From: a phage
Sequence record: PQ724392.1
Reading direction: 5' to 3' (one strand)
Length of the DNA: 64,000 nucleotides
A model generated the notes under the pieces. It saw nothing but the letters and a program-made list of their open reading frames with translations. It did no database searches and was not told where the DNA came from. Positions 1 through 64,000 of this stretch are shown piece by piece. The translations under genes and the position numbers were made by a program. Within the stretch, counting starts at the first letter, position 1. Every line of letters starts with the position of its first letter.

Positions 1-51
1 GAAAGATTTAATACGGTGTGGATTGAACTCATATTTTTTGCCGATTTCCAT
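1..51 (-). CDS. 5' end of an unidentified early gene that runs off the left edge of the window
   Basis: ATG at 51 (minus) with GAGGAAA Shine-Dalgarno upstream and an early-promoter-like element at 90-118; only ~17 codons (MEIGKKYEFNPHRIKSF) lie inside the window. Confidence 0.3.
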   Translation of the reverse strand, partial: MEIGKKYEFNPHRIKSF

Positions 52-89
52 TTTTATTTCCTCAGTTGTTATCAGTAGTTGATGGAATC

Positions 90-118
90 ATTATGCCTTA
101 GCTCAAAGGACTTGTACA
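90..118 (-). promoter_or_regulatory. T4-type early promoter
   Basis: minus strand GTGTACA (-35, T4 GTTTAC-like) - 17 nt - CATAAT (-10), A-rich upstream; drives the gene starting at 51. Confidence 0.5.
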
Positions 119-130
119 CTACTTTTGGAA

Positions 131-156
131 AAGAAAAAAGGGACCCGAAGGTCCCC
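131..156 (-). terminator. rho-independent terminator after gene 32
   Basis: minus strand GGGACC-TTCG-GGTCCC followed by a T-run (plus-strand A-run 131-139). Confidence 0.7.
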
Positions 157-161
157 TTATA

Positions 162-1073
162 TTAAAGGCCAGCCAGAAGGTCATCAAGACCATCATCGGA
201 AGGCTCTGGAGTGCTTGGAGCAGTCGCAGTGCGTTCAGACTTAGCAGGTTTGCTGGAAGTGAAGTCTTCCATATCTTTATCGAAATCGTCCAGGTCAGCG
301 CCCAGTTTATCAGCTTGTGCAGCGGCTTTAGAAGCAGCACCACCAAGAGCAGCCGTACCCATTACTTTAGAGAATTTCTTCTGATTCTCTTCAAGGGATT
401 TAAATACCAGCAATTCGTTCAGGTCAGACATTTCGTCCCAAAGTTTTTTCTGGAATGCTTCATCATTGATACCAGCGATTTCAGACTGGTTCATGAATTT
501 GGAATCATCGTAGTTTTTATAACCGGAAACCAGTTTAGATTTCAGCACAAAGTTTGCACCTTCAAAAGGACAGGTTACATCAATAGCTGTTTCGCCCATG
601 TCAACATCGACTTCAACCATCTGGTTAATTTTGTCCATGATTTTCTTGCCGAAGCGATATTTGAATACTTGGCCTTCGTTAGACGGAACAGCAGGGTCTT
701 TAATGACCAGGATGTTAGCCCAGTAAGAAGTATTACGCTTCAGTTTACGATATTCGGATTCGTTTGTATTGTACAGGTCATTCTTATTCATGTACGCACA
801 CACAGGGCAGTTTTCGTAATCGCCGTGAGTGGAAGTACAGTTTTCAATATACCATTGACCAGCATTTTTAAAGCCGTGGTTAACGAGCTTGATGAACGGA
901 GATGGATTTTCTTCATTCTTGGAAGGCAGGAAACGAATAACCGCAGAGCCGACGCCATCAGTATCTTTCAGTTTCCATTCTTTTTTATCGTCAGAAGAGA
1001 AACCAGAACCACCTTTCAGAGCGTTAAGGGAAGCAGCCAGGTCAGCAGGGTTTTTACGTTTAAACATAGACAT
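162..1073 (-). CDS. 32: single-stranded DNA-binding protein gp32
   Basis: 303-aa ORF; N-terminus [47 protein letters not shown] zinc cluster and acidic C-terminal tail match the T4 gp32 family as I recall it; synteny 59-32; terminator follows. Confidence 0.95.
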
Positions 1074-1125
1074 ATGATTTTCCTTAGATTATTTGATTTT
1101 TAGCAGTTGTTTTGATTACGTATTA

Positions 1126-1149
1126 ATTATACTTCAAAGTGCTTGAAGC
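1126..1149 (-). promoter_or_regulatory. candidate MotA-dependent middle promoter for gene 32, inside the 3' end of gene 59
   Basis: minus strand CGCTTCA (Mot-box-like) - 12 nt - TATAAT. Confidence 0.4.
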
Positions 1150-1802
1150 GTTATTTGACAGTTTTTAACGGTCTCGATGAACAATTTACGAGCTTCAAGA
1201 GAATCTATATTTAAGATTTTCTTATAGGCATTTAGTTTGGTTGAATACTTTTCCCAAACCAAGTCGTTAGTCTGTTCATCATGTTTATTTATAATGCCTA
1301 AAAATGAATCAAGCAAACAAAACGTTTCAAATGAGATAACATTCGATTGGAGAAGTTTGAAAATATAACTTGTGTTTACTTTAGTATTATACTCGAAAAT
1401 CTCTTGAAGCGATTTGACTTCGACTTTCTTACTGAAGTAATAGATATTCTTTATATCATCTTCGTATACTTGTTTAATTCTTTTAAGTCTGCCAATGTAT
1501 TCTCGATAAAATATCAGAGCATCAGCATCGCTTATATCACCTATCCATGCATCCTGGTTCGCGACCAGGTTTGACATGAATATTAACGTTAATTCTTTGA
1601 GAGTGTACTTATCACTAAGCTTTTCGAAAAAATACTTATCGCGACGTTTTTGATAAGCACTATCGGAGATTCGCATGGTCCAGTTATATTTGATAATATC
1701 ATAACGACCCGAAAAATGCTGTTTGATGGATAAGTACAGTTGATATACTGATTTACCATTTATGTATCGGTTGTTATTTGGAGGCATGCGAATCGTAATC
1801 AT
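1134..1802 (-). CDS. 59: helicase loader gp59
   Basis: 222-aa ORF; GKSVYQLYLSIKQH..YNWTMR..QKRRDKYFF..ANQDAWIGDISDADALIFYREYIGRLK closely matches recalled T4 gp59; directly upstream of gene 32. Confidence 0.9.
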   Translation of the reverse strand: MITIRMPPNNNRYINGKSVYQLYLSIKQHFSGRYDIIKYNWTMRISDSAYQKRRDKYFFEKLSDKYTLKELTLIFMSNLVANQDAWIGDISDADALIFYREYIGRLKRIKQVYEDDIKNIYYFSKKVEVKSLQEIFEYNTKVNTSYIFKLLQSNVISFETFCLLDSFLGIINKHDEQTNDLVWEKYSTKLNAYKKILNIDSLEARKLFIETVKNCQITLQAL

Positions 1803-2119
1803 AACAAAAAGTCCAGCGTATTAGTTTTCTGTGTACGAGACATACTTGGGCGAAGCAGGTTATCATCATATGCTTCATTCATAATCTTATCAATGATTCC
1901 CGCAGGAATGTATCGTGCAAAATTGCCTTCAGGAATTCCACGTTCTTCCAACCAGGCGGTCGCAGCTTCCAGATAAGACATTTCAGTTGACTCAACCATG
2001 GCTTCAATATCAAGCCCATTTTGCTGCTTACTAATCGCCCCGGAAGGCGATTCAGTTTTCTGTGTATCGAAATTAACTAAAGAGGACATCGTAGAGCTCC
2101 ACAGCTTCGGTTTTTTCAT
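1799..2119 (-). CDS. 33: late transcription co-activator gp33 (start codon uncertain)
   Basis: C-terminal ...MSYLEAATAWLEE..IPE..F..IPAGIIDKI..LLRPS..TQKTNTLDFLL matches recalled T4 gp33; track ORF 1799-2185 overlaps dsbA, so an internal ATG (2119 or 2089) is the likelier start; ATGA overlap with the gene 59 start. Confidence 0.7.
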   Translation of the reverse strand: MKKPKLWSSTMSSLVNFDTQKTESPSGAISKQQNGLDIEAMVESTEMSYLEAATAWLEERGIPEGNFARYIPAGIIDKIMNEAYDDNLLRPSMSRTQKTNTLDFLL

Positions 2120-2342
2120 CTTCAAAACGTTCACGAGTGCCTTTATGATACAGACCGAGCTGTGTATTGAACATCTTACCGTCAACGCCTAATTCAGTTT
2201 TTGCCTTATCTTTAAGGTCTTTAATTTCGTCTGCATATGCTTCCATTTTTAATTTGGTATCGGAAGCAGCTTTAATCAGCTTGGCCAGTTCAGCGCCATG
2301 AGTATCAGGACAAAATTCAACTTTCACTTTTTTCTCTTTCAT
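2073..2342 (-). CDS. dsbA: dsDNA-binding protein DsbA
   Basis: 89-aa ORF; HGAELAKLIKAASDTKLK..ELGVDGKMFN..LYHK..ELYDVLFS resembles recalled T4 DsbA (89 aa); position between rnh and 33. Confidence 0.8.
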   Translation of the reverse strand: MKEKKVKVEFCPDTHGAELAKLIKAASDTKLKMEAYADEIKDLKDKAKTELGVDGKMFNTQLGLYHKGTRERFEDEKTEAVELYDVLFS

Positions 2343-2350
2343 AATATACC

Positions 2351-3295
2351 TTAATAAAATTCAGCAATATTTGCAGTTAGTTTAGACAGACCAGACTTAA
2401 CAAAGTAAGGATAAACTTTACTTTTGGCTGGGATAACGTAGTTATTATATCGTTCTAAGATTGAAGCAGATATTTCCGTTGGGATAAAGTCCATATCAAT
2501 CAACAATTGGTTTTCACAGAATCTATTATATTGCTCTTCTGTTAAAAGCGTTTTCAAAACGTCATGGTCGTAATAGTTGAGTGCAATTTGTTCAAGCTCA
2601 GCTGCGCGGGTCGGTGGAGTGCGTTCACCTTCTTCACGAGTGTAATAAAAATCACCGCGAACCTTGATGCTTGACACGTTATCTTTTTTGTCACCTTTAA
2701 CAACCTTTGTCACGCAATCCATAAGAGCATCGCCTGATTTAGTTTTGACATATTTTTTCTGCATCGGTGACCATTGTTTCACCCCAGGGAATTTATGTAA
2801 CTGGGTAAAGTCGCCATCCGAAGAAACAATCATAACCGGATGCCCGAGACCAGTGAGCAACTTCGTTAATACTGCAATATGGTCGTCAGCCTCAATTTTA
2901 TCCATATTCATCACGATGTAAGGCATATGTTTTTCCATTTCATCAATGATAATGTGCATGGCAGCATGTAGGCCTTCCCAATCAAATTGTGACTCTTCAC
3001 GAGCTTTTGCACGGTTTTTCTTATAATAATAAGATTTCGTGCGTCGCCAATAACCATTCTTCGAATTATCAACACAAATAATTGGGACTGTATAACCGAG
3101 CTTTTTAAACTGTACAATGTTTTTTCTGATAGAGTTCAGAACCAGATGTCTGGTCATTGCGGTTGTCACCTTAGGGAAGCCCGCGTCTTTACCGAATTCC
3201 TGGAAGGCTGCTGCCATGATAAGCTGGCTAAAATCGAGTAACAGAAAACCATCTTTTTGACGGTCTTCTTCAGGGAGTAAAAAATCTAAATTCAT
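2351..3295 (-). CDS. rnh: RNase H (5'-3' exonuclease, FEN family)
   Basis: 314-aa ORF; acidic-cluster motifs (VCVDNSK, EADDHIAV, SSDGDF) typical of T4 RNase H / flap endonuclease; position beside gene 34 as in T4. Confidence 0.9.
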   Translation of the reverse strand: MNLDFLLPEEDRQKDGFLLLDFSQLIMAAAFQEFGKDAGFPKVTTAMTRHLVLNSIRKNIVQFKKLGYTVPIICVDNSKNGYWRRTKSYYYKKNRAKAREESQFDWEGLHAAMHIIIDEMEKHMPYIVMNMDKIEADDHIAVLTKLLTGLGHPVMIVSSDGDFTQLHKFPGVKQWSPMQKKYVKTKSGDALMDCVTKVVKGDKKDNVSSIKVRGDFYYTREEGERTPPTRAAELEQIALNYYDHDVLKTLLTEEQYNRFCENQLLIDMDFIPTEISASILERYNNYVIPAKSKVYPYFVKSGLSKLTANIAEFY

Positions 3296-3323
3296 ATGAA
3301 CCTCTGTTCAATTAGTTGACTCG

Positions 3324-3351
3324 ATTATATTAGCATAAAAATTTTAAAGCA
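3324..3351 (-). promoter_or_regulatory. candidate middle promoter for rnh
   Basis: minus strand TTGCTTTA (Mot box) - 12 nt - TAATAT(AAT); overlaps the late promoter of gene 34 on the other strand. Confidence 0.4.
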
Positions 3352-3352
3352 A

Positions 3353-3360
3353 TATAAATA
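3353..3360 (+). promoter_or_regulatory. late promoter (TATAAATA) for genes 34-35
   Basis: exact TATAAATA ~30 nt upstream of the gene 34 ATG. Confidence 0.65.
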
Positions 3361-3391
3361 CACATATACCAAATCAATAAGGATAAAGCAC

Positions 3392-6300
3392 ATGGCCGAT
3401 ATTTTAAAACCAGCATTCAGAGCAACATCCGGTCTCGATGCTGCTGGTGAGAAAGTCATTAATGTCGCAAAAGCTGATTACTCAGTTTTATCAGACGGCG
3501 TTAACGTAGGTTTCTTTATAGAAGAAAACACAGTTCAACAATATGATGCAACACGCGGATACAAAAAGAACTTTGCAGTTATTAATGATAACCGTATTTG
3601 GGTTGCTCAACGTGATATTCCGGCACCAGCTGGAGCATTTACCCCTCAGTATTGGTTAGCAACTCGTACTGACCCTAAATGGGAAACTGTTGCATCTCCA
3701 ACTCGTCAGCTTAGCTCCGGGGAATTTATCGCAGTCGACTCAGCTGCAAGCTTTACCACATTTACCTTACCTCCGAACCCGACTGATGGTGATACCATCG
3801 TTATTAAAGATATCGGCGGTAATACCGGTTATAATGAAATTAAAATCCAGTCAAGCAACGTGCCTGGTCAAGGTAACCAAAAGATTGTTCGCTTTGGTAA
3901 TCAGTATTCAGAAGTTTTAATTACCAAACCATTCTCTTATAACATGCTTATCTTTTCAAACCGCTTATGGCAATTTTGGGAAGCAGGTAACGAAGAACGT
4001 GGTATCAGAGTAGAACCGTCGACCGGACGTTTCCATGCACAAGCTGGCGACTTTATTATGCGTCGTTATACAACTGGTGCACCGATTACTTTCATTCTTC
4101 CTAAGTATGCAAACCAGGGTGATATTGTCAAATCTGTTGATATCGATGGCATGGGGCCAACGTTCCACCTGATGGTTGAAACCTTTGACACCAGTTCCAG
4201 TCTTGGGAAAGCTGGCCAGCATCAAATGGAATTCCGTACCACAGGTGATGGTTTCTTCGTTTATAATGCTACCGAAAAACTCTGGTATGTTTGGGACGGT
4301 GATTTTAAAACTCGTCTTCGCGTTATTCGCGACAGCGTTAAACTTTTACCAAACGAAAGTGTCATTGTATTTGGCGAAGATAACTCAACTCCGGCAACGA
4401 TTAATATCGATTTGCCAACTAATGTTTTGCAAGGCGATATTGTTAAGATTGCGCTGAACTATCTCCGTAAATCGCAGACTGTTAATATAAGAGCTGCTGT
4501 TGGCGATAAGATTGCAACTGACATTAAATTGCTGCAATTCCCTAAACGTTCCGAGTATCCACCAGATACAACTTGGGTGATGGTTGATTCATTGACCTTT
4601 AATGGCAACATCAGTTATACTCCGGTTATTGAATTATCATATGCAGAAGATGCAGTGTCTGGAACAAGTTATTGGGTTGTCGCTCAGAACGTCCCGACTG
4701 TCGAACGAGTTGACTCATTAAATGATTCCACGCGTACACGTCTTGGTGTTATTGCTCTGGCAAACCAGACTCAGGCAAACGTTGACCATGAAAATAACCC
4801 AGAAAAAGAACTCGCAATTACCCCTCAGACTTTAGCCAACCGTGTTGCTAAAGAGAACCAACGAGGCATTGCCAGAATCGCAACGACTGCCCAAGTAAAT
4901 CAGAACAGTGATTTTGCATTTGTTGATGATGTAATTATTTCTCCGAAAAAACTCAATGAACGTACGGCAACAGAAACGAGACGTGGACTCGCAGAACTCG
5001 CCACACAGCAAGAAACCAATGCGGGTGTAGATGATACCACAATTATAACTCCAAAGAAACTGCAAGCTCGCCAGGGCTCAGAATCGCTATCTGGTATTGT
5101 AACTTACGTTTCAACGACTGGTGCAACTCCTGCTGCTTCGCGTGAATTAAATGGTACAAACGTTTATAATAAAAATACGGTTAATCTGGTTGTTTCTCCG
5201 AAAGCTCTTGACCAGTACAAAGCTACTTACACTCAGCAAGGCGCGGTTATTCTTGCGGTTGAAAGTGAAGTAATCGCTGGTACTTCACAATCTGGCTGGG
5301 CAAACGCAGTCGTTACTCCAGAAATGTTGCATCGCAAAACTGCTCTTGATTCCCGTATCGGTTTAATCGAGATTGCTACTCAGGTTGAAACAGATGCAGG
5401 AACCGATTATACCAGAGCTGTGACTCCTAAAACGTTAAATGACCGTAAAGCATCAGAAACGTTAACCGGCATAGCCGAGATTGCTACGCAATCAGAATTT
5501 GATACTGGAACTGATGATACTCGTATCTCAACTCCATTAAAAATTAAAAATAGATTTAATAATACTGCTCGTACTTCTGTTAATGCATTAAGTGGTTTAG
5601 TAGAAACAGGGACGCTCTGGGACCATTATAGCCTGAATATTCTTGAAGCAAATGAGACTCAACGTGGCACAGCAAGATTAGCAACTCAGGGTGAAGTCAA
5701 TACTGGCACTGACGATAAAACAATCGTTACTCCGCTTAAATTGATGTCGAAAAAAGCCACTGAAAACGCCGAAGGTATTGTTCGCATTGCGACAAACGCA
5801 GAAGCAACAGCAGGCACATCAAAAGTCTTGGCCATTAGTCCGTCTGCGCTGAAATATATTGTCCAAACAGAAACAACTTGGGAAGCATCTGAAACACTGC
5901 GTGGATTTGTTCGTTTATCTTCCGGTGCAGCTACTTCGGCCGCAACTACAACGACGGGCGCGGGATTTACATATGCAAATGGTGTGTATACCCCGGACCC
6001 AAGTAAACTGGTTAGCTATGCGAAATCTGGATATGCAGTTTCGCCTTACGAATTAAACCGCGTATTGCAAAACTTCTTACCAATAAATGCGATGGCTGTT
6101 AATGCTGAAAAACTGGATAACCTCGATTCAACCCAGTTTATTCGTCGTGATATTGCTCAGACTGTTGAAGGTGTATTAACCCTTACTAAGCAGACAAATA
6201 TCTCTGCTCCGGTTGTATCGACGAGCACTGCGGTGTTTACTGATGTAACGGCTGGTACTTCGACGTTCGGAACTGTGAATGTTGTTAATGGAACTAACAA

Positions 6301-7348
6301 GTGGAAAATCACTGCTCCTTCCACCGGAACGACAATGACTATTGGTGATACGACTAACGTATTGACATTAAACACCGCCTCGGGTAATGCTGCTGTATTG
6401 AACAACCTCAGCGCCGGAAACGATGTTCAAGCCAAAAATAATTACGTTCTAAATGGTCGTACTATTGCAACTACAACGGGCGAAGCTTCTGGTGCAACTT
6501 TGTCTCTGGGTGATAACTCACAGAATTTAGTGCTCAAAACTCTTGATGCTGGCAATATCATAGCAAATGGTGGCGGTGCATTTAAAGTTCTGACCGAGAA
6601 AAACGCAGTAGAAATTGTTGATAGAAACTTTGTTAACCAGGCTGGTGATACAATGTCTGGTGTACTCCGTGTAAATGCTCCGGTCCGTGTATTTGGTACA
6701 AAACCGAGTCTTATTGCACAAGCTCCGACTGCTGATACTGTTGGCTTCTGGTCTGTCGATATCAATGATGAACCGACTTATAGCCAGTTCCCTGGTTATT
6801 GGACAATGAAGTTAAAACGTCAGGTAAACATTGATACGGTTCAAACTAAACCTGCTGGGGTAACTGATGAAGTTTGGAATGCTTCTGGTTGGTTAACTGA
6901 AAACGGAACTTTTGCCTCGCCCGCTATTCGTTATCGTACTGATGATGGTACACTCGGTGATGAAGTATTAGGTAGCTCCGGACAGAAACTGCGCGGAACC
7001 TGGTTTGACTATTCAGTTCGCGACAAACAAATTAAATATCCTGGTACATTGACTCAGTTTGGTAATACGCTGGATTCGTGCTATCAAGATTGGGTTTGTT
7101 ACCCAACTGAATTGAACGGTGGTACTATTCGTTATACTCGTACGTGGCAGAAAAATAAATCTGCATGGACGACTTTCGCAATGGTTTACACCGCGGATAA
7201 CCCTCCGTCTGCAGAGGATGTTGGCGCATTACCGGCTGACAACACAACGATGGGGAACTTAACCATTCTTGATTGGTTGCGTATCGGTAACGTGCGTATC
7301 ATCCCAGACCCGACCACTAAATCCGTTAAGTTTGAATGGATTGAATAA
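3392..7348 (+). CDS. 34: long tail fibre proximal subunit gp34
   Basis: 1318-aa ORF on plus strand, first gene of the 34-38 fibre operon; internal ~30-aa repeats (ATQ.E.N.GTDDT.I.TPK.L) typical of T-even fibre shafts; late promoter TATAAATA upstream. Confidence 0.9.
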   Translation: MADILKPAFRATSGLDAAGEKVINVAKADYSVLSDGVNVGFFIEENTVQQYDATRGYKKNFAVINDNRIWVAQRDIPAPAGAFTPQYWLATRTDPKWETVASPTRQLSSGEFIAVDSAASFTTFTLPPNPTDGDTIVIKDIGGNTGYNEIKIQSSNVPGQGNQKIVRFGNQYSEVLITKPFSYNMLIFSNRLWQFWEAGNEERGIRVEPSTGRFHAQAGDFIMRRYTTGAPITFILPKYANQGDIVKSVDIDGMGPTFHLMVETFDTSSSLGKAGQHQMEFRTTGDGFFVYNATEKLWYVWDGDFKTRLRVIRDSVKLLPNESVIVFGEDNSTPATINIDLPTNVLQGDIVKIALNYLRKSQTVNIRAAVGDKIATDIKLLQFPKRSEYPPDTTWVMVDSLTFNGNISYTPVIELSYAEDAVSGTSYWVVAQNVPTVERVDSLNDSTRTRLGVIALANQTQANVDHENNPEKELAITPQTLANRVAKENQRGIARIATTAQVNQNSDFAFVDDVIISPKKLNERTATETRRGLAELATQQETNAGVDDTTIITPKKLQARQGSESLSGIVTYVSTTGATPAASRELNGTNVYNKNTVNLVVSPKALDQYKATYTQQGAVILAVESEVIAGTSQSGWANAVVTPEMLHRKTALDSRIGLIEIATQVETDAGTDYTRAVTPKTLNDRKASETLTGIAEIATQSEFDTGTDDTRISTPLKIKNRFNNTARTSVNALSGLVETGTLWDHYSLNILEANETQRGTARLATQGEVNTGTDDKTIVTPLKLMSKKATENAEGIVRIATNAEATAGTSKVLAISPSALKYIVQTETTWEASETLRGFVRLSSGAATSAATTTTGAGFTYANGVYTPDPSKLVSYAKSGYAVSPYELNRVLQNFLPINAMAVNAEKLDNLDSTQFIRRDIAQTVEGVLTLTKQTNISAPVVSTSTAVFTDVTAGTSTFGTVNVVNGTNKWKITAPSTGTTMTIGDTTNVLTLNTASGNAAVLNNLSAGNDVQAKNNYVLNGRTIATTTGEASGATLSLGDNSQNLVLKTLDAGNIIANGGGAFKVLTEKNAVEIVDRNFVNQAGDTMSGVLRVNAPVRVFGTKPSLIAQAPTADTVGFWSVDINDEPTYSQFPGYWTMKLKRQVNIDTVQTKPAGVTDEVWNASGWLTENGTFASPAIRYRTDDGTLGDEVLGSSGQKLRGTWFDYSVRDKQIKYPGTLTQFGNTLDSCYQDWVCYPTELNGGTIRYTRTWQKNKSAWTTFAMVYTADNPPSAEDVGALPADNTTMGNLTILDWLRIGNVRIIPDPTTKSVKFEWIE
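4810..5930 (+). repeat. coding repeats within gp34 (about nine degenerate ~30-aa units)
   Basis: recurring peptide pattern G.A..ATQ.E.NAGTDDT.I.TPKKL in the translated ORF; boundaries approximate. Confidence 0.5.
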
Positions 7349-7356
7349 GAGGTAAT

Positions 7357-8487
7357 ATGGAAAAATTTATGGCAGAGTTTGGACAAGGATACGTCCAAAC
7401 GCCAGTTATATCAGAAAATAATGCCGTTAAATTTAAAATGAGTATAGCAGGGAGCTGTACTCTTTCCACGGTGAAATCGTATATCAAATTTCAGGATGAA
7501 CGAATTGGACCAACTACTTTTGGCAATGGTCTGACTCTATTGGAAATTGATACAACTACGAATAAAATTGTTAACACGAAAAACTATTCATTAACTAGCA
7601 CACATGATGCAATCAGTCAGGCATTAATCACCTTTGTGGAATCTGTTCCAGCCGGAAGATTGATTGCTTTTATTTCTTCAGGGAAACTAAACGCATCACA
7701 GACATTAATTGATTGGTTCCGTAAATGTGGTTCAAGAGCATTCCCAGATAAATGGCTGATTGATAAAGTTGATACATCGTACTCGGCTTTTTACATAACC
7801 GGCCGGAATGTAATTGTTTCGGAGCATGTTAAGTATAATGACGGGAAGTTAGTTGAGGATGTTTCGACTCCGCTTGAAGTCATTTATGATACCTTTAGTG
7901 ATATAGGAGCAACAGGCTATCCTGTACGCATAACGGAAGACGAGAGCACGTATTCATCAACAGGTGATGGAACATCAACCACAATTAAAAGGTTCCCCAC
8001 AGAGGACCTGGTGACCCCTATGAGCACCTATAACCTTTTACCTTTGGATGTGCTTTACTTGAAGTTTCAGATGTCATTTGACGCAGCACTGAAAGCCGCC
8101 GGAACTGTAAGGACCTCGGTTCGATTCTTTAAAAGCCCCAGCACTTCGCCGATATCAAATACAAACATCGATATTGCAGCAAACGTTCCAGCCGGAGCGT
8201 GGGCGAGTTTCGAAAGATATGTCGAGATTCCAGCAGGAGCTGATGGCTTTACGGTAGTAACATCAAGAACTGTAGCTACTGGAACAGGGTCAATACGTAA
8301 TATTGTTATTGGTGAGATAACCAGAGGCGACTCGGCATTCAAACCAGCTGAATTTGGTGTCAATGGCATAAGGATGTCATATGCAAACGATGCAACAAAT
8401 ACAGGCAATACAATTGTAACATTCCCGGATGCGCAAGCTCCGAGAGCCGGCAAGATATATGCAGCCGAACTACGAGAAAAACAATAG
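7357..8487 (+). CDS. 35: long tail fibre hinge (knee) protein gp35
   Basis: 376-aa ORF beginning MEKFMAEFGQGYVQTP as in recalled T4 gp35; position 34-35-36. Confidence 0.9.
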   Translation: MEKFMAEFGQGYVQTPVISENNAVKFKMSIAGSCTLSTVKSYIKFQDERIGPTTFGNGLTLLEIDTTTNKIVNTKNYSLTSTHDAISQALITFVESVPAGRLIAFISSGKLNASQTLIDWFRKCGSRAFPDKWLIDKVDTSYSAFYITGRNVIVSEHVKYNDGKLVEDVSTPLEVIYDTFSDIGATGYPVRITEDESTYSSTGDGTSTTIKRFPTEDLVTPMSTYNLLPLDVLYLKFQMSFDAALKAAGTVRTSVRFFKSPSTSPISNTNIDIAANVPAGAWASFERYVEIPAGADGFTVVTSRTVATGTGSIRNIVIGEITRGDSAFKPAEFGVNGIRMSYANDATNTGNTIVTFPDAQAPRAGKIYAAELREKQ

Positions 8488-8509
8488 GACTCTTCGGAGT
8501 CCTTTTTTC
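8487..8509 (+). terminator. rho-independent terminator after gene 35
   Basis: GGACTC-TTCG-GAGTCC followed by TTTTTT. Confidence 0.7.
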
Positions 8510-8511
8510 GT

Positions 8512-8519
8512 TATAAATA
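8512..8519 (+). promoter_or_regulatory. late promoter (TATAAATA) for genes 36-37-38
   Basis: exact TATAAATA ~35 nt upstream of the gene 36 ATG, right after the terminator. Confidence 0.65.
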
Positions 8520-8554
8520 CAAAATATCATATGCCGGTTGAAGAGGACTTATAA

Positions 8555-9202
8555 ATGGCAGATTTAAAACTAGGCTCAACAGCCGGGGGTTCGGTCCTCT
8601 GGCACCAGGGTAATTTCCCATTAACACCAGTCAGTAATGACTTATATTTCAAAACTTATAAAATTTATTCCGAATATAACAAGCCACAAGCAGTCGATAA
8701 CGATTTTGTTTCTAAAGCTCTTGGTGGTAATTATAAAGCAAATGTATATTTCGAACAGGGCCTGACATTTAACGATTCAAATGGTTACGGGATTAAGTTG
8801 GGAGCGAGAACGGGCGGTGCTCCATTTACCGCATCTTTCCGTATTAAAGGACCATTTGGATTTGAAACTGAAACAGCAACCCCATTTGTTATTTTTGACC
8901 CTGACACTACGCCAGGAGCAAAACGTCTCATTGTTATGGGTGATACGTTAGCTCGTCAAGTTTATGATGAAACAGGTCGTGTATTTTCTCCAGGGAATAC
9001 TCCGTCAAAAGCTCAAGTTGGTCTTGGTAATGTAACTAACCAGCAACAGGTAGAACTAAATAATAGTACATTGCAAACAATGACAGGTAACTTGTCGGCA
9101 CCTAATTTCTTCTCTAGGAACCCAGCATCAGACCCGGCCCATGTGCCTCGTTTTGACCAAATCGTTCTTAAAGACTCCGTACAAGATTTTGGATATTATT
9201 AA
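8555..9202 (+). CDS. 36: long tail fibre distal connector gp36
   Basis: 215-aa ORF; MADLKLGST.GGSV.WHQGNFPL.. and C-terminal ..APNFFS.NPAS.P.HVPRFDQIV.KDSVQDFGYY match recalled T4 gp36. Confidence 0.85.
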   Translation: MADLKLGSTAGGSVLWHQGNFPLTPVSNDLYFKTYKIYSEYNKPQAVDNDFVSKALGGNYKANVYFEQGLTFNDSNGYGIKLGARTGGAPFTASFRIKGPFGFETETATPFVIFDPDTTPGAKRLIVMGDTLARQVYDETGRVFSPGNTPSKAQVGLGNVTNQQQVELNNSTLQTMTGNLSAPNFFSRNPASDPAHVPRFDQIVLKDSVQDFGYY

Positions 9203-9210
9203 GAGGCATT

Positions 9211-12200
9211 ATGGCTACTTTAAAACAAATACAATTTAAAAGAAGTAAGGTTGCCGGCGTTCGTCCGGCGCCAACAGTTCTTGCTGAAGGTGAACTGGCT
9301 ATCAACCTGAAAGACCGCTTACTTTTTACTAAAGATGACACCGGCGCCATTATCGACCTTGGTTTTGCCAAAGGCGGTAATATTGATGGTAATGTTATTC
9401 ATAACGGTAATTACAATCAAACTGGTGATTATACTCTTAACGGTGTATTTACTCAAATTGGTGATTTCAATCTCAATGGCATTGCTCGTGTAACTCGTGA
9501 TATTATTGCGGCAGGTCAGATAATGACCCACGGTGGTGAACTTATTTCTAAGAGTGCCTCAACTTCTCACCTTCGTTTCTTTGATGGCAATGACCGTGAA
9601 CGTGGCATTATCTTTTCTCCTAATAATGCAGGGGCAACCAACCAAGTAGTTAATATTCGTGTACAAGATTATTCTACCGCAAGCGAAAGCACTTATGCAT
9701 TTTCAGGCGCCGGTGTATTTTCTTCTCCTGTAGTTTTTGGATGGAAATCTGTATCAACTCCCGTAATTTATACTAATAAAGTTATTACAAATGGTAAAGT
9801 TGCCGGCGATTATGATATCTATTCATTGGCCGATAATACCCCATTGGCAGAAAGTGAAACAGCTATTAACCATCTCCGTGTTATGCGAAATGCTGTAGGC
9901 GCGGGTATATTTCACGAAGTTAAAGATAATGACGGAATAACCTGGTATGCTGGAGATGGATTGGACGCTTATCTTTGGTCATTTACATGGTCAGGTGGAT
10001 TGAAAGCCGGTCATTCTATTTCCGTAGGCACCCCAGGTAACTCTAAAGGATATTCTGAATTAGGAAATGCTTCAATTGCTCTTGGCGATAATGACACCGG
10101 GCTAAAATGGCATCAGGATGGATATTTCCATACAGTAAACAACGGCACGAGAACTTTCCTGTACAGCCCAGCAGAAACCACCAGTCTTAGAAAAATGGTT
10201 ATGGGGTATTCTACTAACGGAACCGATTTAACTACTCCTCCTACTGAAAACTATGCTCTTGCTACTGTTGTTACTTACCATGATAATAACGCGTACGGTG
10301 ACGGTCAAACTCTTTTAGGGTATTATCAAGGCGGTAATTATCACCACTATTTCCGTGGTAAGGGCACTACAAACGTTAACACCGCTGGCGGTTTGTTAGT
10401 TACGCCTGGTAATATAGATGTTGTTGGTGGTTCGGTTAATATTGATGGTAGAAATAATGCTTCTACGCTGATGTTTAGAGGTAACACAACTGGTAGTAGT
10501 TCAGTTGATAATATGACTATCAGCGTTTGGGGTAATACCTTTACTACTGTCGATGGCGACCGTAAAAACGTAATGGAAATATCTGATGCCACCAGCTGGA
10601 TGCATTATATTCAGCGTAAGACTGATAATACCGTTGAGGCCGTATTAAATGGACAACAAACTATTAACGAAAATCTTGTTGTCAAAAAAGATATTTTAGT
10701 TGATAAGGCGGTCCACACCGCCGGCGAAATTACTACAAGTGCCGTTAATGGGCTCCGCATCTGGAACAACGATTATGGAGCCATTTTTAGACGCTCAGAA
10801 GGCAGTCTTCATATTATTCCTACTGCATTCGGTGAAGGCATGTCCGGCGATATTGGTCCACTTCGCCCGTTTAGCATGGCTTTAGATACTGGTAAAGTCA
10901 CTATTCCAGATTTACAATCAAGTTACAATACGTTCGCAGCAAACGGTTATATTAAATTTACTGGTCACGGAGCAGGCGCCGGCGGTTATGATATTCAATA
11001 TGCACAAGCAGCTCCTATTTTCCAAGAAATTGATGATGCAGCAGTAAGTAAATATTATCCTATTGTTAAGCAGAAATTCTTACAAGGAAAAGCTGTTTGG
11101 TCTTTAGGTACTGAAATTAATTCCGGGACTTTTGTTTTACACCATCTTAAAGAAGACGGGACCGGAGGTCATACCTCAAGATTTAATGCTGATGGTACAG
11201 TTAACTTCCCCGATAACGTGCAGGTTGGTGGTGGTGAAGCTACTATTGCTCGAAACGGTAATATCTGGTCCGATATTTGGAAAACGTTTACTTCAGCAGG
11301 CGATGTAACTAATATTCGCGATGCTATTGCCTCCCGTGTGGCCAAAGAAGGTGATACGATGACCGGCCGCTTAACTCTTAATGCAAACTCGGATGCTATT
11401 GTTATTAACAGTGCTGCAACCGAATCTGGTTATGTGAAAGGACAAAAAGCTGGTGTTGATAACTGGTATGTAGGCAATGGCGGCGCTGATAACGCCCTAT
11501 CGTTTTATAGTTTCCGAACTAATTCAGGCGTTAATATTCATAATAGTGGGGAAATTGCTTTAGCTCCTCAAGGGTCGGATACTTTTTATTTTAATAGGGA
11601 CCGTCTTTATATAAAGGGTTCACAATGGGCCGCACACCAGGCTGGCGATTGGGGAAACCAATGGAAGCAAGAAGCCCCTGTGTTTGTAGATTTTGGTAAT
11701 GTTGGTAATGATAGTTATTATCCGATTATCAAAGGAAAATCTGGTATTACTAACGAAGGATACGTATCCGGTGTAGATTTTGGTATGCGCCGCATCACAA
11801 ATACATGGGCGCAAGGTATTATTCGTGTAGGTAACCAGGAAAACGGTTCTGACCCGCAAGCTATCTATGAATTCCACTCTAATGGTACTTTTTATGCTCC
11901 GAGCTTACTTAAGAGCAACAGAGTATCGGCTGGCGGTGGTGACCCTGTATGGGGTGGACCGTGTATCGTTATAGGTGATAACGATACCGGTTTGCTCTGG
12001 GAAGCGGACGGTATTTTCAACGCATATGCAAATGGTCAAGGGGTGTTTAGTTTTAGAGCCGGACTTGCCCAGACATTTGGTAACGTTAACTTACACTGTA
12101 ATGCGGGTATGTATGTTCGTGATAACATTGATGTTAACGACGTTTATATTCGTTCTGATATTCGTTGTAAGTCGGAAATTAAGCTTATTAAGAATGCTCA

Positions 12201-12471
12201 AGAGAAATCTAAACTCTTAGGTGGTTATACTTATCTGCTTAAAAACTCTGTCACAGATGAAGTTAAACCGTCTGCCGGTTTAATTGCTCAGGAAGTTCAA
12301 GAAGTATTGCCTGAACTTGTGACTGAAGATAAAGAGACTGGCTTACTTCGTTTAAACTATAACGGTATTATCGGTTTAAATACTGCTACTATCAACGAGC
12401 ATACTGATGAAATCAAGGAATTGAAATCTGAAATTGCTGAGTTGAAAGCATTAATTAAATCATTATTATAA
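9211..12471 (+). CDS. 37: long tail fibre distal subunit gp37 with C-terminal intramolecular chaperone (peptidase S74-like) domain
   Basis: 1086-aa ORF; N-terminus [32 protein letters not shown] matches recalled T4 gp37; C-terminus [12 protein letters not shown]...[15 protein letters not shown]...LNYNGIIGL resembles the autoproteolytic chaperone domain of endosialidase-type fibres. Confidence 0.9.
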
Positions 12472-12474
12472 GAA

Positions 12475-12490
12475 AGGGCCTTCGGGCCCT
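12475..12490 (+). promoter_or_regulatory. UUCG-tetraloop hairpin in the 29-nt 37-38 intergenic spacer
   Basis: AGGGCC-TTCG-GGCCCT immediately followed by GGAGG (SD of gene 38) and TTTTT. Confidence 0.5.
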
Positions 12491-12500
12491 GGAGGTTTTT

Positions 12501-13280
12501 ATGGCAGTAGTAGGAATTCCTGGCTGGATTGGGACATCAGCAGTGGCTGAAACAGGTCAACGTTGGATGACAGCAGCTTCTAGAGAATTGCGTCTTGGTA
12601 ACCCATCTTGGATGTCGCAATTTGCTGGTCGGTCCCGTGAGATTATTCACACACTTGGAGCTGACCATAACTTTAATGGACAATGGTTCCGCGACCGTTG
12701 TTTTGAAGCCGGCGGTGCTCCTATAGTGTTTAATATCACAGGCAACTTAGTATCATATACTAAAGATGTTCCGTTGTTCTTTATGTACGGTGATACCCCT
12801 AACGAATATGTTACTTTGAATATTCATGGTGGTGTTCATATGTGGGGCCGAGGTGGCAACGGTACAGTAAATGGAAGCCCAGGCACTAATGGTGGTGACG
12901 TAATCCAAAATGATATTGGTGGACGACTTCGCATTTGGAATTATGGTGTGATAGCCTCCGGTGGTGGTGGCGGCGGTGCCGCATCATTACAGAATAGTTG
13001 GCCTGCAAATGCTACAGCAGGTGGCGGTGGCGGCAGACCATTTGGTCTCGGCGGCGGTGGTGTTAATTGGCCAGGCGGCAATGCTAGTTATGATGGTCCA
13101 GGTGGCGGTGGTAATGCAAACCAATTTGGCGGTGGCAATGGCGGTGATGCTGGTGGCGCTGGTGGCGCTGGATGGGGTAATAACTTATCCAGGTCGGGTG
13201 GTGGTGCTCCTGGTAGAGCAGTATTCGGTTCCTCCCCATCATGGGGCGCGACAGGCACTATCTACGGCTCATGGTTATAG
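12501..13280 (+). CDS. 38: tail fibre adhesin gp38 (T2-type, glycine-rich motifs)
   Basis: 259-aa ORF immediately after gp37; conserved N-terminal half followed by runs of GGGGG separated by short variable segments, as in T2-type gp38 adhesins. Confidence 0.8.
12957..13215 (+). repeat. glycine-rich motif repeats in gp38 (GGN-codon tracts)
   Basis: at least six runs of ggtggcggtgg-type sequence encoding GGGG(G) blocks separated by short variable segments. Confidence 0.7.
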
Positions 13281-13291
13281 TACATAAGCAT

Positions 13292-13299
13292 TATAAATA
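13292..13299 (+). promoter_or_regulatory. late promoter (TATAAATA) for holin t
   Basis: exact TATAAATA ~18 nt upstream of the t ATG. Confidence 0.65.
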
Positions 13300-13317
13300 T
13301 CTTTAAAGGAGAAAAGT

Positions 13318-13971
13318 ATGGAACCAAAAGTAGGAATATCAATACCCGACCTACTTTTTGGACTTCTTGATAGAATTTTTAAAGATAATGCGACCGGGAA
13401 AGTTGTTTTTTCCCGGGTACTAGTTATTGTTCTATTATTTTTAATGGCGGTAATCTGGTATAAAGGTGATGCAATTTTAGATGCGTACAGGGATGCTTCA
13501 TACGCCTCGTACACTGAAATGATAAGGCAAGACCAGGATAACAGATTTAAAATTGCAGCTATCGAGCAAATCCAGATAGTCCACTCGTCAAGTGGGGCAG
13601 ACTTTACAGCAATATATTCTTTTAGACCAACTAACCTTAACTACTTCGTGGATATGGTGGGATACGAGGGGATATTACCTGATACAGTCGATGAAAAAAA
13701 CTTGGGTGGGTTTCCAATAGATAAGACTTCAGCGGAATATTTGGCGGGGGTTAATGGTAATTATTTCGAATCCAGTACGGAATCTGTATTCTTACCAACA
13801 AAGAAAAAAAGCAGCTTTACATATATGTTCAGCTGCCCATTCTTTAATTTGGAAAACGTTTATGCAGGCACAGTCTCACTGTACTGGTATAAGCAAAAAC
13901 CCGACCTTGGTTTTGATAGGCTTTCTTCTATGTGTGGACAAGCAGGTCGTACGCTTGGGCGTACACGTTAG
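13318..13971 (+). CDS. t: holin T
   Basis: 217-aa ORF; DLLFGLLDRIFKDNATGKV, single N-terminal TM segment and FSCPFFNLENVYAGT.SLYWY match recalled T4 holin (218 aa); late promoter TATAAATA ~20 nt upstream. Confidence 0.9.
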   Translation: MEPKVGISIPDLLFGLLDRIFKDNATGKVVFSRVLVIVLLFLMAVIWYKGDAILDAYRDASYASYTEMIRQDQDNRFKIAAIEQIQIVHSSSGADFTAIYSFRPTNLNYFVDMVGYEGILPDTVDEKNLGGFPIDKTSAEYLAGVNGNYFESSTESVFLPTKKKSSFTYMFSCPFFNLENVYAGTVSLYWYKQKPDLGFDRLSSMCGQAGRTLGRTR

Positions 13972-14243
13972 AATCCGGAGGTATACATCATAAGATAACG
14001 GTGTATATCTTCGAATCCTTCGTTAAATTGTTCAATGATTTGTTCAATTTCATCTTCAGATAAACTTTTAAACAACTTGTTAAACGATACATTGTTTAAC
14101 TCATTCCCATTCTCATTTCTCAATCCCAACTCATTCAAAAACGCGATAAACACATCACGCTTCATCGTAATATCTTCCCGGTCGGTTTTAATCAAAATTG
14201 AAGTTATAGTAACAATTTCAGAAACGATTTCAAATTTAGTCAT
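13968..14243 (-). CDS. asiA: anti-sigma70 factor AsiA
   Basis: 91-aa ORF; ..VSEIVTITSILIK..REDI....FIAFLNE.G........N..SF.K...L..........FNEGFE...RYL.MYT matches recalled T4 AsiA (90 aa); convergent with t. Confidence 0.9.
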   Translation of the reverse strand: MTKFEIVSEIVTITSILIKTDREDITMKRDVFIAFLNELGLRNENGNELNNVSFNKLFKSLSEDEIEQIIEQFNEGFEDIHRYLMMYTSGF

Positions 14244-14292
14244 TTTAATTTACTCAAGTATTCAATAAGACATTCAATTATTCAGTAAGGGT

Positions 14293-14321
14293 ATTATACT
14301 ATTATTCCTCTGGGTTGTACA
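14293..14321 (-). promoter_or_regulatory. T4-type early promoter upstream of asiA
   Basis: minus strand TGTACA - 17 nt - TATAAT. Confidence 0.5.
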
Positions 14322-14466
14322 CATGATTTTCCATCTGTACAACATATTCCTGATACATCTGTTCAACTGGTTCCTGGAACTTAAAATCAGCTCCAAGGAA
14401 TTCCTCAAAGCAAGCCTGCTCGTGCGTACGTTGGCCGGTGATGGTGTTCTCTAAGTTATGACTCAT
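14302..14466 (-). CDS. small hypothetical protein (54 aa)
   Basis: ATG-initiated ORF below the 60-aa track cut-off, co-oriented between asiA and arn; hand-translated (MSHNLENTITGQRTHEQ...). Confidence 0.3.
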   Translation of the reverse strand: MSHNLENTITGQRTHEQACFEEFLGADFKFQEPVEQMYQEYVVQMENHVYNPEE

Positions 14467-14555
14467 AATGATTCCCTTTGTGCTTCTGCTTACGTTTGGA
14501 CTGCATTTTGGTTTTCTTCTTGTCCTTATGGACAGACGCCTTATTGAAATCGTGC

Positions 14556-14834
14556 TTAGCTACCAGATTGTTCATGCAATTTCCTTAATTGATATTCAAG
14601 AGAACTGATAATTTCTTTATTAGTTGCAATATACATATCACGTAGGAAGGGTTTCAGACCTTCTCTAACTCTATACGTGTTATCACTAATATCCTTTATA
14701 TATTCATGGTCTAAAGCATCCCAAGCCGGCTGGTTAACATAAGTTCCCCAGTTATCTTCCATCATAGTGTTCAGACGTTTGATATGATTGATATGGGTTT
14801 CGATTGCATCAATCTGGAGTTGTTTAAGGTTCAT
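14556..14834 (-). CDS. arn: anti-restriction nuclease Arn-like protein
   Basis: 92-aa ORF at the T4 arn position (asiA-arn-...-motA); same length as T4 Arn and similar PAWDALD.EYI.D / KPFL.DMYIA.NK segments from memory. Confidence 0.65.
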   Translation of the reverse strand: MNLKQLQIDAIETHINHIKRLNTMMEDNWGTYVNQPAWDALDHEYIKDISDNTYRVREGLKPFLRDMYIATNKEIISSLEYQLRKLHEQSGS

Positions 14835-15445
14835 TAATAAAGGTCCTCTGAATAAAGTTCTTTTTCACTACCGCCACGTTCAATACGCACTTGATTTGCA
14901 TAAGTCGCAATAATCATTGCTTCTTCGCGGGTCCAGTAATTGCTGTACTGGTCAATGAATCCTTGATTATCACCACAAACATGGTCTGACACAAGTTTAT
15001 CACTTACTTGGTCAAGCACTTCTGCCATATCCTTGGAATAATGTCTGGCACCAGGAATAACCAGAGTCCCACCATCTTTTAACTTAAATCGGTTGGCGGC
15101 ACATACAATCCGTCGCTGATATTTTTCATTGTTATTCCAATGCGCAATCTGCCAACAGATTTCCGGGACTTCTTCCAGAATATCTTTTTCATCGCATGTG
15201 TATCCATGTGCTTTAAATTTTTCAGCGAGGCTTTTGGGGGTTTCACGCGATTCTGGTGCTGGTAACATTTCTAAACGAGTGATAAACGGATTCATTTCAC
15301 AATTACCTTCTTCATTATATTCGGTGTAATCACCGTATGCATGTAATTTAGCAGCGAGACTTTCAGGAGTCTCCCGAGAAAGAGCTTTATCTAACAAGGC
15401 CATACGGTCTTTAAAGGATAATGCTTTACCTTTTAATGGATTCAT
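14834..15445 (-). CDS. hypothetical protein with an internal tandem ~25-aa repeat
   Basis: 203-aa ORF; repeated segment [20 protein letters not shown] / [19 protein letters not shown]; no recognisable catalytic motif. Confidence 0.5.
15196..15393 (-). repeat. imperfect tandem duplication inside ORF 14834-15445
   Basis: two ~60-nt segments sharing cagcgag(g/a)ctt...(t/c)c(a/c)cg(c/a)ga and encoding the ESRETP.SLA.K..A.G.YT peptide repeat. Confidence 0.45.
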
Positions 15446-15789
15446 TTGAAAATCACCTTATAACCGTTATCTTTAGCGAATTCTTGAATTTTAGCGGCGG
15501 TTTCAATTAAATCACCTTTATAATAGGATGATAATTTAATATCAACTGTTTTGCCTTCGCCATACGAAGTTATATTCACTTTTTCCGTAAAAATAAGCTC
15601 AAGAAATCGCAATAGCTGCATACCAAATTCAAGAGTAACATTATCAATCTGGAGGTTAAGTTGATAAGTTTTCTTAATACCATTCACCAGGGCACAGCGC
15701 TCATCCCAAGCGTTACGTTGTTCTTCAATCAATTTAAGGGAATGACCTTCGCCATCCCAATTTAGTTCCATAGGAATCATTTGAACCAA
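15442..15789 (-). CDS. hypothetical protein
   Basis: 115-aa ORF, co-oriented and overlapping neighbours by a few nt (operon packing). Confidence 0.45.
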
Positions 15790-16109
15790 CCTTTAACACG
15801 TTGCCACAGACTTTTCTGTTGAGCTTTATTAACACCAATTGAGCGAATAACTGGTTGTGATTCCAGGTATTCTTTATAGTCAGCTTTATAGACTTCATAT
15901 GCTGCTGGAACAAAGGCCCCAATCGCCGCCATGAAGTTCTTGCGAGCACCAAATGGAGCTACTGCATCATCCTGGCGATGGATAAGATACTGACCAGCTT
16001 TGACCTTGACAATAGTCCCAAGGTAAGCGCCATGATACCAAACATCCCAACCCTCTTGAGTAGGTTCTACGCAAGCACGCAATTCATTAACAATATTCAG
16101 CTTATTCAT
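15777..16109 (-). CDS. hypothetical protein
   Basis: 110-aa ORF between arn region and motA; no motif recognised. Confidence 0.45.
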   Translation of the reverse strand: MNKLNIVNELRACVEPTQEGWDVWYHGAYLGTIVKVKAGQYLIHRQDDAVAPFGARKNFMAAIGAFVPAAYEVYKADYKEYLESQPVIRSIGVNKAQQKSLWQRVKGWFK

Positions 16110-16116
16110 AATTTCC

Positions 16117-16725
16117 TCACTTTAAGATGTTAATAACATGTTGAATGTTTTCAGTTGACATATGATTGTCAATGTAGGTATTCAATCCACCTACTTTAAC
16201 GCTAAATCCCACGTCTGTAAACTGTTTTACTATCTTTTGTTCAGTATTATACGCATGCACACGAATCTGACCATCACGACGTACATCAATCTGTTTTAAT
16301 GTCTTGATACGCTTGAACTTCACAATCAGATTGCTGCGGTCTTCTGAAATGCTCTTAAAGTCAATACCAATAGACAATAATTGCTCTTTGATATATTCTG
16401 CAGTCGCTTCCATTTCATCAGTCACACCGCGTTTTGTTCTTGTCTTCTTCACTTCCAGAAGGTCAGGATTATTTTCATTCGCCCACAGTTCAGCTGCATC
16501 CAGAATAAGGTCAACACCTTTTTCTGTAACCATCAAACCATCACCAGAAGCTTCAACATAGTTGTTATTCAACAATGTCTGCACGCTATCAATTGACGTG
16601 TTCTGCTGGCCTAAAACAACCTCAGGACGCACGAAGTTGTTTTTGTATACAAACACCAGAGCATTAACATCAGTCTCATGTAGAGCGTTCTGGGAGCATT
16701 TAACGATATAATTTAGCTTGTTCAT
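16117..16725 (-). CDS. motA: middle-promoter transcription activator MotA
   Basis: 202-aa ORF; SGDGL..TEKG.D.I..AAELWA.EN.P.LL..KK.T.K and C-terminal KQFTDVGFS.K...... resemble recalled T4 MotA (211 aa); synteny. Confidence 0.85.
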   Translation of the reverse strand: MNKLNYIVKCSQNALHETDVNALVFVYKNNFVRPEVVLGQQNTSIDSVQTLLNNNYVEASGDGLMVTEKGVDLILDAAELWANENNPDLLEVKKTRTKRGVTDEMEATAEYIKEQLLSIGIDFKSISEDRSNLIVKFKRIKTLKQIDVRRDGQIRVHAYNTEQKIVKQFTDVGFSVKVGGLNTYIDNHMSTENIQHVINILK

Positions 16726-16727
16726 AA

Positions 16728-16955
16728 TTATCCCTTAATAGATTTCATGTAATTTGATGCATATGATTGTACCACAGTACGTTTCATATGGGAAGTAGAA
16801 ACAATAACATCAATCGCTTGTTTACGTTCTTCTTTAGAATTCGCCAGTTTGAACATGTCAAAGTAATAATAGCAAGCTTCTTTATTAGATTTGAATTTAG
16901 CGTTAATGTATTCTTGACCTTCATTCTGTTGTGCAGTAAACATTTTATTCTCCAA
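16728..16955 (-). CDS. hypothetical protein
   Basis: 75-aa ORF downstream of an early promoter (16993-17021). Confidence 0.45.
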   Translation of the reverse strand: MENKMFTAQQNEGQEYINAKFKSNKEACYYYFDMFKLANSKEERKQAIDVIVSTSHMKRTVVQSYASNYMKSIKG

Positions 16956-16992
16956 AGTTTTTGTGATTCAGTTTGTAACTCAGTATGGAATC

Positions 16993-17021
16993 ATTATGCA
17001 TCAGGTCAAGGGTCATGTACA
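16993..17021 (-). promoter_or_regulatory. T4-type early promoter
   Basis: minus strand AAAAAGTAGTGTACA - 17 nt - CATAAT. Confidence 0.5.
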
Positions 17022-17040
17022 CTACTTTTTTAAAATATTT

Positions 17041-17068
17041 TAAAATAAAAAGGACCCCGAAGGGTCCT
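17041..17068 (-). terminator. rho-independent terminator after gene 52 and its trailing small ORF
   Basis: minus strand GGACCC-TTCG-GGGTCC followed by TTTTTATTTT. Confidence 0.7.
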
Positions 17069-17165
17069 AGTCTTTATCTATCTTATTACCAATAAACATA
17101 CCAACAATCACACCTGCGATTGCCGCGAAAATACAAAGCAATGCAAACTCAACTCCAAAACTCAT
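17067..17165 (-). CDS. small hydrophobic peptide (32 aa)
   Basis: ATG overlaps gene 52 stop (ATGA); hand-translated MSFGVEFALLCIFAAIAGVIVGMFIGNKIDKD; ends in the terminator hairpin. Confidence 0.3.
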   Translation of the reverse strand: MSFGVEFALLCIFAAIAGVIVGMFIGNKIDKD

Positions 17166-18541
17166 AGAGCCTCCAAATCATTAAGGTACTCAGTTTTAAC
17201 GTCGGTTGTCTTCCAGTACTCATGCTCAGCTTTCTTAGCCTTAGCTTCGTCCGCAAGCTTCTTAGCTTCATCAGAGGTCATATGGTAGATGTTCATCGCC
17301 ACTAACTTCTCTGCATAATCGCCATATATTTCACTCGCCTGGAGCTCCTCAATCAACTTCTTACGAGGTTTCCCCTGGATAACAACCTTACCATCAATCA
17401 CTTCTTTAATAAAGAAGACTTTTGCCCGGGCCAGTTTAAATGCCGCTTCAGTTTCTTTAATCTTACTGTCAATTCGCACTTGAACATAGGTCTTACGGAC
17501 ATCAACGAAATCGCGAATCAGGTCAAGCGTGTTGGTGTATTCAGCTAATTTGCCTTTGTGATTAAGCACAGTTAAGTTCTGGGAGAGTTTCTCAATCAGA
17601 CCAAAGTCTTTCATGATTTTCTCATGATTCTCTTCTTCAGTGCCATCCAACTTGTATTCTTTGCGGAATTTAATCTTAAACCCAAAACCATGCTCGCCGC
17701 AGTTATCTTTCCAGGTGATAAAACCTTTCTCTTCCAGTGGGTCCAGGATTTTACTTGTATATTTTTCCAGGTTCCATTGGACCGGGATTTCAGTAATTTC
17801 CATTTGAGTCCTTGAGGTCATTTTGTATGTGCCGTGAAGCTCATACTTACCAGGCTCTTCCAGCTCAACAACTTTACCACGGAATTCTGGATATTTTACT
17901 TTCGGAGCAATCGGCTCACGACCTTCCACGATAGCTTTAACAGCTTCCTTGACGTCCTGGAACGAATGAGGAAGGATATCAGTAGCAAAGCCAACAGCAA
18001 TCCCAGAAGTGGCATTAAGTAATACAGTAGGAATAACAGGAAGATAAAAAGCAGGAGGCTTATGTTCTTCATCAGGATGGGCCGGAGCATATTCTGTATC
18101 CTTAAACAAGTTGTAAAAGTTCTTTGAAACCCTTGCAAATACATAACGAGCTGATGATGCTTCTGGCACCATTCTGGAACCAAAGTTACCTTGCCCATCA
18201 AACATGGGATATTCATTTTTATATGTTGCAACCAGACCAGAAGTTGCTTCTTCCGCTGATGCTTCACCATGGTGATAACCATAATCAGCTACGCCCCCTG
18301 CGATGGATGCAACCTTATGGAATTTATTTTTATCACCACGAGCCAGGTCTAATGCTCTCGCCATAACAAATCTGTGAACTGGTTTAAAACCATCAATCAT
18401 GTTTGGGATGGCACGACCTTCCACAGTGTAGATAGCATATGACAATGCTTCCACATCAATAATGTCTTTTAGACTGCGTGGGTTAAGGGTCCCCATGGAA
18501 TCACTGAACTGTTTGGACATCATACTTAAAACGTCAGACAT
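17162..18541 (-). CDS. 52: DNA topoisomerase II medium subunit gp52 (GyrA-like)
   Basis: 459-aa ORF; NMIDGFKPVHRFV..RALDLARG, IAGGVADYGYHHGE, YVFARVSKNFYN match recalled T4 gp52 and type IIA topoisomerase A-subunit motifs. Confidence 0.9.
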   Translation of the reverse strand: MSDVLSMMSKQFSDSMGTLNPRSLKDIIDVEALSYAIYTVEGRAIPNMIDGFKPVHRFVMARALDLARGDKNKFHKVASIAGGVADYGYHHGEASAEEATSGLVATYKNEYPMFDGQGNFGSRMVPEASSARYVFARVSKNFYNLFKDTEYAPAHPDEEHKPPAFYLPVIPTVLLNATSGIAVGFATDILPHSFQDVKEAVKAIVEGREPIAPKVKYPEFRGKVVELEEPGKYELHGTYKMTSRTQMEITEIPVQWNLEKYTSKILDPLEEKGFITWKDNCGEHGFGFKIKFRKEYKLDGTEEENHEKIMKDFGLIEKLSQNLTVLNHKGKLAEYTNTLDLIRDFVDVRKTYVQVRIDSKIKETEAAFKLARAKVFFIKEVIDGKVVIQGKPRKKLIEELQASEIYGDYAEKLVAMNIYHMTSDEAKKLADEAKAKKAEHEYWKTTDVKTEYLNDLEAL

Positions 18542-18549
18542 ATATCACC

Positions 18550-18690
18550 TTACCAGATTAACGAATGTACTGCCATTATAGCATCAGAAATAAAAAGCAC
18601 AACCTGCACTAATGCAAACACAACTCCATAATAAAGCGCCACCAATAAGGCAGCAAGGGCTAACGAGTAGCCCAAGATTTTCTTAATCAT
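18550..18690 (-). CDS. small membrane peptide (46 aa)
   Basis: hand-translated ORF MIKKILGYSLALAALLVALYYGVVFALV...; one hydrophobic segment; between 52 and ndd where T4 carries small membrane genes. Confidence 0.3.
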   Translation of the reverse strand: MIKKILGYSLALAALLVALYYGVVFALVQVVLFISDAIMAVHSLIW

Positions 18691-18838
18691 TTTTATCCAA
18701 TAATTTAAATAGTGATAAAACTGCTAATACACCTTGAGCTGTTGACTGCAGAAATACTGAAGTTTCACCAGTTATTAATGTTCCAACAAATAAAAATGAC
18801 CAGCAGAAAAAAGCTACACCATGAACAAATTTATTCAT
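18683..18838 (-). CDS. small membrane peptide (51 aa)
   Basis: ATG with GAGGAAAA Shine-Dalgarno; hand-translated MNKFVHGVAFFCWSFLFVGTLITG... Confidence 0.35.
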   Translation of the reverse strand: MNKFVHGVAFFCWSFLFVGTLITGETSVFLQSTAQGVLAVLSLFKLLDKND

Positions 18839-18918
18839 ATTTTCCTCAAGGACGTCCGAAGACGCCGGTTAATTTCAGATTATGACGATGCCATTGCATC
18901 ACATGTTCGTTATGGAAA

Positions 18919-19092
18919 TTACTCATATATACCACACATTTTGCATAAGCGTTCAAAACAGATATACCCACCACTAAAGCACATAGTAACAGCAACTTTA
19001 TCATTAAATGGAGCACCAAAGGCTATAAAGGCTCCTGTAATAACAAATAGGGCTAAAACAAATAGGTAACCCATTGTAAAGAAATGTCTCAT
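18919..19092 (-). CDS. small membrane protein (57 aa; possibly the ac-position gene)
   Basis: internal ATG of track ORF 18919-19131 placed right after the ndd stop; hydrophobic segment [18 protein letters not shown]; position matches ac/stp of T4 but sequence identity not verifiable. Confidence 0.35.
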
Positions 19093-19093
19093 A

Positions 19094-19543
19094 TTAATAG
19101 CTCTGCAGAATGAATTTAAAGTTATCAGCAAGCATGCGATTCATTTCTGAAAGGGTCTGGCAATCAGAACTATGTGAGCGAGTGAACGCCATCGCAATTT
19201 GACCTTTACCATAACCAGTTGTCAGAGGTTTCATTTTAGAAACTGGGACAAACAGGACTTCATAGATAACCCCATTGTTCGCCATTGTGCGAGACAGTTG
19301 AGAACGCTGTTTGCGGATGTGACTTAATACAGTGTCAAACCCTTGTTGTGAACGTTGGTTACCAACATAAAAACGTGCAGCAACAATACGTGATTCGCCT
19401 TCACCTTTAACCACGAAATAAAAACCTGGTTGAGTGATAGCTTCTTTAGTTGGGCGACCGGCAACATAATTACCATTATGGATATAAGCAACAGTGGTAG
19501 CACCAGCATTCAGTACGTCACGACGGGTCATGTAAGTAGACAT
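19094..19543 (-). CDS. ndd: nucleoid disruption protein Ndd
   Basis: 149-aa ORF; [75 protein letters not shown] match recalled T4 Ndd. Confidence 0.85.
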
Positions 19544-19574
19544 ATTAATTTCCTCAGTAAGTTAAAGTTTTGTG

Positions 19575-19618
19575 CTCCAGTGGGGTCATTATACTCTGAC
19601 CCCAAGAGTTTGTACACT
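19575..19618 (-). promoter_or_regulatory. early promoter cassette with stem-loop in the spacer (PeSL-like), upstream of ndd
   Basis: GTGTACA - 17 nt - TATAAT with an 8-bp stem (TGGGGTCA/TGACCCCA) embedded; 44 bp identical to 30667-30710. Confidence 0.55.
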
Positions 19619-19961
19619 ATTTTTGTAGTTGTTCTAAAATAAATCCACTGGTGTAAAGGCTTGCATTATACAGACGGTCAAGAGACAACGAATCCAACCC
19701 ATAAGCTTCACGAATTGCATTCACAACACTTTCATAACTTGTATAATAAACATCGCGATAATCGCGGTCCATAGTCATGCGGAACTTAATAAATTTATAG
19801 AAACCAGTTTCAGGGTCCTGATAGAATGCAAATTCAGCAGACATCAAATTTTTAAGGTTAACAGCTTTTGTGCCACCTGAATAACTTAAATCAAATGCTT
19901 CTGATATGCTAATTTGTTTAAAGAACATAATGTTGCGATTACCAAAAAATACTTTAGACAT
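19617..19961 (-). CDS. hypothetical protein
   Basis: 114-aa ORF preceded by early promoter cassette at 20000-20028. Confidence 0.5.
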   Translation of the reverse strand: MSKVFFGNRNIMFFKQISISEAFDLSYSGGTKAVNLKNLMSAEFAFYQDPETGFYKFIKFRMTMDRDYRDVYYTSYESVVNAIREAYGLDSLSLDRLYNASLYTSGFILEQLQK

Positions 19962-19999
19962 AATATTTTCCTCAATTAAATTTTATTATCCACGGGAAC

Positions 20000-20028
20000 A
20001 TTATACTCTGCTCCCAAGAGTTTGTACA
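20000..20028 (-). promoter_or_regulatory. T4-type early promoter (diverged copy of the same cassette)
   Basis: minus strand GTGTACA - 17 nt - TATAAT; shares cccaagagtttgtacact and cattatactctg with the 19575 and 30667 copies. Confidence 0.5.
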
Positions 20029-20274
20029 CTATTCTACATCTACTGCGTCATCCCACAAGTCAACTTCTTCTGATGATTCCATCAGTTCATCAACTGTGAA
20101 GCACTCAGTATTATTTTCAATTGCAAAACGTTTCTGATAAAAAGGATAATCCAAACAGTTTTCAGTGCGCACAGGACGCTCGCTGTTATCCATTAAAGGT
20201 GAAATGCGAATCAGTTGTTGACCATTACCCAGGACAAATTTTTCACCAACTGCAATGTCTTTAAAAAGTTTCAT
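20029..20274 (-). CDS. hypothetical protein
   Basis: 81-aa acidic ORF, co-oriented. Confidence 0.45.
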   Translation of the reverse strand: MKLFKDIAVGEKFVLGNGQQLIRISPLMDNSERPVRTENCLDYPFYQKRFAIENNTECFTVDELMESSEEVDLWDDAVDVE

Positions 20275-20477
20275 TGCTTAGCTCCATTCCAAATTACATC
20301 AACAACAGACTTCAAACCATTATCCTGGATTTGTGTGAACACTTCAGCAGCAATCCAGAGCTGGAAACCAATCATTGCAATGGCACCAATGAAAATCAGG
20401 ATAATCATCGCCACAATAAACTTGAACATAAAGTCAAAGCGACGATTGGATTTCTGAAATTGTGAATTGTAATTCAT
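20271..20477 (-). CDS. hypothetical membrane protein
   Basis: internal ATG with GAGGA SD chosen over the track start; hydrophobic segment FKFIVAMIILIFIGAIAMIGF. Confidence 0.4.
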   Translation of the reverse strand: MNYNSQFQKSNRRFDFMFKFIVAMIILIFIGAIAMIGFQLWIAAEVFTQIQDNGLKSVVDVIWNGAKQ

Positions 20478-20630
20478 AATATTATCCTCAAAAGAAATAG
20501 TTAAAGTAAACGCGCACATGGTCAATCATAAAAACAATTGGGAAAATGCTCAGGACAACAAACAGTACAAACATGTTCCAAATGGCTTTAAGTAACTTTT
20601 TCATAATCATCTCCAGTAGTTGATAGGTTC

Positions 20631-20658
20631 ATTATACTACAACCACTGGAGATGTACA
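20631..20658 (-). promoter_or_regulatory. T4-type early promoter
   Basis: minus strand GTGTACA - 16 nt - TATAAT, followed by the conserved leader ATCAACTACTGGAG. Confidence 0.5.
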
Positions 20659-20749
20659 CTCTTTTATGCAAGTTTCATTAATAATAAACTAAAACAAACG
20701 CAAATTACTGGGATACACAGCATCCAGATAAGGCACCAGGTTTTGCTGC

Positions 20750-21016
20750 TCAAAATATCACCTCTTTGATTTCAATCAATCCCCTGTACAATGCAGTGCG
20801 AAGGTCATAAAGAATATCTATGCCATCAACATTATCCAGCTTGCCATCAATAAGCTTTTTTAAATCTTCCTTTGATGCAATCAATGGGCGAAGAAATTTA
20901 CAATCAGAAAGAGACAATTCTGTGGTAACATCATCACCATCACCTGACGCATCATACATAGCGGCAACAACCATACCTGTAACTTTGTGTTTGGCGTAGT
21001 ATAATTTAATATCCAT
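20750..21016 (-). CDS. hypothetical protein
   Basis: internal ATG with GAGGAAAA SD (track ORF 20750-21100). Confidence 0.4.
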   Translation of the reverse strand: MDIKLYYAKHKVTGMVVAAMYDASGDGDDVTTELSLSDCKFLRPLIASKEDLKKLIDGKLDNVDGIDILYDLRTALYRGLIEIKEVIF

Positions 21017-21026
21017 TTTATTTTCC

Positions 21027-21182
21027 TCATGCATAACGATTGTATGTATTTTTGCGACATGCGTAAAATTGACGCTCAGTAACTGCAAAACTTTTTCCAC
21101 GCTGTTGCATTAATTTAAAAAATTCAGTAATATCGCCATTAACTTCAAGGTATAAAGTCATTGCATATTGAGCAGGTTTCAT
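21027..21182 (-). CDS. hypothetical protein (51 aa)
   Basis: track ORF starts with GTG; ATG at 21182 with GGAGAA SD is the likelier start. Confidence 0.35.
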   Translation of the reverse strand: MKPAQYAMTLYLEVNGDITEFFKLMQQRGKSFAVTERQFYACRKNTYNRYA

Positions 21183-21218
21183 TTTATTCTCCAGTATTTG
21201 GTAACTCAGTATGGAATC

Positions 21219-21247
21219 ATTATACATAGACGCCATACTGATGTACA
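21219..21247 (-). promoter_or_regulatory. T4-type early promoter
   Basis: minus strand GTGTACA - 17 nt - TATAAT. Confidence 0.5.
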
Positions 21248-21258
21248 CTACTTTTTAA

Positions 21259-21534
21259 TTAATTGTGCATTTGTTCTTTAACTTCTTTATATGCGCCAAC
21301 TGCATTCACGACCCCAGTAAAATCTGCAGTCCCACGATAGAGATAGAAAGCGATTTCAGTCAGGTGGTAGACTTCAAATTCTGAAAGATAAATGATAGCG
21401 TCATAATAGGCAACTTGTCCCTGGACTTCGTTGAATACTACATCAAAAATTTCATGGGTTGGAAAATTGATGTTGTTGTTTTTGAGTGCTTGAATAAGAA
21501 TTTGTTTGATGTTGTGAGTAGTAACGTGTTCCAT
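21259..21534 (-). CDS. hypothetical protein
   Basis: internal ATG with GAGGA SD (track ORF 21259-21624). Confidence 0.4.
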   Translation of the reverse strand: MEHVTTHNIKQILIQALKNNNINFPTHEIFDVVFNEVQGQVAYYDAIIYLSEFEVYHLTEIAFYLYRGTADFTGVVNAVGAYKEVKEQMHN

Positions 21535-21581
21535 GATAATGTCCTCATTTGTTGGTGTGAGGACATTATTACATGGTTGGT

Positions 21582-22175
21582 TCAGCTTGTAAACCGGTGA
21601 TAGGGGAATTTTTCTTCTGAACAAGAACGGAGGTACCAGCCATCCCCTTGTGACTTCTGCACAAGACCAGACTCAGGAACGAAAGCGCCAGGTCCAGCAA
21701 GGAATTTTGGTTTAAATTTATAACCTTTGATAGTCTCTTTTACATCGAACATAATCATAAGGTCAGCAAGCTTGTGCTGCATAAAAGGGCCAAGATTAAC
21801 TCCGTAACCGTGTGGGTAATCGCCATGGCTGCCAGTGTGCACGGATATCCATTTGGAACCGGACTGGTGAGTCTTGACTTCGATTCTTACCCCTTCCTTC
21901 GAAACTACATCAAATGCAAAGGAATAAGGATTATCGTAATCTTCATCGCCACCACACAAAAAGCCGGAGGTCCATTTAGCAATAGCTTGTTCAGCCATCG
22001 TAGCCACCATACATCTTTGCATGACTTGCTCACGGTCCTGACCTGGGTCTTTACGCAATGAATACCTGGCAGTGTCTACAATCTTTTGCAGGGATTCAGG
22101 GGTTAAGTCTTCTTTTGTATAAAGAAAGGAGGGCATCTTTTTCAGATGCTCCCATGTTTTACTCTTCTGAATCAT
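21582..22175 (-). CDS. hypothetical protein at the denB (endonuclease IV) position
   Basis: 197 aa from ATG with AGGA SD; lies upstream of rIIB where T4 has denB, but two extra ORFs intervene and sequence identity is unverified. Confidence 0.35.
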   Translation of the reverse strand: MIQKSKTWEHLKKMPSFLYTKEDLTPESLQKIVDTARYSLRKDPGQDREQVMQRCMVATMAEQAIAKWTSGFLCGGDEDYDNPYSFAFDVVSKEGVRIEVKTHQSGSKWISVHTGSHGDYPHGYGVNLGPFMQHKLADLMIMFDVKETIKGYKFKPKFLAGPGAFVPESGLVQKSQGDGWYLRSCSEEKFPYHRFTS

Positions 22176-22179
22176 AATG

Positions 22180-22500
22180 TCATCCTTTAAAATACATATC
22201 GGATTTTTCGACAATATCTAAAGAATTTTGCTCAGCTTGCTCTTGATAATCGCTGCCAATATAAACTTTGTCCACATGAACGACGCCATAATAAATTCTG
22301 GCACTTTCGGCTAGTGTAGAATGGTCCAGACTACGAAGTTCTTCTTTCGTTGCAAGAATGATGTCCCTCGCATATAACCGCCCAGTTGACTTTGTAGAAG
22401 CATAATGACAATCCACACAATAAACAATATCCGCAACATGATTACCATGCAACCGGATTTCGTTAATAGATTCATCGCCAACGTTCATATAGTTAATCAT
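22180..22500 (-). CDS. hypothetical protein
   Basis: 106-aa ORF containing CVDCHY; co-oriented. Confidence 0.45.
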   Translation of the reverse strand: MINYMNVGDESINEIRLHGNHVADIVYCVDCHYASTKSTGRLYARDIILATKEELRSLDHSTLAESARIYYGVVHVDKVYIGSDYQEQAEQNSLDIVEKSDMYFKG

Positions 22501-22503
22501 AAT

Positions 22504-22701
22504 TTATTCACCAAAATAAGAGATACGGATTGCCAGTACATGAGCATATGCGCCCATCGCATCCAGTTGGGCAATCAAAAGACCTTGTTGACGGATATCA
22601 AGAGTTTCAAAAACACCACCCTTAATAAACTCTTCAAGAGCATTGATTTTCAAAACCAGCTGGTCATATTCTTCAACTACACGTGCTTGGAAACCTAACA
22701 T
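22504..22701 (-). CDS. hypothetical protein
   Basis: 65-aa ORF immediately upstream of rIIB. Confidence 0.4.
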   Translation of the reverse strand: MLGFQARVVEEYDQLVLKINALEEFIKGGVFETLDIRQQGLLIAQLDAMGAYAHVLAIRISYFGE

Positions 22702-22712
22702 AAAGCCTCATT

Positions 22713-22730
22713 TAGGGGCCGAAGCCCCGA
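22713..22730 (-). promoter_or_regulatory. GC-clamped tetraloop hairpin just downstream of rIIB (no U-tract)
   Basis: GGGGC-CGAA-GCCCC palindrome; possible RNA 3'-end stabiliser or weak terminator. Confidence 0.4.
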
Positions 22731-22735
22731 TTAAT

Positions 22736-23707
22736 TTAGAATTGTTCAGTTACATCATCAAGGACCAGGTAACCACAAACCCTCATTTTTGAATCGTTAT
22801 AATCCACCGGGATACTTACAACATCACGCGGGTGAACTTTACAGGATACGATGCGCCCATTACCATGACCAAAACCACTTCCGATATAACCTTTAGAGCA
22901 AACGTGCAACCCAGTTGAACAGGTTTGTTCGTCATTGTCATTCACACGAGAGCGCGGCATTTTAACATATTGGCCAGGGCTGTTGTCGAATGTATTTGAG
23001 TGACAATCTTTGTATGTTGCACGAACCATTTTCCAGGCGATGAAATGACCATCTTCGGTGATTTCGATATCGTTAGCAACCAGGAAGTCAAACAAACGCT
23101 GTACTGCTTTTTCACTCGGGTTCTCAAGGAGATTCTCAAGGAACGGCAGATAGAATTCAAAGTCTTCACCATTTTGCATTGAATCAATGATACGAGTAAC
23201 CAAACCAGAGCGCAGTTCAATTCCCTGATAGAACAAGCTACCACCTTCAATACGCACATCACCTTTCACATATTTTTGCACTGCAGCTTTGATTGAGATA
23301 AACTCGATAGCATCGTCAAAACGAGATTCTTTGAGTGCCTGGACAATATCATCAAAGTGTTTATGGTCTTTTGTTGCGTTCCAGACTGTACGGCCTTCAG
23401 TGATGGAAACGAATTTGCTTGATGCATTCCATACGATTTCCGGGCGGCTTCCGCCGATTGTATCAGTAACCGGGACTTCAACCGTTACTGTCACCGGAGC
23501 ATTAATCGCCACACCAACAGCTGCTTTCAGTGATGCAGAAATGGTTTTAGCTAATTTTGATTCTTTATCATTTTTCAAAACGCGGCGAATGGTGTCAACG
23601 GACACAGCAAAATATTCTGCCAATTCAGGCTGGGTATAATTGCCCGTTGAATACATCTGGACCACATCAGCTTGTTCGGCTTTAGACATACATTTGATAT
23701 TAAACAT
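22736..23707 (-). CDS. rIIB: rIIB protein
   Basis: 323-aa ORF; MFNIKC..KAEQA..V.MYS.GNYTQ.ELA.....SVDTIRRVLKN and C-terminal RIEGGSLFYQ.IELRSGLV.RI.DSM..GE.FEFY.PFLENLLENPS.KAV.RLFDFLVANDIEITEDG match recalled T4 rIIB. Confidence 0.9.
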   Translation of the reverse strand: MFNIKCMSKAEQADVVQMYSTGNYTQPELAEYFAVSVDTIRRVLKNDKESKLAKTISASLKAAVGVAINAPVTVTVEVPVTDTIGGSRPEIVWNASSKFVSITEGRTVWNATKDHKHFDDIVQALKESRFDDAIEFISIKAAVQKYVKGDVRIEGGSLFYQGIELRSGLVTRIIDSMQNGEDFEFYLPFLENLLENPSEKAVQRLFDFLVANDIEITEDGHFIAWKMVRATYKDCHSNTFDNSPGQYVKMPRSRVNDNDEQTCSTGLHVCSKGYIGSGFGHGNGRIVSCKVHPRDVVSIPVDYNDSKMRVCGYLVLDDVTEQF

Positions 23708-23708
23708 A

Positions 23709-25943
23709 TTATTCCTTATTGGCCGCTTCCACGGCCTTCATGATTTGAGCAACGTTCTGTACTTGTTCAGTTGACATGGCGTTACGGTTATATAAAAAGT
23801 GTGAAACAATCGGGTGATTCTTTTCAAATTCAAAAACCATTTTATCGCTTGTTACCGAAGCGTTTTTGGTCAGGTCGTCATAAATCTTATTACAAAGGAC
23901 CAGAGTTTCCTGCATGGTCTTATCAACCGTTCCACTGTTATATGCATTATAAGCAAAGAACTTATTGAACTGCATTAGTTCGGCATAGTCAGTATTCACA
24001 TCTTTCTGAACATCTTTTGCATAAAAATACTTGAACATAAAATTCAGTTCTGCATATTCAGACAGGATAGGAATATAATAACGCGAACGGCTTGAAGCGG
24101 CAATGTACTGGTCCGCATCAACCGCATCAATCAATTCCACATAACGATTGACTGCAGCTTCAATCAGACAATCACACTGCGCCAGCTTGGTAATCTTTTT
24201 CTGAAGCTGTGGACGAATAACACAGAATTCATTGATTTCCAACAGGTTTGCCAGTTTACACAATGTCTGGGTCCCGAAGGTCGTGGTGCCATATTCTTGA
24301 TTCAACGGGGAAATGCTACTGCGGTTAATGAATACAGCATAACCATCGATTTCCTCTGCATCAGCTGCACATGTAAATTCTTCAACAGACTGCCATTTGC
24401 CATTAGTTTTAGTCCAACGAATCAATGATGGAGTCTTTGACTTAACGCGCGCTTTCGGGTCAGCAACCGGAATCCAGTCTTTTACAAGGGCGGTCAGTTC
24501 AGACGTACGATAGATATTAACTGTATCGCCTTTAAATCGTTCTTGAAGTTGAACCATCAGACGTGTTTGAATTTCGCTGGTTGGGTCAACGAACAATAGA
24601 CTACTACCTTGTACAGTCGGGACTTTACCAGATGCTTTGAGCTTTTTGGCTTTCGCGCTGGTGTCATACAGCATTGAACTGATGCCCCGAATCATCGCAA
24701 TTCGCCCTTTAGCATCGTCAATAACAATGTTCAAGGTATTATTCTGAATACCAAACATGCTCGTCAGGCTTGCAGTATTCGTGTTCGAGCTTGAGTTACG
24801 CAGACGTTTCAGACGGGTAGTGCTATAGATATCATAGACAACCCCGGCATTAATAAGGTCTTTGTCCAGCTCGAACATTTCATACATCTGGTTAAAGGTC
24901 AATTGCGATTTCGTAAATTTCGTTTCAGCATTACGAGCTTTCAGAAAATTACGAGCTTCATAACTCAGACTCTGTAATTCGCGATACGTGTGGCGGATAC
25001 ATTCTGATTCCTGCCATTTCTTACAATCATCTTCCATGACTTTCTTATCAAGGGATTCAATACGTTCAACGATATTTGCGACCGTACGTTTATCCAGTGA
25101 TAATGCTTCGCGAGAAGGTGCAATATCCAACGAACCCATCGGGAACTTAATAAAGACAACATCATTTTTGGCAGTCATCCAGGTTTTCTTTGTATAACCG
25201 TCAGCAATTGGATAAACAATTCCACCGTAAATTGCATAAAGACCATAACGTTCTGGGCTGCTATAATCAATACGCTCTGGAGCATAATAATCATCAAATT
25301 CCGGGAAATAATTAATTTCGCCTACGCCTTGTACTTCAGCCAGTCCAGCAAATGGGCGCATGATATATGCAATCTCGTGGCGGAACTTACCAAAATCATT
25401 ACTATCAACCGGGACAACAACTTCAATCCCTGTGCGGTCGCCAGGTTTCATTGGTTCGCTAAAGGTCGGCTTAATCTGTGGACCATCGCCATCCATATAA
25501 GCGACATAACCATTAACTTGACCATCATGATACGAAATCAGGCTAAAAGTCTCTGTATAACTGAACGGAGATTTAGAACCCAGACCAAAGCCACCAATAA
25601 AATCATTGGATTCGGCCTTGGATGATGCAAAGAAACTGTTATACAGACCTGGAGTGTTTTCATCACCACGAATCTGGAAATCACTCATACCTGGACCAAA
25701 GTCACGACACACAAAGCGTGGGTCCAGTTCACCAGGAGCTTGAACAATGAATTTATCCTGACAACCATTGAGCATATGAGCATCAATCATATTGGTAATC
25801 AGCTCACGAACAACCGCGCGCACCTTATTTGTATAAAGGTCACTGGTCAGAATCTTAAACACCTTTGGAGATGCCTGGATTGTGAATGCTGATGCCTTGG
25901 CACCATTACCAAGGATTGTTTCCTTTTCAGTTTCTAAAATCAT
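23709..25943 (-). CDS. rIIA: rIIA protein
   Basis: 744-aa ORF directly upstream of rIIB; N-terminal GHKL/Bergerat-type ATPase-like signature (ELITNMIDAH, DFGPGMS, GGFGLGSKS); size as T4 rIIA (725 aa). Confidence 0.9.
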   Translation of the reverse strand: MILETEKETILGNGAKASAFTIQASPKVFKILTSDLYTNKVRAVVRELITNMIDAHMLNGCQDKFIVQAPGELDPRFVCRDFGPGMSDFQIRGDENTPGLYNSFFASSKAESNDFIGGFGLGSKSPFSYTETFSLISYHDGQVNGYVAYMDGDGPQIKPTFSEPMKPGDRTGIEVVVPVDSNDFGKFRHEIAYIMRPFAGLAEVQGVGEINYFPEFDDYYAPERIDYSSPERYGLYAIYGGIVYPIADGYTKKTWMTAKNDVVFIKFPMGSLDIAPSREALSLDKRTVANIVERIESLDKKVMEDDCKKWQESECIRHTYRELQSLSYEARNFLKARNAETKFTKSQLTFNQMYEMFELDKDLINAGVVYDIYSTTRLKRLRNSSSNTNTASLTSMFGIQNNTLNIVIDDAKGRIAMIRGISSMLYDTSAKAKKLKASGKVPTVQGSSLLFVDPTSEIQTRLMVQLQERFKGDTVNIYRTSELTALVKDWIPVADPKARVKSKTPSLIRWTKTNGKWQSVEEFTCAADAEEIDGYAVFINRSSISPLNQEYGTTTFGTQTLCKLANLLEINEFCVIRPQLQKKITKLAQCDCLIEAAVNRYVELIDAVDADQYIAASSRSRYYIPILSEYAELNFMFKYFYAKDVQKDVNTDYAELMQFNKFFAYNAYNSGTVDKTMQETLVLCNKIYDDLTKNASVTSDKMVFEFEKNHPIVSHFLYNRNAMSTEQVQNVAQIMKAVEAANKE

Positions 25944-25950
25944 GTTTTTC

Positions 25951-26160
25951 TCACTTTATGTTACGTTTGATTAATTCTGCAACTTCAAGAAGTTCATCCT
26001 TTGTTGCGGTGTCTGAAGCTATTTTAATACGGATTTCTTTGAAGCGTTCTTTAAACTCTTCAGCTTCTCTTATATCAAAAAATCGTTGGATAACACGGTA
26101 TTCTTTATGGACAGCTTTATCAAACAGTTCCATATTAACTTTGAAGTTTGTCATTTCCAA
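25951..26160 (-). CDS. hypothetical protein (rIIA.1 position)
   Basis: 69-aa ORF directly upstream of rIIA. Confidence 0.45.
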   Translation of the reverse strand: MEMTNFKVNMELFDKAVHKEYRVIQRFFDIREAEEFKERFKEIRIKIASDTATKDELLEVAELIKRNIK

Positions 26161-26419
26161 TCTCCTGCAATATTTTTCTCATACTACGCATGGTAGCTTT
26201 ATGTTCTTGGTCATGGTATATCAATGCAAGGAGTGCTTCAATTCGCTCCTCAGGAACCTTCTGGCCAGCCTTAATGCTCATGGCTGCTGTTCTTACAGCC
26301 AACAAGTAACTTCGCTTCCTGTCGCTATCTGGGAGCTCCTGTACCTTCCTCAGGCCAGCTTCCATAATACAACGTGCAACATTCTGCAGATTAACTAAAC
26401 TTCCGTCAGACATAATCAT
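26135..26419 (-). CDS. hypothetical protein
   Basis: 94-aa ORF, co-oriented. Confidence 0.45.
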   Translation of the reverse strand: MIMSDGSLVNLQNVARCIMEAGLRKVQELPDSDRKRSYLLAVRTAAMSIKAGQKVPEERIEALLALIYHDQEHKATMRSMRKILQEIGNDKLQS

Positions 26420-26465
26420 ATTTTCACCTCAAGGATATCCTAACGCACTTTTTGTGGCTTGTACA

Positions 26466-26494
26466 TAATAAAAAAGGACCCGAAGGTCCTTTTG
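26466..26494 (-). terminator. rho-independent terminator (palindromic, could act on both strands)
   Basis: AGGACC-CGAA-GGTCCT with A-run upstream and T-run downstream. Confidence 0.6.
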
Positions 26495-26495
26495 A

Positions 26496-26648
26496 CTACT
26501 CAACTTTATAGACTTGCCCATATGCGGTATAGTATTCGCCATCCCAAGTCTCGCACATAATGGTGACAAAGGATGCAAACAGAGGTTTAGTATCGGCCCA
26601 CAGATAACCGTATTCGCCATTTGACAACGTAACCCACCACTTTTTCAT
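26496..26648 (-). CDS. small hypothetical protein (50 aa)
   Basis: ATG with AGGAGAAG SD; hand-translated MKKWWVTLSNGEYGYLWADTKPLF...; followed by terminator hairpin. Confidence 0.3.
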   Translation of the reverse strand: MKKWWVTLSNGEYGYLWADTKPLFASFVTIMCETWDGEYYTAYGQVYKVE

Positions 26649-26690
26649 GGACTTCTCCTATAAGACGGGAGAATATTCTCCCACATCTAT

Positions 26691-28523
26691 TTATAGTGTT
26701 GCATTCATCCAATCTTTACGCTGCTGGGAATCTTTACCGAAGAGCATTTCGAACAGTTCTTTCCAGTTGTCGGGCAATTGAACAACTTCGAATACTGGTT
26801 CGAGCAATACGCGTTTGTACTCGGCATCTTCCAGAGAACCAAGCCCCTTGATATATCGGATGGTGTGCTTCGGAAGTTTATCCTTAGCTTCTTCATAGTC
26901 AGGAAGAGAATAGAACCATTCTTGTTTATCTTTGAGCTGCGCAATAATAACAGGAGTTTTCACAAAGCGAATTCGTCCTTCATGGAACAGCTCTGGCCAG
27001 TTACTGAAAAACGCCAATAACGATGGATAGATACTACCGACACCATCCACATCCGCATCTGTCATGATAGCAATGTTTCGGTAATTCATATTCTCGGCTG
27101 GTTGCCCAATCGTTAAACCAGTAATCGCACACACATCAAAGGCTTCGGCGTTCTTCATAACGTCAACAGCTTTCAGACCCCATGTGTTTTTGAACTTACC
27201 ACGTAACGGATAAGCACCTTGTAATTCACGGTCGCGGACCTTGATAAATGGACCGGTTGCAGAATCACCTTCGGTCAGGAACAGAGTCGTTTCCAGCTTA
27301 TCATTGCCCCATTCGTTGGCCTTGATATGCTTTTGCACCTTGGCCTTTGAAGCTTTCTTATTCGCCTTTGTCTCTGCTGCTTTCTCTGCAGCCAATTTAC
27401 GGGCTAATGCAGCTTCAACAATCGGCATAATCAGTGGTTCATTTTTCAGAATAGCTTGCGCGATTTTCTTGGCATCAATCTTAATGTGATTTCGAATTTC
27501 ACCAGCCGGAGAAGTCAATCGCTCCTTAGTCTGGGAATCAAATCGCATGTTGCTCATATCGCGGATGAACATAAGCATGGTGAGGCATTCTTTAACTCGT
27601 GCCTTTGTCACCTCAATGCCTTTATATTTGCGTTTAATGGCTGGCTGAAGATGTTCACAGATATCATCCATAACACATTCAACGTGGTGCCCACCATTCT
27701 TTGTATGAATGTTGTTGACATAAGTCAACTGGCGGAAACCATCCGGGCTAGTCGTAAAGGCCATCGATACTGTATCAGTTTCCTGGATAACAACTTCGGT
27801 TCCGAATTGCTTGGCGAACTTCTTGAAATTGCCATCAACCTTTTTACCATTAAAGGTAAACTGAATATCTGGATAAACAACCGCAAGAGTCTGCAGACGG
27901 TCCAATGTAATATCCAGATAAATCTGGGACAGGCTATTTTCTTCAAAGTGACTGAAGTCCGGAACAAAAATAACAGTTGTACCTTTACCCTTAGATTTCT
28001 TGGTAGACCAACCTTTGTTTTCCATACCATTGGAGCAGTTAACGGTGATTTCATTTGCACCATCAGCGGTAATCCCGGTGAACAATACAGAGAAAATATT
28101 GGTCAGAGAAGACCCGACGCCATTCATCCCGCCAGTTTTACGTTCAGCATCATCGCCGAAGTTACCACCAGCTTTTGGAATAGTCCATGCTGCAACAGGG
28201 CCAGGGATTTGTTCACCGTTTTGGTCTGTAACCATTGCTTGTGGAATACCACGGCCATTATCAGAAACCGAAATCTGATTGTCTTTAATTTGAACATCAA
28301 TTTTATTGGCAAATTTAAAACTGGTGCGAATTGCTTCATCAACAGAGTTATCAATAATTTCATCAATCAGTTTTACAATACCAGGAACATAGCTTACGGA
28401 CTTATATTCACCAAACAAGAATCGCTCATGCGCTTCATTTGAACTGGAACCAATATACATCCCGGAACGTTTTTTGATATGCTCGACGTCCGAGAGTACT
28501 TTAATTTCATTATTAATCATCAT
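26691..28523 (-). CDS. 39: DNA topoisomerase II large subunit, single fused 39/60-type ORF (GyrB-like)
   Basis: 610-aa ORF; GHKL ATPase motifs (IDNSVDEA, DNGRGIP, GGMNGVGSS) and TOPRIM (LTEGDSA, MTDADVDG); C-terminal part corresponds to what T4 encodes separately as gene 60. Confidence 0.9.
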   Translation of the reverse strand: MMINNEIKVLSDVEHIKKRSGMYIGSSSNEAHERFLFGEYKSVSYVPGIVKLIDEIIDNSVDEAIRTSFKFANKIDVQIKDNQISVSDNGRGIPQAMVTDQNGEQIPGPVAAWTIPKAGGNFGDDAERKTGGMNGVGSSLTNIFSVLFTGITADGANEITVNCSNGMENKGWSTKKSKGKGTTVIFVPDFSHFEENSLSQIYLDITLDRLQTLAVVYPDIQFTFNGKKVDGNFKKFAKQFGTEVVIQETDTVSMAFTTSPDGFRQLTYVNNIHTKNGGHHVECVMDDICEHLQPAIKRKYKGIEVTKARVKECLTMLMFIRDMSNMRFDSQTKERLTSPAGEIRNHIKIDAKKIAQAILKNEPLIMPIVEAALARKLAAEKAAETKANKKASKAKVQKHIKANEWGNDKLETTLFLTEGDSATGPFIKVRDRELQGAYPLRGKFKNTWGLKAVDVMKNAEAFDVCAITGLTIGQPAENMNYRNIAIMTDADVDGVGSIYPSLLAFFSNWPELFHEGRIRFVKTPVIIAQLKDKQEWFYSLPDYEEAKDKLPKHTIRYIKGLGSLEDAEYKRVLLEPVFEVVQLPDNWKELFEMLFGKDSQQRKDWMNATL

Positions 28524-28545
28524 CTTTCCTCTTGTGTATGGAGGT

Positions 28546-28570
28546 ATTATAAGTCACATATTTTAAAGCA
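28546..28570 (-). promoter_or_regulatory. candidate middle promoter for gene 39
   Basis: minus strand TGCTTTA (Mot box) - 12 nt - TATAAT, ~25 nt upstream of the gene 39 ATG. Confidence 0.5.
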
Positions 28571-28590
28571 AAAAGGCCCGAAGGCCTTTT
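28571..28590 (-). terminator. terminator-like tetraloop hairpin
   Basis: AAAAGGCC-CGAA-GGCCTTTT palindrome overlapping the stop codon of ORF 28589-28990. Confidence 0.55.
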
Positions 28591-28990
28591 ATTTGAATCG
28601 AAGCTGCTCTAACATTTTAATAGCTTGTAGGCGCCCGGCTTCAGTTTTAACCGTAATAATAACATCGCCACCGGTAACAACGATATCCTCTTTTGATTCC
28701 TGTTCGGTTATTTCAGAATCACATTCCTTTGGGGTTTCTTCAAAATATTTAAATTCATCACCAAAAATAAGACCGGTTCCATTACGACTATGGAAAGAAA
28801 ATCCAGTTCCATCGATAGTACTAAATTCCGTCACAACATTTGCTTCCATCTTGGTGACTGAAAACTCTTTGGTAGTAATCAAATCAATGATAGAGGTTCC
28901 TTGCTGGTTCAAAATGCAACCGGGCATACCGACATGTTTAAGGAAGCCATCTAAATCTTTAATGCAATAACTCTTTCCAATTTTAAACAT
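28589..28990 (-). CDS. hypothetical protein
   Basis: 133 aa from internal ATG with GAGGA SD (track ORF 28589-29167 would overlap the upstream gene). Confidence 0.45.
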   Translation of the reverse strand: MFKIGKSYCIKDLDGFLKHVGMPGCILNQQGTSIIDLITTKEFSVTKMEANVVTEFSTIDGTGFSFHSRNGTGLIFGDEFKYFEETPKECDSEITEQESKEDIVVTGGDVIITVKTEAGRLQAIKMLEQLRFK

Positions 28991-28997
28991 AATATCC

Positions 28998-29258
28998 TCA
29001 TTCAAATCGGATGGTTGAATTCTTGAACAACAAACCAGAACAAACAGTTCCTTCAACTTTCTTACCAGTTGGACCCACGGCCGTAAAGCCTGTATGTTGG
29101 AAATCATCTTTACCGCAAGAGAACCAATTATATCCGGTGATTTGGATTTGTTCATAGCCGTTTGCATCTAATACACGAATGGCATTATCTGCATCAGTAC
29201 AACCAGCCAATGAAACCGCCAGCACCAGCGCTGCAATAGAACGATTAACGTATTTCAT
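28998..29258 (-). CDS. putative lipoprotein
   Basis: 86-aa ORF; N-terminus MKYVNRSIAALVLAVSLAGC = signal peptide plus lipobox L-A-G-C. Confidence 0.5.
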   Translation of the reverse strand: MKYVNRSIAALVLAVSLAGCTDADNAIRVLDANGYEQIQITGYNWFSCGKDDFQHTGFTAVGPTGKKVEGTVCSGLLFKNSTIRFE

Positions 29259-29263
29259 AATTT

Positions 29264-29440
29264 CTCACTTAGTCAGCAGGTCGTAAAAACCGCCATTAAC
29301 ATGTTTAGGAGCCGAGACTAACCGAACAGCCAGCCGATGGCAATCAGGACAAACATCATTATCTCTTTCAGAGATTTTCTTGATTTTTTCGTATTCTTTC
29401 GCGCAGTCATCAGATTGACATTTGTAATCATAAAGTGGCA
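29264..29440 (-). CDS. small zinc-ribbon protein (FmdB-like)
   Basis: hand-translated 58-aa ORF MPLYDYKCQSDDCAKEYEK....CPDCH with two CxxC pairs; AAGGAA SD. Confidence 0.4.
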
Positions 29441-29442
29441 TG

Positions 29443-29814
29443 TTATTCCTTAAAGTGTGCTTTCAACATCTGGTAAACGGTCCAGGCTTCGGAGTTATTA
29501 GAGATGGTAATTTTAGTCAAAGGGAATTCGCTTGGCTCAGATGGAGCTGCGTCTTCGCATTCATCTTCAGTATCGTCATCTTTTTCTTCTTCAAAGAAAC
29601 GGAATTCATCTTCCTTTATGAATAGGCTCACAAATTCACCAGTTGATAATTCCATTTTATACACATCACCATCTTCAATTCTGACTGGTCTAAATCCCTC
29701 GCCATTGATTATAGCATTGGCTATATTATCATTATCTGTGCATAACAAACGGAATCTGCTTTCAGCAACATTATCTTTAAAATAATACCACTTATCAGTT
29801 TCAAATTTAGACAT
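29443..29814 (-). CDS. hypothetical acidic protein
   Basis: 123 aa from ATG with AAGGAGA SD; very acidic tail EEEKDDDTEDECEDAAPSEPSE. Confidence 0.45.
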   Translation of the reverse strand: MSKFETDKWYYFKDNVAESRFRLLCTDNDNIANAIINGEGFRPVRIEDGDVYKMELSTGEFVSLFIKEDEFRFFEEEKDDDTEDECEDAAPSEPSEFPLTKITISNNSEAWTVYQMLKAHFKE

Positions 29815-30031
29815 TATAAATCTCCTTCCAAAAATCTGTACCATCTTCTGATTCTTCGCGGAACAGCGCATAGCTAGGTAATTCTGCGTCTTTGTCTGCA
29901 TACACATAAATGATATCAGTGGTGCAAAGAAATTCATTGATGTTTTTCTTCACAATCACTTTATCACTTTCGGCAGTGTCCCAAAACTCTTCAGCGGTCA
30001 GGGAAGTGGTTACACAATCTTCATTAAACAT
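29807..30031 (-). CDS. hypothetical protein
   Basis: 74 aa from internal ATG with GAGGAGA SD. Confidence 0.4.
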   Translation of the reverse strand: MFNEDCVTTSLTAEEFWDTAESDKVIVKKNINEFLCTTDIIYVYADKDAELPSYALFREESEDGTDFWKEIYNV

Positions 30032-30046
30032 AATATTCTCCTCATT

Positions 30047-30065
30047 GATAGGGCAAAACCCTATC
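30047..30065 (-). promoter_or_regulatory. intergenic hairpin
   Basis: GATAGGG-CAAAA-CCCTATC between ORF 30077-30637 and ORF 29807-30031. Confidence 0.4.
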
Positions 30066-30076
30066 ATTTTTATAAT

Positions 30077-30637
30077 TTAGGCAAAATGAATATCAGCATA
30101 CTCAACGATAAAGCTCTCAGGAACAACCTTAAAGGTTCCAAGGAACACGATATTATACAGTTTGACCCCTTCTTCAACCCACTGGTCTGTGATGTAACCA
30201 GACATGCTAGTGGTTTCATAAGTCGGACCATACATGCAATTGTATTCAAACGGTTTAGGTGAAACAAAAAAGACACCTTTACCCAATTTCCATTTAAAAT
30301 CAACCCCAACATGAGACTGGTCAATGGTTTCAACGTCTTGAGCAATTACGCCACGAATATCATTGCTTTCGCACACATATCCATCATGGGATTCAACTTC
30401 TTCAACCACAGGGAGGTTGGCGGCAGTAATAGCAGTTGATTCCAGGAATTTAGCACGCACATAAGCGAATTGAGTTTCAGTCTGACCATTTTTGGGAATG
30501 ATACGCACCTTTACTTCATTATCAGGATGGTCAACAAAAATATCAGCACGAATACTGACAACCTCAACAAAACGTCCAGCAGCTCTTGAACGAGATTTTT
30601 TGGATACGCGAACGATTTCGCCAGCTTCAACTTTCAT
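30077..30637 (-). CDS. hypothetical protein, paralogue A (shared C-terminal domain)
   Basis: 186-aa ORF; C-terminal ~40 aa (SGYITDQWVEEGVKLYNIVFLGTFKVVPESFIV) similar to C-terminus of 30716-31471. Confidence 0.5.
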   Translation of the reverse strand: MKVEAGEIVRVSKKSRSRAAGRFVEVVSIRADIFVDHPDNEVKVRIIPKNGQTETQFAYVRAKFLESTAITAANLPVVEEVESHDGYVCESNDIRGVIAQDVETIDQSHVGVDFKWKLGKGVFFVSPKPFEYNCMYGPTYETTSMSGYITDQWVEEGVKLYNIVFLGTFKVVPESFIVEYADIHFA

Positions 30638-30666
30638 AATTTTCTCTCTTGGTTAATAAGTTTATT

Positions 30667-30710
30667 CTCCAGTGGGGTCATTATACTCTGACCCCAAGAG
30701 TTTGTACACT
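30667..30710 (-). promoter_or_regulatory. early promoter cassette with stem-loop (PeSL-like), second exact copy
   Basis: 44 bp identical to 19575-19618; upstream of ORF 30077-30637. Confidence 0.55.
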
Positions 30711-30715
30711 TTAAT

Positions 30716-31471
30716 TTAATTAAAAATTTCAACAACCATAGAACGTGGTACAACAGTAAATTCACCAGCATGGACAACGTTCAGGAGTTCAACACCATCT
30801 TCAATCCACTGGTCTGTTACCCAACCACAAATGGAACTGTTAAATGGGCGTTTGATTTGAACTGGTTTGCATAACAAGTCAATAGGGTCACCCAGTTCGC
30901 TAACTTCTTCCAGCAGTACAGATTCACGCGGATAAAGGATAGCTTCAAGATTGTCACCTGATTCATTGACTGCAGTAAATTCAAAGATGCTTTGGTGATT
31001 GTGGTACTTAACTGTTTTAACGGTAAATGGAGCAAATCCAAAAATACCTTTCAGTACCCGCCACCCGGCATGCATTGCAACAGTCTTTCCAAACTGACTG
31101 GCATCTTCAATAAGCTGATAGGTTTTACCAACTTTGATGGGAGTTTCTTCAACTTCTTTGAAGAGTTCAATCTCAGCTTCATAAACCATAATTTTTTCTA
31201 CTTCATTTGTATCAAGGCGACGTGCATGTAGAATATATGCTTTATCAAACCAGTTACTTTTTACAAAAGCTTCAACAATAAATTCACCTTCGCCTAAAGC
31301 ATCAGTCAGAGTATTATACCCAGAAACCATAGCTGCGTTTTGAATAATAGGTTCAATCAGTTGATAAGTTTTGTTAATTTCAATAGTCATATTTTGTTTC
31401 TCAAGTTTTAATGGTTTAATTGGGCGAACATACATGCTTACAACATCAAAGTCAATAAATTCTGGTTTCAT
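30716..31471 (-). CDS. hypothetical protein, paralogue B (shared C-terminal domain)
   Basis: 251-aa ORF; C-terminus ICGWVTDQWIEDGVELLNVVHAGEFTVVPRSMVV similar to paralogue A. Confidence 0.5.
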   Translation of the reverse strand: MKPEFIDFDVVSMYVRPIKPLKLEKQNMTIEINKTYQLIEPIIQNAAMVSGYNTLTDALGEGEFIVEAFVKSNWFDKAYILHARRLDTNEVEKIMVYEAEIELFKEVEETPIKVGKTYQLIEDASQFGKTVAMHAGWRVLKGIFGFAPFTVKTVKYHNHQSIFEFTAVNESGDNLEAILYPRESVLLEEVSELGDPIDLLCKPVQIKRPFNSSICGWVTDQWIEDGVELLNVVHAGEFTVVPRSMVVEIFN

Positions 31472-31728
31472 TATGCAACCTTATTGAACATCGCCAGTTG
31501 GTTAGGTTGTACAACCATAATTTCACGACGGCCTTTTGCGTTTGACACGTTCAAGTAAATGCCTTTGTTCATGTCTGTTTCTTTATCATATACCGCAATT
31601 TTATTGACAGTAAAGATTTTACCACGAATATTTGTAAATGCGCATTCAAACGCTTTAGTCAGACCTGCTTCGGCAGCTTGAAGAGCAGACATTTCATATT
31701 GTTGGCCAATTTCAAAAGAAGTAATCAT
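31471..31728 (-). CDS. hypothetical protein
   Basis: 85 aa from ATG with GAGGA SD; the track N-terminal extension reads through the conserved promoter/leader. Confidence 0.45.
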   Translation of the reverse strand: MITSFEIGQQYEMSALQAAEAGLTKAFECAFTNIRGKIFTVNKIAVYDKETDMNKGIYLNVSNAKGRREIMVVQPNQLAMFNKVA

Positions 31729-31759
31729 TTTGTTATCCTCATCAGTAGTTGATGAGATA

Positions 31760-31788
31760 ATTATGTCTCTTTCCATTGGCCTTGTACA
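31760..31788 (-). promoter_or_regulatory. T4-type early promoter
   Basis: minus strand GTGTACA - 17 nt - CATAAT, then conserved leader ATCAACTACTGATGAGGA. Confidence 0.5.
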
Positions 31789-31795
31789 CTACTTT

Positions 31796-32479
31796 TTATC
31801 GTTTTTTCGGTAAAGATAACGGGTCTGCATCTTCTTCGGAAGGAACTTCATCCAAACCAAGAGCATAGCGCTGGGCATACTTAAGCATCAAAATATCTTT
31901 CGCGCAGTCATGCACCGAATCATGCGCCACAAATCCATCTAAAGTCCCCTTCGGTAATGGAGTTTCACACATCTTACGGACGAGTGATAGGGCTTCAATT
32001 GCCGTCCTGATATCTCGTTGGTTCCAGAATACAACCGGCTCCAGGCCATAGGTATTCAATTCACGCTCGGGAATACCCTCATTGCGCTGTAGGTCACGGA
32101 TAAGGTCAACAAACAACGGGAAGTCAAAAGACATTCCACGACACCACATAAGGCTTTCATATTTGTTAATTCCATTACCATTCAGATAGTCAATCGCCTG
32201 TTGGATACCAGTCAAAGTATCAACATCTTGCGCAGAAGGAGCCAAGTTAACACGGGCTTCTGCTGATTGCTTTTTCCACCAACCCATGGTTGTTGTATCG
32301 AACAGACGCTTACCTTTTTGGTATTCAAGGCTAAACTTGATACGTTTGCCGCGATTAACCAGGGTTTCGAATGATTCCACAATAGCAGGGTCAGATTCGA
32401 ATGTAATCAGAGCCAGGTCAATAACGGCTCCCTTCGAGCCGTTTCCTAGAGTTTCAAAGTCAATAATAGCATCAATCAT
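31796..32479 (-). CDS. dexA: exonuclease A (DexA, DEDDh 3'-5' exonuclease)
   Basis: 227-aa ORF; MIDAIIDFETLG (Exo I motif), HDSVHDCAKD (Exo III-type H/D) and overall match to recalled T4 DexA (227 aa). Confidence 0.85.
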   Translation of the reverse strand: MIDAIIDFETLGNGSKGAVIDLALITFESDPAIVESFETLVNRGKRIKFSLEYQKGKRLFDTTTMGWWKKQSAEARVNLAPSAQDVDTLTGIQQAIDYLNGNGINKYESLMWCRGMSFDFPLFVDLIRDLQRNEGIPERELNTYGLEPVVFWNQRDIRTAIEALSLVRKMCETPLPKGTLDGFVAHDSVHDCAKDILMLKYAQRYALGLDEVPSEEDADPLSLPKKR

Positions 32480-32556
32480 CGCACATCTCTTTTAATTTTT
32501 GAATTTCACCAGCAACCATCGCACATCTCTTTTAATTTCTGAATTTCACCAGCAAC
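32477..32556 (-). repeat. 40-bp tandem direct duplication (2 copies, 39/40 identical) spanning the dexA start codon
   Basis: catcgcacatctcttttaattt(t/c)tgaatttcaccagcaac at 32477-32516 and 32517-32556. Confidence 0.85.
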
Positions 32557-32751
32557 ATAGTCGGAGATAAAAATCCCTGGCTCTTCATTGTTAAAATATT
32601 CAATCGCGGCCATACGTTTCCGAATAAGATTCAGTTCCAGTAAAACATAATTACCCTGCACGACGATAGTCGGATTATCTTCGAAAAATTCAACCGCGTC
32701 CTGAATACCATAGATAAGATTATCTAAATCTTCTTTATGTACTTTATACAT
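32506..32751 (-). CDS. hypothetical protein
   Basis: 81 aa from internal ATG; C-terminal codons lie in a 40-bp tandem duplication that also contains the dexA start. Confidence 0.4.
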   Translation of the reverse strand: MYKVHKEDLDNLIYGIQDAVEFFEDNPTIVVQGNYVLLELNLIRKRMAAIEYFNNEEPGIFISDYVAGEIQKLKEMCDGCW

Positions 32752-34072
32752 AATATGCGTCGTACCTCGCTCGTGTGATTCCAACATAAGCCAACTGGCT
32801 CGCTAATGAAGCTTCGGCCATATGGATGCATGGAGTATAGATGAATGCTTTGTCCACTGAAACGCCTTGGGCCTTGTGGATTGTACTGACCGGAAGAGCA
32901 CGAACTTTCAAGAAGGTCCTGCGCGCTTTCCAGAAGTCTTTCCACTCTGGACGTTTACCAGCGGCTTTCATCTGTTTGTATGTGTCAGCAACTTTCGCCA
33001 GATATGCCTGGAATTTTGGTTGCTGGTCTTCTGGTAAAACTTTAATGCGGTCAACCTGATATTCTTCATCTTCATCAATTGACTCAACTTCCAGGTCCCA
33101 GTAATTAATCACTAACTGGTGCGATTCGCCTTTACAACGGAGAATGGTGGAAGTGTATTTACAATCCTTGATACGAACCAACTGACCATTATTAAAAATG
33201 GTTTCGCTGAATTTCTTACCTTCAAATTCCAGCTCTTTCATGTGCGGCTCTTGCATAACCAGGACTTCATACGGTAAAAATGCTTTATCCGTTTCATATA
33301 GCTTGCGACGAATAATATTGTTCAGTTTTTCAACTGATTTATTCGTGTATGCATACATCCTGTTTTCCATCAACATATCAGCATCTTTTACAATACTGAA
33401 ATAGTTTACCATGAAATCCTTTAAAGCAGTTTGTGAGGTGAAACCTTGCACACCATGACCTTCATACATACAGTCACGGAACCAACCCCCATTACGAATT
33501 TCTGTCGCCACTTCAATGATAGGAGCATTACTTCGCATAACCTCAGTCAGATGAATCTGTTTGAACTTAGGATGCGTAAAGAATGGACTTATCTTTTGTT
33601 GTGTACTTCCTGGGTCAACCGGCTGCAGCTGGTGCATATCACCAATCCCAAGAATAGTACACCATTCAGGAACAGAGTTAAGAATAATCTTAAACAGAGA
33701 CCCGTCATACATACTTGCTTCATCGCAAACCAGAACATTACATTTTGACATGTCAGGCATTTCGCGCTGTTCAAAAACGTTTTGGTCTTCATATGTGGTC
33801 GGGTTAATCTTCAAGATACTATGGATTGTATTCGCTGTTTGACCAGACAATTTAGATAAAACTTTTTTCGCCTGGTGAGTTGGTGCAGCGAGCACAATTC
33901 CCATAACTCCATTACGCACTAAGTGGTCAATGACAAATTTTGTCAGAGTGGTCTTACCTGTGCCAGCTGGACCATTCAGAGTGATACATTCCCCTGAACG
34001 CCGCTGAATAGCTTCAGTGATATAATCAAAAGCTTCTTTTTGTCCTGTGTTCAAGTCTTCAAATTTAATCAT
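32744..34072 (-). CDS. dda: DNA helicase Dda (SF1B)
   Basis: 442-aa ORF; Walker A NGPAGTGKTT, ILAAPTHQAKK, VLVCDEASMYD, and C-terminal KAQGVSVDKAFIYTPCIH....LAYVGITRARYD match recalled T4 Dda. Confidence 0.9.
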   Translation of the reverse strand: MIKFEDLNTGQKEAFDYITEAIQRRSGECITLNGPAGTGKTTLTKFVIDHLVRNGVMGIVLAAPTHQAKKVLSKLSGQTANTIHSILKINPTTYEDQNVFEQREMPDMSKCNVLVCDEASMYDGSLFKIILNSVPEWCTILGIGDMHQLQPVDPGSTQQKISPFFTHPKFKQIHLTEVMRSNAPIIEVATEIRNGGWFRDCMYEGHGVQGFTSQTALKDFMVNYFSIVKDADMLMENRMYAYTNKSVEKLNNIIRRKLYETDKAFLPYEVLVMQEPHMKELEFEGKKFSETIFNNGQLVRIKDCKYTSTILRCKGESHQLVINYWDLEVESIDEDEEYQVDRIKVLPEDQQPKFQAYLAKVADTYKQMKAAGKRPEWKDFWKARRTFLKVRALPVSTIHKAQGVSVDKAFIYTPCIHMAEASLASQLAYVGITRARYDAYYV

Positions 34073-34368
34073 GCCAATTTTACTCGCTTAACATATAAAG
34101 TATCTAAAATTAATTTCAATTCTCGTGCGTGTTCTTCAGTAGGAAAAACAGTTTTTGTTTCACGCTTATCAAACCACCACTTCCTGGGAATATACCGTGT
34201 TTCAATACGTCCCATGCGTAAATAGCGGTTTGTAGTATATGAATAGTTGGCAAGTTCATAATCTGCACCCGCTTTTGTGGCGTATAAGGTAACCTTTCCA
34301 TCATACTCCAATGGGTGTTCAAAACCATCTTTATCTTTATGGACCAGCACATATGCGTAGTACATCAC
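34069..34368 (-). CDS. hypothetical protein (dda.1 position)
   Basis: 99-aa ORF overlapping dda start by 4 nt. Confidence 0.5.
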   Translation of the reverse strand: MMYYAYVLVHKDKDGFEHPLEYDGKVTLYATKAGADYELANYSYTTNRYLRMGRIETRYIPRKWWFDKRETKTVFPTEEHARELKLILDTLYVKRVKLA

Positions 34369-34369
34369 A

Positions 34370-35113
34370 TTAACCTCTAATCAGTTTAAAAATTGACGCG
34401 TTCAAAGGCAGACCACGTTTCAGTTTAAGGCGGTCAATGAATGACAACTTATCTAAACGCTCCAGACCTTGAATAATTTTATCATACATATCGTAACGCG
34501 TTTCAGCGTCAGATGATTTCATTTTCAGACGCCAGTCAGGACCACCCATAACCATTTTCAGCCCACGTTGACTAGTTCCGATGGAAGCCATTTGTCCATG
34601 GATACGAGCCTTGACTGCAATCACAGAAGGGGTAGTATCTTTAGCGCCACTTTTATAAAGCTCTTTTAAATGTTTTTGACGCTTCTTGATTCCACGTTCA
34701 GTATCTTTAATATTTTTAACAATTTTGCGAATTTTATAATAGTCAGCAGGAGTTACTTTAAAACTATTGGGCATCTTAGAACCGCCATTAATACGCACCG
34801 CCAAACGAGTCTGTGCACGTTTAAGTTCATCAAGAGATAAATCAGCACGTAAACCGTTGTACTTAGTTTTGACAGGGATAACATTGCCTTCAATATAACC
34901 TATATCATTGTTAAAGCGTTCAAAGGAAACTTTATCTTGAGTTGAATTTTCATCAAAACGTTCACCAGAATACGCACAGAATTCCTGTTTCAAAAGATTG
35001 GCGATATACTTACTAGACAGATTGAAATCCTTGTTACGACGTTTTGCAGACGTTTTGGTATGCTCGCGACGTTTGTAAACTTTTAATTCAAACTCTTCTT
35101 TTGACATATTCAT
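34370..35113 (-). CDS. hypothetical basic protein at the srd position
   Basis: 247-aa lysine/arginine-rich ORF between dda.1 and the mod genes, where T4 has srd; sequence identity not verifiable. Confidence 0.4.
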   Translation of the reverse strand: MNMSKEEFELKVYKRREHTKTSAKRRNKDFNLSSKYIANLLKQEFCAYSGERFDENSTQDKVSFERFNNDIGYIEGNVIPVKTKYNGLRADLSLDELKRAQTRLAVRINGGSKMPNSFKVTPADYYKIRKIVKNIKDTERGIKKRQKHLKELYKSGAKDTTPSVIAVKARIHGQMASIGTSQRGLKMVMGGPDWRLKMKSSDAETRYDMYDKIIQGLERLDKLSFIDRLKLKRGLPLNASIFKLIRG

Positions 35114-35160
35114 GATATTTTTCTCATCTTACGGACGATTGAATAACTCAGTACGGAATC

Positions 35161-35188
35161 ATTATATACTATTCATCTTTTATGTACA
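35161..35188 (-). promoter_or_regulatory. T4-type early promoter
   Basis: minus strand GTGTACA - 16 nt - TATAAT upstream of ORF 34370-35113. Confidence 0.5.
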
Positions 35189-35248
35189 CTACTTTTTCAC
35201 CTTTAACGCTTTTATTTTTACTGTGTATAATGGTTCTAAGGTCTTTGG

Positions 35249-35863
35249 TTAGTTCAAAACAGTTAAATGCCAAACAGTATACAGGTTATTCAATGGGTGT
35301 GTTTCAATCAAGTCTACGCGGAGCGTAGTCCCAGCGGGAAACATAAACTCATCTTCATCATTAACCAGGTGCAAGTTTGACTTCCTGGTTGCTTCTGGAT
35401 ATGCACCATTGAACTCTTCAGGAGGAGCACCGCAAATCATTTTGAAGATTGCTTCCTGATAGTTATACGCATATGGTGCATTGTTTATACAGAAAATGTT
35501 CCTTGTGCCATAGAAACTGTATGATGCAAAATTTCTTGCAACCTGCCAGTCCCTGGAAAAACTCATTACACGATTGAATTCAATTGTTGCGCCAACATAT
35601 CTTAAATCTTCCAGGTATTCCATGGTTTTCTTTGATATACCACGGAACAATGCTGCCGGCGGCGCAGTATTCAGATTGTTGCGGATAATCCTGGACAAGT
35701 CTTCTTGAATCAGGTCGGGTTTATTTTCCATACACTGCCAGAGTACTGATTGCTCATTATCTGTATAAAGAGCATCAATCTCCGCTTGACATTGGTTACG
35801 AAAAGACTCACTAGAAGCGGCAGTGTCAATAATTCCATTCAAAACGTCATCAGTGTACAGCAT
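35249..35863 (-). CDS. modA: ADP-ribosyltransferase (ModA-like, R-S-EXE class)
   Basis: 204 aa from ATG with GAGGA SD; motifs ALFRG (Arg), SFSRD (S-x-S) and EDEFMFP (E-x-E); position after srd as in T4. Confidence 0.65.
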   Translation of the reverse strand: MLYTDDVLNGIIDTAASSESFRNQCQAEIDALYTDNEQSVLWQCMENKPDLIQEDLSRIIRNNLNTAPPAALFRGISKKTMEYLEDLRYVGATIEFNRVMSFSRDWQVARNFASYSFYGTRNIFCINNAPYAYNYQEAIFKMICGAPPEEFNGAYPEATRKSNLHLVNDEDEFMFPAGTTLRVDLIETHPLNNLYTVWHLTVLN

Positions 35864-35894
35864 TTTATTATCCTCATCAGTAGTTGATAGGAAC

Positions 35895-35924
35895 ATCTTA
35901 ACGTGTCTTATTGCTCTTGTACAC
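35895..35924 (-). promoter_or_regulatory. T4-type early promoter (weak -10)
   Basis: minus strand TGTACA - ~18 nt - TAAGAT, then conserved leader; upstream of the ModA-like gene. Confidence 0.4.
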
Positions 35925-36468
35925 AGTCAAGAACATAATAATCACCAACAAATCCAGCATCAACTACCACGAATTTCTGGTCAACTGGAACAAACCATTC
36001 AAGCTCAGAATCAATCATGTCCATGTATTCTTCGCGCCTTAATGTAGCTGCCCGGACGGAACCAGAAGCTGTATTGAAGAATTCCAGTGGAACGTCAAGC
36101 GCGATTTTGCGCATCGCATCATGGTAACAAAAAGCTTTGGTCTGATTCAATCTGACGATAGTCCTTGTCACATATTCCATTGCAGCAAAATCCCTGGCAA
36201 TACCATAGTCTTCTGTAAAGGAGGTTACCCGTCCAAATTCAAAAGGTTGCATTGATTCTTTTGCTTCATCTAACAAATCAATCTCTTGCTGGGTTACTCC
36301 GCGCCACAAGACTGTATCGGGTATAGACAACCTTGACTTGATGATTGAGTTGACATTTGAATGCAAGGTCTTATCAACCTTTGATGTGCGGCATTCAAAT
36401 AATGAAGCTATCTCCATTTCACTAAATTTTAACTGGTTGGGTTCGGTATCAGATTTGATGATGTTCAT
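35908..36468 (-). CDS. modB: ADP-ribosyltransferase (ModB-like, R-S-EXE class)
   Basis: 186-aa ORF; motifs VLWRG, TSFTED, SELEWFVP; tandem with the ModA-like gene. Confidence 0.6.
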   Translation of the reverse strand: MNIIKSDTEPNQLKFSEMEIASLFECRTSKVDKTLHSNVNSIIKSRLSIPDTVLWRGVTQQEIDLLDEAKESMQPFEFGRVTSFTEDYGIARDFAAMEYVTRTIVRLNQTKAFCYHDAMRKIALDVPLEFFNTASGSVRAATLRREEYMDMIDSELEWFVPVDQKFVVVDAGFVGDYYVLDCVQEQ

Positions 36469-36524
36469 AATGGTCTCTCTGTTGTAAGAAAGACCATTAT
36501 GTCATTAGGAGGGGAGTAAGTAAA

Positions 36525-36794
36525 CTACTTAAACACTCCAAGTGGAACGCCAAAGACTGCAATGTCTACGGCCATACCAATCGGAGATTGGTATGATGGA
36601 GATTGATATGATGAGTAAGAACTTTTCGATTTTATCGGGGTTTCGACTTTAATTGTCTCGGATTCAGTCTTAAGCCTTTGTAAACGATTAATTTTTTGTT
36701 GCTCGATTTCCTTATGAGCATGTTTACGGTCGATATCCAGCGCCGATGTGGGAATATTTGTTAACCAGTTCATTGTTTCACCCATGGTGCCCAT
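36525..36794 (-). CDS. hypothetical protein with Ser/Tyr-rich tail
   Basis: 89-aa ORF; low-complexity SSYSSYQSPSYQSP. Confidence 0.4.
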   Translation of the reverse strand: MGTMGETMNWLTNIPTSALDIDRKHAHKEIEQQKINRLQRLKTESETIKVETPIKSKSSYSSYQSPSYQSPIGMAVDIAVFGVPLGVFK

Positions 36795-36948
36795 GGAGGT
36801 GGGTCGTCGTAATATGAGGCCAGGTCGCGTAGAACTTCCATTGGGAGGCTAAAACCGTGCTTCTGTATAATCGCATCAAGTTCGTCAACTAGGTCCACAC
36901 GGGCTTCCGTAGGAGCTTTAGGCTCTTCAAAAAGTTCAAATAAATCCA

Positions 36949-37431
36949 TTAGTAACCACCGATAGGGCCGTAACCATACATACGAGCTCGGACTTTAGTA
37001 TCGTGCATAGCTTCTTCTGTTAAAGTAAAGCGCAGACCAATATCAAAGTGTTTCCAAATCTGACGTTCGACTTCAGCAAGGTCGTCGGTAGTGGAAATCA
37101 GATATGTGCGACCTTGAAGACGTTCAGTGGCCATTTTATCTCTATCTTTATAGAAAATGGTATCTTCGCCATAAAGGTCTGGGTGACGATAGCCTTTGAT
37201 GTGCAGAGCTTCGGAAACAGTAAACGGACACCCTTCGGCAACATTAACGTTTTTTCTATGAAATACCTTCAGCATAACGTTTTCTGGCATCGTCAAGTTC
37301 ATTAATTTTGTTTCCAATGCAGTGACCGAATCCATGCCATTGTAAACCATGATAAGACATGCGGTAGCATCGTAAGGTCGTGTTTGACCTGCCGAATCAC
37401 GGACATAGAATTCTAATTCGTATACTTTCAT
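36949..37431 (-). CDS. hypothetical protein
   Basis: 160-aa ORF in the mrh-soc region of the T4 map; identity unverified. Confidence 0.5.
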
Positions 37432-37573
37432 AATGTTTTCCTCTTACCGACTAATGGACCATCAGGAACTTTATTTTCCTTGATGTACTTTTCGTTTTCT
37501 TCCATCATTTTACTGCCAATTTTCAAAAGCAAATCCAGTGCTTCTTTTGCTCGGCGTTCAGCATCTTCTTGTG

Positions 37574-37768
37574 TCATGATTTATCTCCGTAGATATCACG
37601 CATCAGTTTAAGCGCTGCTCGTTCAGTCTTCTTTTCCTGCATGGCTTTAAGCCCGTTAACGGCCCATTCTTCGGCTTCACGTTGCATTTCTTCCTCGGCC
37701 CTGGCTACCCAGGAATCATCAATCCCTGGAGTAACCAACCAATCTTTAAGCCAACTTGTAATTCTCAT
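37574..37768 (-). CDS. hypothetical protein
   Basis: 64-aa ORF, co-oriented. Confidence 0.4.
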
Positions 37769-38122
37769 TTAATCACACGAGCTGGAAGACGAATCACAGC
37801 TTCCCGAATCATAGGAGGAATAAGACGAATCACCGGTCCACGAACTAACTGCGGCGGCGGTGACCACAATCGAAGTAGTATCGATACTGCTTCGCGCTTG
37901 GGCTTGGGCTTGGGCTCTTTGTTCTTGCAGTCGAGTTAAACGTTTTTGTAGGTCTTCTTCTGACATTGTAGAATATAGGTCTTTTGATTTCGATTTGACC
38001 ACTTCTTCCATCATGCCGTCACCCATGTAAACATATTCTCTTAGCTTAACATCCGGCAGGCTAACCGGAACCACACCTTCACCAGGTTTAGTCTTGAATA
38101 AATTCTTGAGCCAACTAATCAT
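37769..38122 (-). CDS. hypothetical protein with Ser-rich C-terminus
   Basis: 117-aa ORF; C-terminal SSYSSYDSGSCDSSSSSCD. Confidence 0.45.
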   Translation of the reverse strand: MISWLKNLFKTKPGEGVVPVSLPDVKLREYVYMGDGMMEEVVKSKSKDLYSTMSEEDLQKRLTRLQEQRAQAQAQARSSIDTTSIVVTAAAVSSWTGDSSYSSYDSGSCDSSSSSCD

Positions 38123-38316
38123 AGGAAACCTCGTTTAAATTCAACTTGACCATCATCATAACGGATTTCAATATTGAATTCTAAAGAGTCATCGTCATGC
38201 ATCATGAATGAATGTACGATAACTTCATCAAACACACCCAGACCATACTTAAAATGGACATCATGAGCAATAATTTCATCTAAAGCTTTGTTTGGTTTAA
38301 TCCAACGGTTTAACAT
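38119..38316 (-). CDS. hypothetical protein
   Basis: 65-aa ORF overlapping its neighbour by 4 nt. Confidence 0.4.
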   Translation of the reverse strand: MLNRWIKPNKALDEIIAHDVHFKYGLGVFDEVIVHSFMMHDDDSLEFNIEIRYDDGQVEFKRGFL

Positions 38317-38360
38317 AGTATTCTCCTCTGTAATTGAAATAATTATACCGCTTCTATTAA

Positions 38361-38388
38361 AAGCAAAAAGGGAACCCGAAGGTTCCCT
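38361..38388 (-). terminator. rho-independent terminator after soc
   Basis: minus strand GGGAACC-TTCG-GGTTCCC followed by TTTTTGCTTTT. Confidence 0.7.
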
Positions 38389-38392
38389 ATAA

Positions 38393-38626
38393 TTAAACTA
38401 CTGGGGTAGGCGTAAACATCGCCGCGTTCTTAGTTCGCCAATCAGCTGCACTAGACGCTACGGTGACATAAGCGGCCTTTTCGGAAGGAAAAGTCTGATA
38501 GTGTGCATTCGCAATACGATGCTCATTTGAATAGATTTCAAACGGAACAGATACTTCAACACCTTTAACTTCTTTACCTTCACCAGCTGGATGCGTAAAG
38601 GTTTTGATATTAACGAAACCACCCAT
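38393..38626 (-). CDS. soc: small outer capsid protein Soc
   Basis: 77-aa ORF; G.VNIKTF........K...G.E.SV.F..YS......A.AHYQTFPSEKAAY.TV matches recalled T4 Soc; late promoter TATAAATA upstream and terminator downstream. Confidence 0.85.
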   Translation of the reverse strand: MGGFVNIKTFTHPAGEGKEVKGVEVSVPFEIYSNEHRIANAHYQTFPSEKAAYVTVASSAADWRTKNAAMFTPTPVV

Positions 38627-38657
38627 AATTAACTCCTTTGTTGTTTAATTACGGGTG

Positions 38658-38665
38658 TATTTATA
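38658..38665 (-). promoter_or_regulatory. late promoter (TATAAATA) for soc
   Basis: exact TATAAATA on the minus strand ~30 nt upstream of the soc ATG. Confidence 0.6.
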
Positions 38666-38667
38666 AC

Positions 38668-39186
38668 TTAATAACCCCGGTCCTGACGAGCAAAGTTCTC
38701 AGCGTTTTTCAGGTAATACAATTTAAAGATTTCTTCTGCAGTCAGTCCAAGGCCATGGAACATGTTCAGAACAAAGTGCAGGATATCAATCATCTCAAAT
38801 TTAATTTCGAGCTGGTCTTCGGGAGACAACTCATCAATACGACGATTACGGAATTCAGCATGTTGGACTTTCCATGGTTTCCATACACTAGATGCAGCTT
38901 TCTCGCCATTAGACATACCACCGAGAGAAGTCAGAAGTTCACGGAATTCGTCGTCGACATAATCTTTCTGGTTACGAAGCCATGCAACAACATCACCTGC
39001 AGTAGTCAATTCATCTGGATGTGAGTTATATTCTGGTTTTTCAGTAGCCAGACGAACTTGCAATGATTTCTGCATATCAAGCATAATCTGCAGCGGGTCA
39101 GTACCTTTTGTAATCGCATTGTCATAAGCTTCTTCAGCTTTATCAACACCAGCAATCAGTTGGGAACACTCGTTAAAATGAGCCAT
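38668..39186 (-). CDS. 56: dCTP pyrophosphatase gp56 (MazG-like)
   Basis: 172 aa from ATG with AAGGAAA SD; MAHFNEC..L..GVDKA, DPLQ.MLDMQ, ETAGDVV.W.R.QKD..DDEFRELLTSLG, SPEDQLEIKFE..D..HFVLNMF.GLG..AEEIFKLYYLKN.ENFARQD.GY match recalled T4 gp56. Confidence 0.9.
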   Translation of the reverse strand: MAHFNECSQLIAGVDKAEEAYDNAITKGTDPLQIMLDMQKSLQVRLATEKPEYNSHPDELTTAGDVVAWLRNQKDYVDDEFRELLTSLGGMSNGEKAASSVWKPWKVQHAEFRNRRIDELSPEDQLEIKFEMIDILHFVLNMFHGLGLTAEEIFKLYYLKNAENFARQDRGY

Positions 39187-39271
39187 TATATTTTTCCTTA
39201 TCAATTCATGTTATTTTGTATGTTAATTATATCATATTGGGTTGAAGCATAAATACACGGAAGGAGGATAT

Positions 39272-39469
39272 ATGCTCAAACTATCTAGTCTAATTCAAGC
39301 CATCAAAGGCAGTCGTAAGCGAACGATTCTGGTCCTTTCGATACTCTGTTTAGTTCTACTCTGGAACTTCGTTGTTGCCCCTGTTGCATTGACACATGGT
39401 GTTATATTACCAGTCATTGCACTCGAATCGGTTGTAGATGTTTCACTGGCATTAATCGGCCTTATATAG
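39272..39469 (+). CDS. small hydrophobic protein on the opposite strand (65 aa)
   Basis: ATG preceded by AAGGAGG; two predicted TM segments (ILVLSILCLVLLWNFVVAPVAL, VILPVIALESVVDVSLALIGLI); terminator hairpin downstream; only plus-strand gene among minus-strand early genes. Confidence 0.4.
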   Translation: MLKLSSLIQAIKGSRKRTILVLSILCLVLLWNFVVAPVALTHGVILPVIALESVVDVSLALIGLI

Positions 39470-39528
39470 GTGGAACTATGTGAACATTATTCTATCAGAT
39501 TTGGAAATTAACCAGTAAGAAAGACAAG

Positions 39529-39565
39529 AAACATCATGGGCTAAAAAGTCCATGATGTTTTTCTG
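39529..39565. terminator. bidirectional rho-independent terminator between gene 61 and the plus-strand small ORF
   Basis: 11-bp stem AAACATCATGG / CCATGATGTTT with 10-nt loop, T-runs on both strands. Confidence 0.65.
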
Positions 39566-39587
39566 TGGAACTTACCGGAATCCCTTC

Positions 39588-40616
39588 CTAAACTTTTGCG
39601 TACTTCGAAAGTCGCATTCTCGCCATCAACCCTTGAGCAACGTTATCGGCCATATATGATTCGATTTGTTCAGGGGTTGCGCCCTCCGATTTAACCATCT
39701 CATTTATGTCTTTCGTATGCCATGGTGCATTGTCCCAGAACATAACGGCTTCACCCGCTTCAACGAGCTTCTTCATACGTTTAATCGTATCCGGATGTCT
39801 TGGCTCGTTGTCCATTACCCATACTCGGGTTTCAGCATAAGGAACGGCTTCCAATGCTAATGTTCCACCAGTTATCGCAATGCTGTTAGGGATAAACAAA
39901 CTATCAATCGGACCTTCCATTACCCACACGCGCTTGCGCTCATCAATCTTGTCTACGCCATAGACTTTGGAAGCTTCTGGGTGAGCTTTGATTGTGATAT
40001 ATTTTTGTGGTGCATCTTTGCGAAGAGCTCGTCCTTGGAAAGATTCGATTTCTTTTTTGCCGTTGAAGATAGGAATAACCAAGCGTGGTTCATTCGTTTC
40101 ATTCTTATACGTCCCAGGATTAACGGAGTTAACTAATGCAGGCCATTTGTTTGTAAACCATAACCGGTTCCAAACATTGCTCGGAATACACCGACTTTTT
40201 ACATACTTAACTATCGGATGCGCTTCTGGTAAAGTATCGATTCTTTCGCAAAAAGCAAGCTCTTCAATAACCGGAGTTTTTTCTTGTTCTTTCGGAGCTT
40301 CTGCAACTTCATTACGTTGTCGACCGAAGGCGTTTTCCTTGTACTTCTCAACCATATATTCCCGGTGCAAATCCGGCTCAAACTCTTTTATGTATTTGCT
40401 TATATGCGTGGAGTAGTCACAGTTAAAACATTTCACGTAAACCGCACCATCAGATGGATTGGTATACGCCCAGAATCGAGCCTTGTGTGAATCTTTCTGG
40501 GAGTCACCACAAACCTTACAACGACAGTTTGCCTTAAATGTGCTCCCGGTGACTTCTCTGTAACGTGGTTGATACGATAAAGCTTTGACTGCAAATTCTC
40601 TATCAATATATGACAT
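39588..40616 (-). CDS. 61: DNA primase gp61
   Basis: 342-aa ORF; N-terminal zinc ribbon (CRCKVCGDS....C.NCDYS) and TOPRIM core; same length as T4 gp61. Confidence 0.9.
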   Translation of the reverse strand: MSYIDREFAVKALSYQPRYREVTGSTFKANCRCKVCGDSQKDSHKARFWAYTNPSDGAVYVKCFNCDYSTHISKYIKEFEPDLHREYMVEKYKENAFGRQRNEVAEAPKEQEKTPVIEELAFCERIDTLPEAHPIVKYVKSRCIPSNVWNRLWFTNKWPALVNSVNPGTYKNETNEPRLVIPIFNGKKEIESFQGRALRKDAPQKYITIKAHPEASKVYGVDKIDERKRVWVMEGPIDSLFIPNSIAITGGTLALEAVPYAETRVWVMDNEPRHPDTIKRMKKLVEAGEAVMFWDNAPWHTKDINEMVKSEGATPEQIESYMADNVAQGLMARMRLSKYAKV

Positions 40617-40648
40617 AGTTTCCTCATTTCAATGGCCTCGGAGGACCA

Positions 40649-40816
40649 TTATACTGTAGGTTTATCGTCTTTATTCTTACGCTTTTTTGATGGGATTTGT
40701 TCAGGGCCTTTATTGACAACTGCCCCGGAAGTGGTACCTGTTGCGATATTAGTTGGGTTTCCACCTGCATCACCGGCAACCATATCTTCATTGATAAAAT
40801 CTTTGAATGTTTTCAT
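40649..40816 (-). CDS. small hypothetical protein (55 aa)
   Basis: ATG with AAAGGGGGTG SD; late-promoter-like TATAAATA 17 nt upstream; hand-translated MKTFKDFINEDMVAGDAGGNPTNIATG... Confidence 0.4.
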   Translation of the reverse strand: MKTFKDFINEDMVAGDAGGNPTNIATGTTSGAVVNKGPEQIPSKKRKNKDDKPTV

Positions 40817-40832
40817 AACACCCCCTTTCCGC

Positions 40833-40840
40833 TATTTATA
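40833..40840 (-). promoter_or_regulatory. late-promoter-like TATAAATA upstream of small ORF 40649-40816
   Basis: exact TATAAATA on minus strand 17 nt upstream of the ATG. Confidence 0.45.
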
Positions 40841-41027
40841 CAATGAAGATAGCTTTATTGCCATTTGCATCAGTCACTTCATAGGTGTCTTCATGATACA
40901 ACGGAATAATCCAGGTAACACCATCATCAGCGATAACATGGATTGCTTCTTGGTCTTGCGACACGATTTCATATTCTTCAAAAATCTGGAAGACCGAAAT
41001 CTTAGAGCCCGTACACATTGCAGTCAT
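40836..41027 (-). CDS. hypothetical protein
   Basis: 63-aa ORF, co-oriented. Confidence 0.45.
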   Translation of the reverse strand: MTAMCTGSKISVFQIFEEYEIVSQDQEAIHVIADDGVTWIIPLYHEDTYEVTDANGNKAIFIV

Positions 41028-41069
41028 ATTAACCTCGCTTCATGAAGGCATTAAAAATCTGGTCATCAA
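41025..41069 (-). repeat. 45-bp direct repeat, copy 1 (gene junction cassette)
   Basis: catattaacctcgcttcatgaaggcattaaaaatctggtcatcaa; 42/45 identical to copy at 41386-41430. Confidence 0.8.
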
Positions 41070-41388
41070 TATCAGTAGGCAGTTCTTGAGCTTTAACCCA
41101 AGCCCCTTCCAGAATGTCATTTGCTTCAGTAGATATCATGACCCCAATTTCAGGGTTTCCGGTTATCCATGCTGCACAATCGCGTACATTCTTTTTATCA
41201 AATGGATAGCCACGAGTATCTTCATAAGGTCCACTCATTACCATAAATGAGCGAGCCTTTATAATAACATCATCTTTAACGATAATATAACCAATCGCCT
41301 GATTAAACCGAGGCTCACGAAATTCATAACGGGCATTACCATTATTATTGCTCACCAGTTCAAAATTCAGAAAATTATAATAACTCAT
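41029..41388 (-). CDS. hypothetical protein (shares C-terminal tail DDQIFNAFMKR with next gene)
   Basis: 119-aa ORF; 3' end lies in a 45-bp direct repeat. Confidence 0.5.
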   Translation of the reverse strand: MSYYNFLNFELVSNNNGNARYEFREPRFNQAIGYIIVKDDVIIKARSFMVMSGPYEDTRGYPFDKKNVRDCAAWITGNPEIGVMISTEANDILEGAWVKAQELPTDIDDQIFNAFMKRG

Positions 41389-41430
41389 ATTAATCTCGCT
41401 TCATGAAGGCATTAAAAATTTGGTCGTCAA
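41386..41430 (-). repeat. 45-bp direct repeat, copy 2 (gene junction cassette)
   Basis: catattaatctcgcttcatgaaggcattaaaaatttggtcgtcaa. Confidence 0.8.
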
Positions 41431-41830
41431 CTGAATATACAGGGGTTTCCAGAAGTTTCAAAAGACTGTTTTTAATGTACTTACCCGGGATACCCATATT
41501 AACAATACTGTCATTCAATTCATTATCAGGGTTGATGTCTTTAAATTCAAACCCATCAAATTCAACCTTGTCAGGAATACCATCAGCGAAAAAATAAACC
41601 AATTGGTGCATTGTATTGCGCGAAAATAATTTAGACTTGACCGCAATAAGTTCTTGCCAATGGTTTAATTCTTTGTTAAGAAGTTTATGAGCAAACGTAA
41701 TTCTATTATCACTATCAACAAGAAAATAACCCAGGTATTGAATGGGGTCGTCGCTCCAAAACATCCTGTATGCTTGTGCATTTTGATTTTTACAACGAAG
41801 TTTTTTGATAACTAAATTTCTGTTAATCAT
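41390..41830 (-). CDS. hypothetical protein (shares C-terminal tail DDQIFNAFMKR with previous gene)
   Basis: 147 aa from internal ATG immediately after the sp stop; 3' end lies in second copy of the 45-bp repeat. Confidence 0.45.
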   Translation of the reverse strand: MINRNLVIKKLRCKNQNAQAYRMFWSDDPIQYLGYFLVDSDNRITFAHKLLNKELNHWQELIAVKSKLFSRNTMHQLVYFFADGIPDKVEFDGFEFKDINPDNELNDSIVNMGIPGKYIKNSLLKLLETPVYSVDDQIFNAFMKRD

Positions 41831-41831
41831 T

Positions 41832-42125
41832 TTATTCACCTGTAACCCATTGAACAATTTTGCTATTGTCAAATGAAGCATCGCAATACAGAACATAGTT
41901 ATACTGCATAACGCCACCAGAAGTCAATTGGTCAGATACTTCTTTAACCATATCAGGGCGGTCACGTTTAGTTATGTTCATGATATCAGCATAAATCTGG
42001 TGTTCAACATCAGTCTGGTCAGCAGTCATAGACCACTCACAAAGGTCTTTATCAAGTCCAGCGGTGACAGGTGCTGTGCCACAAGATGCTACGGCAAAAA
42101 TTGCTGCGATAATTAACTTTTTCAT
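41832..42125 (-). CDS. sp: spackle-like secreted protein (superinfection exclusion / lysozyme inhibitor)
   Basis: 97-aa ORF with N-terminal signal peptide MKKLIIAAIFAVASCG; size and position between 61 and 41 as for T4 sp (61.3). Confidence 0.6.
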   Translation of the reverse strand: MKKLIIAAIFAVASCGTAPVTAGLDKDLCEWSMTADQTDVEHQIYADIMNITKRDRPDMVKEVSDQLTSGGVMQYNYVLYCDASFDNSKIVQWVTGE

Positions 42126-42153
42126 AATGTTCTCCTCAGTAGTTGATAAGGAT

Positions 42154-42182
42154 AATATACTGCATTATTCCCTTATTGTACA
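42154..42182 (-). promoter_or_regulatory. T4-type early promoter upstream of sp
   Basis: minus strand GTGTACA - 17 nt - TATATT, then conserved leader ATCAACTACTGAGGAG. Confidence 0.45.
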
Positions 42183-42183
42183 C

Positions 42184-42525
42184 TTATTTTTCACCTTCAA
42201 CTGAAAAACCGGTCAAGTTGTAATATTCAGCACGTGCAATATGAAGAGCTGCTTCAATATCAGTAAGGCAGATTTCTTCATTTAACAGTTGCGCTTCAAC
42301 GGTCAAAATCAGATTACGCAATGCGGTACCCTTACGCATGTCTACTTTATGAATTAGCTTGTCATCAACAAAAGCTTCAACCAGCGCATTATAGTTATCA
42401 GCAGTCTTCTGGACATACCAGTGAATACCTGCGGGGTGGAACATGCTAGAACGTTCAAAAGATGGTACACCAACAGCACTCACTTTGATTGTTACTTTTA
42501 CGCGGTCTTCTGGATTAAAATCCAT
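42184..42525 (-). CDS. Dmd-like paralogue
   Basis: 113-aa ORF; segment MF....W.VQ.....NYNALVEAFVDDK......R aligns with the Dmd core (NNALVKAFVNDNKVFEYDYR) of the adjacent gene. Confidence 0.5.
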   Translation of the reverse strand: MDFNPEDRVKVTIKVSAVGVPSFERSSMFHPAGIHWYVQKTADNYNALVEAFVDDKLIHKVDMRKGTALRNLILTVEAQLLNEEICLTDIEAALHIARAEYYNLTGFSVEGEK

Positions 42526-42738
42526 TTAGATTTCCTCAGATAAGTGGATGCGATAATCATATTCAAAAACTTTATTGTCATTAACAAAGGCTTTCACCAG
42601 CGCATTATTCACTTCCGCATACTGCACTGTAACCCATTCAATCATATTTTGGTCACTAACATCCAACATGGTTTCTTTGGTAAACATATTACCATTTTCA
42701 AACCAACCAATAAATACTACGTTCTCTAATTTATACAT
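42526..42738 (-). CDS. dmd: Dmd antitoxin (inhibitor of RnlA/LsoA-type toxins)
   Basis: 70-aa ORF; VVF.GWF.N..MFTKE........W.T.QYAEVN.ALVKAF..D.KV.E.D.R matches recalled T4 Dmd (60 aa); location between 61 and 41. Confidence 0.7.
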   Translation of the reverse strand: MYKLENVVFIGWFENGNMFTKETMLDVSDQNMIEWVTVQYAEVNNALVKAFVNDNKVFEYDYRIHLSEEI

Positions 42739-43056
42739 TTAGATTTCCTCGCAGAAGGCCCAGGCAGCGTGATAAACTGTTGCGCCTTTAGTATCATTTA
42801 AACAAACCACGTCAACCGGTGCAATCACACGATAAAGACGGGGTTCTCCTCCATATGAGCGAGCTGCTCTTCCTGCATAGATACGCGCCAAACCAATATC
42901 TTCAGTAAAAAACACACGCCCTAAATTTTTCTTACGTCCAACTTCTGACAGAACACCAGTTGCATCAGGAGGACAAAGCATATTTTGGATTCCAGCATTA
43001 GAGCTTGACCCATGATAATAAACTTTGTATTCTGCCTTGCAATCAATGGTTTTCAT
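42739..43056 (-). CDS. hypothetical small protein with H-G-S / Y / E motif arrangement
   Basis: 105-aa ORF between dmd and gene 41, a position I recall as empty in T4; YYHGSSS, ARIYAGRAARSY, GGEPRLY. Confidence 0.45.
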   Translation of the reverse strand: MKTIDCKAEYKVYYHGSSSNAGIQNMLCPPDATGVLSEVGRKKNLGRVFFTEDIGLARIYAGRAARSYGGEPRLYRVIAPVDVVCLNDTKGATVYHAAWAFCEEI

Positions 43057-43094
43057 TTTATTCTCCAGTAGTTGATAGGGTCATTATAACATAA

Positions 43095-43119
43095 GAAAAA
43101 GGGGCTGTAAGCCCCTTTT
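43095..43119 (-). terminator. rho-independent terminator after gene 41
   Basis: minus strand GGGGC-TTACA-GCCCC followed by TTTTTCTT; a TATAAT -10 follows immediately. Confidence 0.65.
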
Positions 43120-43127
43120 AAAATATT

Positions 43128-44567
43128 TTAAAATTTCATTTGAGCAGCAAGGTCGTCCAGGTCGCTCCTGTTGACCCTGGTTTGTCGATTCATTTCAGCC
43201 TGGCGATTCATCTCACCGGTGGCTTCTTTAACCGTAGGACCTTGTTTAGGAGCTGAATCATCATCAACCTCATACCAGCGCTGATTACCTTTCTTAACAC
43301 CCATCTTGAATTTATTATAGTAGTTCTTATCACCATAACGAGACTTAAGCTGTTTGATTAACTGCAGCCCCATTTGAGCGAATTCTTCGGTCTCAACAAC
43401 ACCCAACATAAAGTCAGCTGTATGAGCAATACCAAAGGATTCTGCGATATCAGCCATATCAATCTCAGCTGCAACGTTCGCGCCCCTGGTTGTCTGCGCT
43501 GCAGTCCACAGGACCACATTTTTCTCGACTGCCAGACCACGAAGTTCTTCTGCAACCATCTTAATCAGACCGTAACTATTTTCGGTAAACGTTTTCAGTC
43601 TTGAGCTCGCACAGATTGCCAGGTAGTCAACAATAATCACATCCGGCACAAACCCTTGCTTCAGCTTGTACTCGTTCAGTAATGCACGGAAGGTGTCCGC
43701 ATGAGCACCGCCAGTTGGATATTGTTTTATTTTCAGAGTCCCAAGAGTCCCGGAAGCACGCCATTTTTCCATCTTAGCTTTATATTCTGCCCATGATATA
43801 TGACCTTCATCAATATCATCCAGAGACACATCCAGCAAGTTGGCATCAATACGTTTGGCACATACTTCTTCGGCCATTTCCATGCTTATATAAAGCACGT
43901 TATGACCAGTCTGAAGATAGTCAGCGGCTAACGAACAAAGTCCTAGAGATTTCCCGACGTTGGTCCCAGCCAGTAAAACGTTTTCTGTACCATACTCAAC
44001 TCCACCCTTCGTGATTTTATTCAGGATGTTAATGCGGAACGGAACCTTTTTCGATTTGTTCAGATAAGTCTGGAATCGAGCTTCGTAATCGTTTAACCAG
44101 TCATGGCCCAGTGCAGAGTCAAAACAGATGGACAATGCATCACGCATGATGTCAGGGATAGCACCGATATCCGGGATTCGTTTATCACGTTTATCTTTCG
44201 GAAGTTCGGCATTACTCTGGATTTCGATAATCCTGGATGTGGCATTGAACATCGCAGACTTCTGTACATACTTCTCGGTTTCTCTGACCAACCATTCCTG
44301 GTCTTCTGGAGTATCGGCCAGGACTCCTAAGAGTTTCTTTGTGCCTTCGTATTCAACTTCAGAAAGGTCAGAACTGTCGAGCGCGATATCAAGTGCAGTC
44401 TTAGTTGGCACCGCCTGATATTCTTTTACGTGTTCGTTAATCGTATTAAAAAGGGTCTTCGCTGGACCCTTTTCAAAATATGTGCTATTCAGATATGGCC
44501 AGACTTTAACAAAATATTCCTTGTTAAAGAGTAGCTGGGATAAAATAGTTTCTACCACTTCCACCAC
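43128..44567 (-). CDS. 41: replicative DNA helicase gp41 (DnaB family)
   Basis: 479-aa ORF; Walker A AGTNVGKS, Walker B IIVDYL, arginine-finger region; length as T4 gp41. Confidence 0.9.
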   Translation of the reverse strand: MVEVVETILSQLLFNKEYFVKVWPYLNSTYFEKGPAKTLFNTINEHVKEYQAVPTKTALDIALDSSDLSEVEYEGTKKLLGVLADTPEDQEWLVRETEKYVQKSAMFNATSRIIEIQSNAELPKDKRDKRIPDIGAIPDIMRDALSICFDSALGHDWLNDYEARFQTYLNKSKKVPFRINILNKITKGGVEYGTENVLLAGTNVGKSLGLCSLAADYLQTGHNVLYISMEMAEEVCAKRIDANLLDVSLDDIDEGHISWAEYKAKMEKWRASGTLGTLKIKQYPTGGAHADTFRALLNEYKLKQGFVPDVIIVDYLAICASSRLKTFTENSYGLIKMVAEELRGLAVEKNVVLWTAAQTTRGANVAAEIDMADIAESFGIAHTADFMLGVVETEEFAQMGLQLIKQLKSRYGDKNYYNKFKMGVKKGNQRWYEVDDDSAPKQGPTVKEATGEMNRQAEMNRQTRVNRSDLDDLAAQMKF

Positions 44568-44896
44568 CTCTTTTTCATTTTAATCTTATCAATTTCATCT
44601 TGTATTTGCATTGTAACACACTTTTCTACATGCACTGCAAGCTCCGCTTTGCGGTCTTCAGAAGGGGTGCCGAAATCAACTGAAACTTTTCCCGATGGTT
44701 CAATTTTAATTCCGGTTACGTACACAATGTGATTGGACCCATCAGGGAGTGATAACAGAATTTCCTGCCGTACAGTTCCCATGGATTGCCGGATAATCTC
44801 CAAACTTTTTTCGTAGTAAGGTACAGAAGGAGCCTTAGCTCCCTCCGCATCTTTCTCGAAATTATCTAAATCAGATAAATCGATATCATTCATCAA
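44552..44896 (-). CDS. 40: head vertex assembly chaperone gp40 (by position)
   Basis: 114-aa ORF between uvsX and 41 as in T4; C-terminal basic/hydrophobic tail KMKKRWWKW; sequence identity not verifiable. Confidence 0.55.
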   Translation of the reverse strand: MMNDIDLSDLDNFEKDAEGAKAPSVPYYEKSLEIIRQSMGTVRQEILLSLPDGSNHIVYVTGIKIEPSGKVSVDFGTPSEDRKAELAVHVEKCVTMQIQDEIDKIKMKKRWWKW

Positions 44897-46064
44897 GGTC
44901 TTCCATCATATCTAAATCGTTTTCGATATCTGCCGCAGATGGTTTTGCCTTACCTTCAGGGGCAGAGTATTTTTCAACCTTGGAGGCAATAAGCGCATCA
45001 ACTTCGGCGTCAACAACAGCATTGCTATCGATTGCACCCAGCTGGTAATGGCGTTTGATTGCATCACGGAAAGGTTCGTGCTTAAACAATGGGCCCCAGA
45101 ATTCGGTGCAGTTAGTATCTTTTGCACGCCATGATTTTTCTTCGCGGACCATTTCACCGGTCTCAACATCAAGATATTCACGGTTATACCAACCAACTTT
45201 CGGTTTCACCACAAATCCGATTTCCATTGCCATATCAAGCAGGCCAGAATACGGGTCAATACCCCCATCGAATTTTACATCAATGAAGAATTTACTTTTC
45301 TCTTTGACCATACGAGATTTTTCGGCGTTCAGAACAAATTGGAAACCTTCAAGTTCTTTACCAGTTTCTTTAATCTGGCGTTTGCCGATAATGAATACGG
45401 TGTCCGCAGAATACATAACACCTGTACCACCGGTCATAACGGTTTTGCTATACATCTCAATCGTCTCGATTGTATGGTTAACCGCGACACAAGGAATATC
45501 CTTGATACTAAAATATGGGGTAACAATACGGAACAGAGATTTCAGGGATTTAGCACGAGTCATATCGCCAACGACTTTTTCGTTCATCGCATCTTCTGTT
45601 TCTTTTTTCGACGCCATGTTACCGATTGAGTCAATAAAGATAATGACTTTTTCACCGCGCTCAATTGCTTCAAGCTGGTTAACCATATCAACTTTCAATT
45701 GTTCAACCGACTGGATTGGTGTGTGGATAACACGCTCCGGGTCTACTTTCATTGCACGCAGATAGGCTTCTGTGATACCAAATTCTGAATCATAGAACAA
45801 ACAGATTGCTTCGGGGTATTTGTTCATATATGCAGAGACCATCGTTAAACCCATATTGGATTTAAAGTGTTTTGACGGACCAGCAAAAATAGTCAAACCT
45901 GACTGCATACCACCATCTAGTGCACCGCTGATTGCAATGTTCAGCATCGGGATTTTTGTACGAACTACATCTTTATCATTAAAAAACTTGGACTTAGTAA
46001 GAGTCGCAGTCATTTTGGATGTAGAAGCTTTAATCAAACGGGATTTCAAATCTGCAATAGACAT
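44886..46064 (-). CDS. uvsX: recombinase UvsX (RecA/Rad51 family)
   Basis: 392-aa ORF; Walker A-like GPSKHFKS, Walker B IIFIDSIG; N-terminal ADLKSRLIKAST; length as T4 UvsX. Confidence 0.9.
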   Translation of the reverse strand: MSIADLKSRLIKASTSKMTATLTKSKFFNDKDVVRTKIPMLNIAISGALDGGMQSGLTIFAGPSKHFKSNMGLTMVSAYMNKYPEAICLFYDSEFGITEAYLRAMKVDPERVIHTPIQSVEQLKVDMVNQLEAIERGEKVIIFIDSIGNMASKKETEDAMNEKVVGDMTRAKSLKSLFRIVTPYFSIKDIPCVAVNHTIETIEMYSKTVMTGGTGVMYSADTVFIIGKRQIKETGKELEGFQFVLNAEKSRMVKEKSKFFIDVKFDGGIDPYSGLLDMAMEIGFVVKPKVGWYNREYLDVETGEMVREEKSWRAKDTNCTEFWGPLFKHEPFRDAIKRHYQLGAIDSNAVVDAEVDALIASKVEKYSAPEGKAKPSAADIENDLDMMEDLDE

Positions 46065-46406
46065 TCATTTTTTCCATAGGCACCATTATATTTTTCTCAC
46101 AGGTTTAAGATAGGATAATTATATCACTGTATTTTTAGAGCAATTAACGATTGAATCCACGATTAATTGCACGTTCAACAATCTTCCGGGTCTGACGTTT
46201 GTCCCACCAGTACATAAAACCAATACCAAATGCAGACAACAACCACAGACTAATCAATAGCATACCAATCATAATATTTTTCTCGCAGTTCAGAGTAATT
46301 TAGTAAACGTTTCCACGTTTCCAGTTTTCTTCAGCCAAATGCTTATTACGCTTTTCTAATAGCAGCAAACCAATTACTGTTCCAACAATCAGAAGTAATA
46401 ATAGCA

Positions 46407-46910
46407 TCAGTTAATACCTTGGCGTGCTTTCTCTTTAGCTACACATTTATTAATATAGCTCAGACGGTTTTGAGCAGAACGCTGATACATATCGCGATAC
46501 TCATTGGCTTTTGGAGAACCCGTCTCCGCTGCCTGATAAGCTTCTGCACGCATGATGTTTATCTGCATATTGATATATGACATGCAGACCTGTGAAATCT
46601 GGTTAACAGTATCCAGGTCATTTTGGCGCTTGGTTTCTGCTTCCAGTTTAGCAATGATTTCGTCATGCTTCGCAGCTTGTTCGCGTTTGTACTCAATTTC
46701 ACGTTGAGCATATTTCGCGCAGTTATTTCCACATTGATTGTTGTCGCGTTTGTAGATAAGTCCAGTACCACCTTTGAAATCAAAGGAACCATTATGCACC
46801 TGACGGTCTGCAGCAATTCGCGCTTTACCAATCTCATTGGCATTAACAACATCACCCTGGTAAGCACAACCAGATAGCAGCATAACAGCTGCGATAGCTA
46901 ACTTTTTCAT
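46407..46910 (-). CDS. putative lipoprotein with coiled-coil region
   Basis: 167 aa from ATG with GAGGAAAA SD; MKKLAIAAVMLLSGC = signal peptide plus lipobox; lies where T4 has beta-gt/42. Confidence 0.5.
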   Translation of the reverse strand: MKKLAIAAVMLLSGCAYQGDVVNANEIGKARIAADRQVHNGSFDFKGGTGLIYKRDNNQCGNNCAKYAQREIEYKREQAAKHDEIIAKLEAETKRQNDLDTVNQISQVCMSYINMQINIMRAEAYQAAETGSPKANEYRDMYQRSAQNRLSYINKCVAKEKARQGIN

Positions 46911-47060
46911 TGTATTTTCCTCAATTAAAACATTCATAACGGGCTTGGAGTCCCAAAAATATCCAACCCAAAATTAAAGTTGGAATCATATGCGGAGTCA
47001 TTATTGCCCAATAGATTGACATACTAAAAAATGCAATCAGTACAATAATTGTAATTATCT

Positions 47061-47303
47061 TCATTTGGTTTCCTTGATGATAATTAACTGTGCGTTTGAT
47101 TTACGTTCAGCAACGAGTGCCCAAATAAACGCAATAAACCACCCAACCATTGTCCAACCTAACAGAAGGTTAACAAAGAAGATTCCGCAATTACTTTTGG
47201 TTCCACGCAGTAGCGCGATAATCCACGGTAGAAAATAGGTCAGTGCAGCCAGGAAGAAAGAACCAGCACCAAGAACAACAGTACCTGCAATTAATGTTTC
47301 CAT
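47061..47303 (-). CDS. imm: superinfection immunity protein Imm-like
   Basis: 80-aa two-TM protein; YFLPWIIALLRG....FFVNLLLGWTMVGWFIAFIWALV resembles the Imm-family motif as recalled; adjacent to gene 43 as in T4. Confidence 0.6.
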   Translation of the reverse strand: METLIAGTVVLGAGSFFLAALTYFLPWIIALLRGTKSNCGIFFVNLLLGWTMVGWFIAFIWALVAERKSNAQLIIIKETK

Positions 47304-47343
47304 TTTAATATCCTTAAGTTAATCATCAGTAATTGATGGAGTA

Positions 47344-47372
47344 ATCATACGGCAATCCTTTGCCGTTGTAAA
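47344..47372 (-). promoter_or_regulatory. early-type promoter upstream of imm
   Basis: minus strand GTTTACA - 17 nt - TATGAT; overlaps a hairpin (ACGGCA/TGCCGT) after the gene 43 stop. Confidence 0.45.
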
Positions 47373-47375
47373 CAC

Positions 47376-50090
47376 TTAAAAGTCAAACATATCAAAAAGA
47401 GATGCTTTTTTCTCGTAATCAACCTTAGCTGCTTCAGAGAACCCTGTCAATGGCTTAACAAAAGTCTTCTGGAACAGCGTGTTGTAGTCCATCCACTGCA
47501 AGACTTGGTCACGAATTTCAATCGGGAGTTCAATCCCTGATGGCCATGCAATCACGGTTTCGCCAAACGGGTTACCAACTTTAAGAGGAAGCACATACAC
47601 CTTTTCCCCTTCCATGATTTGTGGAACAGTCTTCAGCCCTTTAGTTGCACGCATATATGCAAGCACACCTTTGATATGAGCCGGGCACTTAAATCCAGGG
47701 AAACCGCCCTCATTATATTTCTGGATGTTGTTAACCGATGATACACCCGCGATGGTCATGTAGTTAAGCTCATTAAATTCCTTATTGAATTCCTTGAAGT
47801 ATGTCTGCAGAGATTCTTCACCTTCTTGCAGCATACGGCGGATACATTCTTTCAGAGCTTTCTGACATGCTTTTGGTGTACTCGACTTTTGAGTTTCCAG
47901 GCCCATGATTTTCAGTTTCGGAACAGCATATCGTGTGCCTTCCATATCGTACACGTTCAGAGCATAACGCTTCTTCGCCGTCCAGAATCCACCAACACCT
48001 TTAGAACCAAGTGGAGGACATGCAATCGCTTCACGGTCCATAAACATAAGGTGCTGTTTGTTGTTCATGTATTCAGCCAGCTCACGGAAAGCTTTATCGA
48101 TTGCTGGTTCCAGACGGTCTTTCGCGAACTTGTCCATGAAGTCAACCAGGTGGTTTGTATCGCGGAATTTAGATTCACCACCAACCTTTTTAATCAGGTT
48201 ATCGCACTGGATATAAATGGAGTCAGTATCACCATAGAATACATATGTTTCACCACTTGTACCGCAAACACTATCAAAATATTCGTTAACTTTACGCTCA
48301 ATCCACTGCAATGCAAGTTGTCCGAAAGATGTAATCGCGGTTGCATTTCGCAGGTCAAAGTAACGGAACCAGATATTACCCAGAGCGCCATAACAACTGT
48401 TGATAAGCAGTTTACGGTTAATCTGTGCGGTCATGCCTGCAACTTCTTCCATTTGTGCTTTGTACAACATACCATTCAGAACTGTTTGATTCAGACCATG
48501 CAAGGTTGTTTTCATATTGTCATCAAAGTCATAACGATAATCAACTTCAGGCTCGGTTGTACCAGTTCCTGGATTACGCAGGGCTTCCTTAATCAGTTCA
48601 CCATTACGTTGAGCCGCAAGCATATAACCTTTATGCTCTTTACGCTGATTAAACACCTTGGTGACTTCTGTCGGAATAATACCCGCAACATCTTTAAAAT
48701 ACATCATACCGTTTGGAGCACAACTAAATGTATCAGATGGACGGTCAGCAGTTCCTGCAATGTATTCATACATCGGCGCTGGTGTAAATGACCCGGCAAT
48801 CGTTTCTGGACTAATGTTAATCTGTCGGATGATGCTCGGATACAGAGATGTTAAATCACAGCTCATAACATATTTGTATGCGTTCGGAATCGGTTCCTTA
48901 ACAAATGCACCCGGGAACGATTGACGAACATGCGATTTGGTTTCCGGAATGACTTTATTTTGAGTCTTCAGGCTGTTAAAGATAATCGCATCCCAAGTTT
49001 TGATTGGGCTGAATACAGACTGAATCTGCATTTTTGCGTAATAACCCATTGACTGGCTAAGGTTAATAAACTGACGCTTACGGTCAATCTGTACAACACG
49101 ATAAACATCGATGATGTTATAAGAAATATACCGTTGGTGATTTGATTCGCGCAGTTTAGAAATCGGGCCATCATACGGGAGTTTACCAACACCCAGCTCA
49201 GATTCCGCAACATAATCCAACGAATAAGATGGCTGGTTTGTGAAGCTGAACTTTTTATACAGGTCCAGATAATCCAGAACAGAGATACCCAGAATCTGAA
49301 TGATTTCTTGTTCTTCACCGAATCCGTTGTTAATGACCTTAACTTTTGTACGACGATGTGGACTCAGACGTTTTGCCGTAGCTTCACCAAACACATTTTT
49401 AAGGCGGTTGTAGATATATGGAATATCAAACTTCTCGATGTTCCAACCAGTTAACATAACCGGAGTTTTCTCGTTCCAGAATACCAAATACTGCTGGAGC
49501 ATTTCTTCTTCTGAATCGAAAGCCATATAAACAATTTTTTCCAGGATTTCTTCAGGGACTTCATCGCCGCCATCTTCTTGCAGCTTAGCAGCAATATCAA
49601 TAGACCATTGCTCCACAGTGGCGTATGGTGAGCTCAAAAGGTCAAAGACATAGAATTTATCGTCTACCGAATCATAGTGCGTCAGGGCATCAATAGGGTG
49701 ACGTGCTTCAGACGGCTCAGGGAACCCATCAGGAGATGTCACCTCGATATCGAAGTTAGCCACACGGATTTTACTTGAATCGTATTTGATTTCGTGCGGG
49801 TAACGGTCGGACAAGTATGCGAGTTTAAAGTCATCCATACCCATAGCTTCGAGACCCATTTCATTCATTCGCTTCATCCACTGGGATGCATCACGCATGG
49901 AATCGAATTCTTTTTTCACACAACCTTTATTATAGATGTCTGTATACTTTGCGGCCTGGTCTTCGCGGGCGTGCATAAACAAGCATGGAGCATAAGGGAT
50001 TTCACGAACACGTTCATGACCGTTCTTGTCAATGTATCGTTCGAGCAGATTGTCACCGATTTGTTCGATAGTTAAATAAAATTCTTGCAT
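47376..50090 (-). CDS. 43: DNA polymerase gp43 (family B)
   Basis: 904-aa ORF; exonuclease motifs (FDIEV), polymerase motifs (SLYPSII, KLLINSCYGALG, YGDTDS); length as T4 gp43. Confidence 0.95.
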   Translation of the reverse strand: MQEFYLTIEQIGDNLLERYIDKNGHERVREIPYAPCLFMHAREDQAAKYTDIYNKGCVKKEFDSMRDASQWMKRMNEMGLEAMGMDDFKLAYLSDRYPHEIKYDSSKIRVANFDIEVTSPDGFPEPSEARHPIDALTHYDSVDDKFYVFDLLSSPYATVEQWSIDIAAKLQEDGGDEVPEEILEKIVYMAFDSEEEMLQQYLVFWNEKTPVMLTGWNIEKFDIPYIYNRLKNVFGEATAKRLSPHRRTKVKVINNGFGEEQEIIQILGISVLDYLDLYKKFSFTNQPSYSLDYVAESELGVGKLPYDGPISKLRESNHQRYISYNIIDVYRVVQIDRKRQFINLSQSMGYYAKMQIQSVFSPIKTWDAIIFNSLKTQNKVIPETKSHVRQSFPGAFVKEPIPNAYKYVMSCDLTSLYPSIIRQINISPETIAGSFTPAPMYEYIAGTADRPSDTFSCAPNGMMYFKDVAGIIPTEVTKVFNQRKEHKGYMLAAQRNGELIKEALRNPGTGTTEPEVDYRYDFDDNMKTTLHGLNQTVLNGMLYKAQMEEVAGMTAQINRKLLINSCYGALGNIWFRYFDLRNATAITSFGQLALQWIERKVNEYFDSVCGTSGETYVFYGDTDSIYIQCDNLIKKVGGESKFRDTNHLVDFMDKFAKDRLEPAIDKAFRELAEYMNNKQHLMFMDREAIACPPLGSKGVGGFWTAKKRYALNVYDMEGTRYAVPKLKIMGLETQKSSTPKACQKALKECIRRMLQEGEESLQTYFKEFNKEFNELNYMTIAGVSSVNNIQKYNEGGFPGFKCPAHIKGVLAYMRATKGLKTVPQIMEGEKVYVLPLKVGNPFGETVIAWPSGIELPIEIRDQVLQWMDYNTLFQKTFVKPLTGFSEAAKVDYEKKASLFDMFDF

Positions 50091-50150
50091 TTGGTTTCCT
50101 TTATAGTCGAGTGATTGACTTTTGTTTTATGACTTGACGCTATTATACTA

Positions 50151-50172
50151 CAAAAGGGACCGAAGTCCCTTT
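50151..50172 (-). terminator. rho-independent terminator after regA
   Basis: minus strand GGGAC-TTCG-GTCCC followed by TTTTG; TATAAT follows. Confidence 0.6.
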
Positions 50173-50180
50173 GCTTTAAA

Positions 50181-50549
50181 TTAATTACCAATTGTATATT
50201 TGGCCACGAGCTTCCAGTCGTCTTTTTGTTTAAAGGAGATAACACGGAAGTTGTTTGTTACTGCGAACAATTCATTATGCTCTTCTTCTTTGATAGTAAT
50301 TAAGCCCCAGTCTTCGAGCAGTTGAGCGATGGAATCACGGCGCTGATAGTCTTCACCATCAATATCCACCTGGCGGCCATCCATGCGCAGCATTTCTTTG
50401 AAGTGAACAATATAGTAACGGCCTTGCTTTTGGAGGATGTGGCAGCTCTGGTACAGTACACGGTCTTTATTATTTGCGATGCCCATACGGGTCAGAGTTT
50501 CTTTAACTTTCAGGAAGTCTTCAGGTTGCTTTAATGTAATTTCAATCAT
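50181..50549 (-). CDS. regA: translational repressor RegA
   Basis: 122-aa ORF; MIEITLK.PEDFLKVKETLTRMGIANNKD.VLYQSCHILQK.G.YYIVHFKEMLRMDGRQV match recalled T4 RegA. Confidence 0.9.
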   Translation of the reverse strand: MIEITLKQPEDFLKVKETLTRMGIANNKDRVLYQSCHILQKQGRYYIVHFKEMLRMDGRQVDIDGEDYQRRDSIAQLLEDWGLITIKEEEHNELFAVTNNFRVISFKQKDDWKLVAKYTIGN

Positions 50550-50550
50550 T

Positions 50551-51129
50551 TTACCATTCCAATATTTGTTTTTTAATTTCTTTTTGTTCTTTCACATTAC
50601 TGGTAACGGTCTTTAAGAATTCATCCGTTACCAGACCTTTTGTCTTTTTCAAAACATCTTTAAGACTACCTTTGACTTTCAATGTTTCCATATACATCAA
50701 AGCATCATCTGCATTAATTGTATAATATTTCATTAAAAGCTTTAACACAAGCTGGACGTTGACCGTATCTGGCTCAGCCTTCGCCCATTTACCATAACGC
50801 TTGCCTTGCGGAACCGCATGCAGCAAATAATTATAATGCTGTTGGTCTGTTAACCCGGAACCAATTAAGTTCATCACGTTCACCTGCATAATGCAATCGA
50901 CATGTTGGCTCAATGCGTTTTCCAACCAGAATTTATTGTAGTTTTCCGATTGAATCAGGTTCCGTGGTTTTTTACTAACGGTTATGTCATTAAGAATCGC
51001 GAACAATTCATTTTCTGCTTTCTCTTTGTATGAATCGGACAATTCCTGAATTTTGTTAAAGTCGCGTGATTTCCACACAACCTCATGTTCGTTTAATTGA
51101 ACGTCATCATCAAAGAGACTTACAGCCAT
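50551..51129 (-). CDS. 62: clamp loader small subunit gp62
   Basis: 192-aa ORF between regA and 44, overlapping the gene 44 stop; size as T4 gp62. Confidence 0.85.
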   Translation of the reverse strand: MAVSLFDDDVQLNEHEVVWKSRDFNKIQELSDSYKEKAENELFAILNDITVSKKPRNLIQSENYNKFWLENALSQHVDCIMQVNVMNLIGSGLTDQQHYNYLLHAVPQGKRYGKWAKAEPDTVNVQLVLKLLMKYYTINADDALMYMETLKVKGSLKDVLKKTKGLVTDEFLKTVTSNVKEQKEIKKQILEW

Positions 51130-52079
51130 TTCATTTCCCCAGCCAGTTGAGCAAACAGATAAGTCAAGTGAACTTCGGTATTGGCTGCAATGCCATGGTA
51201 CTGATTATTCTCACCCACAATCTCATACATACGGATGATGCTTGCACCAGTCAGTTTGCCATACATTTCATCAGCCAGCTTTGCAATGAAGCTTGAATAA
51301 TCATTTGCATGCTTAGGAGCCAGCCCACGGAGAACTTTAAAGTTACGGTCCTTAAGGGCATCAATCACATCATCAATTGGTGTGCGATTGTTTGTCACGA
51401 TGCTCAGAATACCGGAATCAATAACACCCTTTGCAGAGTAACGGTCAAGCTCATTAATTGTCTTACGCAGGTCCGGGAAGTTATGCTTAACCAGAGCAGC
51501 AACAACTTTCAGGTCTTCGATTTCAACGCCTTCGTTTTTACATATCGCGACTGCACGATGAATCATTTCTTTCATCATAGTGGTCTGGTCAGCTGGAGTT
51601 GCTTCACCAAACTTAATTACGCGACAACGAGACTGCAGCGGAGTGATGATGCCATCGATATTGTTCGCGGTCATAATGATTGAACAGTTGCTCGAATAAG
51701 CTTCCATAAAGCTACGAAGGTGTCGTTGTGATTCAGCCAGACCCGCGCGGTCGAACTCATCGATAACAATTACCTTGCGGCGACCTTCGATTGATTTAGA
51801 TGATGCAAAGCGAGTCAATTCATTACGCACAAAGTCAATTCGGCAATCGGAGCCGTTAACAAACAGCATATCAGAATTCGTATCTGCGCACATAGCTTTT
51901 GCAACTGTTGTCTTACCAGTACCAGGGGAACTACTGACCAGAATCAAGTTAGGAATTAAACCTTTTTTAACAATCGCCTCTAATGTTTCTTTATCATGAG
52001 CCGGGAGAATACACTCTGATAATGTACCTGGGCGGTATTTTTGTTCCCACATGAATTCTTTGTCATTAACCGTTAACAT
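51120..52079 (-). CDS. 44: clamp loader large subunit gp44 (AAA+)
   Basis: 319-aa ORF; Walker A SPGTGKTT, Walker B VIVIDEFD, SRC motif (QSRCRV). Confidence 0.9.
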   Translation of the reverse strand: MLTVNDKEFMWEQKYRPGTLSECILPAHDKETLEAIVKKGLIPNLILVSSSPGTGKTTVAKAMCADTNSDMLFVNGSDCRIDFVRNELTRFASSKSIEGRRKVIVIDEFDRAGLAESQRHLRSFMEAYSSNCSIIMTANNIDGIITPLQSRCRVIKFGEATPADQTTMMKEMIHRAVAICKNEGVEIEDLKVVAALVKHNFPDLRKTINELDRYSAKGVIDSGILSIVTNNRTPIDDVIDALKDRNFKVLRGLAPKHANDYSSFIAKLADEMYGKLTGASIIRMYEIVGENNQYHGIAANTEVHLTYLFAQLAGEMKWL

Positions 52080-52114
52080 ATATTTTCCTCATATTAGTTT
52101 CTACTTTGTACTCC

Positions 52115-52132
52115 ATGGGGCCGAAGCCCCAT
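52115..52132 (-). promoter_or_regulatory. tetraloop hairpin in the 45-44 intergenic region
   Basis: ATGGGGC-CGAA-GCCCCAT; no U-tract; possible RNA processing/stability or translational-operator context. Confidence 0.4.
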
Positions 52133-52135
52133 TTA

Positions 52136-52831
52136 TTAATCTTGGAATTCGTGGCTAGAGCCTTGTTCCATTGCAATCACATAGCTTGCTTGTGTGCCTT
52201 CAAACTTCGTAGCAAATTTATCATCTTTCGCCCAAAGCATAACACGGTAATCAGCCGGAATCATTTTCATGTTCAGTTTGTTAATGATAAATTTAAACGC
52301 TGCATCGCCTTCGTAATCACCACACACTAGGGAATACAATGGACGCGCTAACTCTTTATCTTCGAGCTGATTATAACCATGGATAACAATCTTACCGTCT
52401 TTGTTGGTGATTGCAAAAGTATCCAGAGACAAACCACCAGCCACACGCAGAAGCTGTTGCAGGTCACTACCTTTCAGGTCGAAAATAACCTTAGCTACCG
52501 GGAAAGGAATCTTCTTAGCAGGGAACACGATAGTGCTCGGGTCTGCTGCAGGCCAGTGAATCGTTGAACGTTGGTCTTTGATAATGATGTTTGATGCGTC
52601 TTCAGCCAGAGATACTTCAGCTTGGTCAGTTACCAGGCCCAGGATACTTAAGAAGCCGTTCAGGTCATAAATTGCAGCTTCAAAGTCAATTGTATCATTG
52701 ATTTCGGCTTCGCCATATGACGCTCCAGTTACGGAACGAGTCAGGATGGTATTACCTGGCTTAAGCATAATGCCAGAGTAAATGGAAGTGAAGTTTTTCA
52801 GAACTGCGATAGTGTCTTTAGAGAATTTCAT
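52136..52831 (-). CDS. 45: sliding clamp gp45
   Basis: 231-aa ORF; MKFSKDT.A.LKNF..I.SGIMLK, STI.WPAADPST, DLQQLLRV..GL..DT.AIT match recalled T4 gp45. Confidence 0.9.
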   Translation of the reverse strand: MKFSKDTIAVLKNFTSIYSGIMLKPGNTILTRSVTGASYGEAEINDTIDFEAAIYDLNGFLSILGLVTDQAEVSLAEDASNIIIKDQRSTIHWPAADPSTIVFPAKKIPFPVAKVIFDLKGSDLQQLLRVAGGLSLDTFAITNKDGKIVIHGYNQLEDKELARPLYSLVCGDYEGDAAFKFIINKLNMKMIPADYRVMLWAKDDKFATKFEGTQASYVIAMEQGSSHEFQD

Positions 52832-52858
52832 TTAATTACCTTTTATTCAAATCAAAAA

Positions 52859-53290
52859 TTAAGCAACAACTGCCATTTGTTTGCGGATAGCTTCCGGAAG
52901 AGATTCAATATACTCTGGAAGTTGTGCAGCAATAATAGAACCAGCTTGCACCAGATGGTCATCAGAGTTAACGCAATAATCATCTTCAAGACGTTCGGAA
53001 CCGTCACGGTCGATAACCAGTTTAGCACCAGCAGCCAGTGAATCGTTATAGTGATTACGCATCAGTTCAATCCACTTATCAGATACATCAGTATCAATCA
53101 CACCATACAGCATGAATTTAATTTCTTGCGGCAGAGACTGCAGACGGGTAGCAGATGCTTCATCACAGGCCAGAACCCAGGATTTACGAACACGGTTTTG
53201 GTTATGCGGGTTAGCGTCGGTGCGGATGGTTTTAACTTGGATATCTTTAGCAGTTACGTTGTTCATAATATTCTCTCTATTCATTATCAA
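52859..53290 (-). CDS. hypothetical protein at the rpbA position
   Basis: 143-aa ORF between 45 and 46; assignment by synteny only. Confidence 0.45.
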   Translation of the reverse strand: MIMNRENIMNNVTAKDIQVKTIRTDANPHNQNRVRKSWVLACDEASATRLQSLPQEIKFMLYGVIDTDVSDKWIELMRNHYNDSLAAGAKLVIDRDGSERLEDDYCVNSDDHLVQAGSIIAAQLPEYIESLPEAIRKQMAVVA

Positions 53291-53542
53291 TTAATCAAAG
53301 TATTCATATGCGAACCAGGCATTGTGTCTGTTCGCGATTATTTTAACATATTCTTCACCGAAAGCGTTTTGCAAGTCACGTTCAGTGACAAGGTGTTCAT
53401 CTTTCGAAAAGGTATTAACTAACACATACCGTTTAATTTCAGGGACAGCCAGTAAATGCTGCCCGGTTAAGAAGTCAGCCATAATAGCCTCTATTATAAC
53501 ATCCTTGTTTAAAGCATTATTCCATAACAGTGAATCGACCAA
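53291..53542 (-). CDS. hypothetical protein
   Basis: 83-aa ORF overlapping the gene 46 3' end. Confidence 0.4.
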   Translation of the reverse strand: MVDSLLWNNALNKDVIIEAIMADFLTGQHLLAVPEIKRYVLVNTFSKDEHLVTERDLQNAFGEEYVKIIANRHNAWFAYEYFD

Positions 53543-55199
53543 CTTTTTTCATCTGGAGATGTTGCCCGTATGCTTCCGGGTCATGGTCTCGGTGACTGAT
53601 AATAAAGATGTTGGTGTCTTCCAATTTGTTCAGGATGGTAGCAATTGCTTTAACACCCTCTACATCAGTGGCCGAGTCAAAAACTTCATCCAGAATCAAT
53701 GTGTTAATATTAACACCAGATACTTTCGCAGCAATATCGCGCCATGTAAACAGCAATGCAATATCTATACGAGCTTTTTCACCCTGGCTAAATGATGCAT
53801 AACTAAAGTCTTCACGTCCACGAGATTTAATCGTTTCGTTGAACTCTTCATCTAACGTAAAGCTATAATCAGCTTCCATAACTTTAAGATAAGCGTTTAT
53901 CTGCTTATTAAAGATAGGAATATATTTCTTAATAATCGCGCCCTTGATACCAGAATCTTTCAACATATCCGTTAGGATACCACGTTGATATTTTTCCATC
54001 ACAAGGTCAGATTTCTGTTTGACTATTTTATCAAGCTGGTCTTGAAGCATTTTAATGTCTGCTGCATGGTCAATGAATTCTGACTTGGCCTGCTCGATTA
54101 ATGCTTTAACCCTTTTAGCTTTTTCGACAGTCTGGACTAAGGTTTGTTTCTTAGTTTGAATGTCTTGTGCTATTGTACGCTGGTTTTGTCTTGCCTTGGT
54201 ATACGCATCAAATTGCTCCTGAACAGCATTCTGGCGAGCTTTATGCTTATCAGCCGATGCATTACATTCTTCAATCTTTGACTCAATCCTGGCGACAATA
54301 GGGTCTCCTGGATGCAACTGACTAGCACAGGTCTGACAACAACCACCTTTCTCGTACAGACCAACAACCTTTCGATAATCGTCAATCTTCGATTTAATCA
54401 GGAATGATTCCTGCTTTAACTTTGTGAGTTCGTGCTCAGGGTCTTCTCCCAAGATTATCTCGGTCAGTCTTGTCGTTGCTTCTTCGATAGTTGCCTTGAT
54501 TCCACGTGCTTCTGTGGCAAGTTCATCATACATCGTTTGCAGTCGCAACAGATTATCGCCTGACAATTTTCTTTGACGGTCTTCGTTGTCCTGATAGATT
54601 TTAATCTGTTGAACGATACCGTCATGCTGTACATCCATCACCTGGATTTGGCTATTGACTTCGCGGATAAGAGATTTGTTCAGCTTATCCATATCGGCCA
54701 GTACAGAAACCTCTAACAGGTCTTCGACGAGTTTTCTTCTTGCAGGAGTGGATAGGCCCATAAAAGGGGTATATCCAGCTGTGCCGAGTACGACAATTTG
54801 TTTGAAACTGGCGTATGACATTCCGATAAGCTGTTCAAATTCCGCTTGGAAGTCTTTACTGCTGGCAGATTCATCAAGACGTTTACCGCCACAAGAGATT
54901 TCAAAAACATTGGGTTTTTGCCCGCGTTTGATATAGTATTCTTTTCCATCATATTCCATCCACAATTCAACGAGCATATCTTTTTTGTTGCTCGAGTTAA
55001 TCAACTGGCCTTTCTTTACATCACGGAAAGGCTTACCGAACATAGCAAAGGTAACCGCTTCAAGGAACGTAGATTTACCCGCGCCATTCTTGCCGGTGAC
55101 CAGAGTTTTCTGGACTTTATCCAGTTCAACAGTAATCGGTTTAGCACCAACCGACATAATATTTTTATAGATAACTTTCTTAAGCTTAAACGTTTTCAT
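53517..55199 (-). CDS. 46: recombination nuclease subunit gp46 (Rad50/SbcC-like ATPase)
   Basis: 560-aa ORF; Walker A GKNGAGKST, long coiled coil with CxxC hook (CCQTCASQ), signature FSQGEKARIDIAL, Walker B LILDEVFD. Confidence 0.9.
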   Translation of the reverse strand: MKTFKLKKVIYKNIMSVGAKPITVELDKVQKTLVTGKNGAGKSTFLEAVTFAMFGKPFRDVKKGQLINSSNKKDMLVELWMEYDGKEYYIKRGQKPNVFEISCGGKRLDESASSKDFQAEFEQLIGMSYASFKQIVVLGTAGYTPFMGLSTPARRKLVEDLLEVSVLADMDKLNKSLIREVNSQIQVMDVQHDGIVQQIKIYQDNEDRQRKLSGDNLLRLQTMYDELATEARGIKATIEEATTRLTEIILGEDPEHELTKLKQESFLIKSKIDDYRKVVGLYEKGGCCQTCASQLHPGDPIVARIESKIEECNASADKHKARQNAVQEQFDAYTKARQNQRTIAQDIQTKKQTLVQTVEKAKRVKALIEQAKSEFIDHAADIKMLQDQLDKIVKQKSDLVMEKYQRGILTDMLKDSGIKGAIIKKYIPIFNKQINAYLKVMEADYSFTLDEEFNETIKSRGREDFSYASFSQGEKARIDIALLFTWRDIAAKVSGVNINTLILDEVFDSATDVEGVKAIATILNKLEDTNIFIISHRDHDPEAYGQHLQMKKVGRFTVME

Positions 55200-55420
55200 G
55201 TATTGTTCTCACGAATTGTTTGTTCAGCATATTCTAGCATTTCTTCGGAAGAAGCAAACACGTCGTCAAGTTCCATGGCCCATGAAACACCTTCAGAATA
55301 TTCAGAAGTGACATACATAGTTCCGGTATACCAAGAACCATCCACGTCCCATTCTACATTACCGAACCGGCCATCGCCAATATGAAAATCATGTTTATAC
55401 ATTTTCATCATTATAAGCAT
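55196..55420 (-). CDS. hypothetical protein
   Basis: 74-aa ORF between 47 and 46. Confidence 0.4.
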   Translation of the reverse strand: MLIMMKMYKHDFHIGDGRFGNVEWDVDGSWYTGTMYVTSEYSEGVSWAMELDDVFASSEEMLEYAEQTIRENNT

Positions 55421-55658
55421 CCTTGATGCATGATTCAGCCATATGAATTAATGTTTCTGGAGTATCATCTACCATTACATTAAAGCTAAATTCCACAGCC
55501 CAATCGGTGACTACATAGACTTTGATAAGTTGACCGGTTTCCCGGTCAGTGATAGCTTCAAACCAATACTTAATAGTATTCGGTTGATTATCGTCGTCAA
55601 CAACATCACATTCGCGGATATGCTCAAGTCCCGCTTCATTAAAATCATAAAGTCTCAT
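55395..55658 (-). CDS. hypothetical protein
   Basis: 87-aa ORF between 47 and 46. Confidence 0.4.
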   Translation of the reverse strand: MRLYDFNEAGLEHIRECDVVDDDNQPNTIKYWFEAITDRETGQLIKVYVVTDWAVEFSFNVMVDDTPETLIHMAESCIKDAYNDENV

Positions 55659-56674
55659 GGTTGTACCTCAAGATATAATTTGTTGGCCAATGCTTTAAGA
55701 GCTTTTGATTCTTTCTCATTGGTGTCAGGTAATGCATCAATATATTCTGCCATCATATCAGTTAAGCGTTTTATGTCTAACTCTTCTTCGGAGTCAGTCG
55801 TATCAACACTGTTATCAACCTTATTGACAACACGCAATTCATGTACACGCTTTTCTAATTCAGATTCGAACTTGGTCAGGTCTTTATCGACTTTTTCTAC
55901 AATAACACGGACTGATAGGTCTTTGAAGTCGTCGTAGTTAATAGTTTCGTTTGGATAGAAAATCTTCCGATGCCAGGTGGTTTCATTCGGAATAAATTTC
56001 ATCTCTTCGGTTTCTGTATCAAATTCCCAGAATCCGCGCGGGTCATTCTCATCACCTGCTGTTAATGTCCATGGTGTCCCGATGTACTTAACGTTTGCAG
56101 CTTCTGAAATGGTATGGAAGTGCCCAGACCAAACTTGCTTGTACTTCTTAAGGAAATCGGGCTCAAGCCCGTGGGATTTCAATCCTTTATAGAAATAAAA
56201 CCCGGTTAATTCCCAGTGACCAATGCAATATTCAGCACCAGAAGTTTTGATGTGTTGATGAATGTCAGTCGCGTTCTCGTCACACATCCATGGAATCATA
56301 TCAATCTGACAGCCGTCAAAATCAACAGTCGTTGGCTTGTCGTAGATTTTAACATGGTCATACTTATTCAGGAGTTCGGTGATAGCATTAGGATGAATCT
56401 TATTCTTCAGATTCATGTCATGGTTCCCGACTATCGTGTGCATAGTAATTCCTGCTTCACGAAGGAGTTCCATAATCTCGCGGCTGAATTCCATTGTCTT
56501 ATGCGTTACAGCCTTACGGACGTCAAAAATATCACCATATTGAATCCAGACTTTAATTCCATTTGCTTTGGAATATGCAATCGCCTGTAAAATACCATCC
56601 CGTTGAATGTTTTGAGCCCATGGGTCGTCAGCTTTGACACCCAAGTGCCAATCACCTAAATTTAAAATTTTCAT
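55655..56674 (-). CDS. 47: recombination nuclease subunit gp47 (Mre11/SbcD-like phosphoesterase)
   Basis: 339 aa from ATG at 56674 (track start is TTG); MKILNLGDWHLG, QYGDIFD, GNHD, GHWE, SGHFH metallophosphoesterase motifs. Confidence 0.9.
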   Translation of the reverse strand: MKILNLGDWHLGVKADDPWAQNIQRDGILQAIAYSKANGIKVWIQYGDIFDVRKAVTHKTMEFSREIMELLREAGITMHTIVGNHDMNLKNKIHPNAITELLNKYDHVKIYDKPTTVDFDGCQIDMIPWMCDENATDIHQHIKTSGAEYCIGHWELTGFYFYKGLKSHGLEPDFLKKYKQVWSGHFHTISEAANVKYIGTPWTLTAGDENDPRGFWEFDTETEEMKFIPNETTWHRKIFYPNETINYDDFKDLSVRVIVEKVDKDLTKFESELEKRVHELRVVNKVDNSVDTTDSEEELDIKRLTDMMAEYIDALPDTNEKESKALKALANKLYLEVQP

Positions 56675-56857
56675 AAGCCAAGCGCCGTTATCGCAGTGCA
56701 AAATAAAATTATTGAAATGAACCCGTCAGGAGTAGAAAAGAATCCTATCCAACAAGCTCGTGTGAATGTGTAGAATGCCATGAATAACACAACATATCCT
56801 AAAAATAATTCCATATAATCTCCTCAGTTGGTTCATTTTATCATCCCGAATATAAAG

Positions 56858-56882
56858 CAAAAAAGGAAGCACTAGGCTTCCT
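56858..56882 (-). terminator. rho-independent terminator
   Basis: minus strand GGAAGC-CTAGT-GCTTCC followed by TTTTTTGCTTT. Confidence 0.6.
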
Positions 56883-57200
56883 TTCCAATTAATACACCAT
56901 ACAGAGGTTCATGAGAAGACCTGAACTTGATAGGCTTATATTTAATAGTACCTTCATTTTCTGCTTTAATACGAGCGGCTTCAAATTGAAGTATCATCTC
57001 ATTTTTGTCAGATTTAATCTTATCAAAATCCGTCGAATTCGTCATTCATATGACCTCTTAAAAATCAGGATGTTCGTCTTGAAATATATTACCCAATCGT
57101 TTTAATTCGTCGGAAGTAAGAATATCTACATCATCAATAGTCATAATACACCTCTTAAACTTTTTCGTATTCGTCATTCATTAACCGGCAGTCCATGTTA

Positions 57201-57401
57201 TCATCGTTGCCACCACTTCTTAAGTTGATGTGAATCCACCCAAACCTTGGCTACAGGCTCAATCCGAAAAATTTCATCGGAATACTGCCCAACCATTTTA
57301 TATTCGGTTTCAGTCTGCTTGATACAGATATTACCATATGAGCGAAGTCTGAAAGCGGCTCCAATAAGAAGCCGTTTAAAAGGTTTATTTACTAATGCCA
57401 T
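57201..57401 (-). CDS. hypothetical protein
   Basis: 66-aa ORF between 55 and 47. Confidence 0.4.
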   Translation of the reverse strand: MALVNKPFKRLLIGAAFRLRSYGNICIKQTETEYKMVGQYSDEIFRIEPVAKVWVDSHQLKKWWQR

Positions 57402-57696
57402 TTACGATTTCCCAAATTTGTTTGCGAGTAGTTTCCCACATCAACTTAATCAGGTCTTCCGTAACTGGTTGGCGGTAAATTCCACGCAGTTTAACTAAAG
57501 CATATTTGTATGCTTCAAAATTGTTTTCCAGCACTGCCCCTTGAGCATGCTTATTCAGTCGTGCAATTTCACGAGCATTCTTTTTCAGAATCTTTGCTGC
57601 TTGACTCTGTGCTTCGAGCGCGTTCGCTTCTTCGAGACGTTCCTGTGCTTCTTCAATCTGCTTATCGGTCAGTTGAGAAATATCTGGAGCTTGCAT
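57385..57696 (-). CDS. hypothetical coiled-coil protein
   Basis: 103-aa ORF between 55 and 47. Confidence 0.4.
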   Translation of the reverse strand: MQAPDISQLTDKQIEEAQERLEEANALEAQSQAAKILKKNAREIARLNKHAQGAVLENNFEAYKYALVKLRGIYRQPVTEDLIKLMWETTRKQIWEIVNGISK

Positions 57697-57697
57697 A

Positions 57698-57949
57698 TTA
57701 ATCCTTGGGAGTTAACTCAATTGTAAAATATAGATTAGCATTATCCACATGATAACGGTAATCAACGTTATTATCCGGCGAAGTAAATTCCAGATTCCGG
57801 ACGTTTAAAGGGTCGATATCAATTGGAAGACCTTTTATGTCTCGCAGATAAAGTTTAATGAAATATGGGAGCGCAGTAAAGTCTTCCTCGATTTTATCTA
57901 AAAAATCGGTAATATCAAATTGATGTTCCATATAAAAAATCCAAATCAC
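57698..57949 (-). CDS. hypothetical protein
   Basis: 83-aa ORF just downstream of gene 55. Confidence 0.4.
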
Positions 57950-58472
57950 CTTCTTTATCTTTGGCGCTCTTATCAGACCCTGGCGCTTTAACTAAAGAGG
58001 ATTCGTACTGTGTCATTTTGTCATAGATGTCCTGGATAAATGTTTCATCAGCCAGAGCCACCATATCGTCGTCACGTGAATCATACACGTTATGAACGAA
58101 GTAGCTATATTTCTTTGCCATTTCTTTACGTTCTTTTTTGATACGCTGAACGAAAGCATTGAAGCAAGCCATTGTTATGTAAGCATGTGGATTATCGTAT
58201 TTTGTTTCGTCGAAGTTATGAAGACCTTTTATTGCGGCCTCAATTCCGTCTGCAATCATTTCTTGCTTCCAGGATTGGGTATATCCGGAGAAGTTGAAAC
58301 GTTTGCTAAGACCTTCGGCTATAAGCATAATTGCCAGACCAATAACATCGTTCTGGCGAATAATTTTATTCGGGTCGGTGTTCGCATTCAGCTTCTGTTT
58401 CCACTCCGAAATAGCTTTCAGAAGCTCTTTATTATTTACATAGTTATTCTTGGTTAATTTAATTTCGTTCAT
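57915..58472 (-). CDS. 55: late-transcription sigma factor gp55
   Basis: 185-aa ORF; [127 protein letters not shown] match recalled T4 gp55. Confidence 0.9.
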
Positions 58473-58520
58473 ATCGCCTCGCTTAGTATATGAATATTAT
58501 ATCATCCTTAATACAAAGCA

Positions 58521-58787
58521 TTAGCGAAGTAAACAGTAAGCCTGAAAGACCTTCTCCATAATTGCCTTAAATTCATGAATGTCAATATAAGGAATAACCT
58601 CGGCATCGCTAATGAATTCCATCAGGCGGTCATGTTCGTTGCGGTATTGCCCTTCATTCAGCATACCGATATGGGACTCCCAAGAGCCATACCCTTCTGC
58701 GTGCGGGAAGAATGTTATTTTCATAAATTCATCCACCCAAAACGTTCCCAGGTCCTGGACGGATATCATTGTATGATTGATGTGCAT
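58521..58787 (-). CDS. hypothetical protein
   Basis: 88-aa ORF in the small-ORF block between 55 and nrdH. Confidence 0.4.
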   Translation of the reverse strand: MHINHTMISVQDLGTFWVDEFMKITFFPHAEGYGSWESHIGMLNEGQYRNEHDRLMEFISDAEVIPYIDIHEFKAIMEKVFQAYCLLR

Positions 58788-59053
58788 CAGTACACCATCT
58801 GAGCAGCTTCTAAAACATCGTCAAGCTTATCAAACTGGTCAACATAATCAATCCCACCTACTTCATCTTTAGCATACAACCAATACTGATGGAATTCATA
58901 TTCAATAATAAAGTGGTCACCTTCAATCTGGAGAACACCAACATCATTAAATTGAACTGCATAACCCGCCAGACGTACATCATTCAGGAGTTCTTCTTTC
59001 ATAGTAATCATTTCCAGGTTTTTCTCATAATGAGAGAGTTTAATTTTAATCAT
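58787..59053 (-). CDS. hypothetical protein
   Basis: 88-aa ORF, stop/start overlap with neighbour. Confidence 0.4.
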   Translation of the reverse strand: MIKIKLSHYEKNLEMITMKEELLNDVRLAGYAVQFNDVGVLQIEGDHFIIEYEFHQYWLYAKDEVGGIDYVDQFDKLDDVLEAAQMVY

Positions 59054-59294
59054 TTAAGTAGTCCAGGAATTCGTCTAATGTCATGCCTTCCGCCCAAGCT
59101 ATTTTAGGGTCAGGCATTTTCATATAAGTGGTCTTAGAGCTTATAGGAAGTATCCTGAAATCATAATGACTTCCACGTAGCCTCTTAGCCTCTTTTATAA
59201 TAGTTTCACTATTAACCATCATAGATGTACGTTGGAAACCAGATAAAGCTTTAAGGACGATTATGGCTGATACACCTTCTGGTAAATTATTCAT
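59046..59294 (-). CDS. hypothetical protein
   Basis: 82-aa ORF, co-oriented. Confidence 0.4.
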   Translation of the reverse strand: MNNLPEGVSAIIVLKALSGFQRTSMMVNSETIIKEAKRLRGSHYDFRILPISSKTTYMKMPDPKIAWAEGMTLDEFLDYLND

Positions 59295-59617
59295 TTCGCA
59301 CCCTTAACAATTTTTAGGTCAACAAAACCTTTCTTGCGCTGGGAATTCATGCGCTTGATGGCTTTATCAGAAACTTCTTTGTTTTCGCGCAGAAGCGGCA
59401 GACCAAACGCTACTACATCAAATTCGTGCAGGATATACTGGACAAGGCTTTCACGAATACGCGCTTTACCCATTGTCTGACCTTCTGCAATAATCAGTTT
59501 CTGTACATCGCCTTCCCACTGGTCCAGAATCTCAGGGGTAACAAAACCAGATTTCATCAGAGTGTTAACTTTAGCAAATGCGAAATTAGCGATGATGTTA
59601 GTGATAGATGCAGTCAT
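59291..59617 (-). CDS. hypothetical protein
   Basis: 108-aa ORF; promoter-like TGGTATAAT upstream. Confidence 0.4.
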   Translation of the reverse strand: MTASITNIIANFAFAKVNTLMKSGFVTPEILDQWEGDVQKLIIAEGQTMGKARIRESLVQYILHEFDVVAFGLPLLRENKEVSDKAIKRMNSQRKKGFVDLKIVKGAK

Positions 59618-59689
59618 GATATATTCCTCAGTCTCATTAAATTAAAATTTTATTATCCTGGGGCCATTATACCATGACCCCGTTGATTT

Positions 59690-59887
59690 TTATTGCGCTT
59701 TAGCCGCTTTCCAGCCTTCATACATCATTGCGGCTGATATCAATATTGCTCCTGAGCAACTTGAATATTTGTGATTCCAAAACCAGTTCAGAAAAACTTC
59801 GTCATCGATACCTTGAGCTATCATATTTTCAAAAAACTGGCGACGAGCTTCAGCAATTCGCTGTGATAATTTAGATTCAGGGTTCAT
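59690..59887 (-). CDS. hypothetical protein
   Basis: 65-aa ORF. Confidence 0.4.
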   Translation of the reverse strand: MNPESKLSQRIAEARRQFFENMIAQGIDDEVFLNWFWNHKYSSCSGAILISAAMMYEGWKAAKAQ

Positions 59888-60026
59888 TTAAATTTTCCAG
59901 TTACCGTTTTCATCAATAAATTCAATCCAGTCATTTACTGACCACTTAGTTGTATCGCCTTTGGGGGCAGAATTTAAAGTGTATAACCCCTGCTTAAAAA
60001 GCATTCGTTTGATATTCATATTTTCC

Positions 60027-60320
60027 TCAACTGTAGCGATAACATTCGTTTGATTTACGTTTTGCAACACGATGAGAAGTATTGTAATCCAAATCATCCT
60101 CAACGTATACATCTTTTTTCAACTGACGAACTTCTTTACGCAGTTGACGATTCATCTCATTCTTGACTTCTGAATCAACGCCACAAAAACGTTTCCATTT
60201 GTCCGAACGGAAGATATTTTTATTCAAAGTTTCTTCTGATACACCGTCAGGTGCTTTACGTCTAGCTATGCAATTAAAATCTTTAGAAGACAATTCTTTA
60301 CGACGGATAGTTTTACCCAT
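60027..60320 (-). CDS. hypothetical basic protein
   Basis: 97-aa Lys/Arg-rich ORF. Confidence 0.4.
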   Translation of the reverse strand: MGKTIRRKELSSKDFNCIARRKAPDGVSEETLNKNIFRSDKWKRFCGVDSEVKNEMNRQLRKEVRQLKKDVYVEDDLDYNTSHRVAKRKSNECYRYS

Positions 60321-60322
60321 AG

Positions 60323-60577
60323 TTACCTCAACAGTTTGTATCCAATAAGATTTTTAATGTACTGGATATCTTTGACATCCAAATCCAACTTAAGGTCTTT
60401 CAGACGGTCGCACAGGGTCAAAAAGGTTACATGCTTCCAATTCTTCACTGGGCAGCAATAAGTCTTAGGACCATTTGCAATTTCAATATTCTTATCAGTG
60501 ACGGTGAGAAAAATTAGGCGCTCATCATCCAGATTAAGGGTAATGATATTTTTCATTGAGTGTAATTTCAGGCTCAT
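60323..60577 (-). CDS. hypothetical protein
   Basis: 84-aa ORF. Confidence 0.4.
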   Translation of the reverse strand: MSLKLHSMKNIITLNLDDERLIFLTVTDKNIEIANGPKTYCCPVKNWKHVTFLTLCDRLKDLKLDLDVKDIQYIKNLIGYKLLR

Positions 60578-60781
60578 AATTTAATTTCCTTAGCTATCGA
60601 ACAAAACACTCCACGGTCACAAATCATTTTAATACCAAGGTCAATTATGGTATACCACACATCCAGGCTAGATATTTCAGTTACTAAAACAGCTTTGCCG
60701 TTGATTGAATAATACTGGTTGACTTTAATTTCTTTATCTTCAATAACCATTTTGTTTTCCTCATCAGTAGTTGATGGGATA

Positions 60782-60810
60782 ATGATACACCGTTCAAAGG
60801 GGCTTGTACA
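60782..60810 (-). promoter_or_regulatory. T4-type early promoter overlapping a terminator hairpin
   Basis: minus strand GTGTACA - 17 nt - TATCAT; the -35 lies in the loop of hairpin AAGGGG-CTTGTACA-CCCCTT (60797-60816). Confidence 0.45.
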
Positions 60811-60820
60811 CCCCTTTTTT
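60797..60820. terminator. hairpin terminator after nrdH (T-run on plus strand)
   Basis: AAGGGG...CCCCTT followed by TTTTTT on the plus strand; on the minus strand it follows the nrdH stop. Confidence 0.5.
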
Positions 60821-61136
60821 AATCTTCAATTAAGTCCTGGTCGTACCCCAGGGATATCAGTTTTGTTTTAAAGGCAGGAATATTGGTCATTTTTTCATCA
60901 TTGACAAAAATCACCGGGTAACGAATGTTAAGAGTAGGATATCCAGCACGCTTAGCCAAAGACACGATTAAAGGCCTGTCATAAGCGATTTCAGAGCCTT
61001 GTTTGTTAAGGACTGAATAGAATGTATAAGGAAGGTTTAAGGAGCCCAGAAGCCCCCTGACGTGCATACAACCAGGGCATCGACCGACTTCTTCGGGGAT
61101 ACCATAGATTTCAATCTTAGTCGAGTTTTGGTCCAC
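60819..61136 (-). CDS. nrdH: NrdH/glutaredoxin-like redoxin
   Basis: 105-aa ORF with CPGC active-site-like motif near N-terminus (KIEIYGIPEEVGRCPGCMHV) and thioredoxin-fold size; lies between 55 and nrdG as in T4. Confidence 0.5.
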   Translation of the reverse strand: MDQNSTKIEIYGIPEEVGRCPGCMHVRGLLGSLNLPYTFYSVLNKQGSEIAYDRPLIVSLAKRAGYPTLNIRYPVIFVNDEKMTNIPAFKTKLISLGYDQDLIED

Positions 61137-61416
61137 AGGAAATCACTCCTTGGTAGTTCCAGGTTTTAATAACTTCTTCATCGCTGGCGGTTGCATACGG
61201 GACATAAATCTGAATAAGGAAACCTGTGTCATCGAAAGAGAAATAAACCGTCGGTTTGATTCCATGAATCTCAGATAGAGCATAGATATCTTTAAGGTCT
61301 TCTTCTTTATCAGCAAAGAATTTCGGGTCCAGGTCACAGTCGTGGAAGTACCATTCATCACCGAACTTGTCCCACGCGGTCCAATTAGTAGCTACATATT
61401 CTTCAAAACGTTTCAT
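61117..61416 (-). CDS. hypothetical protein
   Basis: 99-aa ORF between nrdG and nrdH. Confidence 0.4.
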   Translation of the reverse strand: MKRFEEYVATNWTAWDKFGDEWYFHDCDLDPKFFADKEEDLKDIYALSEIHGIKPTVYFSFDDTGFLIQIYVPYATASDEEVIKTWNYQGVISCGPKLD

Positions 61417-61652
61417 TCTTTCACCTTCATCATTTTAGCAATAACACTATGCACAGCCTGGATTCGTTTGTCGAACTCAGACCCTTCGAGGCCCTTTTCA
61501 GTACTCAGGGCACCAATCATCACAAACAGCAATCCAAATGGGATAACCAGGATTAAAAGGCACACAATAAACAGAACAAATGTAATATTGGCCAGGATAT
61601 CAGAAACAGCATTACGAAATTTATTCATATTTACCCTTAATTGATTAACCAA
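61413..61652 (-). CDS. hypothetical membrane protein
   Basis: 79-aa ORF with hydrophobic core ITFVLFIVCLLILVIPFGLLFVMIGAL. Confidence 0.4.
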   Translation of the reverse strand: MVNQLRVNMNKFRNAVSDILANITFVLFIVCLLILVIPFGLLFVMIGALSTEKGLEGSEFDKRIQAVHSVIAKMMKVKE

Positions 61653-61742
61653 GCATTGATAAGCACTAAACTATACTGCGAATAAAATTCTGGACCAAAA
61701 TGAAAAATCATATCATTTATAGTATCCATAATATAATTAAAT

Positions 61743-62213
61743 TTAATCATGTTTCCACACCCCATCGGTATTTGACCAAAGTCGCTGATTATCTGACCCT
61801 CGCCACAGTTTTTTGGTCGGAAGATTTTTCTCATACTTCCCATCAATAATAACATCAACATATTTAAGCATTTCTAGTTGTTTAATATCTTCAAACTTAT
61901 ATCCTGTCCACATCCAAATGCTTTTATTTGGATAAAGATTTTTAACAGTTTGAACCACAGATTGAATAACATCTCGGTTATCAGGATAGAGAGGGTCTCC
62001 TCCAGTTATAGTTAATCCTTCTATATAATCATTATTCAAACATTCAATTAATTGTTCTAGTGTTTTACCAGTGAATGGAACACCATTTCTAGCATTCCAT
62101 GTTGATTTATTATAACACCCTTCGCATTTATGCAAACAACCTGTGACGAAAAGAACGACCCTGCATCCAGGGCCATTAATAAAATCACAAGGATAAATTC
62201 TATCATAATTCAT
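61743..62213 (-). CDS. nrdG: anaerobic ribonucleotide reductase activating protein NrdG (radical SAM)
   Basis: 156-aa ORF; radical-SAM cluster CLHKCEGC and GLTITGGDP; length as T4 NrdG; overlaps nrdD stop. Confidence 0.85.
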   Translation of the reverse strand: MNYDRIYPCDFINGPGCRVVLFVTGCLHKCEGCYNKSTWNARNGVPFTGKTLEQLIECLNNDYIEGLTITGGDPLYPDNRDVIQSVVQTVKNLYPNKSIWMWTGYKFEDIKQLEMLKYVDVIIDGKYEKNLPTKKLWRGSDNQRLWSNTDGVWKHD

Positions 62214-64000
62214 TGGTGTTTAACCCTATGCATGATTTCTTTATTTTTGCCGAGATTAAATCCGCGTTCGTTCGGATTTCCCAAATAACCACAAGTTCTT
62301 CTTATTGTGTTCATCTTTTTAGGGTCAGTTTCTCCACAAATAGAACAAACAAATCCGTTTTCAGTAGGAGTCATTTCATGGGTACTTCCACACGTAAAAC
62401 ATTTATCTACTGGCATGTTAACACCAAAATAATCTAAATGTTGCGCAGCATAATCCCATACAGCCTCAAGACCTTTTAAGTTATTTTTCATATCAGGAAG
62501 TTCAACATAAGAAATGTGACCACCTGTCGCAATGAAATGATATGGAGCTTCGCGGGAAATCTTTTCAAACGGGGTGATATTTTCTTCTACTGAAACATGG
62601 AAACTATTAGTGTACCAGCCTTTATCAGTAACATCCTTTACACTTCCATATTTTTCAGTATCAAGTTTACAGAAGCGATAACAAAGGTTTTCAGCAGGTG
62701 TAGAATACAAACTAAAAGCAAAACCGGTTCTTTCAGTCCACTGCTTAAGACGAGCATTCATTTTAGTTAAAATTTCTTGCCCAATATCACGACCGGCAAG
62801 AATATTCAATTCGTGAATACCAATGTATCCCAAAGACACTGAACTTCTACCGTTTTTAAATAACTCAATTATATCATCATCAGGTTTAAGACGAACCCCG
62901 AATGCACCTTCTTGGTAAAGAATAGGAGCAACAGTCGCTTTAACTCCTTTTAAGGAATTAATTCTACACATCAAAGCTTCAAAACACAAATCCATTCGCT
63001 CATTGAACAATTCGATAAATTTCTGTTCATTGAACTGTGTTCCAATATAAGAATCTAACGCAATGCGAGGAAGATTCAGTGTTACAACACCAAGATTATT
63101 ACGTCCATCAAGAATTTCATTACCAGTCGAATCTTTCCATACGCCCAAGAAACTACGGCAACCCATTGGAGAAACAGGAATAGATGAACCAGTGATAGCT
63201 TTATTATTCTTAGCTGAAATAATATCAGGATACATCCTTTTGCTTGCACACTCTAGAGCAAGCTGCTTAATATCATAGTTCGGGTCGTCTTTATAAAGAT
63301 TAACACCTTCTTCAACGAACATAACAAGTTTAGGGAAAATAGGAGTTATCCCATCGCGACCAAGACCTTTGATACGATTTTTCAGAATTGCTTTCTGAAT
63401 CATTCGTTCAGTCCAGTCAGTTCCCGTACCAAATGTAATGGTTACAAAAGGCGTTTGTCCGTTTGAACTAAAGAGAGTATTTACTTCATATTCATAAGCT
63501 TGGAATGCATCGTATACGTCTTTTTCTGTTTTAGATTGGGCATAATTCAATGCATCAGTGATTTGCCATTTTTCTGCATCTTCAATATGTTTTGCGTATG
63601 TACGTTTAACATAAGGAGAAAATACTTTGTCTACATTAGCAAAAGTCGTTCCGCCATATTGGTGAGAAGCAACCTGTGCAGTAATTTGTGCCATAATTGC
63701 AGTAGCAACACCGATTGATTTAGGAGTTTCAATCTGTGCATTACCAAGCTTAAATCCGTTCTCAAGCATTCCTTTTAAATCTACTAAACAGCAATTAGTA
63801 AATGGAAGAGCAGGGGAATAATCAATATCATGGAAATGAATAATTCCACTTTCATGGGCTTTCATAATAAAAGACGCGACCATATTTTTGGCAATATGTT
63901 TAGATACAATACCAGCCATAAGGTCCCGTTGAGTTGGAAAAACACGAGAATCTTTATTAGCATTCTCGTTTAAAAGGTCTTTATTAGTTTTATGAATCAA
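62210..64000 (-). CDS. nrdD: anaerobic ribonucleoside-triphosphate reductase NrdD (3' part; 5' end beyond window)
   Basis: 596-aa ORF open to the right edge; C-terminal zinc ribbon (CFTCGS....CSICG) and glycyl-radical tail RRTCGYLG. Confidence 0.9.
   Translation of the reverse strand: MIHKTNKDLLNENANKDSRVFPTQRDLMAGIVSKHIAKNMVASFIMKAHESGIIHFHDIDYSPALPFTNCCLVDLKGMLENGFKLGNAQIETPKSIGVATAIMAQITAQVASHQYGGTTFANVDKVFSPYVKRTYAKHIEDAEKWQITDALNYAQSKTEKDVYDAFQAYEYEVNTLFSSNGQTPFVTITFGTGTDWTERMIQKAILKNRIKGLGRDGITPIFPKLVMFVEEGVNLYKDDPNYDIKQLALECASKRMYPDIISAKNNKAITGSSIPVSPMGCRSFLGVWKDSTGNEILDGRNNLGVVTLNLPRIALDSYIGTQFNEQKFIELFNERMDLCFEALMCRINSLKGVKATVAPILYQEGAFGVRLKPDDDIIELFKNGRSSVSLGYIGIHELNILAGRDIGQEILTKMNARLKQWTERTGFAFSLYSTPAENLCYRFCKLDTEKYGSVKDVTDKGWYTNSFHVSVEENITPFEKISREAPYHFIATGGHISYVELPDMKNNLKGLEAVWDYAAQHLDYFGVNMPVDKCFTCGSTHEMTPTENGFVCSICGETDPKKMNTIRRTCGYLGNPNERGFNLGKNKEIMHRVKHQ

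What the first reader, a model, noticed from the sequence alone, without database searches (positions are those of the whole stretch)
46407..47303. Lipoprotein plus Imm-like membrane protein module in place of beta-gt/42: candidate superinfection-exclusion cluster
ORF 46407-46910 has a signal peptide and lipobox (MKKLAIAAVMLLSGC) followed by a coiled-coil-rich domain. It lies beside an 80-aa two-TM Imm-like protein (47061-47303), and tiny hydrophobic ORFs (about 35-47 aa) fill the flanks at 46130-46400 and 46925-47060. Envelope-targeted proteins clustered with imm suggest a multi-component system blocking DNA injection by superinfecting phages; the lipoprotein component is not part of the T4 locus as I recall it.
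Basis: partly seen in the sequence, partly recalled or inferred. Interest (0 to 1): 0.55.

Follow-up and report, generated by a model that had tools for sequence, protein, structure and literature searches.

The report
T4-type imm locus with lipoprotein
This is the ordinary superinfection-immunity corner of a T4-like coliphage (Imm, a 47-residue membrane peptide and an outer-membrane lipoprotein); T4 has the same three genes, so it is not a new module, although nobody knows what the lipoprotein does.

Summary
The ORFs are real and as described, all on the minus strand. The window is a Gaprivervirus (VR7/SP18/RZ group, 97-98% identical to published genomes).

- **Imm (47061-47303)** is the orthologue of T4 Imm (Pfam Imm_superinfect, E 7.6e-18).
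- **The 47-aa ORF (46921-47064)** matches T4's unannotated 49-aa ORF between imm and gene 42 ("42.1").
- **The lipoprotein (46407-46910)** belongs to phrog_1754, the same family as T4 imm.1. That gene is a lipoprotein lying between gene 43 and imm.

What differs here is gene order, and that 42, beta-gt and segA are absent.

A functional link between the lipoprotein and Imm is plausible. They are adjacent in five lineages, and in RB69-type phages imm.1 and imm sit together next to spackle. The link is not obligate: Enterobacter phage Q7622 has the lipoprotein but no Imm, and many phages have Imm without it.

No structural or sequence analogue with a known function was found, and no published work on imm.1 was found.

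Verdict: a known locus containing a conserved lipoprotein of unknown function. An exclusion role is a reasonable hypothesis but untested.

The parts
47344..47372 (-). Promoter-like site (TTTACA, 17 nt spacer, TATGAT) in the 72-nt gap between the gene 43 stop and the imm start. A 7-bp hairpin (47349-47366) lies in its spacer.
   Evidence: 10 of 12 consensus matches. Only 2 such sites were found in the region against 5.4 expected by chance, so this is weak evidence. The hairpin was read from the sequence.
47061..47303 (-). imm: 80-aa inner-membrane superinfection immunity protein with two hydrophobic segments; orthologue of T4 Imm.
   Evidence: Pfam PF14373 at 64.6 bits against a cut-off of 27.9, E 7.6e-18. 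phrog_1039 E 4.7e-30. 50.6% identity to T4 Imm over 83 aa. Hydropathy.
46921..47064 (-). 47-aa membrane peptide, equivalent to T4 '42.1' and RB69 ORF054c. Its start overlaps the imm stop (ATGA).
   Evidence: phrog_3610 E 1.2e-26. Found in 574 phage records across Tevenvirinae genera. T4 has a homologous 49-aa ORF at L008 6228-6377, also overlapping the imm stop. VR7 annotates it as 42.1.
46407..46910 (-). 167-aa lipoprotein (lipobox LSGC, Ala at +2, so outer-membrane sorting is predicted). The mature part is a short tether, a helix, a beta-hairpin carrying GTGLIY...QCGNNC, then a long helix and a C-terminal three-helix bundle with conserved Cys109 and Cys156. It is the Imm.1-like member of phrog_1754.
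   Evidence: phrog_1754 E 7.8e-47, full length; T4 imm.1 hits the same family at 6.1e-43. Alignments A2, A3 and A4. AlphaFold2 mean pLDDT 81.3. dN/dS 0-0.04.
46300..46407 (-). 35-aa ORF with one N-terminal hydrophobic segment and a basic tail. Its start overlaps the lipoprotein stop (ATGA). Restricted to Gaprivervirus.
   Evidence: tblastn finds it in only 12 records, all Gaprivervirus. Annotated as hypothetical in phage RZ. Coding status is plausible but unproven.
46144..46272 (-). 42-aa ORF with one N-terminal hydrophobic segment and a basic tail. Restricted to Gaprivervirus.
   Evidence: Found in 17 records at 95-100% identity, all Gaprivervirus. No PHROG or Pfam match.
41832..42125 (-). 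spackle (sp): 97-aa periplasmic inhibitor of the gp5 tail lysozyme, the second known T-even exclusion gene. It lies 4.3 kb away and is not part of the cluster, but it belongs to the same functional repertoire.
   Evidence: Local HMM E 5.9e-48. 70% identity to RB69 Sp over 97 aa. ORF listed.

Best explanation
The region is the Gaprivervirus version of the conserved T-even 'imm locus' just downstream of DNA polymerase gene 43. The order here is imm, then the 47-aa 42.1 peptide, then an Imm.1-like lipoprotein, then two genus-specific tiny membrane ORFs, apparently one tightly packed early transcription unit.

Shown here:
- Imm is orthologous to T4 Imm.
- The 47-aa ORF is homologous to T4's ORF between imm and gene 42.
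- The lipoprotein is a conserved, selected gene confined to T4-like phages. It is in the same PHROG family as T4/RB69 imm.1, and in other genera it occupies the imm.1 slot directly after gene 43.

Inferred:
- Imm sits in the inner membrane and blocks DNA entry from superinfecting T-even phages, as in T4.
- The lipoprotein is exported, lipidated and sent by the Lol pathway to the inner face of the outer membrane, because there is no Asp at +2.
- From there its roughly 100 Å helical stalk and disulfide-stabilised bundle project into the periplasm.

Most likely role of the lipoprotein (about 0.3-0.35): an accessory, non-essential contributor to the same envelope-level protection against secondary adsorption, meaning exclusion, or resistance to damage by ghosts or lysis from without. 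It would act from the outer-membrane side, independently of and additively with Imm and Spackle, rather than as an obligate Imm partner.
For: Identity of the locus:
- Megablast gives 97-98% identity to Gaprivervirus genomes with the same gene calls.
- Imm hits Pfam and PHROG strongly.
- The T4 locus has the lipoprotein imm.1 and a 49-aa ORF flanking imm.
- Both lipoproteins match phrog_1754 full length.
- They share a post-lipobox motif, QG(D/P)VVNxx(D/E)(I/V)GK (hhalign on mature parts, E 8.5e-4).
- The Cys pair aligns.

Linkage to exclusion genes:
- Lipoprotein and imm are adjacent or one tiny ORF apart in Tequatrovirus, Mosigvirus, Dhakavirus, Gaprivervirus and Serratia phage 92A1.
- In RB69 and MM02 the imm.1-imm pair lies at a different genome site from T4's, still adjacent and directly beside spackle.

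Real and functional gene: dN/dS 0-0.04. The overlapping stop and start codons suggest translational coupling.

Envelope targeting: the lipobox is conserved across 35 sequences.
Against: - There are no functional data on any member of the family. Literature searches for imm.1 and DUF5481 found nothing.
- The link is not obligate. Q7622 has the lipoprotein and 42.1 but no Imm. Kanagawavirus, PM2 and EcS1 loci have no imm within 10 kb. Imm occurs without the lipoprotein in Klebsiella JD18-type, Salmonella siphophages and G7C-type phages.
- Adjacency could simply reflect a shared early-gene region downstream of gene 43 where small membrane genes accumulate.
- Homology of the mature domain to T4 Imm.1 is not significant once the signal peptide is removed (hhalign probability 6-24%). 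Pfam DUF5481 does not hit the window protein.
- The protein is highly conserved (>=95% in 502 Tequatrovirus records; dN/dS about 0.03 here). That is unlike a factor in a phage-versus-phage arms race.
- No structural analogue was found.
Confidence: 0.4

Rival explanations
1. The lipoprotein has an envelope function unrelated to superinfection exclusion, for example modulating lysis timing or lysis inhibition, envelope stress, or periplasmic architecture during infection. It sits near imm only because the interval downstream of gene 43 is an early-expressed, recombination-prone region that collects small membrane-protein genes.
For: - The lipoprotein persists without Imm in Q7622 and in Kanagawavirus, Winklervirus and PM2 loci, where it neighbours sugar-nucleotide genes instead.
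- The interval 43-uvsX varies greatly in content between genera.
- Conservation is strong and housekeeping-like.
- The VR25 allele has been swapped by recombination: dS 1.24 against 0.16 for neighbouring uvsX.
Against: - In RB69-type phages the imm.1-imm pair lies at a different genome site from T4's, still adjacent, and sits directly beside spackle. That is hard to explain by neighbourhood alone.
- Adjacency is kept in five lineages despite rearranged order.
Confidence: 0.35
2. It is a receptor-masking lipoprotein of the T5 Llp or phi80/N15 Cor type. It would bind the phage's outer-membrane receptor from the periplasmic side, blocking adsorption by superinfecting phage and sparing progeny from inactivation on cell debris.
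For: - It is a predicted outer-membrane lipoprotein made by a lytic phage.
- The precedent of Llp-FhuA exists (PMC9586334, listed).
- There is a weak PHROG hit to Cor (E 0.024).
Against: - The Cor hit covers only the signal peptide (residues 1-17).
- No structural match to Llp or any other solved structure was found.
- The mature protein is about 150 aa and helical. From memory, Llp and Cor have mature parts of about 60 aa.
- Tequatrovirus Imm.1 is >=95% identical in 502 records, although T2, T4 and T6 use different receptors (established knowledge). It therefore does not track receptor choice.
Confidence: 0.1
3. It is a periplasmic inhibitor of the incoming tail lysozyme (Spackle-like, or a PliC/MliC-like lipoprotein inhibitor).
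For: - Location in the periplasm.
- Association with exclusion genes.
- Lipoprotein lysozyme inhibitors such as MliC exist (cited in PMC7677548).
Against: - The phage already has a bona fide spackle at 41832-42125.
- The lipoprotein has no sequence match to phrog_1586 and no match to any solved chain by sequence.
Confidence: 0.05
4. It is a lysis protein (outer-membrane spanin subunit) or a virion or structural protein.
For: - o-Spanins are outer-membrane lipoproteins.
- Two GenBank records label the homologue 'capsid and scaffold protein'.
Against: - It lies in the early replication-gene region on the early strand, with no adjacent or embedded i-spanin.
- Related T4-like genomes carry their Rz/Rz1-type spanin pair elsewhere (Q7622 at 141.2-141.8 kb).
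- The 'capsid and scaffold' labels are isolated automatic annotations. Most records say hypothetical, and one says lipoprotein.
Confidence: 0.03

Closest known systems
T4 imm locus (43 - imm.1 - imm - 42.1 - 42 - beta-gt - segA - uvsX)
   Same: - Same position between gene 43 and uvsX, and same strand.
- Same three small envelope genes: Imm (50.6% identity), the 47/49-aa peptide overlapping the imm stop, and a lipoprotein of phrog_1754.

   Different: - The order here is imm - 42.1 - lipoprotein, whereas T4 has imm.1 - imm - 42.1.
- Genes 42, beta-gt and segA are absent.
- Two extra tiny membrane ORFs are present.
- The lipoprotein is the long subtype (167 aa, with a GTGLVY/CxxxC hairpin) that Pfam DUF5481 does not recognise.
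T4/RB69 Imm.1 (Pfam DUF5481, PF17578); function unknown
   Same: - Lipobox.
- Conserved post-lipobox motif.
- Helical domain with two conserved Cys.
- Adjacency to imm.
- Never found together with the long subtype in one genome.
- The long subtype occupies the slot directly after gene 43 in 92A1, Kanagawavirus and Winklervirus.

   Different: - About 25% shorter and lacking the beta-hairpin/CxxxC module.
- Mature-domain profile comparison is not significant.
- Only weak colinear HMM hits are seen.
RB69-type cluster imm.1 - imm - sp
   Same: It contains Imm, an Imm.1-family lipoprotein and Spackle. All three are also encoded in this window.
   Different: In RB69 the three genes are contiguous between 61.2 and 61.4. 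Here sp is 4.3 kb away from the imm cluster, which stays next to gene 43.
T5 Llp and phi80/N15 Cor superinfection-exclusion lipoproteins
   Same: A phage-encoded lipoprotein with a possible exclusion role.
   Different: - No sequence similarity beyond the signal peptide, and no significant match to any solved structure.
- Much larger and helical.
- Does not co-vary with receptor specificity.

Membership tests
T4 Imm (Pfam PF14373 Imm_superinfect) | Match to the Imm_superinfect domain above Pfam's gathering score | tested here: met
   64.6 bits against a cut-off of 27.9, E 7.6e-18. phrog_1039 E 4.7e-30.
T4 Imm (Pfam PF14373 Imm_superinfect) | Protein of about 80 aa with two hydrophobic membrane segments | tested here: met
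   80 aa. Kyte-Doolittle hydrophobic stretches at 3-32 and 46-64.
T4 Imm (Pfam PF14373 Imm_superinfect) | Synteny with T-even imm (near gene 43, followed by the 42.1 peptide) | tested here: met
T4 Imm (Pfam PF14373 Imm_superinfect) | Blocks DNA entry of superinfecting T-even phage | not testable with these tools
   Needs an exclusion or DNA-ejection assay.
Imm.1-like lipoproteins (phrog_1754; T4/RB69 imm.1) | Signal peptide with a lipobox | tested here: met
   The lipobox is LSGC. Gly14 and Cys15 are invariant or nearly so in 35 sequences. T4 has LAGC and RB69 has LTGC.
Imm.1-like lipoproteins (phrog_1754; T4/RB69 imm.1) | Full-length match to the PHROG profile that also holds T4 imm.1 | tested here: met
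   Window protein 7.8e-47, residues 1-161 on profile positions 2-147 of 148. T4 imm.1 6.1e-43.
Imm.1-like lipoproteins (phrog_1754; T4/RB69 imm.1) | Match to Pfam DUF5481 (the curated model of T4 Imm.1) | tested here: not met
   No DUF5481 hit at E <= 1 for the window protein or for intermediates. T4 imm.1 hits at 5.2e-72. The window protein is therefore outside the Pfam family as currently drawn.
Imm.1-like lipoproteins (phrog_1754; T4/RB69 imm.1) | Homology of the mature domain, excluding the signal peptide | tested here: inconclusive
Imm.1-like lipoproteins (phrog_1754; T4/RB69 imm.1) | Genomic association with imm and/or the slot directly downstream of gene 43 | tested here: met
Llp/Cor receptor-blocking exclusion lipoproteins | Sequence or fold similarity to Llp or Cor | tested here: not met
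Llp/Cor receptor-blocking exclusion lipoproteins | Specificity that tracks the phage's receptor | tested here: not met
   Imm.1 is >=95% identical across 502 Tequatrovirus records, although those phages use different receptors (established knowledge). This was tested on the T4 subtype only.
Spackle (gp61.3) lysozyme inhibitors | Match to the Spackle family | tested here: not met
   The lipoprotein does not hit phrog_1586. A separate true sp gene lies at 41832-42125.
Known anti-phage defence systems (PADLOC) | Match to any PADLOC model | tested here: not met
   No hits for any of the five proteins.

The most novel reading that the evidence does not exclude
Imm.1-family outer-membrane lipoproteins could be an unrecognised third component of T-even superinfection exclusion. 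In this picture, Spackle disarms the incoming tail lysozyme in the periplasm and Imm closes the inner-membrane entry route. The lipoprotein, hanging from the outer membrane on a roughly 100 Å helical stalk, would intercept or misdirect the penetrating tail tip, or protect the wall and outer membrane from repeated punctures. The contiguous imm.1-imm-sp block of RB69 would then be a complete three-layer exclusion island, and the cluster in this window a rearranged copy of two of its layers.
Probability: 0.3. Interest if true: 0.55.

Novelty: new member of a known kind. Interest (0 to 1): 0.27.

Why it matters
As a sequence feature it matters little. The same genes are already deposited in more than 30 near-identical phage genomes, and T4 itself has the same trio.

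The useful outcome is a sharper question. T-even phages carry a conserved, strongly selected lipoprotein, predicted to be anchored in the outer membrane, that travels with imm and in RB69 also sits beside spackle. I found no publication on its function in the library searched.

If it contributes to exclusion or to resistance against secondary adsorption, it would add an outer-membrane layer to a system described for 50 years as having two genes. The test needs only simple knock-outs in T4.

Tried and rejected
- **Inflated homology score.** hhalign of the family against full-length T4 Imm.1 gave 96.5%. I first took this as proof of homology. Repeating it on mature parts dropped the probability to 6-24%, so the score was driven mostly by the signal peptide and lipobox. 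The claim is downgraded to 'same PHROG, probable distant homologue or positional equivalent'.
- **Bridging via intermediates.** A Pfam scan of intermediate family members to link them to DUF5481 found no hits.
- **SIS-domain proteins.** I suspected the 209-aa 'arabinose-5-P isomerase' next to the lipoprotein in CHI14, Q7622 and PEi20 might be a long Imm. They are genuine SIS-domain proteins.
- **Other family libraries.** NCBIfam gave only signal-peptide-level hits and PADLOC gave none.
- **Repeat motif.** P0037, a 1550-aa protein with nine repeats of GGGTGLTYTPxxNYCGSDSF, matched the hairpin motif at E 8.5e-6. I judged this short-motif convergence with a cadherin/VCBS-like repeat.
- **Locus retrieval.** The search for related loci failed on the very diverse alignment A3. 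A2 worked.
- **Literature.** Searches for imm.1 were swamped by journal abbreviations or returned nothing, and DUF5481 returned nothing. The T4 genome review (PMC150520) is not held.
- **Gene 42 elsewhere.** tblastn with T4 gp42 did not settle whether Gapriverviruses carry a dCMP hydroxymethylase elsewhere in the genome. Neither T4 gp42 nor the RB69 ORF045-055 genes hit the window, apart from the 054c peptide.

Full report
**What the window is.** The interval 46000-47400 is 97-98% identical to published Gaprivervirus genomes (TH40, vB_EcoM_RZ, VR7, SP18 and others). These are T4-like coliphages of the Tevenvirinae. All genes here are on the minus strand, in this order: gp41 helicase (43128-44567), gp40, uvsX (44886-46064), the cluster in question, then DNA polymerase gp43 (47376-50090).

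**Checking the observation.**
- The lipoprotein starts at the MKKL methionine (46910). It has a GAGGA ribosome-binding site 7 nt upstream and the lipobox LSGC with Ala at +2.
- The Imm-like ORF is 80 aa with two hydrophobic segments.
- The 'tiny hydrophobic ORFs' are three in number: 46921-47064 (47 aa), 46300-47407 corrected to 46300-46407 (35 aa) and 46144-46272 (42 aa).
- The genes are tightly packed. imm and the 47-aa ORF overlap by ATGA, there are 10 nt between the 47-aa ORF and the lipoprotein, and the lipoprotein stop overlaps the orf35 start as ATGA. This suggests one translationally coupled unit.
- A promoter-like site lies in the 72-nt gap after gene 43. It is weak evidence, because such sites are no more frequent here than in shuffled sequence.
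- The lipoprotein is under strong purifying selection: dN/dS is 0-0.04, for example 0 nonsynonymous against 12 synonymous differences from RZ, comparable to uvsX.

**What the parts are.**
- *Imm.* It hits Pfam Imm_superinfect well above threshold (E 7.6e-18) and phrog_1039. It is 50.6% identical to T4 Imm over its full length.
- *The 47-aa ORF.* It is phrog_3610 and occurs in 574 phage records across Tevenvirinae genera. VR7 annotates it as 42.1, and RB69 as ORF054c, 'similar to T4 42-imm intercistronic region'. In the T4 RefSeq record I found the unannotated homologue, a 49-aa ORF that also overlaps the imm stop by ATGA.
- *The lipoprotein.* It matches phrog_1754 full-length (E 7.8e-47).

**The lipoprotein family.** It is small and confined to T4-like phages. 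It appears in 122 phage records (Gaprivervirus, Dhakavirus, Kanagawavirus, Winklervirus, PM2, EcS1). It forms 21 clusters among 5.8 billion proteins and 24 representatives among 1.84 billion. Conserved features are the lipobox, a post-lipobox motif, a GTGLVYxRxxNQCGxNC hairpin, and two further cysteines, C109 and C156.

**The comparison with T4.** This changes the reading of the finding. The T4 order is 43 - imm.1 - imm - (42.1) - 42 - beta-gt - segA - uvsX. T4 imm.1 is itself a lipoprotein (MKIAILVIALGLAGC...). It hits the same phrog_1754 full-length (6.1e-43) and is Pfam DUF5481. What really differs is the gene order (imm - 42.1 - lipoprotein), the absence of 42, beta-gt and segA from the interval and from the whole window, and two extra tiny ORFs found only in Gapriverviruses (17 and 12 records).

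**How solid is the homology to T4 Imm.1?** Less solid than it first looked.
- A profile comparison with full-length sequences gave 96.5% probability.
- After removing signal peptides, only the 13-residue motif after the lipid-modified Cys aligns (QGDVVNANEIGK against QGPVVNQSDVGK; E 8.5e-4, probability 6-24%).
- Pfam DUF5481 does not hit the window protein or intermediates.
- An HMM of the mature long subtype gives weak but colinear hits to DUF5481 members (E 3e-5 to 5e-3 per comparison), and the two C-terminal cysteines align.
- Context supports equivalence. In Serratia phage 92A1 the order is 43 - lipoprotein - imm, exactly as in T4. In Kanagawavirus and Winklervirus the long-type lipoprotein occupies the slot directly after gene 43. 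The two subtypes were never seen in the same genome.
- I therefore call it a probable distant homologue and clear positional equivalent of Imm.1, not a proven member of DUF5481.

**Is the lipoprotein functionally tied to Imm?**

*For.* The two genes are adjacent, or separated only by the 47-aa ORF, in Tequatrovirus, Mosigvirus, Dhakavirus, Gaprivervirus and 92A1. In RB69 and MM02 the imm.1-imm pair is not near gene 43 at all. It lies, still adjacent and in the same order, directly next to spackle (sp - imm - imm.1), while the 42.1 peptide stays next to gene 43. A pair that stays together at a different genome site and sits beside the other known exclusion gene is good guilt-by-association evidence. 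Spackle and Imm are the two recognised T4 exclusion factors (PMC7677548). This window also encodes a true Spackle at 41832-42125.

*Against.* I assembled the whole 174-kb genome of Enterobacter phage Q7622. It contains the lipoprotein (6e-52) and 42.1 (1e-30) but no Imm (best E 0.6 with filters off). Six further Kanagawavirus, PM2 and EcS1 loci have no imm within 10 kb. Imm occurs in many phages that lack the lipoprotein (Klebsiella JD18-type, Salmonella siphophages, G7C-type). From memory of Lu & Henning 1989, cloned T4 imm alone excludes. The two are therefore not obligate partners.

**Structure and mechanism.** AlphaFold2 with 35 sequences (mean pLDDT 81.3) predicts:
- a disordered tether (residues 16-25);
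- a short helix;
- a beta-hairpin (41-55) carrying the GTGLIY/CxxxC motif;
- a 69-residue helix (62-130), about 100 Å long if straight;
- two helices (135-164) that pack back to form a confident three-helix bundle, where C109 and C156 could form a disulfide.

With no Asp at +2, the Lol rule predicts outer-membrane anchoring. This is an inference.

My best guess (about 0.3-0.35) is an accessory role in protecting the already infected cell against secondary adsorption, acting from the outer-membrane side. An unrelated envelope function is about equally likely.
- A receptor-masking role like T5 Llp is disfavoured. The Cor hit covers only the signal peptide, no significant structural match was found, the protein is much larger, and Imm.1 is >=95% identical in 502 Tequatrovirus records although T2, T4 and T6 use different receptors.
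- A Spackle-like inhibitor is disfavoured because a true sp gene is present.
- A spanin or structural role is disfavoured by location and context.

**Literature.** I found no paper on imm.1 or DUF5481 in the held library. A long review of T-even lysis inhibition discusses Imm and Sp but never imm.1.

**Verdict.** The lipoprotein is a new (long-subtype) member of a known family of unknown function. Interest is modest. The one worthwhile lead is the untested idea that Imm.1-family lipoproteins are a third layer of T-even superinfection exclusion.

Noticed in passing
window 41832-42125 (-): Spackle homologue (97 aa, 70% identical to RB69 Sp). Its signal peptide contains VASC, which also fits a lipobox pattern, as does ALASC in T4 Sp as I recall its sequence. 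T4 Sp is described as a soluble periplasmic protein.
   Followed up: partly
window 47349-47366: A perfect 7-bp hairpin (ACGGCAA-TCCT-TTGCCGT on the + strand) lies 10 nt downstream of the gene 43 stop, inside the spacer of the promoter-like site upstream of imm. It could be an RNA 3'-end or stability element or a regulatory site.
   Followed up: no
L008 (T4 NC_000866) 6228-6377 (-) and 6637-7014 (-): The T4 RefSeq record does not annotate the conserved 49-aa ORF between imm and gene 42. It labels imm.1 'iduronate sulfatase', which looks like a spurious automatic name for a 125-aa lipoprotein (DUF5481).
   Followed up: partly
L013 (phage VR25) 9959-10501, compared with window 46407-46910: The VR25 lipoprotein allele is only 77% identical (dS 1.24), while the neighbouring uvsX differs by dS 0.16. 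The lipoprotein (and imm) allele has been exchanged by recombination within the genus.
   Followed up: partly
L025+L006+L026+L028+L027 (Enterobacter phage Q7622, whole genome): This Kanagawavirus has Spackle, the Imm.1-like lipoprotein and the 42.1 peptide, but no detectable Imm anywhere in the genome.
   Followed up: yes
L004, L005-L007, L029 (JS98, CHI14, Q7622, PEi20, RB69): interval between gene 43 and uvsX: In these genera the interval holds sugar-nucleotide genes: arabinose-5-P isomerase (SIS domain), a roughly 560-aa nucleotidyltransferase, phosphoheptose isomerase, and a dCMP-hydroxymethylase-like gene. These are presumably for DNA hypermodification. None of them, nor T4 gp42 or beta-gt, has a match in this 64-kb window, so how or whether this phage modifies its cytosines was not resolved.
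   Followed up: partly
P0037 (1550-aa metagenomic protein): It has nine tandem repeats of ...GGGTGLTYTPxxNYCGSDSFTY..., which resemble the lipoprotein's GGTGLIYKRDNNQCGNNC hairpin (E 8.5e-6, summed over the repeats). This is probably convergence of a short beta-hairpin motif with a cadherin/VCBS-like repeat.
   Followed up: partly
window 46962-46984 (-): A terminator-like stem-loop with a T-run lies inside the 47-aa ORF. About one such site is expected by chance in this region, so it is probably not meaningful.
   Followed up: no
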